DNA of 64,000 nucleotides from Escherichia coli. Its GTDB lineage: Bacteria > Pseudomonadota > Gammaproteobacteria > Enterobacterales > Enterobacteriaceae. The stretch's first letter is position 1. Each line of letters begins with the position of its first letter. Below, in pieces: positions 1 to 64,000 of this stretch. The DNA lies in assembly GCF_044324785.1 (NCBI RefSeq), contig NZ_CP172127.1; one strand, given 5' to 3'. The notes under the pieces are model-generated. The model was not told the origin of the DNA, ran no database searches, and was given only the letters and a program-made list of their open reading frames with translations. The position numbers and the translations under genes were made by a program.

Positions 1-1159
1 ACAGGGCATCACCATTGACGTGGCTTACCGTTATTTCTCTACCGAGAAGCGTAAATTTATTATCGCCGACACCCCTGGGCACGAGCAGTACACCCGCAAT
101 ATGGCGACTGGCGCATCGACATGTGAACTGGCGATCTTACTGATCGATGCCCGTAAAGGCGTGCTCGATCAAACCCGTCGTCACAGTTTTATCTCCACAC
201 TGTTGGGGATCAAACATCTGGTCGTGGCGATCAACAAAATGGATCTGGTGGGTTACAGTGAAGAGACGTTCACCCGTATTTGCGAAGATTATCTGACGTT
301 TGCCGGGCAGCTGCCGGGTAATCTGGATATCCGCTTTGTGCCGCTCTCTGCACTGGAAGGCGACAACGTGGCTTCGCAAAGTGAAAGTATGCCGTGGTAC
401 AGCGGTCCGACACTGCTCGAAGTGCTGGAAACCGTGGAGATCCAGCGAGTGGTGGATGCCCAGCCAATGCGCTTCCCGGTGCAGTACGTTAATCGCCCGA
501 ATCTCGATTTTCGTGGCTACGCCGGAACGCTGGCATCCGGTCGAGTGGAAGTCGGGCAACGTGTCAAAGTGCTGCCCTCTGGTGTGGAATCAAACGTCGC
601 GCGGATCGTGACTTTTGATGGCGATCGCGAAGAAGCCTTTGCCGGAGAAGCGATCACCCTGGTGCTGACGGATGAGATCGACATCAGCCGTGGCGATCTG
701 CTGCTGGCGGCAGACGAAGCGTTACCGGCTGTGCAGAGCGCGTCGGTGGATGTGGTATGGATGGCGGAACAGCCGCTTTCCCCAGGCCAGAGTTACGACA
801 TCAAAATTGCCGGTAAGAAGACGCGTGCTCGTGTTGATGGCATTCGTTATCAGGTTGATATTAATAACCTTACCCAACGCGAAGTTGAAAACCTGCCGCT
901 GAACGGCATCGGCCTGGTGGATCTCACTTTTGACGAGCCACTGGTGTTAGATCGTTATCAGCAAAATCCGGTTACCGGTGGGCTGATTTTTATCGATCGC
1001 CTGAGCAATGTGACCGTGGGTGCCGGTATGGTGCACGAGCCAGTTAGCCAGGCAACTGCTGCGCCATCTGAATTCAGTGCATTCGAACTGGAATTGAATG
1101 CCCTGGTTCGTCGCCACTTTCCGCACTGGGGCGCGCGCGATTTGCTGGGGGATAAATAA
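1..1159 (+). CDS. cysN: Sulfate adenylyltransferase subunit 1 (CysN), 5'-truncated by window edge
   Basis: ORF 20..1159 has no upstream stop to position 1; translation matches the C-terminal part of the CysN GTPase; stop overlaps cysC start (ATGA). Confidence 0.93.
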
Positions 1160-1764
1160 TGGCGCTGCATGACGAAAACGTCGTCTGGCATAGCCATCCG
1201 GTCACTGTGCATCAACGCGAGCTACACCACGGTCATCGTGGTGTAGTGCTGTGGTTTACCGGCCTCTCCGGGTCCGGTAAATCAACGGTCGCCGGGGCTC
1301 TGGAGGAGGCGTTACATAAACTCGGCGTCAGTACGTATCTGCTGGATGGCGACAACGTTCGCCACGGATTATGCAGCGATCTCGGTTTTAGCGATGCCGA
1401 TCGTAAAGAAAATATCCGTCGCGTCGGTGAAGTGGCGAATTTGATGGTTGAAGCCGGACTGGTGGTGCTGACCGCATTTATCTCGCCACACCGCGCCGAA
1501 CGCCAGATGGTTCGCGAACGCGTAGGAGAAGGGCGCTTTATCGAAGTGTTTGTCGATACGCCGCTGGCGATTTGCGAAGCCCGCGATCCAAAAGGCTTAT
1601 ATAAGAAAGCGCGTGCCGGTGAACTGCGTAACTTTACGGGAATAGATTCTGTTTACGAAGCGCCTGAATCGGCAGAAATTCATCTCAATGGTGAACAATT
1701 AGTAACAAATTTGGTACAGCAATTATTAGATCTGTTGAGACAGAACGATATTATCAGATCCTGA
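1159..1764 (+). CDS. cysC: Adenylylsulfate (APS) kinase
   Basis: 201 aa with P-loop GLSGSGKST; translationally coupled to cysN. Confidence 0.95.
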
Positions 1765-1813
1765 GACACCACCGGGTTTCCATGCCCGGTTCGTCAAAGT
1801 AACAGGATCAAAT

Positions 1814-2137
1814 ATGCGTAATAGCCATAACATTACACTAACAAATAACGACAGCCTTACTGAGGATGAAGAAACCACATGGTCACTGCCTGGTGCCGTG
1901 GTCGGTTTTATCTCATGGTTATTTGCGCTGGCGATGCCGATGTTGATTTATGGCTCTAACACGCTGTTCTTCTTTATCTACACCTGGCCTTTCTTTCTGG
2001 CACTGATGCCTGTCGCGGTAGTGGTGGGGATTGCGCTGCATTCATTGATGGACGGAAAGCTACGCTACAGTATTGTTTTCACCCTGGTGACAGTAGGCAT
2101 TATGTTTGGCGCACTGTTTATGTGGCTACTGGGCTAA
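1814..2137 (+). CDS. ygbE: Small inner-membrane protein YgbE
   Basis: 107 aa, hydrophobic helices; conserved position between cysC and ftsB. Confidence 0.8.
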   Translation: MRNSHNITLTNNDSLTEDEETTWSLPGAVVGFISWLFALAMPMLIYGSNTLFFFIYTWPFFLALMPVAVVVGIALHSLMDGKLRYSIVFTLVTVGIMFGALFMWLLG

Positions 2138-2330
2138 TTTGTACTTTCCCGTCTCCTCTGTTCATAATTCAAACCGTAACTAATAATGAGATTATGTTCT
2201 GCACGCCCTGGGTATACGTAACAATGGACAAATGTGGTACATTTGCCCGCGTTGTCGCGGTATCCCCAACAGAGGATGTAGAGTCGTCTTCGGATGCATG
2301 GGATGATGATGCCGTTTTTCAGGGGGCAGG

Positions 2331-2642
2331 ATGGGTAAACTAACGCTGCTGTTGCTGGCTATTCTGGTCTGGCTACAGTATTCGCTGTGGTTCGGTAAGA
2401 ACGGTATACATGACTATACCCGCGTCAATGATGATGTGGCGGCACAGCAAGCTACAAACGCGAAACTTAAAGCGCGAAACGATCAACTTTTTGCCGAAAT
2501 TGACGATCTCAATGGCGGCCAGGAGGCGCTCGAAGAGCGTGCGCGTAATGAACTCAGCATGACCAGGCCGGGCGAAACTTTTTATCGTCTGGTGCCTGAC
2601 GCGTCGAAGCGCGCACAGTCTGCGGGGCAAAACAATCGATAA
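2331..2642 (+). CDS. ftsB: Cell division protein FtsB
   Basis: 103 aa, N-terminal TM helix then coiled-coil; classic position upstream of ispD. Confidence 0.9.
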
Positions 2643-2660
2643 ATCAGCCCGGGAATTAAC

Positions 2661-3371
2661 ATGGCAACCACTCATTTGGATGTTTGCGCCGTGGTTCCGG
2701 CGGCCGGATTTGGCCGTCGAATGCAAACGGAATGTCCTAAGCAATATCTCTCAATCGGTAATCAAACCATTCTTGAACACTCGGTGCATGCGCTGCTGGC
2801 GCATCCCCGGGTAACGCGTGTCATCATTGTGATAAGTCCCGGCGACAGCCGCTTTGCGCAACTTCCACTGGCAAATCATCCGCAAATCACCGTTGTAGAT
2901 GGCGGTGATGAGCGTGCCGATTCCGTGCTGGCAGGTCTGAAAGCCGCTGGCGACGCGCAGTGGGTATTGGTGCATGACGCCGCTCGTCCTTGTCTGCATC
3001 AGGATGACCTCGCGCGATTGTTGGCGTTGAGCGAAACCAGCCGCACGGGGGGGATCCTCGCCGCACCAGTGCGCGATACGATGAAACGTGCCGAACCGGG
3101 CAAAAATGCTATTGCTCATACCGTTGATCGCAACGGCTTATGGCACGCGCTGACGCCGCAATTTTTCCCTCGCGAGCTGTTACATGACTGCCTGACGCGC
3201 GCTCTAAATGAAGGCGCTACCATTACCGACGAAGCCTCGGCGCTGGAATATTGCGGATTTCATCCGCAGTTGGTCGAAGGCCGCGCGGATAACATTAAAG
3301 TCACGCGCCCGGAAGATTTGGCACTGGCCGAGTTTTACCTCACCCGAACCATCCATCAGGAGAATACATAA
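2661..3371 (+). CDS. ispD: 2-C-methyl-D-erythritol 4-phosphate cytidylyltransferase
   Basis: 236 aa, N-terminal [11 protein letters not shown] nucleotidyltransferase motif. Confidence 0.93.
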
Positions 3372-3850
3372 TGCGAATTGGACACGGTTTTGACGTACAC
3401 GCCTTTGGCGGCGAAGGCCCAATTATCATTGGTGGCGTACGCATTCCTTACGAAAAAGGATTGCTGGCGCATTCTGATGGCGACGTGGCATTACATGCAT
3501 TGACCGATGCCTTACTTGGCGCGGCGGCGCTGGGGGATATCGGCAAGCTTTTCCCGGATACCGATCCGGCATTTAAAGGTGCCGACAGCCGCGAGCTGCT
3601 ACGCGAAGCCTGGCGTCGTATTCAGGCGAAGGGGTATACCCTTGGCAACGTCGATGTCACTATCATCGCTCAGGCACCGAAGATGTTGCCGCACATTCCA
3701 CAAATGCGCGTGTTTATTGCCGAAGATCTCGGCTGCCATATGGATGATGTTAACGTGAAAGCCACTACTACGGAAAAACTTGGATTTACCGGACGTGGGG
3801 AAGGGATTGCCTGTGAAGCGGTGGCGCTACTCATTAAGGCAACAAAATGA
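3371..3850 (+). CDS. ispF: 2-C-methyl-D-erythritol 2,4-cyclodiphosphate synthase
   Basis: 159 aa, [10 protein letters not shown]...HSDGDV motif; start overlaps ispD stop. Confidence 0.93.
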
Positions 3851-4876
3851 TTGAGTTTGATAATCTCACTTACCTCCACGGTAAACCGCAAGGCACCGGG
3901 CTGCTGAAAGCCAATCCGGAAGACTTTGTGGTGGTGGAAGATTTGGGCTTTGAGCCTGATGGTGAAGGTGAGCATATTCTGGTTAGAATCCTCAAAAACG
4001 GCTGCAATACCCGTTTTGTGGCGGATGCACTGGCGAAATTCCTGAAAATTCATGCCCGTGAAGTCAGCTTCGCTGGGCAAAAAGACAAACATGCTGTTAC
4101 GGAACAGTGGTTATGCGCTCGCGTGCCGGGCAAGGAAATGCCCGATCTGAGCGCCTTTCAACTGGAAGGCTGCCAGGTGCTGGAGTATGCGCGGCACAAG
4201 CGCAAGCTGCGTTTAGGCGCGCTGAAAGGTAACGCCTTTACCCTGGTTCTGCGCGAAGTGAGCAATCGCGATGACGTTGAACAACGTCTGATCGATATTT
4301 GCGTAAAAGGTGTACCGAACTACTTCGGTGCCCAACGTTTTGGGATTGGCGGTAGCAACTTGCAGGGCGCGCTGCGCTGGGCGCAAACCAATACTCCGGT
4401 GCGCGATCGCAATAAACGGAGTTTTTGGTTGTCGGCAGCCCGCAGTGCGTTGTTTAATCAGATTGTTGCTGAGCGCCTCAAAAAAGCAGACGTTAATCAA
4501 GTTGTTGACGGCGATGCGCTACAATTAGCCGGACGTGGTAGCTGGTTTGTCGCAACCACCGAAGAACTGGCGGAATTACAGCGTCGCGTCAACGATAAAG
4601 AGCTGATGATAACCGCCGCATTGCCGGGCAGTGGTGAATGGGGAACTCAGCGTGAAGCGTTGGCATTCGAACAAACAGCTGTCGCCGAAGAAACTGAATT
4701 ACAAGCCTTACTGGTGCGCGAAAAAGTTGAAGCCGCGCGCAGAGCGATGCTGCTGTATCCGCAACAATTAAGCTGGAACTGGTGGGATGACGTCACCGTA
4801 GAAATCCGTTTCTGGCTTCCGGCGGGTAGTTTTGCAACCAGCGTTGTCAGGGAACTTATCAACACAACAGGTGATT

Positions 4877-4896
<20 letters not shown>
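3847..4896 (+). CDS. truD: tRNA pseudouridine(13) synthase
   Basis: 349 aa, recognised TruD sequence; overlaps ispF stop. Confidence 0.9.
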
Positions 4897-6258
<1,362 letters not shown>

Positions 6259-6397
6259 AACATGAGGAAATACCTGGATTTTTCCTGGTTATTTTGCCGC
6301 AGGTCAGCGTATCGTGAACATCTTTTCCAGTGTTCAGTATGGTGCCTTGCACGGTAATTATGTCACTGGTTATTAACCAATTTTTCCTGGGGGATAA

Positions 6398-7537
6398 ATG
6401 AGCGCGGGAAGCCCAAAATTCACCGTTCGCCGCATTGCGGCTTTGTCACTGGTTTCGCTATGGCTGGCAGGCTGTTCTGACACTTCAAATCCACCGGCAC
6501 CGGTCAGCTCCGTTAATGGCAATGCGCCTGCAAATACCAATTCTGGTATGTTGATTACGCCGCCGCCGAAAATGGGGACGACGTCTACAGCGCAGCAACC
6601 GCAAATTCAGCCGGTACAGCAGCCACAAATTCAGGCTACTCAACAACCGCAAATCCAGCCAGTACAGCCAGTAGCTCAGCAGCCGGTACAGATGGAAAAC
6701 GGACGCATCGTCTACAACCGTCAGTATGGGAACATTCCGAAAGGCAGTTATAGCGGCAGTACCTATACAGTGAAAAAAGGCGACACACTTTTCTATATCG
6801 CCTGGATTACTGGCAACGATTTCCGTGACCTTGCTCAGCGCAACAATATTCAGGCACCATACGCGCTGAACGTCGGTCAGACCTTACAGGTGGGTAATGC
6901 TTCCGGTACGCCAATCACTGGCGGAAATGCCATTACCCAGGCCGATGCAGCAGAGCAAGGAGTTGTGATCAAGCCTGCACAAAATTCCACCGTTGCTGTT
7001 GCGTCGCAACCGACAATTACGTATTCTGAGTCTTCGGGTGAACAGAGTGCTAACAAAATGTTGCCGAACAACAAGCCAACTGCGACCACGGTCACAGCGC
7101 CTGTAACGGTACCAACAGCAAGCACAACCGAGCCGACTGTCAGCAGTACATCAACCAGTACGCCTATCTCTACCTGGCGCTGGCCGACTGAGGGTAAAGT
7201 GATCGAAACCTTTGGCGCTTCTGAGGGGGGCAACAAGGGGATTGATATCGCAGGCAGCAAAGGACAGGCAATTATCGCGACCGCAGATGGCCGCGTTGTT
7301 TATGCCGGTAACGCGCTGCGCGGCTACGGTAATCTGATTATCATCAAACATAATGATGATTACCTGAGTGCCTACGCCCATAACGACACAATGCTGGTCC
7401 GGGAACAACAAGAAGTGAAGGCGGGGCAAAAAATAGCAACCATGGGTAGCACCGGAACCAGTTCAACACGCTTGCATTTTGAAATTCGTTACAAGGGGAA
7501 ATCCGTAAACCCGCTGCGTTATTTGCCGCAGCGATAA
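6398..7537 (+). CDS. nlpD: Lipoprotein NlpD (LysM + M23 peptidase-like, amidase activator)
   Basis: 379 aa; lipobox LAGC, Q/P-rich repeat linker, LysM and C-terminal M23 domain; contains rpoS promoters by established knowledge. Confidence 0.93.
6594..6693 (+). repeat. Imperfect in-frame tandem repeats encoding QQPQIQP(V) units inside nlpD
   Basis: Repeated cagc(a/c)gccacaaattcag-like units read directly; protein shows [25 protein letters not shown]. Confidence 0.5.
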
Positions 7538-7599
7538 ATCGGCGGAACCAGGCTTTTGCTTGAATGTTCCGTCAAGGGATCACGGGTAGGAGCCACCTT

Positions 7600-8592
7600 A
7601 TGAGTCAGAATACGCTGAAAGTTCATGATTTAAATGAAGATGCGGAATTTGATGAGAACGGAGTTGAGGTTTTTGACGAAAAGGCCTTAGTAGAAGAGGA
7701 ACCCAGTGATAACGATTTGGCCGAAGAGGAACTGTTATCGCAGGGAGCCACACAGCGTGTGTTGGACGCGACTCAGCTTTACCTTGGTGAGATTGGTTAT
7801 TCACCACTGTTAACGGCCGAAGAAGAAGTTTATTTTGCGCGTCGCGCACTGCGTGGAGATGTTGCCTCCCGCCGCCGGATGATCGAGAGTAACTTGCGTC
7901 TGGTGGTAAAAATTGCCCGCCGTTATGGCAATCGTGGTCTGGCGTTGCTGGACCTTATCGAAGAGGGCAACCTGGGGCTGATCCGCGCGGTTGAGAAGTT
8001 TGACCCGGAACGTGGTTTCCGCTTCTCAACATACGCAACCTGGTGGATTCGCCAGACGATCGAACGGGCGATTATGAACCAAACCCGTACTATTCGTTTG
8101 CCTATTCACATCGTAAAGGAGCTGAACGTTTACCTGCGAACCGCACGCGAGTTGTCCCATAAACTGGACCACGAACCAAGTGCGGAAGAGATCGCAGAGC
8201 AACTGGATAAGCCAGTTGATGACGTCAGCCGTATGCTTCGTCTTAACGAGCGCATTACCTCGGTAGACACCCCGCTAGGTGGTGATTCCGAAAAAGCGTT
8301 GCTGGACATCCTGGCCGATGAAAAAGAGAACGGTCCGGAAGATACCACGCAAGATGACGATATGAAGCAGAGCATCGTCAAATGGCTGTTCGAGCTGAAC
8401 GCCAAACAGCGTGAAGTACTGGCACGTCGATTCGGTTTGCTGGGGTACGAAGCGGCAACACTGGAAGATGTAGGTCGTGAAATTGGCCTCACCCGTGAAC
8501 GTGTTCGCCAGATTCAGGTTGAAGGCCTGCGCCGTTTGCGCGAAATCCTGCAAACGCAGGGGCTGAATATCGAAGCGCTGTTCCGCGAGTAA
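7600..8592 (+). CDS. rpoS: RNA polymerase sigma factor RpoS (sigma-38), full length
   Basis: ORF 7564..8592; start set at ATG 7600 ([11 protein letters not shown]...), 330 aa; codon 33 is GAG (Glu), no internal stop. Confidence 0.95.
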
Positions 8593-8607
8593 GTAAGCAT
8601 CTGTCAG

Positions 8608-8645
8608 AAAGGCCAGTCTCAAGCGAGGCTGGCCTTTTTCTTTTG
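8608..8645 (+). terminator. Rho-independent terminator downstream of rpoS
   Basis: GC-rich hairpin ggccagtctcaagcgaggctggcc followed by ttttt ctttt. Confidence 0.6.
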
Positions 8646-8712
8646 GTTGGGGAGTTGGTGTGTTTTGTCGCCTGGATAAGACACGTCAGTGTCCCACCCG
8701 GCAATCAGCATC

Positions 8713-9120
8713 CTATTTGCTCATCATCTTGCGCACCAGTTGCATAAACAGCTCTTGCTCTTCTCCACTCAAACGCCCCAAAAATTCCTCATCCACACTG
8801 TCACCAATCGGTATCGCCGCAGCAAGTACCTTTTCTCCTTCGGCAGTCAGCCAGACAAAGCGACGCCGCTTGTCAGCGGCGTCATGTTCACGTCTGACTA
8901 AGCCACGATTTTCCATTCTTGCCAACATTTCTGCCAGCGTTGCTTTGGTGCTGACGGCTGCTTCCATCAGTGCCACCTGTTCGATACCAGGTTTATCAGC
9001 AATGGCGCGCATCACCGCGTACTGTGGTTTGGTCAGATCAGGTAACTCGTGCTGCCAGCGAGCCGTATGCTGCTGAAAAAGCTGTCGTAACTGATGGAAC
9101 GCTTTATTTCGTAACGCCAT
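8713..9120 (-). CDS. MarR/SlyA-family transcriptional regulator
   Basis: 135 aa winged-helix MarR-like sequence; divergent from the decarboxylase cluster. Confidence 0.8.
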   Translation of the reverse strand: MALRNKAFHQLRQLFQQHTARWQHELPDLTKPQYAVMRAIADKPGIEQVALMEAAVSTKATLAEMLARMENRGLVRREHDAADKRRRFVWLTAEGEKVLAAAIPIGDSVDEEFLGRLSGEEQELFMQLVRKMMSK

Positions 9121-9234
9121 GTAAACTCCGGGCTAATTCTCTGTCGCTATCATAGCGGTTTTTCAGTGACGAAGAAGATGTTGTTACTTTTCAATCCTTG
9201 CCGCTGTGGAAATGAAGGAGTATGTTAATAATAA

Positions 9235-9250
9235 TGTTCGTATACGAACA
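9235..9250. promoter_or_regulatory. Perfect 16-bp palindrome TGTTCGTATACGAACA, candidate operator in divergent promoter region
   Basis: Read directly; lies 17 bp upstream of the UbiX-like start, between divergent MarR gene and decarboxylase operon; MarR regulators bind palindromes. Confidence 0.4.
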
Positions 9251-9266
9251 ATTAAGAGAGTAAGCA

Positions 9267-9860
9267 ATGAAACTGATCGTCGGGATGACAGGGGCTACCG
9301 GTGCGCCTCTTGGTGTGGCATTACTGCAAGCGCTGCGGGAGATGCCGAATGTCGAGACTCATCTGGTGATGTCGAAGTGGGCGAAAACCACTATTGAACT
9401 GGAAACGCCTTACAGCGCTCGCGATGTTGCCGCCCTCGCAGACTTCAGCCATAACCCGGCGGATCAGGCGGCGACTATCTCTTCCGGCTCCTTTCGTACC
9501 GACGGCATGATCGTTATTCCATGCAGTATGAAAACGCTCGCCGGTATCCGCGCTGGTTACGCCGATGGTCTCGTAGGGCGCGCGGCGGACGTCGTGCTCA
9601 AAGAAGGCCGCAAACTGGTGCTGGTGCCGCGTGAAATGCCGCTTAGCACCATCCATCTCGAAAATATGCTCGCACTTTCGCGCATGGGCGTGGCGATGGT
9701 GCCGCCGATGCCTGCCTTTTATAACCATCCCGAAACGGTAGATGACATTGTCCACCATGTGGTAGCCCGCGTGCTGGATCAATTTGGCCTCGAACATCCT
9801 CACGCCAGGCGCTGGCAAGGGTTGCCGCAGGCCCGGAATTTTTCTCAGGAGAATGAATAA
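9267..9860 (+). CDS. UbiX/Pad1-family flavin prenyltransferase (decarboxylase B subunit)
   Basis: 197 aa, MKLIVGMTGATGA flavoprotein signature; first gene of three-gene cluster. Confidence 0.85.
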   Translation: MKLIVGMTGATGAPLGVALLQALREMPNVETHLVMSKWAKTTIELETPYSARDVAALADFSHNPADQAATISSGSFRTDGMIVIPCSMKTLAGIRAGYADGLVGRAADVVLKEGRKLVLVPREMPLSTIHLENMLALSRMGVAMVPPMPAFYNHPETVDDIVHHVVARVLDQFGLEHPHARRWQGLPQARNFSQENE

Positions 9861-11287
9861 TGGCATTTGATGATTTACGCAGCTTTTTACAGGCGCTTGA
9901 TGACCACGGCCAGTTACTGAAAATCAGCGAAGAGGTGAACGCGGAACCGGATCTGGCAGCCGCTGCCAATGCCACCGGGCGTATCGGCGATGGTGCACCG
10001 GCTCTGTGGTTTGACAATATTCGCGGCTTTACCGATGCCCGCGTGGCGATGAATACCATCGGTTCCTGGCAGAACCACGCGATTTCCCTCGGCCTGCCGC
10101 CAAACACCCCGGTTAAAAAACAGATTGATGAGTTTATCCGCCGCTGGGATAACTTCCCCATTACCCCGGAGCGCCGCGCCAATCCAGCCTGGGCGCAGAA
10201 CACCGTCGATGGCGACGAGATCAACCTGTTCGATATTCTGCCACTGTTTCGTTTAAACGACGGTGATGGCGGTTTCTATCTCGACAAAGCCTGCGTAGTT
10301 TCCCGCGATCCGCTCGACCCGGATAACTTCGGCAAGCAGAACGTCGGCATCTACCGCATGGAAGTGAAGGGCAAGCGTAAGCTCGGCCTGCAACCGGTGC
10401 CGATGCACGATATCGCCCTGCATCTGCATAAAGCAGAAGAGCGCGGTGAAGATCTGCCGATTGCCATCACCCTGGGTAACGATCCGATCATCACCCTGAT
10501 GGGGGCCACGCCGCTGAAATACGATCAGTCTGAGTACGAAATGGCGGGCGCGCTGCGCGAAAGCCCGTACCCGATCGCCACCGCCCCGCTGACCAGTTTT
10601 GATGTGCCGTGGGGCTCGGAAGTGATCCTCGAAGGGGTTATCGAAAGTCGTAAACGTGAGATTGAAGGGCCGTTCGGTGAGTTTACCGGCCACTACTCCG
10701 GCGGGCGTAACATGACCGTGGTGCGTATCGATAAAGTCTCTTACCGTACCAAACCGATTTTCGAATCGCTCTATCTTGGTATGCCGTGGACCGAAATCGA
10801 CTACCTGATGGGGCCTGCCACCTGCGTGCCGCTGTATCAACAACTGAAAGCCGAGTTCCCGGAAGTGCAGGCGGTAAACGCCATGTACACCCACGGCCTG
10901 TTGGCGATTATCTCCACCAAAAAACGCTACGGTGGCTTTGCCCGCGCGGTGGGCCTGCGTGCGATGACCACGCCGCACGGTCTGGGCTACGTGAAGATGG
11001 TGATTATGGTCGATGAAGACGTTGATCCGTTCAACCTGCCGCAGGTGATGTGGGCGCTCTCTTCGAAAGTGAACCCGGCAGGGGATTTAGTGCAGTTGCC
11101 GAATATGTCCGTGCTGGAACTCGACCCCGGCTCAAGCCCGGCCGGTATCACCGACAAGCTGATTATCGACGCTACCACGCCTGTCGCCCCGGACAACCGT
11201 GGTCACTACAGCCAGCCGGTGGTGGATTTACCGGAAACCAAAGCCTGGGCTGAAAAACTGACCGCTATGCTGGCCGCACGTCAATAA
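9860..11287 (+). CDS. UbiD-family reversible (hydroxy)aryl-acid decarboxylase, catalytic C subunit
   Basis: 475 aa UbiD-like; start overlaps UbiX-like stop (TAATG). Confidence 0.85.
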   Translation: MAFDDLRSFLQALDDHGQLLKISEEVNAEPDLAAAANATGRIGDGAPALWFDNIRGFTDARVAMNTIGSWQNHAISLGLPPNTPVKKQIDEFIRRWDNFPITPERRANPAWAQNTVDGDEINLFDILPLFRLNDGDGGFYLDKACVVSRDPLDPDNFGKQNVGIYRMEVKGKRKLGLQPVPMHDIALHLHKAEERGEDLPIAITLGNDPIITLMGATPLKYDQSEYEMAGALRESPYPIATAPLTSFDVPWGSEVILEGVIESRKREIEGPFGEFTGHYSGGRNMTVVRIDKVSYRTKPIFESLYLGMPWTEIDYLMGPATCVPLYQQLKAEFPEVQAVNAMYTHGLLAIISTKKRYGGFARAVGLRAMTTPHGLGYVKMVIMVDEDVDPFNLPQVMWALSSKVNPAGDLVQLPNMSVLELDPGSSPAGITDKLIIDATTPVAPDNRGHYSQPVVDLPETKAWAEKLTAMLAARQ

Positions 11288-11297
11288 GGAGAACAAG

Positions 11298-11534
11298 ATG
11301 ATTTGTCCACGTTGTGCCGATGAACAGATTGAAGTGATGGCGAAATCGCCGGTAAAAGATGTCTGGACGGTCTACCAGTGCCAGCATTGCCTCTATACCT
11401 GGCGCGATACCGAACCGCTGCGCCGCACCAGCCGCGAACATTATCCCGAAGCGTTCCGCATGACGCAGAAAGATATTGATGACGCGCCGATGGTGCCGAG
11501 CATCCCGCCGCTGCTGGCGGTAGATAAGCGTTAA
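11298..11534 (+). CDS. Small zinc-ribbon D subunit of the decarboxylase
   Basis: 78 aa with CPRC...CQHC motif; 10 bp downstream of the UbiD-like gene. Confidence 0.7.
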   Translation: MICPRCADEQIEVMAKSPVKDVWTVYQCQHCLYTWRDTEPLRRTSREHYPEAFRMTQKDIDDAPMVPSIPPLLAVDKR

Positions 11535-11542
11535 TAAAAAGT

Positions 11543-11570
11543 GCCGGGTAGTGGCTTTGCTTTACCCGGC
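11543..11570. terminator. Hairpin between convergent decarboxylase operon and pphB (likely bidirectional terminator)
   Basis: gccgggta-N12-tacccggc inverted repeat flanked by A/T runs. Confidence 0.5.
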
Positions 11571-11574
11571 CTAA

Positions 11575-12237
11575 TTACTTTATTTTATAAAATGACAGCC
11601 GCCCGCTTTTCGGCGATCCGGTATCAATATAAATCTGGTTAGCGAACGTCTGAATGTTATCAAACATCATATGTCCAAATATAAAATAATCAGCGCCGTT
11701 TATTTGTTGTAACTCGCCATTAAGCGATTTCTGCACACGATCAACAGGCCAGAGTAATTCTCTCTCCGCTATTTCTTTGCCAAAGAGATATTCATTCCCC
11801 GGATAATCTGCATGTGCGATGACATATTTTATTATGTCGTTAGTGATTTCAATAATATGTGGAAGGTGATGAAATCTCAGCAACAGATCTATTGCTTCTT
11901 GTTGTTCCGTCTCATTTAATTCAAAGAACCAGTCGCCGCCGCTGGCAAGCCACATATTGCCATCGCCGGTCGCGAACGCATCCAACGCCATCGCTTCATG
12001 GTTGCCTTTAACCGATGTAAACCAGGGCTGGTTTAGCAGGCGCAGCACGTTAAGACTCTCCGGCCCACGATCAATATTATCGCCGACAGAAATAAGTAAG
12101 TCGGTTTCAGGGCAAAAAGAGAGTTGATGTAAGCGAGATTGTAATAATTTATAGTCACCATGAATATCACCAACGGCCCATATATGGCGATAGTGATGGG
12201 CATCAATTATTTGATAGCGAGTGGTAGACATTTGCAT
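11575..12237 (-). CDS. pphB: Serine/threonine protein phosphatase 2
   Basis: 220 aa metallophosphatase with GDIHGD and GNHE motifs; AT-rich codon usage. Confidence 0.88.
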   Translation of the reverse strand: MQMSTTRYQIIDAHHYRHIWAVGDIHGDYKLLQSRLHQLSFCPETDLLISVGDNIDRGPESLNVLRLLNQPWFTSVKGNHEAMALDAFATGDGNMWLASGGDWFFELNETEQQEAIDLLLRFHHLPHIIEITNDIIKYVIAHADYPGNEYLFGKEIAERELLWPVDRVQKSLNGELQQINGADYFIFGHMMFDNIQTFANQIYIDTGSPKSGRLSFYKIK

Positions 12238-12323
12238 AGACTCAAATTTATATGAATGTATTATTATATCAGACCAGGGTATTGAAGTCTCTGGAGTAAT
12301 AAATTACAAAAGGATGTTTTAAA

Positions 12324-12857
12324 ATGCTGAGATATTTCTATGCTTTCCTGTTAGTTTTTTGTTTTTTCACCTCTAATGTACACGCTGCATCTATAGAAGA
12401 AATAAATCGTTTCGAAAAACTTATAACCGAAGGTGATGTAATTGAGTGTACAGCGCATTTCAGTCAGACGGAGAATAACGAAACATACCAACTTAACCTT
12501 TTGGGAATAATGAAAGTTACTTACTCTGGGGAAAGTGAAAAACGCTACCACTCGACACAATATTATCGTTTAGACGGCTTCAAAATTCCCTTTATCCGTT
12601 ATGAGATGGATATCATCGCTACTCATGAAAAATCGAAGTTAAAAGAAGAGATTGTGCCTGACAGCGTACAGGTATTTTATCCTTCAGCACCAGAGCAAGA
12701 AGCGATATTAGCAGAAGCTGTACGGAAAACCGCACCAATGTCTATTGATAATGACGATATCACATTTACGACATTTCCTGATTACCAGGTGAAAGTGAAA
12801 TCCCCCTCTATGCCAGAAGCGATGACTCAGTATTGCCAGGTGCAAACGAAAAAGTAG
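12324..12857 (+). CDS. Hypothetical secreted protein (predicted signal peptide, unknown function)
   Basis: 177 aa; N-terminal hydrophobic segment ending VHA-AS; AAGGA RBS 9 bp upstream; AT-rich; no domain recognised. Confidence 0.6.
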   Translation: MLRYFYAFLLVFCFFTSNVHAASIEEINRFEKLITEGDVIECTAHFSQTENNETYQLNLLGIMKVTYSGESEKRYHSTQYYRLDGFKIPFIRYEMDIIATHEKSKLKEEIVPDSVQVFYPSAPEQEAILAEAVRKTAPMSIDNDDITFTTFPDYQVKVKSPSMPEAMTQYCQVQTKK

Positions 12858-12866
12858 TGAATAAAC

Positions 12867-12889
12867 CCGACGGCATTGTGCCGTCGGGC
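12867..12889. terminator. Hairpin between convergent hypothetical ORF and mutS
   Basis: cccgacggca-ttg-tgccgtcggg perfect inverted repeat. Confidence 0.5.
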
Positions 12890-12898
12890 ATGTCAGGT

Positions 12899-15460
12899 TT
12901 ACACCAGACTCTTCAAGCGATAAATCCATTCCAGCGCCTGACGCGGGGTGAGTGAATCCGGGTCCAGGTTTTCCAGTGCCTCGACCGCAGGCGACGTTTC
13001 TTCTGGCACTGACAGCAAAGACATTTGCGTACCATCCACTTGCGTAGCGGCGGCGTTCGGCGAAATGCTTTCCAGCTCACGCAGTTTTTGCCGTGCGCGC
13101 TTAATAACCTCTTTTGGCACGCCCGCCAGAGCTGCAACCGCCAGGCCGTAGCTTTTGCTCGCCGCGCCATCCTGCACGCTGTGCATAAAGGCAATGGTGT
13201 CGCCGTGCTCCAGTGCATCGAGATGCACGTTGGCGACGCCTTCCATTTTCTCCGGTAACTGGGTCAGCTCGAAATAGTGGGTGGCAAACAGCGTCAACGC
13301 TTTAATCTTATTCGCCAGATTTTCCGCGCACGCCCACGCCAGCGACAGACCATCGTAAGTGGAGGTTCCGCGCCCAATCTCATCCATCAGCACCAGACTG
13401 TACTCGGTGGCGTTATGCAGAATATTGGCGGTTTCGGTCATCTCCACCATAAAGGTTGAACGCCCGGATGCCAGATCATCCGCTGCCCCTACGCGGGTAA
13501 AGATGCGATCGATAGGTCCAATCTCGACTTTTTGTGCCGGTACATAGCTGCCGATGTAGGCCATCAGCGCAATCAGTGCGGTCTGGCGCATATAGGTACT
13601 TTTACCGCCCATATTCGGACCGGTAATGATCAACATGCGACGCTGCGGCGACAGGTTCAGCGGGTTGGCGATAAATGGCTCGTTTAGTACCTGTTCAACC
13701 ACCGGATGGCGGCCTTCGGTGATGCGAATACCCGGTTTATCAATGAAGGTCGGGCAGGTGTAGTTCAGGGTATAGGCCCGTTCCGCCAGGTTAACCAGCA
13801 CATCAAGTTCCGCCAGCGCGCTCGCGCTCTGTTGCAACGCTTCCAGATGCGGCAACAGCAGGTCGAACAGCTCTTCATAAAGTTGTTTTTCCAGTGCCAG
13901 TGCTTTGCCTTTTGAGGTGAGAACTTTATCTTCGTACTCTTTTAGCTCTGGAATGATGTAGCGCTCGGCGTTTTTCAGCGTCTGGCGACGCATGTAGTTG
14001 ATGGGTGCCAGATGGCTTTGTCCACGGCTGATCTGAATGTAATAACCATGAACCGCGTTAAAGCCGACTTTCAGCGTGTCCAGGCCAGTACGTTCACGCT
14101 CGCGGACTTCCAGACGCTCCAGATAATCGGTCGCGCCATCAGCCAGCGCGCGCCACTCATCCAGCTCTTCGTTATAGCCCGGTGCGATAACACCACCGTC
14201 GCGTACCAGCACTGGCGGTGTGTCGATGATTGCTCGCTCCAGCAGATCGCGCAGCTCGGCAAACTCGCCCATTTTTTCACGCAGCGCCTGTACCGGAGCG
14301 CTATCGACATTTTCTAATAGCGCACGCAGCTCCGGCAGTTGCTGGAAAGCGTGACGCATACGGGCCAGATCGCGTGGGCGAGCAGTTCGTAAAGCCAGAC
14401 GCGCCAGAATACGTTCCAGGTCGCCGACCTGACGCAGTACCGGCTGCAGCTCGGCGGTGAAATCCTGCAATGCGCCAATAGTTTGCTGGCGCTCAAGCAA
14501 CACGCGGGTATCGCGCACTGGCATATGCAGCCAGCGTTTCAGCATACGGCTGCCCATCGGCGTGACGGTGCAGTCGAGCACAGAAGCCAGCGTATTTTCC
14601 GCACCACCCGCCAGATTCTGGGTGATTTCCAGATTACGACGCGTCGCGGCATCCATAATGATGCTGTCCTGCTCACGTTCCATAGTGATAGAACGAATAT
14701 GCGGCAGAGTCGTACGTTGGGTATCTTTCGCATACTGCAACAGACAACCGGCAGCACAAAGTCCGCGCGGCGCGTTCTCGACGCCAAAACCGACCAGATC
14801 GCGGGTCCCAAATTGCAGATTCAACTGCTGGCGCGCGGTGTCGATTTCAAACTCCCACAGCGGGCGACGGCGCAGGCCGCGACGGCCTTCAATTAACGAC
14901 ATTTCAGCAAAATCTTCTGCATATAGCAGTTCCGCCGGATTAGTGCGTTGCAGTTCTGCCGCCATCGTTTCCCGGTCAGCCGGTTCGCTCAGGCGAAAAC
15001 GACCGGAACTGATATCCAGCGTCGCGTAGCCGAAACCTTTACTGTCCTGCCAGATAGCCGCCAGCAGATTGTCCTGGCGCTCTTGTAACAGGGCTTCATC
15101 GCTGATGGTGCCTGGCGTAACGATACGCACAACTTTGCGCTCAACTGGACCTTTGCTGGTCGCCGGATCGCCAATTTGTTCGCAGATGGCAACGGACTCG
15201 CCCTGATTCACCAGTTTGGCGAGGTAGTTTTCCACCGCATGGTAGGGGATCCCCGCCATCGGGATCGGCTCTCCCGCGGAAGCACCGCGTTTGGTCAGTG
15301 AAATATCCAGCAGCTGCGACGCGCGTTTTGCGTCGTCATAAAACAGTTCATAAAAATCACCCATCCGGTAAAACAGCAGGATCTCGGGATGCTGGGCTTT
15401 CAGCTTGAGATACTGCTGCATCATTGGCGTATGGGCATCGAAATTTTCTATTGCACTCAT
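12899..15460 (-). CDS. mutS: DNA mismatch repair protein MutS
   Basis: 853 aa; Walker [10 protein letters not shown]; full-length match to MutS. Confidence 0.97.
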
Positions 15461-15718
15461 GGGGTTATGTCCGGTTCCCTGATATTAAATGGGGTGTGAT
15501 GGTTTTTATTTTCGTTGTAATCACATAAGGCGCACATGATACCGGAGTTAATCATTTCAGGGGAAGAAGCGAACGGCGAGTTCTTGATGGTGATTCCGGG
15601 AAAGATGCTGTTTTGCAGCTTTTGCGTGATGCTTATGAAGCAAGTACGCAAAATTGTATCAGTTGGCGAACCCTTCTTCTTTAGAGTCATAGTGCCCTTT
15701 AAGATTAAGTTGTAATAT

Positions 15719-15729
15719 AAATGCATCTT
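15719..15729. promoter_or_regulatory. Candidate NsrR half-site (AAATGCATCTT) upstream of ygbA
   Basis: Exact match to one 11-bp half of the NsrR consensus, 17 bp upstream of ygbA ATG; partner half is degenerate. Confidence 0.35.
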
Positions 15730-15746
15730 AATGAGGTGGAGGCAGC

Positions 15747-16091
15747 ATGTCCGGCAAGCGTATCTCTCGTGAAAAACTGACGATTAAAAAAATGATCGAT
15801 CTTTATCAAGCGAAATGCCCGCAGGCGTCAGCGGAGCCGTCGCATTACGACGCGCTGTTTGCCTACGCGCAAAAGCGGCTGGATAAATGTGTGTTCGGCG
15901 AAGAGAAACCAGCCTGTAAGCAGTGTCCGGTGCACTGTTACCAGCCTGCAAAGCGTGAAGAGATGAAACAGATTATGCGTTGGGCCGGGCCGAGAATGCT
16001 GTGGCGTCATCCGATCTTAACCGTGCGTCATCTCATCGATGACAAGCGTCCGGTGCCGGAGTTGCCAGAAAAATATCGTCCAAAGAAATAA
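15747..16091 (+). CDS. ygbA: YgbA, Cys-rich nitrosative-stress-induced protein
   Basis: 114 aa with CPQ...CKQCPVHC cysteine motif; divergent from mutS. Confidence 0.8.
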   Translation: MSGKRISREKLTIKKMIDLYQAKCPQASAEPSHYDALFAYAQKRLDKCVFGEEKPACKQCPVHCYQPAKREEMKQIMRWAGPRMLWRHPILTVRHLIDDKRPVPELPEKYRPKK

Positions 16092-16129
16092 ATCTGCCGG
16101 AGAGCCATACTCTCCGGCAAATAAGGCGT

Positions 16130-16558
16130 TTACGCTTTGGTGGCAATCAGGATGGCTGATGCTTTGATCAATGCAATAACGCGTGAGCCAGTGGTGAGTT
16201 TCATTTCATCCTGACTTTCATTTGTTACCACTGCCACAATTTCAAAACCCGCATCCGTTTTGATATGGACAGTGGCGTTCACTGCGCCTTCGGTGATTGT
16301 CGACACGCTGCCAGCAAACTGGTTGCGAGCAGAGAATTTCAGTCCACAGTCTTCCGTTGCCAGCGTTACCCACGGGGCTTTAATCAGGGCAATCGCTTCT
16401 TTCCCTTTCGCCAGACCCAGCGCTTGCTGGCTGCTGTGAGTCACAATTGCCACCAGCTTTGCACCACCTGCCAGCGTCAGTTCTACTTCATCATTCACAG
16501 CGCCCATTGCTACTGCGCTAACTGTTCCGGTTAATTGATTTCTTGCTGAAACTGCCAT
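16130..16558 (-). CDS. Molbindin: tandem TOBE (Mop) domain molybdate/tungstate-binding protein
   Basis: ORF 16130..16597; start set at ATG 16558 with AAGGAGG RBS; two SARNQ(L/F)-type TOBE repeats; 45 bp downstream of fhlA on same strand. Confidence 0.75.
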   Translation of the reverse strand: MAVSARNQLTGTVSAVAMGAVNDEVELTLAGGAKLVAIVTHSSQQALGLAKGKEAIALIKAPWVTLATEDCGLKFSARNQFAGSVSTITEGAVNATVHIKTDAGFEIVAVVTNESQDEMKLTTGSRVIALIKASAILIATKA

Positions 16559-16602
16559 ACTGCCTCCTTTCATTGAATGTTGATCGAGTATAACCACATC
16601 TG

Positions 16603-18681
16603 TTAAATCAATGCCGATTTATCAATTCCCAGTCGCTTCATCCGTGACAGCAGAGTCGTGCGTTTCAGCCCCAGACGTTGCGCAGCGCCTTTAGGCCCGG
16701 CAACCACGCCGTTAGTTTCTTTCAGCACGCGAACAATCAACTGATATTCATCTTCGCCCTCCTGAGCGACAACCGTTGCGGCAGGCGGCGTTTCTGGTTC
16801 CGGTAAAACAATATCTGGCAATGACAGCTGCAGCACGTTGCCGCGTGTCAGCAATACCGCGCGCTCAATGACGTTTTCCAGTTCGCGCACGTTACCCGGC
16901 CACTCCATGTTGCTCAAGGTGCGCAACGTCTCGGCAGGAATGCTGTCGATATTGCGCCCCAGACGACGGGCAATTTTGAAGGTAAAGGATTTCGCCAGCA
17001 GCGGAATATCTTCCGGACGCTCGCGCAGGGGCGGCAGGTGGATCGGGAATACGTTCAGGCGGTAATAGAGATCGCTACGGAACTCGCGATCGGCGACCAT
17101 TTTTTTCAGATCGCGGTTAGTCGCGGCAATTAAACGCACGTCCGTCTGAATGATTTTGTTGCTGCCGAGACGTTCAAACTCTTGTTCCTGCAATACACGC
17201 AGCAACTTCGGCTGTAACTCCAGTGGCATATCACCCACTTCGTCGAGGAACAGGGAGCTTTTATCCGCCAGTTCAAAACGACCAATGCGCTGGGCGCTGG
17301 CACCGGTAAAAGCCCCACGCTCATGACCAAACAGATCGCTCTCCAGCAATCCGGCAGGCATCGCCGCGCAGTTCATTTTTACCATGCGGCGATTATTACG
17401 CCCACTGAGATTATGGATCGCGCGGGCAATCAGCTCTTTACCTGTACCAGTTTCACCGAGAATCAGCACGGTACTGTCACTTTGCGCCACCATTTCAACT
17501 TGTTTAAGTACGCTGTACATGGCTTCGCTGCGGCCAATAATCTCGCCAAATTCACTATCAACATTGTTGAGCTGCTCGGTCAGGGCGAGGTTTTCATCAA
17601 CCAGCCGTTCTTTCAGACGATGAATTTCCTGATAGGCGAGGGCGTTATCGACAGCGATTGCCACACGTTCGGCAATCTGGCGCAGTAAATTCAGATTGGT
17701 AGTGGTAAAGACTTTCTCTTCGCATTGCGCCAGTTTCAGTACGCCCAGCATGGTGTCGCCAGACATCAGCGGTAACAGGCACAAGGTTTGAATCTGGTTG
17801 CCCCAGGTGTTGAACAACATGCGTTCATAGGGGGCTAAATCGTCCCGCTCGTGGAGATTAATCAACAGCATCTCTTTACTTTTGAAGACGCGTTCGGTGA
17901 GGGTTCCGGCTTCATCGACTTCGCTCTGTTCGTGAGCGGGATGCTGTTTATCAAGATAGTGAGTGGAGTAGATGTTGAGTTTGTTTTTACGGTGGCTGCG
18001 TAAGACGATGCTGATATCGTCAATGTCGAAGTAGTAGTGGATTTCTTTGGCGACTTCGCTGACCAGTTCGTCCATATCCAGGCGGGAAAGCACCGCGTTG
18101 GTAATGGCAACCAGGATGCGGAAGTTATCGCGCTCCCGGCATAACAACTCATAGTCGACATTGTTGACGACGCGGCTCTGGATTTGTTCGGTGACGACAG
18201 AAACGATCTGCGTAAATGTTTGCAGACGATTGAACTCTTTTTCGCTCCAGGGGCGATCGTCATAACGAATAAATTCACAGCCACCAAAAATATGCCCTTC
18301 CGCCGCCAGTGGCATCAGGCAATAGTGACCAAATTTGGGGTATAGCCCACCTGCGGCCAGCTGCGGCCAGGTTTCACAAAATTCTTCGTAACTGCAATGC
18401 AGCGTATCAGGGCGCGACAAAATGCTGCGTACCGGACCGTGTGCCAGAACAGTTTCGTCTTCATATTTAATGGGGGTGTCTTTTTCACGCGATGCGTAAT
18501 AAGACGCACGTTGAGTCTGCGCTTGCCACAACACAATAGCCGCGTTGTCGGCGAGCGCAGAACGCTTTACCAGTTGCGAAAGAGCCTCACACAGCGAGGC
18601 CAGATCGGGCTGCTGCAATAGTGTCCGAGTGATGTCGAACAACCCTTGTTGTCCGAGATCACTCATCGGTGTATATGACAT
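16603..18681 (-). CDS. fhlA: Formate hydrogenlyase transcriptional activator (sigma-54 dependent)
   Basis: ORF 16603..18717; start set at MSYTPMSDLG (692 aa); GAF domains, AAA+ [15 protein letters not shown]-terminal HTH. Confidence 0.95.
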   Translation of the reverse strand: MSYTPMSDLGQQGLFDITRTLLQQPDLASLCEALSQLVKRSALADNAAIVLWQAQTQRASYYASREKDTPIKYEDETVLAHGPVRSILSRPDTLHCSYEEFCETWPQLAAGGLYPKFGHYCLMPLAAEGHIFGGCEFIRYDDRPWSEKEFNRLQTFTQIVSVVTEQIQSRVVNNVDYELLCRERDNFRILVAITNAVLSRLDMDELVSEVAKEIHYYFDIDDISIVLRSHRKNKLNIYSTHYLDKQHPAHEQSEVDEAGTLTERVFKSKEMLLINLHERDDLAPYERMLFNTWGNQIQTLCLLPLMSGDTMLGVLKLAQCEEKVFTTTNLNLLRQIAERVAIAVDNALAYQEIHRLKERLVDENLALTEQLNNVDSEFGEIIGRSEAMYSVLKQVEMVAQSDSTVLILGETGTGKELIARAIHNLSGRNNRRMVKMNCAAMPAGLLESDLFGHERGAFTGASAQRIGRFELADKSSLFLDEVGDMPLELQPKLLRVLQEQEFERLGSNKIIQTDVRLIAATNRDLKKMVADREFRSDLYYRLNVFPIHLPPLRERPEDIPLLAKSFTFKIARRLGRNIDSIPAETLRTLSNMEWPGNVRELENVIERAVLLTRGNVLQLSLPDIVLPEPETPPAATVVAQEGEDEYQLIVRVLKETNGVVAGPKGAAQRLGLKRTTLLSRMKRLGIDKSALI

Positions 18682-18754
18682 TTTGTTCTTCCAGGAAAGC
18701 ACCGCAAAGCGGTGCAAAAGGTCATTGACTAACTATAGGAGATTTAGAATTTTA

Positions 18755-19765
18755 TTAGCATATACGCGGTAACGGTTCGGCGTGTGGTAAATCGAGGGTT
18801 CGTTTCACGCCATACAGACCGGCAAGACGAACACCTTTACGTTCCACCACTTCACCAATCAGCGCCGCGTCTTTTCCCAGTGGATGGGAATGTAACGCTG
18901 CCAGCACTTGCTCTGCCGCGTTGCGTTCAACGGCGATCACCAGTTTGCCTTCGTTGGCAAAGTTAAGGGCGTCCAGTCCCAGCAGTTCGCAAACGCCGCG
19001 CACGGCTGGTTTAACCGGCAGTGCCGCTTCTGAAATTTCAATACCACAACCGCAGGCTGCCGCGAACTCATGTACCACCGCGTTTACACCACCACGGGTG
19101 GCATCACGCAGCGCTTTCACGCCGGGAATGTCACGCAGCGTCTGAATAAGCGGCGTTAGTACCGCACAGTCGCTGACCAGTTCGCCATCCAGCCCCAGCT
19201 GCTCACGCAGGTTAAGGATAGTCGCCCCGTGATCGCCGAGCGTGCCGCTCACCAGCAATACATCGCCTGCGGTTAGCGTCTGTGCGCCCCAGTGAATATT
19301 CGCCGGAATTGCGCCCATGCCAGCGGTGTTGATAAACAGTTTATCTGCCGCGCCGCGCTGCACCACTTTAGTATCGCCAGTGACGATGGCAATGCCTGCC
19401 GCGCGGGCGGTTTCTGCCATGCTGGTCACTACGGCTTTCAGTGTCTCCATCGGCAATCCTTCTTCGAGGATAAAGCCACAGGAGAGATAGCGCGGAATAG
19501 CACCACTGACCGCAACGTCATTCGCGGTGCCGCAAATCGCCAGCTTGCCGATATTACCGCCAGGAAAGAACAGCGGGTCAATGACGTAACTGTCGGTGGA
19601 GAACGCCAGACGGTCGCCTTCCGCTACCAGCTGCGCCAGATCAAGACGGGCCTGATCTTCCTGCTCTGCCAGCCACGGGTTGGCAAAGGCTTCCATAAAC
19701 AGGCTGTTGATTAATTGCTGCATCGCCTGGCCGCCGCTGCCGTGGGCGAGTTGGATATTATTCAC
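18755..19765 (-). CDS. hypE: Hydrogenase maturation factor HypE
   Basis: 336 aa, AIR-synthase-like fold, C-terminal PRIC. Confidence 0.95.
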   Translation of the reverse strand: MNNIQLAHGSGGQAMQQLINSLFMEAFANPWLAEQEDQARLDLAQLVAEGDRLAFSTDSYVIDPLFFPGGNIGKLAICGTANDVAVSGAIPRYLSCGFILEEGLPMETLKAVVTSMAETARAAGIAIVTGDTKVVQRGAADKLFINTAGMGAIPANIHWGAQTLTAGDVLLVSGTLGDHGATILNLREQLGLDGELVSDCAVLTPLIQTLRDIPGVKALRDATRGGVNAVVHEFAAACGCGIEISEAALPVKPAVRGVCELLGLDALNFANEGKLVIAVERNAAEQVLAALHSHPLGKDAALIGEVVERKGVRLAGLYGVKRTLDLPHAEPLPRIC

Positions 19766-20883
19766 GCTTCACTCTCCTGCTGACGATACTGATACCACGC
19801 GGCGCACGCTCCTTCGGAGGAGACCATCAGTGCACCAAAGGCGGTTTGAGGATTACAGGTGTTACCAAATAGCGGGCATTGATGCGGCTTACATTTGCCC
19901 GTTAATACTTCGCCACAACGCGCACGCGGGTCATCGCAGACCTGCTGCGGTGCCGGGCGGAAATGTGCTTCGGCATCGAATCGCTGATAATCCGGCGTCA
20001 GGTGCACGCCAGAAGATTCAATCACGCCTAAGCCGCGCCATTCGCTGTCGCCGTTGACACAGAACACATCGGCAATTGCCTGTTGCGCCAGCAGGTTACC
20101 GGCATCCGGCACTACCCGGCGATACTGATTCTCTACCTTGCTGTGGGCCGCTATTTTCTGCTCCACCAGCATGACCACGCCTTGCAGTAGATCAAGCGGT
20201 TCGAAACCAGCGACCACCAGCGGACGATGAAAATCGCTGGCGATAAAATTATAGGCATCAGTGCCGATGACCATACTGACGTGGCCTGGCGCGAGGAACG
20301 CGTCGATACCGTTATCCGGCTGTTCCAGCAAACTGCGCAGCGTCGGGATAAGCGTAATATGCTGGCAGAAGAAGTAAAAATTCTGCACATCACGCGCTTT
20401 CGCCTGTTGCAGAGTGATGGCCGTCGTCGGCATGGTGGTTTCAAAACCTAAGCCGAAGAACACCACTTTGCGGGTTGGATTCTCCTGCGCCAGTTTCAAC
20501 GCATCCATCGGCGAGTAAACGATGCGCACATCGGCACCGCGTGCTTTTGCCTGCAACAGCGATCCCTGTTTCCCCGGCACGCGCATGGCGTCGCCAAAGG
20601 TACAGAAGATGACTTCCGGATGGCTGGCAATCTCCACGCAGGTGTCGATTCTACCCATCGGCAGTACACACACCGGGCAACCGGGACCGTGGATAAACTC
20701 AACGTTTTCCGGCAGCAACTGGTCGAGGCCGAATTTAAAAATGGCGTGGGTATGACCACCGCACACTTCCATAATCCGCAGAGGGCGTTCGGCGGTGTAA
20801 GAGAGATGTGAAGCACGTTCGCGCAGATGCTCAATTAACTGCATCACCTGTTCCGGCGCGCGATATTCATCAACAAAACGCAT
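19762..20883 (-). CDS. hypD: Hydrogenase maturation factor HypD
   Basis: 373 aa with conserved CGGH, GPGCPVC and CPVC motifs. Confidence 0.95.
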   Translation of the reverse strand: MRFVDEYRAPEQVMQLIEHLRERASHLSYTAERPLRIMEVCGGHTHAIFKFGLDQLLPENVEFIHGPGCPVCVLPMGRIDTCVEIASHPEVIFCTFGDAMRVPGKQGSLLQAKARGADVRIVYSPMDALKLAQENPTRKVVFFGLGFETTMPTTAITLQQAKARDVQNFYFFCQHITLIPTLRSLLEQPDNGIDAFLAPGHVSMVIGTDAYNFIASDFHRPLVVAGFEPLDLLQGVVMLVEQKIAAHSKVENQYRRVVPDAGNLLAQQAIADVFCVNGDSEWRGLGVIESSGVHLTPDYQRFDAEAHFRPAPQQVCDDPRARCGEVLTGKCKPHQCPLFGNTCNPQTAFGALMVSSEGACAAWYQYRQQESEA

Positions 20884-21155
20884 TATTTTTCCTCGCCATA
20901 CAACAGCGCGCCGACATCTGGCTCAACGTCAAACATGTTTTGTAAGGCGTCGAGAGTGTCGCGTGCTTCGGCTTCATTAATTACGCTCATGGCAAAGCCA
21001 ACGTGAACCAGTACCCACTGGCCCACGCGTGGCTGACCGTTTTCATCGCAGCTGCCGACTAACGTTAAATCGACGTCGCGCTGAATGCCGCAGACGTCGA
21101 CTTTCGCCTGGTTGCCGTCAATGGTGCGGATCTGGCCGGGAACGCCTATGCACAT
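20883..21155 (-). CDS. hypC: Hydrogenase maturation factor HypC
   Basis: Start set at MCIGVPG (90 aa) within ORF 20883..21182. Confidence 0.93.
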
Positions 21156-22018
21156 CGCTGTGTCTCCAGCCAGTTCAGCCACTGGTCCATCCCTTCGCCG
21201 CTGGTGGCGGAAATAAGGATGATTTCAATTTCTGGATTGACTTCGCGGGCGCAGGCGATGCACTTCTCAACGTCAAAGTTGAGATACGGCAACAGGTCAA
21301 CTTTGTTGAGCAGCATCAGCGAGGCGGCGGCAAACATATGCGGATATTTCAGCGGTTTGTCTTCACCTTCGGTAACGGAAAGCACCGCCACTTTGTGTTT
21401 TTCACCGAGATCGAAGCTGGCCGGGCAAACGAGGTTACCAACGTTTTCGATAAACAGAATACCGTTATCGTCCAGTGGCAGGCGCGGCGCGGCGTCGGCA
21501 ATCATCTGTGCGTCAAGATGGCAGCCTTTACCGGTGTTCACCTGAATCGCTGGCGTGCCGGTAGCACGAATGCGCGCGGCATCGTTCACGGTTTGCTGGT
21601 CGCCTTCAATAACTGCGCACGGAACGCTGTCTTTCAGGCGCATTAAGGTTTCCGTCAGCAGTGTGGTTTTACCGGAACCAGGGCTGGAAACCAGGTTGAG
21701 CACCAGTTGCTTGCGGGCAGCAAAGCGCGCGCGGTTGCGTTCAGCCAGACGGTTGTTTTTGTCCAGCACGTCAATTTCAACTTCCAGCATCCGACGCTGG
21801 CTCATGCCCGGCGCGTGAGTACCCGCTTCGCCATGACCGTAATGCAGGTCGCCTTCTTCAGTCTGGCTGGGGGTAAATTCAGGCGCTTTAATGCCGGTGA
21901 TTTTCATCTTCGGGCGTGCCGCCGGGGCAAATGGCGCGCTACGAAACGCGGAATGAGGGTTATGTTCATCACCCTCGATATACAGGTTGCCTTCACCGCA
22001 ACCGCATGTTGTACACAT
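21146..22018 (-). CDS. hypB: Hydrogenase nickel-incorporation GTPase HypB
   Basis: 290 aa; N-terminal MCTTCGC, His-rich stretch, P-loop GSGKTT. Confidence 0.95.
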
Positions 22019-22021
22019 CGC

Positions 22022-22372
22022 TCACTCCTGGTCTATTTCTATCCGCCGAATCTGTAAACCGTCGTCTGCCACAATCTGTAGCATGTCACCATGACACTGT
22101 GGACAGCGGCGGACGCGCTGGGTCAGTAGCGTCACATACTGTTGGCATGTTTCACACCAGCATTCGGCCTCTTGTTCTTCGAGGTGCAGTTTACAACCTT
22201 CCGCCACGCTGCCGCGGCAAACCAGATCAAAACAAAAGGCAAGAGAGCTGGTTTCGACACAAGAAAATGCGCCAATTTTGAGCCAGACCCCAGTTACGCG
22301 TTTTGCGCCGTGTTTTGCGGCCTGCTGTTCGATCAATTCCAGTGCCCGTTGGCAGAGGGTTATTTCGTGCAT
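22022..22372 (-). CDS. hypA: Hydrogenase nickel-insertion protein HypA
   Basis: Start set at MHEITLCQ (116 aa); zinc finger CxxC...CxxC. Confidence 0.93.
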   Translation of the reverse strand: MHEITLCQRALELIEQQAAKHGAKRVTGVWLKIGAFSCVETSSLAFCFDLVCRGSVAEGCKLHLEEQEAECWCETCQQYVTLLTQRVRRCPQCHGDMLQIVADDGLQIRRIEIDQE

Positions 22373-22401
22373 ATCGCCTCCCATTAACTATTGCCAGCTA
22401 C

Positions 22402-22419
22402 AAGCAATAATTGTGCCAG
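22402..22419 (-). promoter_or_regulatory. Sigma-54 (-24/-12) promoter for hyp operon
   Basis: Reverse complement reads CTGGCACAATTATTGCTTG (TGGCAC-N5-TTGC). Confidence 0.5.
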
Positions 22420-22531
22420 CGTTGATTATCCCTGCGGTGAATAATGTCGATGATGTCGAAATGACACGTCGACACGGCGACGAAATTCATCTTTAGCTTA
22501 AAAATCGCTTTAATAACAATAAATTAAAAGT

Positions 22532-22547
22532 TGGCACAAAAAATGCT
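22532..22547 (+). promoter_or_regulatory. Sigma-54 (-24/-12) promoter for hyc operon
   Basis: TTGGCACAAAAAATGCTT read directly, about 40 bp upstream of hycA. Confidence 0.55.
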
Positions 22548-22583
22548 TAAAGCTGGCATCTCTGTTAAACGGGTAACCTGACA

Positions 22584-23045
22584 ATGACTATTTGGGAAAT
22601 AAGCGAGAAAGCCGATTACATCGCACAGCGGCATCGTCGCCTACAGGACCAGTGGCACATCTACTGCAATTCGCTGGTTCAGGGGATCACGTTATCGAAA
22701 GCGCGCCTGCATCACGCCATGAGCTGCGCGCCGGACAAAGAACTCTGTTTCGTCCTTTTTGAACATTTTCGCATTTACGTCACCCTGGCGGATGGCTTTA
22801 ACAGCCACACCATCGAGTATTACGTCGAAACAAAAGATGGTGAAGACAAACAGCGGATTGCGCAGGCGCAACTGAGCATTGACGGCATGATTGATGGCAA
22901 GGTCAACATCCGCGATCGCGAACAGGTTCTGGAACACTATCTCGAAAAAATCGCTGGCGTTTACGACAGCTTATACACCGCCATTGAAAACAATGTGCCG
23001 GTGAATTTAAGCCAACTGGTAAAGGGACAAAGCCCGGCAGCATGA
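22584..23045 (+). CDS. hycA: Formate hydrogenlyase regulatory protein HycA
   Basis: 153 aa, recognised HycA sequence. Confidence 0.92.
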   Translation: MTIWEISEKADYIAQRHRRLQDQWHIYCNSLVQGITLSKARLHHAMSCAPDKELCFVLFEHFRIYVTLADGFNSHTIEYYVETKDGEDKQRIAQAQLSIDGMIDGKVNIRDREQVLEHYLEKIAGVYDSLYTAIENNVPVNLSQLVKGQSPAA

Positions 23046-23169
23046 GCTGAGGCTTTGCCCGTTTTGCAGGCGTTACGCCTGTTTGGGGATGGGCGTGTCG
23101 ATGAGTGTCGAAAATGACATTTCATCGGCATGTTTTCGTCAAAAATGACAATCACCTGAGGAATGCCTG

Positions 23170-23781
23170 GTGAATCGTTTTGTAATTGCTGACTCCACGC
23201 TCTGTATCGGCTGCCACACCTGTGAGGCCGCCTGTTCAGAGACGCATCGCCAGCACGGCCTGCAATCAATGCCGCGCCTGCGAGTGATGCTCAATGAAAA
23301 AGAATCTGCGCCGCAGCTCTGTCACCACTGTGAAGATGCGCCCTGTGCGGTGGTTTGCCCGGTTAACGCCATCACCCGCGTTGATGGGGCCGTGCAGTTG
23401 AATGAAAGTCTGTGCGTAAGCTGCAAACTGTGCGGCATCGCCTGCCCGTTTGGCGCAATTGAATTTTCCGGCAGCCGTCCGCTGGATATTCCGGCAAACG
23501 CCAATACCCCGAAAGCGCCACCGGCACCGCCTGCTCCGGCGCGTGTCAGCACATTGCTTGACTGGGTGCCAGGTATTCGCGCGATCGCCGTCAAATGTGA
23601 CCTTTGTAGTTTTGATGAACAAGGTCCGGCCTGCGTGCGGATGTGCCCGACTAAAGCCCTGCATCTGGTGGATAACACCGATATCGCCCGCGTCAGCAAA
23701 CGTAAGCGTGAGCTGACTTTTAACACGGACTTTGGCGATCTCACCTTGTTTCAGCAGGCTCAAAGTGGAGAGGCTAAATGA
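23170..23781 (+). CDS. hycB: Formate hydrogenlyase subunit 2 (4Fe-4S ferredoxin-type)
   Basis: 203 aa, multiple CxxCxxCxxxCP motifs; apparent GTG start. Confidence 0.92.
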   Translation: MNRFVIADSTLCIGCHTCEAACSETHRQHGLQSMPRLRVMLNEKESAPQLCHHCEDAPCAVVCPVNAITRVDGAVQLNESLCVSCKLCGIACPFGAIEFSGSRPLDIPANANTPKAPPAPPAPARVSTLLDWVPGIRAIAVKCDLCSFDEQGPACVRMCPTKALHLVDNTDIARVSKRKRELTFNTDFGDLTLFQQAQSGEAK

Positions 23782-25604
23782 GCGCAATTTCCCTGATCAA
23801 TAGCGGCGTGGCGTGGTTTGTCGCCGCCGCTGTTCTGGCATTTCTCTTTTCTTTTCAAAAGGCGCTAAGCGGCTGGATAGCCGGAATTGGCGGCGCGGTT
23901 GGTAGCCTGTATACGGCAGCCGCGGGCTTTACTGTGCTGACTGGCGCGGTTGGCGTGAGCGGTGCGCTGTCGCTGGTAAGCTACGATGTGCAAATCTCTC
24001 CGCTTAACGCGATTTGGCTGATTACGCTCGGTCTGTGCGGTCTGTTTGTCAGCCTCTACAACATTGACTGGCATCGCCACGCGCAGGTGAAGTGCAACGG
24101 CTTGCAGATCAATATGTTGATGGCTGCCGCCGTCTGCGCCGTCATCGCCAGCAACCTCGGCATGTTCGTGGTAATGGCTGAAATCATGGCCCTGTGCGCG
24201 GTGTTCCTTACCAGCAACAGCAAAGAGGGCAAACTGTGGTTTGCGCTGGGGCGTCTTGGCACTCTGCTGCTGGCGATTGCCTGCTGGCTGCTGTGGCAGC
24301 GTTACGGCACGCTGGATCTGCGCCTGCTGGATATGCGTATGCAACAGCTGCCGCTCGGTTCCGATATCTGGCTGCTCGGTGTGATTGGCTTTGGCCTGCT
24401 GGCCGGGATTATTCCGCTGCACGGCTGGGTGCCGCAGGCACATGCGAACGCCTCTGCGCCAGCTGCCGCGTTGTTTTCTACGGTAGTCATGAAAATTGGC
24501 CTGCTGGGCATTTTAACCCTGTCGCTGCTGGGCGGTAATGCACCGCTGTGGTGGGGGATCGCGCTGCTGGTGCTCGGCATGATCACCGCGTTCGTCGGTG
24601 GTCTGTATGCGTTGATGGAACATAATATCCAACGTCTGCTGGCTTACCACACCCTGGAGAATATCGGCATTATCCTGCTGGGGCTGGGCGCTGGCGTAAC
24701 GGGTATCGCGCTCGAACAACCGGCGCTGATTGCCCTTGGTCTGGTCGGTGGTCTGTACCATCTGCTTAACCATAGCCTGTTCAAAAGCGTACTGTTCCTC
24801 GGGGCGGGGAGCGTCTGGTTCCGTACCGGGCATCGCGATATCGAAAAACTCGGTGGCATTGGCAAGAAAATGCCGGTTATCTCCATCGCCATGTTAGTCG
24901 GGCTGATGGCAATGGCTGCGCTGCCGCCGCTGAACGGGTTTGCCGGGGAATGGGTTATCTATCAATCCTTCTTCAAACTGAGCAATAGTGGCGCGTTTGT
25001 TGCCCGTCTGCTGGGGCCGCTGCTCGCTGTGGGGCTGGCAATTACCGGTGCGCTGGCAGTGATGTGTATGGCGAAAGTCTATGGCGTCACGTTCCTCGGC
25101 GCGCCGCGTACCAAAGAAGCCGAAAACGCCACCAGTGCGCCGCTCCTGATGAGCGTAAGCGTGGTGGCACTGGCGATTTGCTGCGTAATTGGCGGTGTTG
25201 CTGCGCCGTGGCTGCTGCCGATGCTCTCTGCTGCTGTACCTCTGCCGCTGGAGCCTGCTAACACCACCGTTTCTCAACCCATGATCACGTTGCTGCTGAT
25301 TGCCTGCCCGCTGCTGCCATTCATCATTATGGCGATTTGCAAAGGCGATCGTTTGCCGTCGCGTTCCCGCGGTGCGGCCTGGGTGTGCGGCTACGACCAT
25401 GAAAAATCAATGGTGATTACTGCTCACGGTTTTGCCATGCCGGTGAAACAGGCGTTTGCGCCAGTGCTGAAACTGCGCAAATGGCTGAATCCGGTGTCGC
25501 TGGTACCGGGCTGGCAGTGCGAGGGGAGTGCGTTGCTGTTTCGCCGGATGGCGCTGGTTGAACTGGCGGTACTGGTGGTGATTATTGTTTCACGAGGAGC
25601 CTGA
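23778..25604 (+). CDS. hycC: Formate hydrogenlyase membrane subunit 3 (NuoL/antiporter-like)
   Basis: 608 aa polytopic membrane protein. Confidence 0.93.
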   Translation: MSAISLINSGVAWFVAAAVLAFLFSFQKALSGWIAGIGGAVGSLYTAAAGFTVLTGAVGVSGALSLVSYDVQISPLNAIWLITLGLCGLFVSLYNIDWHRHAQVKCNGLQINMLMAAAVCAVIASNLGMFVVMAEIMALCAVFLTSNSKEGKLWFALGRLGTLLLAIACWLLWQRYGTLDLRLLDMRMQQLPLGSDIWLLGVIGFGLLAGIIPLHGWVPQAHANASAPAAALFSTVVMKIGLLGILTLSLLGGNAPLWWGIALLVLGMITAFVGGLYALMEHNIQRLLAYHTLENIGIILLGLGAGVTGIALEQPALIALGLVGGLYHLLNHSLFKSVLFLGAGSVWFRTGHRDIEKLGGIGKKMPVISIAMLVGLMAMAALPPLNGFAGEWVIYQSFFKLSNSGAFVARLLGPLLAVGLAITGALAVMCMAKVYGVTFLGAPRTKEAENATSAPLLMSVSVVALAICCVIGGVAAPWLLPMLSAAVPLPLEPANTTVSQPMITLLLIACPLLPFIIMAICKGDRLPSRSRGAAWVCGYDHEKSMVITAHGFAMPVKQAFAPVLKLRKWLNPVSLVPGWQCEGSALLFRRMALVELAVLVVIIVSRGA

Positions 25605-25606
25605 GA

Positions 25607-26530
25607 ATGAGTGTTTTATATCCGTTAATTCAGGCGCTGGTGTTATTTGCCGTTGCGCCGCTGCTCTCCGGTATAACCCGCGTGGCGCGCGCCCGCTTGC
25701 ATAACCGTCGCGGGCCGGGCGTGTTGCAGGAGTATCGCGACATTATCAAACTGCTGGGTCGCCAGAGCGTTGGCCCGGATGCCTCCGGCTGGGTGTTCCG
25801 CCTGACGCCGTATGTGATGGTGGGCGTCATGCTGACTATCGCTACTGCGCTGCCGGTGGTGACCGTTGGTTCTCCGCTGCCGCAGCTGGGCGATTTGATC
25901 ACTTTACTGTATCTCTTTGCCATCGCGCGTTTCTTCTTTGCCATTTCTGGTCTGGATACCGGTAGCCCGTTTACCGCTATCGGCGCGAGCCGTGAAGCGA
26001 TGCTTGGCGTGCTGGTCGAACCGATGCTGCTGCTTGGTCTGTGGGTTGCGGCGCAGGTTGCCGGTTCCACCAACATCAGCAACATCACCGACACCGTTTA
26101 TCACTGGCCGCTGAGCCAGAGCATCCCGCTGGTGCTGGCGCTTTGTGCCTGTGCGTTCGCCACTTTTATCGAAATGGGCAAACTGCCGTTCGACCTGGCG
26201 GAAGCCGAGCAGGAGTTGCAGGAAGGTCCGCTCTCTGAATACAGCGGCAGCGGCTTTGGCGTCATGAAATGGGGTATCAGCCTGAAACAGCTGGTGGTGT
26301 TGCAGATGTTCGTCGGGGTGTTTATTCCGTGGGGACAAATGGAAACCTTCACCGCCGGTGGGCTGCTGCTGGCGCTGGTGATTGCCATCGTCAAACTGGT
26401 GGTTGGCGTCCTGGTTATCGCGCTGTTCGAAAACAGCATGGCCCGTCTGCGTCTTGATATTACTCCGCGCATTACCTGGGCTGGGTTTGGCTTTGCATTT
26501 TTAGCGTTCGTCTCCTTGCTGGCGGCGTGA
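25607..26530 (+). CDS. hycD: Formate hydrogenlyase membrane subunit 4 (NuoH-like)
   Basis: 307 aa polytopic membrane protein. Confidence 0.93.
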   Translation: MSVLYPLIQALVLFAVAPLLSGITRVARARLHNRRGPGVLQEYRDIIKLLGRQSVGPDASGWVFRLTPYVMVGVMLTIATALPVVTVGSPLPQLGDLITLLYLFAIARFFFAISGLDTGSPFTAIGASREAMLGVLVEPMLLLGLWVAAQVAGSTNISNITDTVYHWPLSQSIPLVLALCACAFATFIEMGKLPFDLAEAEQELQEGPLSEYSGSGFGVMKWGISLKQLVVLQMFVGVFIPWGQMETFTAGGLLLALVIAIVKLVVGVLVIALFENSMARLRLDITPRITWAGFGFAFLAFVSLLAA

Positions 26531-26547
26531 TTAAAGAGAGTTTGAGC

Positions 26548-28257
26548 ATGTCTGAAGAAAAATTAGGTCAACATTATCTCGCCGCGCTGAATGAGGCATT
26601 TCCGGGCGTCGTGCTGGACCACGCCTGGCAGACCAAAGATCAGCTGACCGTGACCGTGAAGGTGAACTACCTGCCGGAAGTGGTGGAGTTTCTCTACTAC
26701 AAGCAGGGGGGCTGGCTGTCGGTGCTGTTTGGTAACGATGAACGCAAACTGAATGGTCATTACGCCGTTTACTACGTGCTGTCGATGGAGAAGGGCACGA
26801 AGTGTTGGGTAACGGTTCGCGTTGAAGTTGACGCCAACAAACCGGAATATCCGTCCGTGACGCCGCGCGTTCCGGCGGCGGTGTGGGGCGAGCGCGAAGT
26901 GCGCGATATGTACGGTTTGATTCCGGTTGGTCTGCCGGATGAACGTCGTCTGGTGCTGCCGGATGACTGGCCGGATGAACTTTATCCGCTGCGTAAAGAC
27001 AGCATGGATTATCGTCAACGTCCGGCACCGACTACCGATGCTGAAACCTACGAGTTCATCAACGAACTGGGCGACAAGAAAAACAACGTCGTGCCGATTG
27101 GTCCGCTGCATGTCACTTCTGACGAACCGGGTCACTTCCGTCTGTTCGTCGATGGCGAAAATATTATCGACGCCGACTACCGCCTGTTCTACGTCCATCG
27201 CGGCATGGAAAAACTGGCGGAAACCCGTATGGGGTACAACGAAGTGACCTTCCTCTCTGACCGTGTGTGCGGGATCTGCGGCTTTGCTCACAGCACCGCC
27301 TACACCACGTCGGTGGAAAACGCGATGGGTATTCAGGTGCCAGAACGTGCGCAGATGATCCGCGCCATTCTGTTGGAGGTGGAACGCCTGCACTCGCATC
27401 TGCTCAACCTCGGCCTCGCCTGTCACTTTACCGGCTTCGACTCCGGCTTTATGCAGTTCTTCCGCGTGCGTGAAACCTCCATGAAAATGGCAGAGATCCT
27501 TACCGGTGCACGTAAAACCTACGGCCTGAACCTGATCGGCGGGATTCGTCGCGATCTGCTGAAAGACGACATGATCCAGACCCGCCAGCTGGCACAACAG
27601 ATGCGTCGTGAAGTGCAGGAGCTGGTGGATGTGCTGCTGAGCACACCGAACATGGAGCAGCGTACTGTCGGCATTGGTCGTCTGGACCCGGAAATCGCCC
27701 GCGATTTCAGTAACGTTGGCCCGATGGTCCGCGCCAGCGGTCACGCCCGCGATACCCGTGCCGATCACCCGTTTGTTGGTTATGGCCTTCTGCCAATGGA
27801 AGTCCACAGCGAGCAGGGCTGCGACGTTATTTCGCGTCTGAAAGTGCGTATCAACGAAGTCTATACCGCGCTGAACATGATCGACTACGGTCTGGATAAC
27901 CTGCCGGGTGGCCCGCTGATGGTGGAAGGCTTTACCTACATTCCGCACCGCTTTGCGCTGGGCTTTGCCGAAGCGCCGCGCGGCGACGATATCCACTGGA
28001 GCATGACCGGCGACAACCAGAAGCTGTACCGCTGGCGCTGCCGTGCCGCGACCTACGCGAACTGGCCGACCCTGCGCTACATGCTGCGCGGCAACACCGT
28101 TTCCGATGCGCCGCTGATTATCGGTAGCCTGGACCCTTGCTACTCCTGTACCGACCGCATGACCGTGGTCGATGTGCGTAAGAAGAAGAGCAAAGTGGTG
28201 CCGTACAAAGAACTCGAGCGTTACAGCATTGAGCGTAAAAACTCGCCGCTGAAATAA
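26548..28257 (+). CDS. hycE: Hydrogenase 3 large subunit ([NiFe])
   Basis: Start set at MSEEKLGQHY (569 aa); RVCGICGFAH and C-terminal DPCYSC Ni-binding motifs. Confidence 0.95.
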   Translation: MSEEKLGQHYLAALNEAFPGVVLDHAWQTKDQLTVTVKVNYLPEVVEFLYYKQGGWLSVLFGNDERKLNGHYAVYYVLSMEKGTKCWVTVRVEVDANKPEYPSVTPRVPAAVWGEREVRDMYGLIPVGLPDERRLVLPDDWPDELYPLRKDSMDYRQRPAPTTDAETYEFINELGDKKNNVVPIGPLHVTSDEPGHFRLFVDGENIIDADYRLFYVHRGMEKLAETRMGYNEVTFLSDRVCGICGFAHSTAYTTSVENAMGIQVPERAQMIRAILLEVERLHSHLLNLGLACHFTGFDSGFMQFFRVRETSMKMAEILTGARKTYGLNLIGGIRRDLLKDDMIQTRQLAQQMRREVQELVDVLLSTPNMEQRTVGIGRLDPEIARDFSNVGPMVRASGHARDTRADHPFVGYGLLPMEVHSEQGCDVISRLKVRINEVYTALNMIDYGLDNLPGGPLMVEGFTYIPHRFALGFAEAPRGDDIHWSMTGDNQKLYRWRCRAATYANWPTLRYMLRGNTVSDAPLIIGSLDPCYSCTDRMTVVDVRKKKSKVVPYKELERYSIERKNSPLK

Positions 28258-28266
28258 GGAATCGCC

Positions 28267-28809
28267 ATGTTTACCTTTATCAAAAAAGTTATCAAAACCG
28301 GCACGGCGACCTCGTCTTATCCGCTGGAGCCGATTGCGGTTGATAAAAACTTCCGTGGTAAGCCAGAGCAGAACCCGCAGCAGTGCATCGGCTGCGCGGC
28401 CTGCGTCAATGCCTGCCCGTCAAACGCCTTAACGGTTGAAACCGACCTCGCCACAGGAGAGCTTGCGTGGGAGTTCAATCTTGGACGCTGCATCTTCTGT
28501 GGACGCTGCGAAGAAGTCTGCCCGACGGCGGCGATCAAACTGTCGCAAGAGTACGAACTGGCGGTGTGGAAGAAAGAAGATTTCCTGCAACAGTCTCGCT
28601 TCGCGCTGTGCAACTGCCGCGTCTGCAATCGTCCTTTTGCCGTCCAGAAAGAGATCGACTACGCCATTGCGCTGCTTAAGCACAATGGTGACAGCCGCGC
28701 GGAAAACCACCGCGAAAGCTTTGAGACTTGCCCGGAATGTAAGCGCCAGAAATGCCTGGTGCCGTCCGACCGTATTGAACTGACTCGCCATATGAAAGAG
28801 GCCATCTGA
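28267..28809 (+). CDS. hycF: Formate hydrogenlyase subunit 6 (ferredoxin-like)
   Basis: 180 aa with two 4Fe-4S cysteine clusters. Confidence 0.93.
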
Positions 28810-29576
28810 TGAGCAATTTATTAGGCCCCCGTGACGCCAACGGCATTCCGGTCCCGATGACGGTGGATGAATCCATCGCCAGCATGAAGGCGTCGTTACT
28901 GAAAAAAATCAAACGTTCTGCCTACGTTTACCGCGTGGACTGCGGCGGCTGCAACGGCTGCGAAATCGAAATTTTCGCCACGCTTTCGCCGCTGTTTGAT
29001 GCAGAACGCTTCGGCATTAAAGTCGTTCCTTCACCGCGTCATGCGGATATTTTACTGTTTACCGGCGCGGTCACCCGTGCAATGCGATCCCCTGCGCTGC
29101 GTGCGTGGCAGTCCGCGCCGGACCCGAAAATCTGTATCTCCTACGGTGCCTGCGGTAACAGTGGCGGGATCTTCCATGATCTCTACTGCGTGTGGGGCGG
29201 TACGGATAAAATCGTCCCGGTAGATGTCTACATCCCTGGCTGCCCGCCAACGCCTGCCGCCACGCTGTACGGCTTTGCGATGGCGCTCGGCCTGCTGGAG
29301 CAGAAAATCCACGCTCGTGGGCCGGGTGAACTGGATGAACAACCGGCGGAGATCCTGCATGGCGATATGGTGCAGCCGCTGCGTGTGAAAGTGGATCGCG
29401 AAGCACGCCGCCTCGCGGGTTATCGTTACGGTCGTCAGATTGCCGATGACTTCCTGACACAGTTAGGGCAGGGCGAAGAACAGGTTGCACGCTGGCTGGA
29501 AGCGGAAAACGATCCGCGTCTGAACGAGATTGTCAGCCATCTGAATCATGTTGTTGAAGAGGCGCGTATCCGATGA
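28809..29576 (+). CDS. hycG: Hydrogenase 3 small subunit (NuoB-like)
   Basis: 255 aa; CGGCNGC and GCPP motifs. Confidence 0.93.
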
Positions 29577-29983
29577 GTGAAAAGGTGGTGTTCAGTCAAC
29601 TGAGCCGTAAATTTATTGATGAGAACGATGCCACGCCCGCCGAGGCGCAGCAGGTGGTCTATTACAGCCTGGCGATTGGTCACCACCTTGGGGTTATCGA
29701 TTGCCTGGAAGCGGCGCTCACCTGTCCGTGGGATGAATATCTGGCATGGATTGCCACTCTGGAGGCGGGCAGCGAAGCCCGCCGCAAAATGGAAGGCGTG
29801 CCGAAATATGGTGAGATCGTCATCGACATTAACCATGTGCCGATGCTGGCCAACGCATTCGATAAAGCCCGGGCAGCGCAAACTTCGCAGCAGAAGGAAT
29901 GGAGTACAATGCTGTTAAGTATGCTGCATGATATTCATCAGGAAAACGCCATCTATTTGATGGTGAGGAGATTGCGTGACTGA
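29573..29983 (+). CDS. hycH: Formate hydrogenlyase maturation protein HycH
   Basis: 136 aa, recognised sequence. Confidence 0.9.
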
Positions 29984-30446
29984 CGTTTTACTCTGTGTTG
30001 GCAATAGCATGATGGGCGATGATGGCGCAGGCCCGCTACTGGCGGAAAAGTGCGCCGCCGCGCCGAAAGGTAACTGGGTGGTGATTGACGGCGGTAGCGC
30101 ACCGGAAAACGACATCGTCGCTATCCGTGAACTGCGCCCTACACGACTGCTGATTGTCGATGCCACGGATATGGGGCTAAACCCCGGTGAGATCCGTATC
30201 ATCGATCCGGATGATATCGCCGAGATGTTTATGATGACTACCCATAACATGCCGTTGAACTACCTTATCGACCAGTTAAAAGAAGACATTGGCGAAGTGA
30301 TTTTCCTCGGCATCCAGCCGGATATCGTCGGCTTTTACTACCCGATGACCCAGCCGATTAAAGATGCGGTAGAAACCGTTTATCAACGACTGGAAGGCTG
30401 GGAAGGGAATGGCGGATTCGCGCAGTTAGCGGTGGAAGAAGAGTAG
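29976..30446 (+). CDS. hycI: Hydrogenase 3 maturation endopeptidase HycI
   Basis: 156 aa; GTG start; [20 protein letters not shown] motif. Confidence 0.92.
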   Translation: MTDVLLCVGNSMMGDDGAGPLLAEKCAAAPKGNWVVIDGGSAPENDIVAIRELRPTRLLIVDATDMGLNPGEIRIIDPDDIAEMFMMTTHNMPLNYLIDQLKEDIGEVIFLGIQPDIVGFYYPMTQPIKDAVETVYQRLEGWEGNGGFAQLAVEEE

Positions 30447-30568
30447 TTTTTCAATAAGTAATCAGGACAGGGACGTTCTTGATGAGGGAATCAGAACTGA
30501 TAGCAAACCCCAGATTGCCCGATGCGCAACGCTTATCGGGCTTTCCTGGTTAGTGCGACAGTAGTTAC

Positions 30569-33459
<2,891 letters not shown>

Positions 33460-33718
33460 CGGATTTTATCCTGTTATCAGTAGGGGAGATGTAGTTGTTA
33501 TCAGTCGACGTGACGGAAAAATGCCGATGCTGAAACGGAATTAGGAAACCGGTTTCACAAAATCATGAATAGTTGTCACTAAATAAGCAAGAGAGTTAAT
33601 TGTTCATTTTTTATATTTGTGAAACCGGTCACCTGAATATTTTTCCCGCCGATTGCGCAAGGACAATCGGTAAACGGTGCAGTACACTGCGTTGATTGCG
33701 TGTAAAGGGATGAAAATG

Positions 33719-34729
33719 ATGACGACGATGCTGGAAGTGGCGAAGCGCGCCGGGGTTTCAAAAGCGACCGTTTCCCGCGTGCTTTCAGGTAATGGCTACG
33801 TCAGCCAGGAGACTAAAGATCGCGTGTTTCAGGCGGTAGAAGAGAGCGGTTACCGTCCAAACTTGCTGGCGCGCAATCTGTCGGCGAAGAGTACTCAGAC
33901 GCTGGGGCTGGTAGTGACCAACACGCTTTACCACGGCATTTATTTTAGTGAATTACTGTTTCATGCCGCGCGAATGGCGGAAGAGAAAGGGCGACAGTTG
34001 CTATTGGCAGATGGTAAACATAGCGCCGAAGAGGAGCGCCAGGCGATTCAGTATCTGCTGGATTTGCGCTGCGACGCCATTATGATTTACCCGCGTTTTT
34101 TAAGCGTGGATGAGATTGATGACATCATTGACGCACACAGTCAGCCGATAATGGTGCTTAATCGCCGCCTGCGCAAAAACAGCAGCCATAGCGTCTGGTG
34201 CGATCATAAACAGACCAGCTTTAACGCCGTGGCAGAGTTGATAAACGCCGGACATCAGGAGATTGCTTTCCTTACCGGCTCGATGGATTCCCCCACCAGT
34301 ATTGAACGTCTTGCCGGGTATAAAGACGCGCTGGCGCAGCATGGTATTGCGCTCAATGAAAAACTTATCGCTAACGGTAAATGGACGCCCGCCAGCGGGG
34401 CCGAAGGGGTAGAAACGTTGCTCGAACGTGGGGCTAAATTTAGCGCGTTAGTTGCCAGTAACGACGATATGGCGATAGGTGCGATGAAAGCGTTGCACGA
34501 GCGCGGCGTAGCGGTGCCAGAGCAGGTGTCAGTTATCGGATTCGATGATATCGCAATTGCCCCCTATATCGTTCCGGCGCTCTCCAGCGTAAAAATTCCG
34601 GTGACTGAGATGATTCAGGAAATTATTGGACGGCTGATTTTTATGCTCGATGGCGGGGATTTCTCACCGCCGAAAACCTTCAGCGGAAAACTGATCCGCC
34701 GCGACTCACTCATTGTTCTTTCGCGATAA
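33719..34729 (+). CDS. ascG: LacI-family repressor of the asc operon
   Basis: ORF 33677..34729; start set at MTTMLEVAKRAGVSKATVSRV (HTH); reading frame uninterrupted. Confidence 0.9.
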   Translation: MTTMLEVAKRAGVSKATVSRVLSGNGYVSQETKDRVFQAVEESGYRPNLLARNLSAKSTQTLGLVVTNTLYHGIYFSELLFHAARMAEEKGRQLLLADGKHSAEEERQAIQYLLDLRCDAIMIYPRFLSVDEIDDIIDAHSQPIMVLNRRLRKNSSHSVWCDHKQTSFNAVAELINAGHQEIAFLTGSMDSPTSIERLAGYKDALAQHGIALNEKLIANGKWTPASGAEGVETLLERGAKFSALVASNDDMAIGAMKALHERGVAVPEQVSVIGFDDIAIAPYIVPALSSVKIPVTEMIQEIIGRLIFMLDGGDFSPPKTFSGKLIRRDSLIVLSR

Positions 34730-34877
34730 ACATTGTCATCACATGTCATCGTCACTAGTGTCGATGACATCTTTTTCCCTGCATTACAGAAATTAATTTC
34801 CTTAAATAACAGTGAATTAAAAACTGGCATGATTTGTGAATGTATCGGCGCATTAACTGTCATTGCTGGAGAATTTG

Positions 34878-35405
34878 ATGAACCGTTTCATCATTGCTGA
34901 CGCGAGTAAATGTATTGGTTGCCGTACCTGTGAAGTGGCGTGCGTGGTTTCTCATCAGGAAAATCAGGACTGTGCATCGCTGACCCCGGAAACATTTTTA
35001 CCGCGTATCCATGTCATTAAAGGTGTGAACATTTCCACGGCGACAGTTTGCCGTCAGTGTGAAGATGCACCGTGCGCTAACGTCTGCCCGAATGGTGCTA
35101 TCAGTCGTGATAAAGGGTTTGTTCATGTGATGCAGGAACGTTGTATTGGTTGCAAAACCTGCGTTGTGGCTTGCCCGTATGGCGCGATGGAAGTGGTGGT
35201 ACGTCCGGTGATTCGCAACAGCGGCGCAGGGCTTAACGTACGGGCTGACAAAGCCGAAGCCAATAAATGCGACCTCTGTAACCATCGTGAAGACGGCCCG
35301 GCGTGTATGGCTGCTTGCCCGACCCATGCGCTGATTTGTGTCGATCGTAATAAACTTGAACAACTGAGCGCAGAAAAACGCCGCCGTACGGCGCTGATGT
35401 TCTAA
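34878..35405 (+). CDS. hydN: Electron-transport protein HydN (4Fe-4S ferredoxin-type)
   Basis: Start set at [15 protein letters not shown] (175 aa). Confidence 0.92.
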
Positions 35406-35557
35406 AAATCTTACAGAACTGTTCTGGCATCAAAGGAATTCCCGGAAATATTCGTAGAATACGGAGCGGGCGGTATCGCCGACCTGTGACTGCCGGATAC
35501 GACGCTGTCGTGTCCGGCAGGGCGGGTTACGCAATTCATGATGGCGGGAATAACTCA

Positions 35558-37810
35558 ATGGCAAAAAACACATCTTGCGGTGTCCAACTGCGTATTCGTG
35601 GCAAAGTGCAGGGCGTCGGTTTTCGTCCGTTTGTCTGGCAGCTGGCACAGCAATTAAATCTTCACGGCGATGTCTGTAATGACGGCGATGGAGTGGAAGT
35701 CCGGCTGCTGGAAGACCCGGAAACGTTTCTTGTGCAGTTGCATCAGCACTGCCCGCCGCTGGCGCGTATTGATAGCGTCGAGCGAGAGCCGTTTATCTGG
35801 TCACAACTGCCCACTGAGTTCACTATCCGCCAGAGCACAGGCGGCACCATGAATACGCAAATTGTTCCCGACGCCGCGACTTGTCCTGCCTGTCTTGCTG
35901 AAATGAATACCCCGGGCGAGCGGCGTTATCGTTATCCGTTTATCAACTGTACCCACTGCGGCCCACGTTTCACCATTATTCGCGCGATGCCTTACGACCG
36001 CCCGTTTACCGTAATGGCGGCGTTTCCGCTGTGTCCGGCCTGTGACAAAGAATATCGCGACCCGCTCGATCGTCGCTTCCACGCCCAGCCGGTGGCCTGC
36101 CCGGAGTGTGGCCCACATCTTGAATGGGTAAGTCATGGTGAACATGCAGAACAAGAGGCGGCATTACAGGCAGCTATCGCGCAGTTAAAAATGGGCAACA
36201 TTGTCGCCATCAAAGGGATTGGCGGATTTCATCTCGCCTGCGATGCGCGTAACAGTAACGCGGTGGCGACACTGCGGGCGCGCAAACATCGCCCGGCGAA
36301 ACCGCTGGCGGTTATGTTGCCAGTGGCAGAAGGTTTACCAGACGCTGCCCGTCAGTTGCTTACCACACCCGCCGCGCCGATTGTGCTGGTGGATAAAAAA
36401 TACGTTCCTGAGCTTTGTGATGATATCGCCCCTGGCCTTAACGAAGTCGGGGTGATGTTGCCTGCGAACCCGCTTCAGCATTTGCTGTTACAGGAACTGC
36501 AATGCCCGCTGGTGATGACCTCCGGCAACCTGAGCGGTAAACCACCGGCTATCAGCAACGAACAGGCGCTGGCGGATTTGCAGGGCATTGCCGACGGATT
36601 CTTGCTACATAACCGCGACATCGTGCAGCGGATGGATGATTCGGTGGTGCGCGAAAGCGGCGAAATGCTGCGCCGTTCGCGGGGGTATGTGCCGGATGCG
36701 CTGGCTTTGCCTCCGGGCTTTAAAAATGTTCCGCCTGTGCTATGTCTCGGCGCGGATCTGAAAAATACCTTCTGCCTGGTGCGCGGTGAACAAGCGGTGT
36801 TGAGTCAGCATCTGGGCGATTTAAGTGACGATGGCATCCAGATGCAGTGGCGCGAAGCGTTACGCCTGATGCAAAACATCTACGATTTCACCCCGCAATA
36901 CGTTGTGCATGACGCGCATCCGGGCTATGTCTCCAGCCAGTGGGCGCGCGAAATGAATCTGCCGACGCAAACGGTGCTGCATCATCATGCTCATGCGGCG
37001 GCGTGTCTGGCAGAGCATCAGTGGCCGCTGGATGGCGGTGATGTCATTGCGTTGACGCTCGACGGTATCGGTATGGGGGAGAACGGCGCTTTATGGGGCG
37101 GCGAGTGCCTGCGGGTGAACTATCGCGAATGTGAACACCTGGGCGGCTTGCCAGCGGTGGCGCTTCCGGGGGGCGATTTGGCGGCGAAGCAGCCGTGGCG
37201 TAACCTGCTGGCGCAGTGCCTGCGCTTTGTGCCGGAGTGGCAGAATTACCCTGAAACGGCAAGTGTGCAACAGCAAAACTGGAGCGTGCTGGCGCGGGCC
37301 ATTGAGCGTGGAATTAACGCGCCGCTGGCGTCATCGTGTGGGCGTTTGTTCGATGCTGTGGCGGCGGCGCTGGGCTGTGCGCCAGCCACGTTAAGTTATG
37401 AAGGTGAAGCGGCTTGTGCTCTGGAGGCGCTCGCAGCTTCGTGCGACGGAGTGACGCATCCGGTGACGATGCCGCTGGTGGACAATCAACTGGATCTCGC
37501 CACTTTCTGGCAGCAGTGGCTGAACTGGCAGGCACCGGTTAGTCAACGCGCGTGGGCGTTTCATGATGCGCTGGCGCAGGGTTTTGCTGCGTTGATGCGT
37601 GAGCAGGCCACGATGCGTGGTATCACTACGCTGGTATTTAGCGGCGGGGTTATTCATAACCGTTTGCTGCGTGCACGTCTGGCGCATTATCTCGCTGATT
37701 TCACATTGCTGTTTCCACAGAGTTTACCGGCGGGTGATGGCGGCTTGTCTCTGGGGCAGGGGGTTATTGCTGCGGCGCGTTGGTTAGCGGGTGAAGTCCA
37801 GAACGGATAA
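35558..37810 (+). CDS. hypF: Carbamoyltransferase HypF (hydrogenase maturation)
   Basis: ORF 35486..37810; start set at [15 protein letters not shown] (750 aa); acylphosphatase, two zinc fingers, YrdC and Kae1-like regions. Confidence 0.93.
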
Positions 37811-37834
37811 AGCGTGTTGCATTTGGACATCATT

Positions 37835-37914
<80 letters not shown>

Positions 37915-37937
37915 ACATTTTGGGCACAGTAGCCCAC

Positions 37938-39071
37938 CTACACCGGCAACGTTTTCAACAATCCAAACGCTTCTTTCATCCGATCCTCACTGACCACAAA
38001 GGCGCGAAGCTGGTCAGCATCGTCAACACCGCGCGCCACCATTCCCTGGCGTTCGGTATTAATTTGCCAGCGTAAATCCTGACGCTGGGTTTCGCCTGCC
38101 AGATGCAGCGGTAATTCCGGCGTTTTGATTTTCACCAGCATCGCCGGGAGTTTCAGCGGCGTGTTATTGCCGAGAAGATTTTTTGCCAGCACCATCGCGC
38201 TAAGTTGAATCGGTTGCAGGAACGGCAGTACCTGACCGTTAATTTCCGCGCAATCGCCCAGCGCATAAATATCGGCATTACTGGTTTGCAGATAACTATC
38301 GACGCAAACGCCGCGATTAATCGTCAGCCCGGCGCGTCGCGCCAGGGCGGTTTCCGGGCGCAGTCCGGTGGCGGCAATTACCGCATCCACTTCAATGCAG
38401 CGCTGGCGGTCCAGCGTTGCCAGAATGCCAGAATCCGTTTTTTCCAGCCCCTGCAACTGAGATTTCAACAGCAGATGAACGCCCATCTCCGTCAACCGAT
38501 GCTGCAAGCGGCTGCTTACTTCCGGTGGCATTAACGACGCCAGAATACTGGCAGCGTTGTCGATTAGCGTGACCGCTTTGCCTGCACGACAAAAATCCAT
38601 CGCCAGCTCGCTACCAATCAAGCCAGCGCCAACAATCAACACGCGTCGGGCATCCCGTAGTTGCGTTTCACAGGCGCGATACTCTTGCTGACTATTTAAT
38701 GTCAGCATTAACTCACGCCCAGGCACTGGCGGGACAAAGGCGCTGGCTCCGGTTGCCAGCACTAACTTGTCGTATTGCCACTGATTATTCTGACTTTTCA
38801 CCACATGGGCTTCGGCATCGATATCCGTCACCCAGGTGTGCGGAAACAGGTGCAGATTAAACTGCTCGGCAAATTCACCCGCCGTCTGGCGGGTAAGGTC
38901 ATCGGCACGTTGCCCCTGGCTGATAACATGGCTGAGGTCCGGTTTGTTGTACTCATCCATGCTGTCGGCGGCAATCAGGGTTAATGGAATACTGGCGTCC
39001 TGTTTGCGAATATTTTTCACCAGTTGGCGGGCGGCGAAGCCCGAACCAATGATCACAATGCCGTTGCTCAT
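37938..39071 (-). CDS. norW: NADH:flavorubredoxin oxidoreductase
   Basis: 377 aa; FAD/NAD Rossmann motifs IIGSGFA and IVGAGLIG. Confidence 0.93.
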
Positions 39072-40507
39072 TTTGCCTCCGATGCCAGTTCGTCAAAGAC
39101 GTCTTTGCCGAGAGAGCATTCCGGGCAGAGGAAGTTATCCGGGACTTCACTCCACGGCGTTCCTGGCGCAACGTCCTGCATTGGCTCGCCTTTTGCCGGA
39201 TCGTAAATCCACTGGCAGACGCTGCACTGCATCCGTGGGCCGAGGTCAGCCGTCGTGGTGGCAGAGGTTTCTTCTTTAACTACCGTATTCACTGTGCTCT
39301 GCGGCAGCGGCGCGAGCGCCCACTGACGGGCGATTTCGCGACCGTGTTCACGGCATAACTCCAGCGCGTCCTGGTCCGGTCGCCATTTGGCTTTCAGGCT
39401 AAGCGACATTTCGAAACCCGCATCCTGCAGGCGCGTGGAAAGACGATCCACCGCACCGCCGCTCCAGCCGTGAGAGCCGAAAGCGCTGGCGCGTTTGTTA
39501 CGGAAGCGTAATCCGGTCATCTCCTCCACCAGCCCGGCGATTTTCGGCATCATCACATTATTCATCGTAGAAGTGCCGACCAGCACGCCTTTTGAGCGGA
39601 AGACATTGGTCAGGATTTCGTTTTTATCGCTTCGGGCGACGTTGAAAATTTTCACCGCCACGCGTGGGTCGGTTTCCGCAATCCCCTGGGCAATAGCGTC
39701 AGCCATCATGCGGGTGTTATTCGACATGGTGTCGTAGAAAATGGTGATTCTGTCTTCCTGATAATCAGCCGCCCATTTCAGGTACAGCTCGACAATTTGC
39801 GTCGGGTTATCGCGCCATACCACGCCGTGAGAGGTCGCTATCATATCGACTGGTAAGTTAAAGCCCAGGATCTCGGTAATTTTCGGCGTTACCAGGCGGC
39901 TGAACGGCGTCAGGATATTGGCGTAGTAACGCTGGCACTGCTCGAAAAGCTCCGTCTGATCCACTTCATCGTTGAACAGATGCTCGTCGCAGTAGTGCTG
40001 ACCGAAAGCATCGTTACTGAACAGCACCGCGTCGCCTGTCAGGTAAGTCATCATGCTGTCCGGCCAGTGCAGCATTGGTGTTTCGACAAAAATGAGCTGT
40101 TTGCCGTTGCCGATATCCAGCGTGTCGCCAGTTTTCACCACATTAAAATTCCACTCCGGATGATGGTGATGACCATTTATCGAGTCGATAGCGTTGGCAG
40201 TACAGTAAATCGGCGTATCGGGAATTTGCGCCATCAGTTCGGTCAGCGCCCCAGCGTGGTCCTCTTCTGCATGGTTAATCACGATGTAATCGATATCCGC
40301 CAGATCGATTTCATTACGCAGGTTCTGCACAAATTCGCGGCTGAATTTATGGTCGACGGTGTCGATCAGCACGTTTTTTTCTTCGCGGATGAGGTAGCTG
40401 TTGTAACTGCTGCCGCGCAGCGTTTTATATTCCGTGCCGTGAAAATCACGCACTTCCCAGTCACGTTGACCAACCCAATGAATGTTATTTTTCACCACAA
40501 TAGACAT
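39068..40507 (-). CDS. norV: Anaerobic nitric oxide reductase flavorubredoxin
   Basis: 479 aa; metallo-beta-lactamase-like, flavodoxin, and C-terminal rubredoxin CxxC...CxxC. Confidence 0.95.
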
Positions 40508-40544
40508 AGCAACCTCAATTTATTCAGCGTGTTCTAAAAAGATG

Positions 40545-40561
40545 TCTTGCTAATTGCAGAT
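40545..40561 (-). promoter_or_regulatory. Sigma-54 promoter of norVW
   Basis: Reverse complement reads CTGGCACGCAATCTGCA (GG-N10-GC). Confidence 0.6.
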
Positions 40562-40625
40562 TGCGTGCCAGTTTTTTATCTGATTGTTTTTACTCTATAA
40601 ATAAAAGTATGCTCATTAATGAGTA

Positions 40626-40681
40626 GTCAAAATGACTATTAATCAAATGGTCGATATGACAATATCTATAGTCAAATTGAC
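40626..40681. promoter_or_regulatory. Three NorR enhancer sites (GT-N7-AC)
   Basis: GTCAAAATGAC (40626-40636), GTCGATATGAC (40650-40660), GTCAAATTGAC (40671-40681) read directly between norV and norR. Confidence 0.8.
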
Positions 40682-40693
40682 AGTGAGGCAAAG

Positions 40694-42208
40694 ATGAGTT
40701 TTTCCGTTGATGTGCTGGCGAATATCGCCATCGAATTGCAGCGTGGGATTGGTCATCAGGATCGTTTTCAGCGCCTGATCACCACGCTGCGTCAGGTGCT
40801 GGAGTGCGATGCGTCTGCGTTGCTACGTTACGACTCGCGGCAGTTTATTCCGCTTGCCATCGACGGGCTGGCGAAGGATGTACTTGGTAGACGCTTTGCG
40901 CTGGAAGGGCATCCACGGCTGGAAGCGATTGCCCGCGCCGGGGACGTGGTGCGCTTTCCCGCAGACAGCGAATTGCCCGATCCCTATGACGGTTTGATTC
41001 CCGGGCAGGAGAGTCTGAAGGTTCACGCCTGCGTTGGTCTGCCATTGTTTGCCGGGCAAAACCTGATCGGCGCATTGACGCTCGACGGGATGCAGCCCGA
41101 TCAGTTCGATGTTTTCAGCGACGAAGAGTTACGCCTGATTGCCGCGCTGGCGGCGGGAGCGTTAAGCAATGCGTTGCTGATTGAGCAACTGGAAAGCCAG
41201 AATATGCTGCCGGGCGATGCCGCGCCGTTTGAAGCGGTGAAACAGACGCAGATGATTGGCTTGTCGCCAGGCATGACGCAATTAAAAAAAGAGATTGAGA
41301 TTGTGGCGGCGTCCGATCTCAACGTCTTAATCAGCGGTGAGACGGGAACCGGTAAGGAGCTGGTGGCGAAAGCGATTCATGAAGCCTCGCCACGGGCGGT
41401 GAATCCGCTGGTCTATCTCAACTGTGCCGCACTGCCGGAAAGTGTGGCGGAAAGTGAGTTGTTCGGGCATGTGAAAGGAGCGTTTACTGGCGCTATCAGT
41501 AACCGCAGCGGGAAGTTTGAAATGGCGGATAACGGCACGCTGTTTCTCGATGAGATCGGCGAGTTGTCGTTGGCATTGCAGGCCAAGCTGCTGAGGGTGT
41601 TGCAGTATGGCGATATTCAACGCGTTGGCGATGACCGCAGTTTGCGGGTCGATGTGCGCGTGCTGGCGGCGACTAACCGTGACTTACGCGAAGAGGTACT
41701 GGCAGGGCGATTTCGCGCTGACTTGTTCCACCGCCTGAGCGTGTTTCCACTTTCGGTGCCGCCGCTGCGTGAGCGGGGCGATGATGTCATTCTGCTGGCG
41801 GGGTATTTCTGCGAGCAGTGTCGTTTGCGGCTGGGGCTCTCCCGCGTGGTATTAAGTGCTGGGGCGCGAAATTTACTGCAACACTACAGTTTTCCGGGAA
41901 ACGTGCGCGAACTGGAACATGCTATTCATCGGGCGGTAGTGCTGGCGAGAGCCACTCGCAGCGGCGATGAAGTGATTCTTGAGGCGCAACATTTTGCTTT
42001 TCCTGAGGTGACGTTGCCGCCGGCAGAAGCGGCAGCGGTGCCCGTTGTTAAGCAAAACCTGCGTGAAGCGACAGAAGCGTTCCAGCGTGAAACCATTCGC
42101 CAGGCACTGGCACAAAATCATCACAACTGGGCTGCCTGTGCGCGGATGCTGGAAACCGACGTCGCCAACCTGCATCGGCTGGCGAAACGTCTGGGGCTGA
42201 AGGATTAA
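40694..42208 (+). CDS. norR: NO-responsive sigma-54-dependent activator NorR
   Basis: 504 aa; GAF domain, AAA+ GETGTGKE and GAFTGA, C-terminal HTH. Confidence 0.95.
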
Positions 42209-43170
42209 ATAATCCCGGCCTGATAGAAATCCTGCAGGTTAATTGCGCCGGTGAGTTTGCCGTTTTCATCCACTACCGGTGCGGCGGTGATTTTGCGTTT
42301 CATCAGGATTTCTTTGGCGTCGATGGCACGGCTTTGCGATTGCAACGTAGTGCCGCCGACAGTCATCGCTTCATTGACTGGCGTGGTGAGTGCGCCGCCG
42401 CCAACCAGCCAGCGACGTAAATCGCCGTCGGTAAAGACGCCTTGTACCTGTTGTTGAGCGTTACATACCGCCACCAGCCCCAGACCAGTGCGGCTGAGTT
42501 CCAGCATCGCGTCCATCACGCTGGCGGTTAATGCCACCTGCGGGATGGCATCGTCACGACGCATAAGATGATGCACTTTGTTCAGCAAGCGAGCGCCCAG
42601 TGCTCCAGCAGGGTGGGAGCGGGCAAAATCTTCTTCATTAAATCCGCGCGCCTGCATGACCGCCATCGCCAGCGCGTCACCCATCATCAGGGTATTCACG
42701 GTGCTGGAGGTCGGCGCAAGGTGCATCGGGCAGGCTTCGCGTTCTACGGAGATATCCAGCACCGCTTTCGCCGCCAGGCCCAGCGGTGACGTCGGTTTGC
42801 CGGTCATCGCCAGCAGCGCGATAGATTTATCTTCCAGACGCGGAATAATCAGATCCAGTTCCTTCGCGCCACCGGAGTAAGAGATAAACAGCATCACATC
42901 GCGGCTTTCGATCATCCCCAGGTCGCCGTGCAATGCCTCTGCCGGATGGACAAAAAAAGCCGGTGTGCCGGTACTGGCAAGTGTTGCGGCGATTTTCTTA
43001 CCAATGTGGCCCGATTTGCCAATTCCCGAAACCACCACTTTGCCTTCGCAGTGCAGGATGATATTGGCGGCGCGAACAAAATCATCGCCCAGACGTTCCG
43101 GTAAACGGCTTGCTTCCTGCAACTCCAGCATTAACGTCTGACGTCCCGCGTTCAGTAGTGCTTCACTCAT
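42205..43170 (-). CDS. gutQ: D-arabinose 5-phosphate isomerase GutQ
   Basis: 321 aa; SIS domain ([13 protein letters not shown]) plus CBS pair. Confidence 0.92.
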
Positions 43171-43936
43171 TGCTCTCTCCGGTTATGATCACATCGATCC
43201 CTTTCTTTTCCAGCGCCTGACGAAACGCTGGATCGATACCTGCGTCGGTAATTAGCTTATCGACGCTTTCAAGACTGCAAACTACGTTGGGGCTTTTACG
43301 GCCAAACTTTGATGAGTCCGCCATCAAAATCACTTCGCGAGCGGCATTGCACATTGCCTTACTGACGGTATAAACCTCGTTGAACGTGGTTACGCCCGCA
43401 TTGAGATCGATGCCGTCGGTGCCCATAAACAATTTATCGAAGGTGAAATGCTCGAAGGCATTCTCTGCCAGTTGCCCGTGAAATGAGGCCGATTTTTTAC
43501 GAAATGTTCCGCCTGGCATCAGGATAGTTTGTTCGTTATCCAGTTCGGATAGCGCATTGACGATATGCAGGCTGTTGGTCATCACTGTGATGTTATTAAA
43601 GCGCGAGAGCAGGGGAACCATCTGCAAAACGGTACTGCCAGCATCAAGAATGATCGAATCGCCATCATGGATAAAACTAACGGCAGCTTCTGCAATCAGC
43701 TCTTTCTTGTGGGTGTTGATGAGTGTTTTATGATCGATAGGCGGATCGGATTCCTCTTTATTCAACACCACTCCGCCATAAGTACGAATGACGGTTCCGG
43801 CATGTTCCAGAATGACCAGATCTTTGCGAATGGTTGTGCCTGTGGTGTCAAAGTATTGCGCCAATTCTTCAACCGAGCATTTACCCTGCTTTTGCAGATA
43901 CTCCAGAATGGCGGCCTGACGCTGACGAGGTTTCAT
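43163..43936 (-). CDS. srlR: DeoR-family glucitol operon repressor
   Basis: 257 aa DeoR-type HTH and sugar-binding domain. Confidence 0.92.
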
Positions 43937-44002
43937 GGGCGTGATTACCTGATTTAGGTTTCAAAATGATAACTTCGCAAGCAAGTAACATTCACAACGA
44001 AA

Positions 44003-44362
44003 TTATCCACGTTTCAGTTTAAGCGCCAATGATAGAGCATTCTGTGATAGTGGATCATGGGGAAAGATCACATCGGGCTGTAAATCACCCGCATACATAC
44101 CGGTAATTGCGGGAATTTTTTGCGGTCGGGCGAAGACGGTCAGTCCTTTCATAAACAAGGTGTCGACGATGCGTTGCTGATCGTCCAGGGCGATGGCGAC
44201 CACGACCCGCGGTTTAAAGCGCCCGCTGGAACGGCCCACGCCAACCCGCCCTTGCTGGCATAGTGTGTCGAAGGCACGGTTAAAACGAGAAATTTGCCAA
44301 CCGCCTAAGGCCAGTTGCGCACACCAGGCGATAACGGCGACGGTGATGAGTGCGGATACCAT
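44003..44362 (-). CDS. gutM: Glucitol operon activator GutM
   Basis: 119 aa, N-terminal hydrophobic segment; conserved position. Confidence 0.88.
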   Translation of the reverse strand: MVSALITVAVIAWCAQLALGGWQISRFNRAFDTLCQQGRVGVGRSSGRFKPRVVVAIALDDQQRIVDTLFMKGLTVFARPQKIPAITGMYAGDLQPDVIFPHDPLSQNALSLALKLKRG

Positions 44363-44394
44363 AACTTCTCCGTAATGTAGTGGCGGAAGTCTTG

Positions 44395-44424
44395 TAGGCC
44401 TGATAAGCGTAGCGCATCAGGCAT
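44395..44424. repeat. REP element, with adjacent hairpin (44437-44461) between srlD and gutM
   Basis: gtaggcctgataagcgtagcgcatcaggca REP-like palindrome, followed by gcggagatc-N7-gatctccgc. Confidence 0.65.
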
Positions 44425-44467
44425 TCTATTAGTCGCGCGGAGATCCTTAAAAGATCTCCGCTGTTGA

Positions 44468-45622
<1,155 letters not shown>

Positions 45623-45632
45623 GTTTCAGCCT

Positions 45633-47170
<1,538 letters not shown>

Positions 47171-47407
47171 TTATTGTTTTATTACCAAACGGCAACCTAA
47201 TCTAATCAGATTGAAAGATTTAAAAGTGTTATTTTGATCGCAAAATGAAAGATAAATATTTTAACTTGAAAGTTTCAATAAAAGGATAGCGAGGAGAATG
47301 AGTTGAGTTATGTAAAGTCCGTATCGGGCAGTGACTACCGCTTCCTTGTGCGGGGCGTGATGCTTTACCATACTTGCCCCTGGTTGAATCTGTTAAATGG
47401 ACCCCTC

Positions 47408-48493
47408 ATGTTCAAGCGTCGTTATGTAACATTGCTTCCCCTTTTTGTGTTGCTTGCCGCCTGTAGCAGCAAGCCAAAACCTACTGAGACTGAAACGACC
47501 ACCGGAACGCCGTCTGGCGGCTTCCTGCTTGAGCCGCAGCACAATGTGATGCAGATGGGCGGCGATTTCGCTAATAACCCGAATGCCCAGCAGTTCATCG
47601 ACAAAATGGTGAACAAACACGGTTTCGATCGTCAGCAGTTGCAGGAAATTCTCTCCCAGGCGAAACGTCTGGATTCGGTATTGCGGCTGATGGATAACCA
47701 GGCACCAACTACTTCGGTGAAACCGCCATCAGGTCCGAACGGCGCATGGCTGCGTTATCGCAAAAAATTTATTACGCCGGACAACGTGCAGAATGGTGTC
47801 GTTTTCTGGAATCAGTATGAAGATGCGCTGAATCGCGCGTGGCAGGTGTATGGCGTACCGCCGGAAATTATCGTCGGGATTATCGGCGTTGAAACGCGCT
47901 GGGGGCGTGTGATGGGGAAAACTCGCATCCTCGATGCGCTGGCAACGCTGTCATTTAACTACCCACGCCGCGCGGAGTATTTCTCTGGCGAGCTGGAAAC
48001 CTTCCTGCTGATGGCGCGCGACGAGCAGGACGATCCGCTCAATCTGAAAGGTTCCTTTGCCGGGGCGATGGGCTACGGACAGTTTATGCCGTCGTCTTAC
48101 AAACAATACGCGGTAGATTTCAGCGGCGACGGGCATATCAACCTGTGGGATCCGGTTGATGCCATTGGTAGTGTGGCGAACTATTTCAAAGCGCACGGCT
48201 GGGTGAAAGGTGATCAGGTTGCGGTGATGGCAAACGGTCAGGCTCCAGGCTTGCCAAATGGCTTCAAAACCAGGTACAGCATTTCGCAGCTTGCCGCGGC
48301 AGGTTTAACGCCACAGCAGCCGCTGGGCAACCATCAACAAGCTAGCCTGCTGCGTCTGGATGTTGGAACAGGTTACCAGTACTGGTACGGTCTGCCGAAC
48401 TTCTACACCATTACCCGTTATAACCACAGCACCCATTACGCAATGGCGGTCTGGCAGTTAGGACAAGCTGTGGCGCTGGCACGCGTGCAGTAA
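47408..48493 (+). CDS. mltB: Membrane-bound lytic murein transglycosylase B (lipoprotein)
   Basis: ORF 47303..48493; start set at MFKRRYVTLLPLFVLLAACSS (lipobox), 361 aa. Confidence 0.9.
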   Translation: MFKRRYVTLLPLFVLLAACSSKPKPTETETTTGTPSGGFLLEPQHNVMQMGGDFANNPNAQQFIDKMVNKHGFDRQQLQEILSQAKRLDSVLRLMDNQAPTTSVKPPSGPNGAWLRYRKKFITPDNVQNGVVFWNQYEDALNRAWQVYGVPPEIIVGIIGVETRWGRVMGKTRILDALATLSFNYPRRAEYFSGELETFLLMARDEQDDPLNLKGSFAGAMGYGQFMPSSYKQYAVDFSGDGHINLWDPVDAIGSVANYFKAHGWVKGDQVAVMANGQAPGLPNGFKTRYSISQLAAAGLTPQQPLGNHQQASLLRLDVGTGYQYWYGLPNFYTITRYNHSTHYAMAVWQLGQAVALARVQ

Positions 48494-48637
48494 CTATTTG
48501 CAAGAGGGGGGCGTGAGCTTCCCTCTGCCAAATCGGCTTTTTTCTGAATCCTCCTCGTAAAATTGCAACGCCAACACCATCTTCCTGACGAAAGTGCTAT
48601 CTTGTCCGGCATAAATTTTTGACTGACAGAGGTTGTG

Positions 48638-49135
48638 ATGACTGACAGTGAACTGATGCAGTTAAGCGAACAGGTTGGGCAGGCGCTGAAAGCCCGTGGC
48701 GCAACCGTAACAACTGCTGAGTCTTGTACCGGTGGTTGGGTAGCGAAAGTGATTACCGATATTGCCGGTAGCTCCGCCTGGTTTGAACGCGGATTTGTCA
48801 CCTACAGTAACGAAGCCAAAGCGCAAATGATCGGCGTACGTGAAGAGACGCTGGCGCAGCATGGCGCGGTGAGCGAGCCTGTCGTGGTGGAAATGGCGAT
48901 AGGCGCACTGAAAGCGGCTCGTGCTGATTATGCCGTGTCTATTAGTGGTATCGCCGGGCCGGATGGCGGCAGTGAAGAGAAGCCTGTTGGCACCGTCTGG
49001 TTTGCTTTTGCCACTGCCCGTGGCGAAGGCATTACCCGGCGGGAATGCTTCAGCGGTGACCGTAATGCGGTGCGTCGTCAGGCTACTGCGTATGCATTGC
49101 AGACCTTGTGGCAACAATTTCTACAAAACACTTGA
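48638..49135 (+). CDS. pncC: NMN amidohydrolase PncC (CinA-like)
   Basis: Start at ATG 48638 (MTDSELMQ...), 165 aa. Confidence 0.9.
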   Translation: MTDSELMQLSEQVGQALKARGATVTTAESCTGGWVAKVITDIAGSSAWFERGFVTYSNEAKAQMIGVREETLAQHGAVSEPVVVEMAIGALKAARADYAVSISGIAGPDGGSEEKPVGTVWFAFATARGEGITRRECFSGDRNAVRRQATAYALQTLWQQFLQNT

Positions 49136-50276
<1,141 letters not shown>

Positions 50277-50344
50277 TCGTCTTGTTTGATACACAAGGGT
50301 CGCATCTGCGGCCCTTTTGCTTTTTTAAGTTGTAAGGATATGCC

Positions 50345-50845
50345 ATGACAGAATCAACGTCCCGTCGCCCGGCATATGCTCGCCTGTTAGATCGTGCGGT
50401 ACGCATTCTGGCGGTGCGCGATCACAGTGAGCAAGAATTGCGACGTAAACTCGCGGCACCGATCATGGGCAAAAATGGCCCGGAAGAGATTGATGCCACG
50501 GCAGAAGATTACGAGCGCGTTATCGCCTGGTGCCATGAACATGGCTATCTCGATGACAGCCGATTTGTTGCGCGCTTTATCGCCAGCCGTAGCCGCAAAG
50601 GTTATGGACCTGCGCGTATTCGTCAGGAACTGAATCAGAAAGGTATTTCCCGCGAAGCGACAGAAAAAGCGATGCGTGAATGTGACATCGACTGGTGCGC
50701 ACTGGCGCGCGATCAGGCGACGCGAAAATATGGCGAACCTTTGCCAACTGTCTTTTCAGAAAAAGTTAAGATCCAGCGTTTTCTGCTCTATCGTGGCTAT
50801 CTGATGGAAGATATCCAGGATATTTGGCGAAATTTTGCCGACTGA
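50345..50845 (+). CDS. recX: RecA regulator RecX
   Basis: 166 aa, recognised sequence, downstream of recA. Confidence 0.92.
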
Positions 50846-50973
50846 ACGCATACGGTATTTTACTTCCCAGTCAAGAAAACTTATCTTATTCCCACTTTTT
50901 CAGTTACCAGCCCGGCGGTTAAAACACGCTGTAGCTGGTGGCGATATTTCGTTAGCTTGATTTCAGGATAATT

Positions 50974-53604
50974 ATGAGCAAGAGCACCGCTGAGATCCGT
51001 CAGGCGTTTCTCGACTTTTTCCATAGTAAGGGACATCAGGTAGTTGCCAGCAGCTCCCTGGTACCCCATAACGACCCAACTTTGTTGTTTACCAACGCCG
51101 GGATGAACCAGTTCAAGGATGTGTTCCTTGGGCTCGACAAGCGTAATTATTCCCGCGCTACCACTTCCCAACGCTGCGTGCGTGCGGGTGGTAAACACAA
51201 CGACCTGGAAAACGTCGGTTACACCGCGCGTCACCATACCTTCTTCGAAATGCTGGGCAACTTCAGCTTCGGCGACTATTTCAAACACGATGCCATTCAG
51301 TTTGCATGGGAACTGCTGACCAGTGAAAAATGGTTTGCCCTGCCGAAAGAGCGTCTGTGGGTTACCGTCTATGAAAGCGACGACGAAGCCTACGAAATCT
51401 GGGAAAAAGAAGTAGGGATCCCGCGCGAACGTATTATTCGCATCGGCGATAACAAAGGTGCGCCATACGCATCTGACAACTTCTGGCAGATGGGTGACAC
51501 TGGTCCGTGCGGCCCGTGCACCGAAATCTTCTACGATCACGGCGACCACATTTGGGGTGGCCCTCCGGGAAGTCCGGAAGAAGACGGCGATCGCTACATT
51601 GAGATCTGGAACATCGTCTTCATGCAGTTCAACCGCCAGGCAGATGGCACGATGGAACCGCTGCCGAAGCCGTCTGTAGATACCGGTATGGGTCTGGAGC
51701 GTATTGCTGCGGTGCTGCAACACGTTAACTCTAACTATGACATCGACCTGTTCCGCACGCTGATCCAGGCGGTAGCGAAAGTCACTGGCGCGACCGATCT
51801 GAGCAATAAATCGCTGCGCGTAATCGCTGACCACATTCGTTCTTGTGCGTTCCTGATCGCGGATGGCGTAATGCCGTCCAATGAAAACCGTGGTTATGTA
51901 CTGCGTCGTATCATTCGTCGCGCAGTGCGTCACGGCAATATGCTGGGCGCGAAAGAAACCTTCTTCTACAAACTGGTTGGTCCGCTGATCGACGTAATGG
52001 GCTCTGCGGGTGAAGACCTGAAACGCCAGCAGGCGCAGGTTGAGCAGGTGCTGAAGACTGAAGAAGAGCAGTTTGCCCGTACTCTGGAGCGCGGTCTGGC
52101 GCTGCTGGATGAAGAGCTGGCAAAACTTTCTGGTGATACGCTGGATGGCGAAACTGCTTTCCGTCTGTACGACACCTATGGCTTCCCGGTTGACCTGACG
52201 GCTGATGTTTGTCGTGAGCGCAACATCAAAGTTGACGAAGCTGGTTTCGAAGCAGCAATGGAAGAGCAGCGTCGTCGCGCGCGCGAAGCCAGCGGCTTTG
52301 GTGCCGATTACAACGCAATGATCCGTGTTGACAGCGCATCTGAATTTAAAGGCTATGACCATCTGGAACTGAACGGCAAAGTGACCGCGCTGTTTGTTGA
52401 TGGTAAAGCGGTTGATGCCATCAATGCAGGCCAGGAAGCTGTGGTCGTGCTGGATCAAACGCCATTCTATGCGGAATCCGGCGGTCAGGTTGGTGATAAA
52501 GGCGAACTGAAAGGCGCTAACTTCTCCTTTGCGGTGGAAGATACGCAGAAATACGGCCAGGCGATTGGTCACATCGGTAAACTTGCTGCGGGTTCTCTGA
52601 AAGTGGGCGACGCGGTGCAGGCTGATGTTGATGAGGCTCGTCGCGCCCGTATTCGTCTGAATCACTCCGCAACGCACCTGATGCACGCTGCGCTGCGCCA
52701 GGTTCTGGGTACTCATGTATCGCAGAAAGGTTCACTGGTTAACGACAAAATGCTGCGCTTCGACTTCTCACACAACGAAGCGATGAAACCAGAAGAGATT
52801 CGTGCGGTCGAAGACCTGGTGAACGCACAGATTCGCCGTAACTTGCCGATCGAAACCAACATCATGGATCTCGAAGCGGCGAAAGCGAAAGGTGCGATGG
52901 CGCTGTTCGGCGAGAAGTATGATGAACGTGTACGTGTGCTGAGCATGGGCGATTTCTCCACCGAGCTGTGTGGCGGTACTCACGCCAGCCGCACTGGTGA
53001 TATTGGTCTGTTCCGCATCATCTCTGAATCGGGTACTGCTGCAGGCGTTCGTCGTATCGAAGCGGTAACTGGAGAAGGCGCTATCGCCACCGTTCATGCA
53101 GACAGCGATCGCTTAAGCGAAGTCGCGCATCTGCTGAAAGGCGATAGCAATAATCTGGCTGATAAAGTGCGTTCAGTACTGGAACGTACGCGTCAGCTGG
53201 AAAAAGAGTTACAACAGCTTAAAGAACAAGCTGCCGCACAGGAGAGCGCAAATCTTTCCAGTAAGGCAATTGATGTTAATGGTGTTAAGCTGTTGGTTAG
53301 CGAGCTTAGCGGTGTTGAGCCGAAAATGTTGCGTACCATGGTTGACGATTTAAAAAATCAGCTGGGGTCGACAATTATCGTGCTGGCAACGGTAGCCGAA
53401 GGTAAGGTTTCTCTGATTGCAGGCGTATCTAAGGACGTCACAGATCGTGTGAAAGCAGGGGAACTGATTGGTATGGTCGCTCAGCAGGTGGGCGGCAAGG
53501 GTGGTGGACGTCCTGACATGGCGCAAGCCGGTGGTACGGATGCTGCGGCCTTACCTGCAGCGTTAGCCAGTGTGAAAGGCTGGGTCAGCGCGAAATTGCA
53601 ATAA
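50974..53604 (+). CDS. alaS: Alanine--tRNA ligase
   Basis: 876 aa; full-length AlaRS. Confidence 0.97.
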
Positions 53605-53838
53605 TATAAGCGTCAGGCAATGCCGTGGACTCGCTTCACGGCATTCGCATTAACGCTATCGACAACGATAAAGTCAGGTTGAAGTTGTGTATATCGGCTA
53701 AACTTAGGTTTAACAGAATGTAATGCCATGACTGCTTACATGTAATGTGTTTGTCATTGCTTACTTTTTGGCGTTATATGATGGATAATGCCGGGATACA
53801 GAGAGACCCGACTCTTTTAATCTTTCAAGGAGCAAAGA

Positions 53839-54024
53839 ATGCTGATTCTGACTCGTCGAGTTGGTGAGACCCTCATGATTGGGGATGAGGTCACCGTGAC
53901 AGTTTTAGGGGTAAAGGGCAACCAGGTACGTATTGGCGTAAATGCCCCGAAGGAAGTTTCTGTTCACCGTGAAGAGATCTACCAGCGTATCCAGGCTGAA
54001 AAATCCCAGCAGTCCAGTTACTAA
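53839..54024 (+). CDS. csrA: Carbon storage regulator CsrA
   Basis: 61 aa [48 protein letters not shown]. Confidence 0.97.
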
Positions 54025-54249
54025 TCTTTCCGCGTCTCATCTTTATCGGTGAGACGCACCCTCAAAATTTCTCCTTCACTCCATTGTCTTTTCGCTTTAC
54101 TCCCGTTCATTCAACTTAAGTCTCCATTTTTTTGCATTACTGCTATCTGTCAGACCTCCGTTTTTCTGTTGATAAAACACTCTTTTTGACGTTTTTACAG
54201 ACTAATTGAGCGTGAAGTGTGCAAACGATAAAAGTGTGGGAAAAATTGT

Positions 54250-54277
54250 TTGACTTATAAGTCTCAGAAAGTAATAT
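54250..54277 (+). promoter_or_regulatory. Sigma-70 promoter of serV-arg tRNA operon
   Basis: -35 TTGACT, 16-bp spacer, -10 TAATAT, then GC-rich discriminator gtgcgcc; AT-rich upstream region. Confidence 0.5.
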
Positions 54278-54339
54278 GTGCGCCACGCAGCGACGATGAG
54301 CGATAAACAAGTTCTTCGAAGCACTCGTAAGAGGCGTGT

Positions 54340-54432
54340 GGTGAGGTGGCCGAGAGGCTGAAGGCGCTCCCCTGCTAAGGGAGTATGCGGTCAAAAGCTG
54401 CATCCGGGGTTCGAATCCCCGCCTCACCGCCA
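54340..54432 (+). tRNA. serV: tRNA-Ser (anticodon GCT)
   Basis: 93-nt cloverleaf with long variable arm, anticodon loop ctGCTaa, CCA end. Confidence 0.93.
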
Positions 54433-54435
54433 TTT

Positions 54436-54512
54436 GCATCCGTAGCTCAGCTGGATAGAGTACTCGGCTACGAACCGAGCGGTCGGAGGTTCGAATCCTC
54501 CCGGATGCACCA
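54436..54512 (+). tRNA. tRNA-Arg (anticodon ACG)
   Basis: 77 nt gcatccgtagctcagctggatagagtactcggctACGaaccgagcggtcggaggttcgaatcctcccggatgcacca; 3 bp after serV. Confidence 0.93.
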
Positions 54513-54575
54513 TCTCTTACTTGATATGGCTTTAGTGGCGGTATCAATATCAGCAGTAAAATAAATTTTCCCGAT

Positions 54576-54652
54576 GCATCCGTAGCTCAGCTGGATAGAG
54601 TACTCGGCTACGAACCGAGCGGTCGGAGGTTCGAATCCTCCCGGATGCACCA
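54576..54652 (+). tRNA. tRNA-Arg (anticodon ACG), second identical copy
   Basis: Identical 77-nt sequence, 63-bp spacer after first copy. Confidence 0.93.
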
Positions 54653-54767
54653 TATTCTCCGTAACCTTCAGCAATGAAGGTATCGAAGAGATAGCGGTAT
54701 TAACCGCAGGCACCAGGGAGGATAACGTTGCGCCAGCAACGGCCCGAAGGGCGAACGTCAGTGAGTC

Positions 54768-54785
54768 ATCCTCCCGGATGCACCA
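54768..54785 (+). other. 18-nt remnant identical to the 3' end of tRNA-Arg (atcctcccggatgcacca)
   Basis: Read directly 115 bp after the second tRNA-Arg; no tRNA body upstream. Confidence 0.6.
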
Positions 54786-54932
54786 TCTTCTCCAAAAAAC
54801 TTCCTTCAAAAATATCTCATTTCTAAATAACTACTTTATCCATTTCCTGAATTTTCTTCTCCTTCGCCATCAGCGACAAAATCAAGCAATTACGCTAAAG
54901 TAGCGTCATATTTTTCGACTTGCGAGAAGACC

Positions 54933-55499
54933 ATGTACGAGCGTTATGCAGGTTTAATTTTTGATATGGATGGCACAATCCTGGATACGGAGCCTACGCA
55001 CCGTAAAGCGTGGCGCGAAGTATTAGGGCACTACGGTCTTCAGTACGATGTTCAGGCGATGATTGCGCTTAATGGCTCGCCCACCTGGCGTATTGCTCAG
55101 GCGATTATTGAGCTGAATCAGGCCGATCTCGACCCGCATGCGTTAGCGCGTGAAAAAACAGAAGCAGTAAGAAGTATGCTGCTGGATAGTGTCGAGCCGC
55201 TTCCTCTTGTTGAAGTGGTGAAAAGTTGGCATGGTCGTCGCCCAATGGCTGTAGGAACGGGGAGTGAAAGCGCCATCGCTGAGGCATTGCTGGCGCACCT
55301 GGGATTACGCCGTTATTTTGACGCCGTCGTCGCTGCCGATCACGTCAAACACCATAAACCCGCGCCAGACACATTTTTGTTGTGCGCGCAGCGTATGGGC
55401 GTGCAACCGACGCAGTGTGTGGTCTTTGAAGATGCCGATTTCGGTATTCAGGCGGCCCGTGCAGCAGGCATGGACGCTGTGGATGTTCGCTTGCTGTGA
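54933..55499 (+). CDS. yqaB: HAD-family sugar phosphatase YqaB
   Basis: 188 aa; HAD motif I FDMDGT. Confidence 0.9.
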   Translation: MYERYAGLIFDMDGTILDTEPTHRKAWREVLGHYGLQYDVQAMIALNGSPTWRIAQAIIELNQADLDPHALAREKTEAVRSMLLDSVEPLPLVEVVKSWHGRRPMAVGTGSESAIAEALLAHLGLRRYFDAVVAADHVKHHKPAPDTFLLCAQRMGVQPTQCVVFEDADFGIQAARAAGMDAVDVRLL

Positions 55500-55924
55500 G
55501 TGAAGCGTTATCGCTTTTCTCGTTGTTTGCCAGTAGTTTTCTCAGCGCTACACTATTACCCGGCAACTCCGAAGTCGTGCTGGTGGCAATGTTGCTTTCC
55601 GGGATCAGTCATCCCTGGGTTTTAGTTTTAACAGCAACAATGGGTAATAGCCTTGGAGGGTTAACTAACGTTATCCTTGGGCGTTTCTTTCCATTGCGTA
55701 AAACATCGCGCTGGCAAGAGAAAGCTACTGGCTGGCTGAAACGCTATGGTGCAGTCACGCTATTATTAAGCTGGATGCCCGTAGTTGGCGATTTACTGTG
55801 TCTGTTAGCGGGATGGATGCGCATCTCCTGGGGGCCGGTAATCTTTTTTTTGTGCCTTGGTAAAGCGTTACGCTATGTTGCAGTTGCAGCAGCGACCGTT
55901 CAGGGCATGATGTGGTGGCACTAA
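55496..55924 (+). CDS. yqaA: DedA/SNARE-associated family inner membrane protein YqaA
   Basis: 142 aa membrane protein; overlaps yqaB stop. Confidence 0.88.
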   Translation: MSEALSLFSLFASSFLSATLLPGNSEVVLVAMLLSGISHPWVLVLTATMGNSLGGLTNVILGRFFPLRKTSRWQEKATGWLKRYGAVTLLLSWMPVVGDLLCLLAGWMRISWGPVIFFLCLGKALRYVAVAAATVQGMMWWH

Positions 55925-55969
55925 TTGTAGGCCTGCACATATGGTCACCATTACAGTTATGCTAATTAA

Positions 55970-57553
<1,584 letters not shown>

Positions 57554-57561
57554 CAGAAAAG

Positions 57562-57634
57562 AAAAAGGCCACTCGTGAGTGGCCAAAATTTCATCTCTGA
57601 ATTCAGGGATGATGATAACAAATGCGCGTCTTTC
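57562..57634 (-). ncRNA. micA: MicA (SraD) small regulatory RNA
   Basis: Reverse complement gives GAAAGACGCGCATTTGTTATCATCATCCCTGAATTCAGAGATGAAATTTTGGCCACTCACGAGTGGCCTTTTT; between gshA and luxS on the opposite strand. Confidence 0.85.
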
Positions 57635-57702
57635 ATATACTCAGACTCGCCTGGGAAGAAAGAGTTCAGAAAATTTTTAAAAAAATTACCGGAGGTGGCT
57701 AA

Positions 57703-58218
57703 ATGCCGTTGTTAGATAGCTTCACAGTCGATCATACCCGGATGGAAGCGCCTGCAGTTCGGGTGGCGAAAACAATGAACACCCCGCATGGCGACGCAAT
57801 CACCGTGTTCGATCTGCGCTTCTGCGTGCCGAACAAAGAAGTGATGCCAGAAAGAGGGATCCATACCCTGGAGCACCTGTTTGCTGGTTTTATGCGTAAC
57901 CATCTTAACGGTAATGGTGTAGAGATTATCGATATCTCGCCAATGGGCTGCCGCACCGGTTTTTATATGAGTCTGATTGGTACGCCAGATGAGCAGCGTG
58001 TTGCTGATGCCTGGAAAGCGGCAATGGAAGACGTGCTGAAAGTGCAGGATCAGAATCAGATCCCGGAACTGAACGTCTACCAGTGTGGCACTTACCAGAT
58101 GCACTCGTTGCAGGAAGCGCAGGATATTGCGCGTAGCATTCTGGAACGTGACGTGCGCATCAACAGCAACGAAGAACTGGCGCTGCCGAAAGAGAAGTTG
58201 CAGGAACTGCACATCTAG
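57703..58218 (+). CDS. luxS: S-ribosylhomocysteine lyase (AI-2 synthase)
   Basis: 171 aa; HTLEHL metal-binding motif. Confidence 0.96.
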
Positions 58219-58250
58219 TCAGTAAACTATCTTCACAATTAATTGAAAAA

Positions 58251-58272
58251 AGCCAGTTCAAATGAACTGGCT
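58251..58272. terminator. Hairpin between convergent luxS and emrB
   Basis: agccagttca-aa-tgaactggct perfect inverted repeat flanked by A/T runs. Confidence 0.55.
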
Positions 58273-58281
58273 TAGTTGTAC

Positions 58282-59820
58282 TTAGTGCGCACCACCTCCG
58301 CCGCCACCTGCGCCAAATGGCGGTTTAGCAAACCACACCAGCCCCAGCAGGACGAGGAATATCCCGGCTGACATCCAGAAGATCTCATTGGCGGAAATAA
58401 TCAGCCCCTGATTGGTGATCTGCTGGGCAATCCAGCCTGATGCCTGCTGTTGCGTCATTCCCAGTCCTTCCAGTTGACTGTACATCGCTTGGGCATTCGG
58501 GTTGAACGGGTTTACCGACTCGGTTAACTGTGCGTGGTGCATCGACTCGCGGTTGGTCCACATGGTGGTGGTAATGGATGTGCCGATAGACCCCGCCAGC
58601 GTTCGCGTAAAGTTAGAGAGGCTCGATGCCGCCGCCAGTCGTTCCGGTGGCAAACCAGACAGCGTAATGGTGGTCAGCGGCATAAAGAAGCAGGCCACCG
58701 CAAAACCCTGGATAAACTGCGGCCAGGCCGACGCGCCAAAATCCATACCCGGTTCAAAGGTATAGGCACGCCAGTAGAAGCAGACGGCATACATAATAAA
58801 GCTGAAGGTTACCAGCCGCCGCATATCCAGTTTATGCGCGAAGCGGCCGATAATCGGCGACAGGATCACCGGAATAATTCCTACCGGCGCAGAGGCCAGA
58901 CCTGCCCACGTTGCCGTGTAACCGTAGACCTCCTGCAACAACTGCGGCAGCAGAACAATAGCGCCGAAGTAGAGCATATACGCGAGGCTGATACACAAAC
59001 AGCCGATGGTGAAGTTGCGCGACTTAAACAACGACAGATCGACTATCGGGTTATCGTCGGTCAGCTCCCAGACAATCAGGAAGCAGATAGCCACCACTGC
59101 CACCACGGTAAGGATGATAATTTCCTGTGATGAGAACCAGTCCAACTCTTTACCGCGGTCGAGCATAATCTGCAGGCTACCGATACCAATAACCAGCAGT
59201 GCCAGCCCCACGGCATCAATCCGCCGCCGTTCGGTGCGGGTTTCGCGTCCGCGCAGGGTTTGCAGTGTCATCAACACCACCGCCACGCCAATCGGCACGT
59301 TGATGAAGAATATCCAGCCCCAGTGGTAATTATCGCTGATATAACCGCCGAGGATCGGGCCGCAAATTGGCGCGACAATCACCGTCATCGACCACAACGC
59401 CAGCGCGATCGAGCGTTTGGCTGGCGGGTAGTTATTCAGCAATAGACTTTGCGAAAGCGGGATCAACGGTCCGGCGACAATCCCCTGAATCACGCGGAAG
59501 AAGATCAGCATATTCAGGCTGCTGGAGACACCACACGCCCACGACGCAATAGCAAAGGCGATGGTTGACCAGAGGAACAGTTTCACTTCCCCGACGCGCT
59601 TTGCCAGCCAGCCGGTAAGCGGGATCGAGATGGCATTCGCTACCCCGAAGGAAGTGATTACCCACGTTCCCTGGCTGAGCGATGAGCCCAGATTCCCGGC
59701 GATAGTGGGGATCGCCACGTTAGCAATGGTGGAGTCCAGCACCTGCATGAATGTCGCCAGTGACAGCGCAATCGTCATAATGACCAGTTGCGCGCCTTCC
59801 AGCGGTTTTTGCTGTTGCAT
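58282..59820 (-). CDS. emrB: Multidrug efflux MFS transporter EmrB
   Basis: ORF 58282..59829; start set at MQQQKPLEGAQL (512 aa); 14-TM MFS. Confidence 0.94.
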   Translation of the reverse strand: MQQQKPLEGAQLVIMTIALSLATFMQVLDSTIANVAIPTIAGNLGSSLSQGTWVITSFGVANAISIPLTGWLAKRVGEVKLFLWSTIAFAIASWACGVSSSLNMLIFFRVIQGIVAGPLIPLSQSLLLNNYPPAKRSIALALWSMTVIVAPICGPILGGYISDNYHWGWIFFINVPIGVAVVLMTLQTLRGRETRTERRRIDAVGLALLVIGIGSLQIMLDRGKELDWFSSQEIIILTVVAVVAICFLIVWELTDDNPIVDLSLFKSRNFTIGCLCISLAYMLYFGAIVLLPQLLQEVYGYTATWAGLASAPVGIIPVILSPIIGRFAHKLDMRRLVTFSFIMYAVCFYWRAYTFEPGMDFGASAWPQFIQGFAVACFFMPLTTITLSGLPPERLAAASSLSNFTRTLAGSIGTSITTTMWTNRESMHHAQLTESVNPFNPNAQAMYSQLEGLGMTQQQASGWIAQQITNQGLIISANEIFWMSAGIFLVLLGLVWFAKPPFGAGGGGGGAH

Positions 59821-59836
59821 CACACGCACCTCTGGA

Positions 59837-61009
59837 TTAGCCAGCGTTAGCTTTTACGATATCGTCGATCAGTTTATTGACAGGTGCCAGGCTGATTTCA
59901 CGCGCGGTGCTTACCGCTACCGGTGTGGAACGTACTTTATTTGCCAGTACCTGACCGTCACGGTTAGTGGTATTGACGCTCACCAGCGTGGATAAACCGA
60001 TACGCAGCGGGTATTGCTCCAGCTGTTTTTGGTCCAGTTCGATACGAACAGGCAGACGCTGAACGACTTTGATCCAGTTACCAGTCGCATTTTGCGCCGG
60101 AAGCAGTGAGAACGCGCTACCTGTGCCCATATCCAGACCAACCACTTTTCCGGTGTATTTCACATCATCGCCGTAAATATCGGTGGTGATGGTGACCGGC
60201 TGACCGATACGCATATTGGCAATCTGCGTCTCTTTAAAGTTGGCATCCACCCACATATTGGTGGCTGGAACGACCGCCATCAGCGGCGTCGTTGGGCTAA
60301 TTTGCGCCCCAGGCTGTACCGCGCGGCGGGAGACATAACCGGTCATCGGACTGACAATACGGGTACGCTCCAGCGCCAGCCAGGTGTTACGTACTTCGGT
60401 GGCAGCCTGTTGCACGGCAGGCTGATCTTCCAGTTTAGTCCCCAGAATCATCGCCTGATTGGCATTGTATTGTTGAATAGCGACGTCCAGTTGTGCCTGG
60501 GCACTGGTAACGGCGTCGCGGGCGTGTTGCAGCTCTTCGCGACCAATCAGGTTGGCATTGCCCAGCGGCACACGGCGGTTGTAGTCGCTTTGTGCTTTCG
60601 CGAGGGCGATTTTTTGCACCTCAATATTCGCCTGCAACTGTTTGCTGTTAATCATCAGCTGGTGGGTTTGGCGAACGCTGGAAGCCAGTGCAGTTTTGGC
60701 TTTTTCAAACGCCTGGCGAGCATCTGTCGGGTCGAGAGTGACCAGAACATCGCCTTCTTTTACAAAATCGGTGTTATCGGCCCAGACTTTCGTCACGCTG
60801 CCAGACACCTGAGACATAATTTGAATCTGATTCCCTGCCACGTATGCGTCATCGGTTTCTTCGAAATGACGCAGTACTAAAAACCAATAAATCCCTATCG
60901 CTACGGCAATAATTATAAAGAGCAAGGTGAGAAGGAGGAGCAGACGCTTACGTTTGCCGCTCTTCTTTACCGGTTGCTGCGGGGTTTGAGTCTCCGCATT
61001 TGCGCTCAT
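59837..61009 (-). CDS. emrA: Multidrug efflux membrane fusion protein EmrA
   Basis: ORF 59837..61021; start set at MSANAETQTP (390 aa); HlyD-family periplasmic adaptor. Confidence 0.94.
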   Translation of the reverse strand: MSANAETQTPQQPVKKSGKRKRLLLLLTLLFIIIAVAIGIYWFLVLRHFEETDDAYVAGNQIQIMSQVSGSVTKVWADNTDFVKEGDVLVTLDPTDARQAFEKAKTALASSVRQTHQLMINSKQLQANIEVQKIALAKAQSDYNRRVPLGNANLIGREELQHARDAVTSAQAQLDVAIQQYNANQAMILGTKLEDQPAVQQAATEVRNTWLALERTRIVSPMTGYVSRRAVQPGAQISPTTPLMAVVPATNMWVDANFKETQIANMRIGQPVTITTDIYGDDVKYTGKVVGLDMGTGSAFSLLPAQNATGNWIKVVQRLPVRIELDQKQLEQYPLRIGLSTLVSVNTTNRDGQVLANKVRSTPVAVSTAREISLAPVNKLIDDIVKANAG

Positions 61010-61135
61010 ATTGTTCTCCACGATCTTCTTAACTCATCGGCTGAGCCGACCTGCTTGCCAAAAAGGCCAGCATGTTGCGATGCTGGCCAGTCATTTTTTC
61101 TTTTATAAATCTGGATTTTTGAGCGAGATGACGCG

Positions 61136-61666
61136 TTAGCTCATCGCTTCGAGAACCACACCGTCTTGTTCCATCTGGTCGAGACGGGAGAGCAATTTGC
61201 GGGTGATTTGCTCGAGCTGATCTTTTTCTGTTGTGCTGAGCGCGGACCAGAGTTGATGCAGGCAGTTATGCTGCGGTGGTAAAACCTCGCGCAAAAACTC
61301 GTGACCTTTTTCCGTTAATTGCAGATGCAGGCAGCGGCGATCGTTATCGCTTTCACGACGTTCAATCCAACCGCGTTTTTCCAGTTCATCGGCAATACGC
61401 GTCGCGTTGGTACGGGATGATCCAAGAGCACAACTCAATTCAGAAGGCTGAATACTGTGGTTTTCCTGAGACTCCAGCGTAATCAACGCCATAAACAACG
61501 TCTCGTTAATCCCCTGAGCCTTCAGCATTTTATTGCGGTTCTCCAGCAGCTTGCTTTGCATGTGCATGCAAAGACGGGTCAGAAGGATCTCCTGATAAGG
61601 AAAATCTTCGTGGCGGCTGGCGCGAAATTTTAGCATTTGTTCAATGGGCGTAAACGAACTATCCAT
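61136..61666 (-). CDS. emrR: MarR-family repressor of emrAB (EmrR/MprA)
   Basis: 176 aa, recognised sequence; upstream of emrAB. Confidence 0.94.
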
Positions 61667-61756
61667 TTGGGTATGACCTCATTAATTTCAGCCGATATAG
61701 TAACGACAGTGACAAATAAAGTAAATGTATTGTTTTAGAAAAATGATTCTTGTGGG

Positions 61757-62092
61757 TTATATAATCGCCATCACTTTCCAGGCGAGCCCGTAGGCCAGCG
61801 CACTAAGCAGTGTTGGGATGATAATGCTGCGTGTTTTATAGAAACTGGCACCCAGTACCGCGAAGCCGACCAGCGTGGGCACGAAACGGCGTGTATCGTG
61901 CATCACTTCTGGTGCGGTAGAGACAACCAGCAGAGCGCATATCGAGGCGATGCCAATGGTGTCGAGCAATATGCCTATCGCGCCACGTTTGGTTGGGCGG
62001 GCATTACCCACACGCAGGCGCAGCGGCAAATAGCGGAAGCAATAATTCGCCGCGCCAACCAGTAACCCAAGCAGCAGAACCTCATAGCTCAT
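61757..62092 (-). CDS. ygaH: L-valine exporter small subunit YgaH (AzlD-like)
   Basis: 111 aa membrane protein; overlaps ygaZ 3' end. Confidence 0.88.
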
Positions 62093-62819
62093 CGGGCGCT
62101 CCTTGCCAGAATGCCTGGATTAACGCAGTGAGGCAGCCACAGACAATGCCTGCCAGAATGGCGACGGGAATAGAAAATAGCGTTACGCCTGCAAGGGCAC
62201 CAACTAACGCTGCGGTAACGCAAAGAGATTGTTTGCGCTGGAAAGAGGCGAGCAGGAAACTCATAAAGAGTGCCGGAAGCATAAAACCTAATGCTGCTTC
62301 AACGGCGGGATATCCTTGCAGCAAGCCGCTGCCGGAGAATGCCCCTATTACCGTACCAAATACCCACGATGACCATGAACTGAAGGCAATGCCGATCATC
62401 CAGTTCTCGCTCCAGCGGCGATTATTGCGTACCAGTTTTGCGGTTGCGGCGGCAAAAACCTCATCCGTCAGGCCAAATGCCCACAGGGCGGTTTTCGATT
62501 TTTGCAGACGCTGAATAATACGGCTACGCAGTGACGGGCCATACAAAACATGGCGAACATCCATTGCCATGACGGTCAGTGCAGCAACCCACAAACTACT
62601 CCCGGCTGCCAGCATCGCGGTAATGACGAACTGGCTCGCGCCTGCATAAATGATGCAGGAGAAAAAAACGCTTTCGAGAGGAGAGAATCCCAGACGGGTC
62701 GCATTCAGACCGAACGCAAAGGCCACCGGAATATAACTAATAACAATCGGTAAACTGTCTTTGCATCCTTCCATGAAGGTCGCCGAACCAGGAGCAGGCT
62801 GTGGAGTAGGGCTTTCCAT
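62082..62819 (-). CDS. ygaZ: L-valine exporter subunit YgaZ (AzlC-like)
   Basis: 245 aa polytopic membrane protein. Confidence 0.88.
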
Positions 62820-62942
62820 AGAGTGTACGCTTAACGATTGTTAATATTATAAATAGACTGAATGAATATCTTAACCTTATCAGACTGATGGGCTTCTTAA
62901 CACCCTTATAAGTGTAAAGCCACGAAAACGGTTGCTGATTGC

Positions 62943-64000
62943 TTAATTTGCAGCTTCCTGACGATGAAAACCTCGCCACCAGACCAGTAAGTTAACCAGG
63001 GCAATCGTCGCGCCAGCCAGACAAACGCCAGCCCAACCGCCATGTTGCCAGGCTGAGGCTGAAATTAGCGAACCGGCGGCACCGCCAATAAAGTAGCTGG
63101 TCATGTAACCTGCGGTCAGGCGATTACGCGCATCAGGGTGTATTCGATAAATTACCGTCTGGTTAGTGATATGCACGCCCTGCACGGTGAGATCCAGCAC
63201 CAGGATGCCGATAATCAAGGCCAGTACGGAAGTGTGGCCAAACCAGATCGCCAGCCATGAAAGTAATAGCAGCAGCAGACCGAAAGTAGTGGTGTGGTGC
63301 GATTTACCCTTATCGGCAAAACCGCCCGCCGGACGAGCACCCAACGCTCCGGCAGCTCCCGCAAGTCCAAACAGACCAATTACACCATCGCTGTAGTTAA
63401 AAGGTGGAGCGGCAAGCAAAAAGGCCATTGAGGTCCAGAGAATGCTGAAGTTGGCAAAGGTCAGGCAGCCCAGCAACGCGCGGGTGCGCAGAATTTTATC
63501 GCTGATAAACATGCTGAAAACGGAACCAAGCAACTGTGGGTAGTTGAGGTGGGTTTCTGATTTCATTTGTGGCAGACCACGCCATAATGCCAGCGCCATC
63601 AGTGCCATTAACACCGAGGCAACCCAAAAGACGGTGCGCCAGCCGCCGAGGTTTGCCAGCAACCCGGCAACGGTTCGTGCCAGCAAGATCCCCAACAGCA
63701 GCCCGCTCATAATGGTGCCGACCACTTTGCCGCGTTTGTCCGGTGAAGCCAGCGTCGCTGCCAGCGGAACCAGAATTTGTGCCACGACCGAGAATAAACC
63801 GGTTAATGCCGTACCGAGGATCATCATCGCCAGCGACTGACTGCTGGCGGTAATCAACATACCGCCTGCCGCCAGTAAGGTCATCGAGACAATCAGGCGG
63901 CGGCGTTCAAACATATCACCGAGGGGAACAAGAAACAGCAGACCTGCGGCATAGCCCAACTGCGCGGCGGTAACAATAAAGCCCGCCGAACTGGCGGAAA
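62943..64000 (-). CDS. ygaY: MFS transporter (YgaY-like), 5' end beyond window
   Basis: Minus-strand frame open from 62943 to the window edge with no stop; hydrophobic MFS-like translation. Confidence 0.75.
   Translation of the reverse strand, partial: SASSAGFIVTAAQLGYAAGLLFLVPLGDMFERRRLIVSMTLLAAGGMLITASSQSLAMMILGTALTGLFSVVAQILVPLAATLASPDKRGKVVGTIMSGLLLGILLARTVAGLLANLGGWRTVFWVASVLMALMALALWRGLPQMKSETHLNYPQLLGSVFSMFISDKILRTRALLGCLTFANFSILWTSMAFLLAAPPFNYSDGVIGLFGLAGAAGALGARPAGGFADKGKSHHTTTFGLLLLLLSWLAIWFGHTSVLALIIGILVLDLTVQGVHITNQTVIYRIHPDARNRLTAGYMTSYFIGGAAGSLISASAWQHGGWAGVCLAGATIALVNLLVWWRGFHRQEAAN

Follow-up and report, generated by a model that had tools for sequence, protein, structure and literature searches.

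The gene ygaY is annotated as a pseudogene in Escherichia coli K-12 MG1655 (b2681; UniProt P76628; 1178 bp, NC_000913.3 2808316-2809493), and in the 64,000-nucleotide stretch of E. coli DNA analysed here (the window) a minus-strand frame resembling it is open up to the window edge. The locus raises the question of whether this frame belongs to an intact transporter gene and, if it does, whether the intact or the broken state is the ordinary one in E. coli. We conclude, with a probability of about 0.9, that the frame is the 3' part of an intact ygaY, a gene for a 12-helix transporter of the major facilitator superfamily (MFS) located between proX and ygaZH.

The ygaY reading frame and its locus

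The features of the locus are listed below. L024 denotes a public locus identical to the window, from which part of the region was read.

62943..64000, minus strand: ygaY coding sequence, 3' part (1058 of 1185 nt; codons 44-394, the stop codon and 2 nt of codon 43)
62943..62945, minus strand: TAA stop codon of ygaY, read from the sequence
63860..63873, minus strand: imperfect 7-bp tandem repeat, GGCGGCA followed by GGCGGTA (codons 86-90, A-A-G-G-M), of which K-12 keeps one unit
62820..62942, minus strand: ygaY-ygaZ intergenic spacer, 123 bp (coordinates converted from L024)
about 62874..62846, minus strand: sigma-70-like promoter match TTAAGA-17-TATAAT (10/12) directed towards ygaZ, a consensus match only (L024 3136-3164)
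62082..62819, minus strand: ygaZ, AzlC-family L-valine exporter subunit; as the gene next downstream of ygaY it fixes the synteny
61757..62092, minus strand: ygaH, AzlD-family L-valine exporter subunit, part of the ygaY context
61136-61666, minus strand: mprA/emrR, on the same strand downstream of ygaY
59837-61009, minus strand: emrA, on the same strand downstream of ygaY

The initial annotation had described an open minus-strand frame of more than 1 kb reaching the window edge, and its coordinates and strand were correct: from 63998 to 62943 we counted 351 sense codons followed by TAA, with the frame running off the edge at 64000. The window holds the 3' 89% of ygaY, encoding residues 44-394 of the 394-aa YgaY, while 127 nt at the 5' end of the gene (codons 1-43), with the start codon, and the promoter lie beyond the edge. 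The frame is neither a chance ORF nor the shadow of an opposite-strand gene, as the five alternative frames across 62943..64000, those of the opposite strand included, contain 10-17 stops each, none of 20,000 mononucleotide shuffles of the ygaY coding bases left a stop-free frame (mean 11.9 stops), the window fragment matched Pfam MFS_1 (PF07690) in a profile search with an E value of 4.8e-36 (124.8 bits, the gathering score being 33.4 bits), and YgaY homologues number in the thousands. Full-length YgaY scored 142.2 bits against the same profile, in keeping with the initial description of the product as a typical MFS transporter.

The gene order ygaZ-ygaH-mprA-emrA matches that of the annotated E. 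coli strain 144 and, reversed, that of K-12 MG1655, and the window locus corresponds to the K-12 proX-ygaY-ygaZ-ygaH-mprA-emrAB region in reverse. The frame lies where a ygaY orthologue is expected, between proX and ygaZ-ygaH-mprA-emrAB and on the strand shared with ygaZ; the proX side was read from L024 and the ygaZ/ygaH/mprA/emrA side from the window. The gene, at first called ygaY-like, is therefore ygaY by position, with ygaZ, ygaH, mprA and emrA next to it on the same strand.

The missing 5' end was read from L024, which belongs to a draft E. coli genome (GCA_013355125.1, contig SNEV01000001.1) and was reached by an exact-protein look-up with the window's rarer EmrA variant; the common YgaY and YgaZ proteins, used as exact look-up queries, returned only loci non-identical to the window. 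Comparison of L024 with the window gave 0 mismatches over 9,164 overlapping bases. Its ygaY starts at an ATG situated 127 nt past the window edge and continues as a full 394-codon frame to the same TAA, and the extension beyond 64000 proposed in the initial annotation thus revealed a start codon and neither a frameshift nor a stop upstream of the edge. The encoded protein differs from WP_000165699.1 only by P4T, a residue outside the window, and at least 1,000 contigs bearing the name E. coli carry this exact variant (UniRef A0A0Q2Z040). In the window's own genome ygaY is in all likelihood complete, on evidence that is strong but indirect, since it comes from an identical public contig and not from the window itself.

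A simple scan of the identical locus L024 found no terminator-like hairpin in the ygaY-ygaZ spacer, so that read-through from ygaY into ygaZH would be possible, and an Rfam scan of 60000-64000 at gathering thresholds returned no match. Upstream of ygaY, a simple scan of L024 found no consensus promoter, and no clear Shine-Dalgarno sequence was visible before the ATG. REP-like palindromic elements (e.g. tgcctgatgcgacgctgacgcgtcttatcacgcctac) follow the proX stop at L024 1692-1882, outside the window, and the DNA between these elements and the ygaY ATG is an AT-rich stretch.

Fold, family placement and proposed transport

An AlphaFold2 model of the full YgaY of L024, built on 108 homologues (mean pLDDT 94.8, pTM 0.92), contains twelve TM helices arranged 6+6, running from residues 10-40 to about 361-393, with a short helix at 196-209 in the central loop. 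This is the topology that the initial annotation had expected of a complete protein. The hydropathy profile is consistent with twelve helices, of which the window covers TM2-TM12.

The consensus of MFS motif A is G-x-x-x-D-R/K-x-G-R-R/K. YgaY carries it in the TM2-TM3 loop as 68-PLGDMFERRRL-78, degenerate at the inner G, and among the homologues P68 is conserved in 108/108, G70 in 98/108, D71 in 106/108 and R75 in 91/108. Two further residues stand out by their conservation: R151 in TM5, present in 107 of the 108 homologues, and D312 in TM10, present in 95, which together with Q316, N322 and Q323 makes up a conserved acidic/polar cluster. All of these conserved residues (motif A, R151 and the TM10 cluster) are encoded and present within the window.

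A Foldseek search with the model placed SotB, MdfA and NorA at ranks 1-12, with TM-scores of 0.78-0.90, so the fold of YgaY is closest to structures of the drug:H+ antiporter-1 (DHA1) family. SotB (PDB 6KKK/6KKL; TM-score 0.84-0.90) has the same 12-helix 6+6 fold and MdfA (PDB 4ZP0, 6EUQ) scored 0.83; SotB and MdfA aligned with YgaY over about 380-390 columns at a sequence identity of only 15-17%. No NCBIfam model scored above its cut-off for YgaY, and a named orthologue did not emerge from this search. The full-length weak matches in NCBIfam were to efflux families only (SotB-type PRK03545, Cmx/CmrA, Bcr/CflA and EmrD), and the curated DHA1 HMMs (Bcr/CflA, EmrD, PRK03545, Cmx) reached at best 38-64 bits against cut-offs of 200-479. 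A PDB sequence search with YgaY gave weak matches only, partly to the N-domain. DHA1 antiporters are characterized by motif C, G-x8-G-x3-G-P-x2-G-G, in TM5. This motif is not evident in TM5 of YgaY (137-GTIMSGLLLGILLARTVAGLL-157), where there is no G-P dipeptide, and because of its absence we did not file YgaY as a DHA1 member.

Best hits to TCDB have been tabulated in a publication (PMC5417439), where YgaY (P76628) appears under TC 2.A.1.36.3, in the YnfM (acriflavin-sensitivity) family and thus in one TC family with YnfM. YnfM of E. coli (b1596), the founding member of TC 2.A.1.36, is similar to YgaY over its full length (26% identity over 376 aa, E 2e-20, BLASTP), and this similarity and the published listing both point to the YnfM family. 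R151 of TM5 is common to the two proteins, whereas D312 of YgaY is replaced by serine in YnfM; their contexts also differ, YnfM adjoining the LysR regulator ynfL and ygaY lying between proX and ygaZH. Among four homologues with 49-57% identity (P0124, P0125, P0126 and P0129), no partner gene was common to the neighbourhoods, which thus offer no hint of the substrate. We place the gene in the MFS, as the ygaY orthologue and, by sequence, in the YnfM family, and only in the sense of working like one may it be compared with a DHA1 exporter.

By analogy with its relatives, YgaY is most likely a proton-coupled exporter. We favour export because the nearest solved folds are those of DHA1 exporters (SotB, MdfA and NorA), because the published table places the protein in the YnfM family, and because E. 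coli YnfM itself was reported to be a CCCP-sensitive (H+-dependent) glutarate exporter (PMC12622518). YgaY would then act as a secondary transporter, driven by the proton gradient through an MFS rocker-switch cycle of alternating access and moving its substrate outwards. R151 in TM5 and the TM10 residues D312, Q316, N322 and Q323 are candidate substrate or proton sites, and a small organic anion would be the best guess for the substrate.

The most serious alternative, although an unlikely one, is that the intact protein is an importer working as an H+ symporter. The fold does not reveal the direction of MFS transport, YgaY lacks DHA1 motif C, the best partial NCBIfam match is an aromatic acid/H+ symporter model (TIGR00895, 78 bits) and the best PDB sequence match is the glucose symporter GlcP. 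However, both symporter matches are restricted to the N-domain, the generic half of the protein, whereas the full-length neighbours in sequence and structure (SotB, MdfA, NorA, Cmx, Bcr and EmrD) are exporters, and one member of the family named in the published table, YnfM, is reported to export glutarate.

The reading of YgaY as a proton-coupled exporter can be narrowed further, in a form that we regard as speculative and, as it stands, rather improbable. Intact YgaY would be a dedicated exporter whose specific substrate is either a small organic anion or a metabolite related to amino acids, and the location of its gene beside the valine exporter ygaZH and the osmoprotectant operon proVWX might point to a common role in stress relief. 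It is part of the same speculation that, with K-12 ygaY dead throughout its laboratory history, a conserved and strongly selected transporter would have been missed by K-12-based functional genomics.

The K-12 lesion and the distribution of intact alleles

The intact ygaY of strain 144 (NZ_CP023364.1) has 1185 bp and 394 codons. In a three-way alignment of the window, K-12 and this intact allele, the sole length difference was the lack in K-12 of 7 bp at gene nt 261-267, corresponding to window 63861-63867 or, equivalently, 63860-63866, where the window retains these bases. The K-12 frame reads ...L-L-A-A-C-stop, terminating at codon 89, and contains 14 in-frame stops in total, its product being 88 residues long (TM1-3). 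The initial annotation had described ygaY as a disrupted pseudogene in K-12, and the alignment agreed with this description and located the defect in the 7-bp deletion; the K-12 gene, being frameshifted, is not an intact and identical copy of that in the window.

When the 7 bp were restored in silico, K-12 ygaY was without internal stops or any other defect and encoded the common E. coli protein, indicating that the pseudogene carries a single, evidently recent lesion. The restored K-12 product is identical to that of the window over residues 44-394, the locus, orientation and neighbours being the same. Over the full gene, the two differ by 34 synonymous changes and one amino acid (2.0 nonsynonymous changes by the Nei-Gojobori method), and over 60000-64000 the window and K-12 differ by 66 mismatches and 1 gap in 4,001 nt (98.2%). 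The window's 351 residues are also identical to those of WP_000165699.1, annotated as 'MFS transporter' in strain 144, and all 8 of the 8 nucleotide differences are synonymous.

The bases lost from K-12 belong to the imperfect tandem repeat at 63860..63873. In most other ygaY alleles this repeat is perfect, with two GGCGGCA units, and the exact 40-mer containing the perfect repeat (GGCGGCAGGCGGCA) was found in 1,506 complete E. coli genomes. Both units are present in the window and the frame is open, so the window does not carry the K-12-type pseudogene. K-12 keeps exactly one of the two units, which is the signature of a slipped-strand deletion; from this pattern, which fits replication slippage, we infer that the K-12 pseudogene would have arisen once in the K-12 lineage, by loss of one unit of the GGCGGCA x2 repeat.

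The frequency of the lesion was determined with a query of 80 bases across the K-12 deletion junction against 5,414 complete E. coli genomes. The exact junction was present in about 354 of them; matches of 95-99% did not occur, and the other 5,060 genomes matched at 80-95%, i.e. with the 7-bp gap. The junction carriers that were inspected, 60/60 of the top-listed and 60/60 of an even sample drawn from the 353 carriers that a stricter search gave, were all K-12 laboratory derivatives or genomes of K-12-like size; they include MG1655, BW25113, W3110-type, C600, J53, DH-series strains and JM109, as well as TG1, MC4100, S17-1, RP437 and O16:H48 isolates.

Draft genomes and metagenomes supplied 24 loci outside K-12, and each of them has a full 394-codon frame. 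Among 16 distinct ygaY alleles, those compared with that of the window differed from it by 12-40 synonymous and 1-5 nonsynonymous changes, giving dN/dS values of 0.017-0.04 against the window's allele; across 117 allele pairs the median was 0.019. Intact 394-aa orthologues of YgaY are present in Shigella, E. fergusonii (97-98% identity), E. marmotae (98%), E. albertii (96%) and Citrobacter (93%), and in Citrobacter the gene is syntenic, in the order nrdEF-proVWX-ygaY-ygaZH-mprA-emrAB. Based on the allele survey, the dN/dS values and the intact orthologues of the relatives, intact ygaY is, as judged from these sequences, ancestral and nearly universal among E. coli and its relatives and maintained under strong purifying selection, and K-12 is the exception. 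The suggestion in the initial annotation that this strain may carry a functional allele therefore holds for the frame, which is intact, but not as a peculiarity of the strain, as the gene is intact in ~93% of complete genomes. It is an ordinary gene, already known and annotated in thousands of genomes.

These data also bear on whether ygaY, with its frame open in the window, could nevertheless be dead, owing to a 5' or promoter lesion beyond the edge or to transcriptional silencing, for example by a cover of H-NS such as has been proposed for the K-12 proU-ygaY region. The 5' end does lie outside the window, the upstream region of L024 has neither a strong Shine-Dalgarno sequence nor a consensus promoter, and H-NS bridging to ygaY was reported in K-12 (bioRxiv 10.1101/2023.07.10.548347). 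However, L024, identical to the window throughout their overlap, has the ATG and the full frame, and the dN/dS of ~0.02 together with the 93%-identical Citrobacter protein indicates selection on the protein, which should therefore be expressed under some conditions. We consider a dead gene very unlikely.

It is even harder to believe that the 7-bp repeat is a phase-variation (contingency) switch by which ygaY is turned on and off in nature, although K-12 has lost exactly one of the two units and the perfect repeat is common (the exact 40-mer in 1,506 genomes). The repeat has two units only, and of the 5,414 genomes only those of the K-12 laboratory lineage showed the one-unit state and none the three-unit state. 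Since the short state is confined to K-12 and a single historical event explains the data, we rejected such a switch.

The allele of the window appears to be a mosaic (63663-63873, gene nt 128-338, versus the rest of ygaY): between about nt 190 and nt 338 it matches K-12 exactly except for the 7 bp, and from about nt 400 it follows the strain-144 haplotype. The mosaic probably reflects intragenic recombination, and the allele is the closest 'pre-deletion' version of K-12 ygaY seen here. For an 81-base stretch around the window's repeat, a search of 5,403 complete E. coli genomes gave 97.5% as the best match and none that was exact. There was likewise no exact match to the window among 5,426 complete E. 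coli genomes, the best reaching 99.3% for the gene and 98.8% for 44000-64000, and the lineage of the window appears to be unrepresented among complete genomes. Over 44000-64000, 32 genomes had at least 80% matched in one joined place, with the gene order as in K-12, and the split matches over this region were probably caused by tandem tRNA-Arg genes.

Some database proteins matched only the N-terminal part of YgaY. P0121, P0122, P0123, P0146, P0234, P0251, P0259 and P0262, proteins of 186-323 aa, are 90-99% identical to it over spans from query residues 1-135 up to 1-235. These cluster representatives are the products either of ygaY alleles frameshifted independently in other public genomes or of faulty assembly, and they hint at a few independent losses. 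P0001, 596 aa long and encoded on an ENA contig of 5.4 kb, matched with full coverage at 73% identity and with a score of 1095 bits, above that of the self-hit; in this contig ygaY seems to be either partly duplicated internally or misassembled.

Implications for the study of ygaY

In the literature, K-12 ygaY is treated as a cryptic gene or pseudogene (bioRxiv 10.1101/2023.07.10.548347; bioRxiv 10.1101/072470; PMC12134211), and in K-12 it has served as a neutral integration site (PMC12134211) and its deletion as a control (bioRxiv 10.1101/072470). At this locus K-12 is an atypical E. coli strain, its lesion consisting of the loss of one 7-bp repeat unit. Because the gene is intact and strongly conserved in about 93% of complete genomes, insertions into ygaY of wild strains would not be neutral by default. 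YgaY is an orphan transporter that can be studied only outside K-12 or after restoration of the 7 bp.
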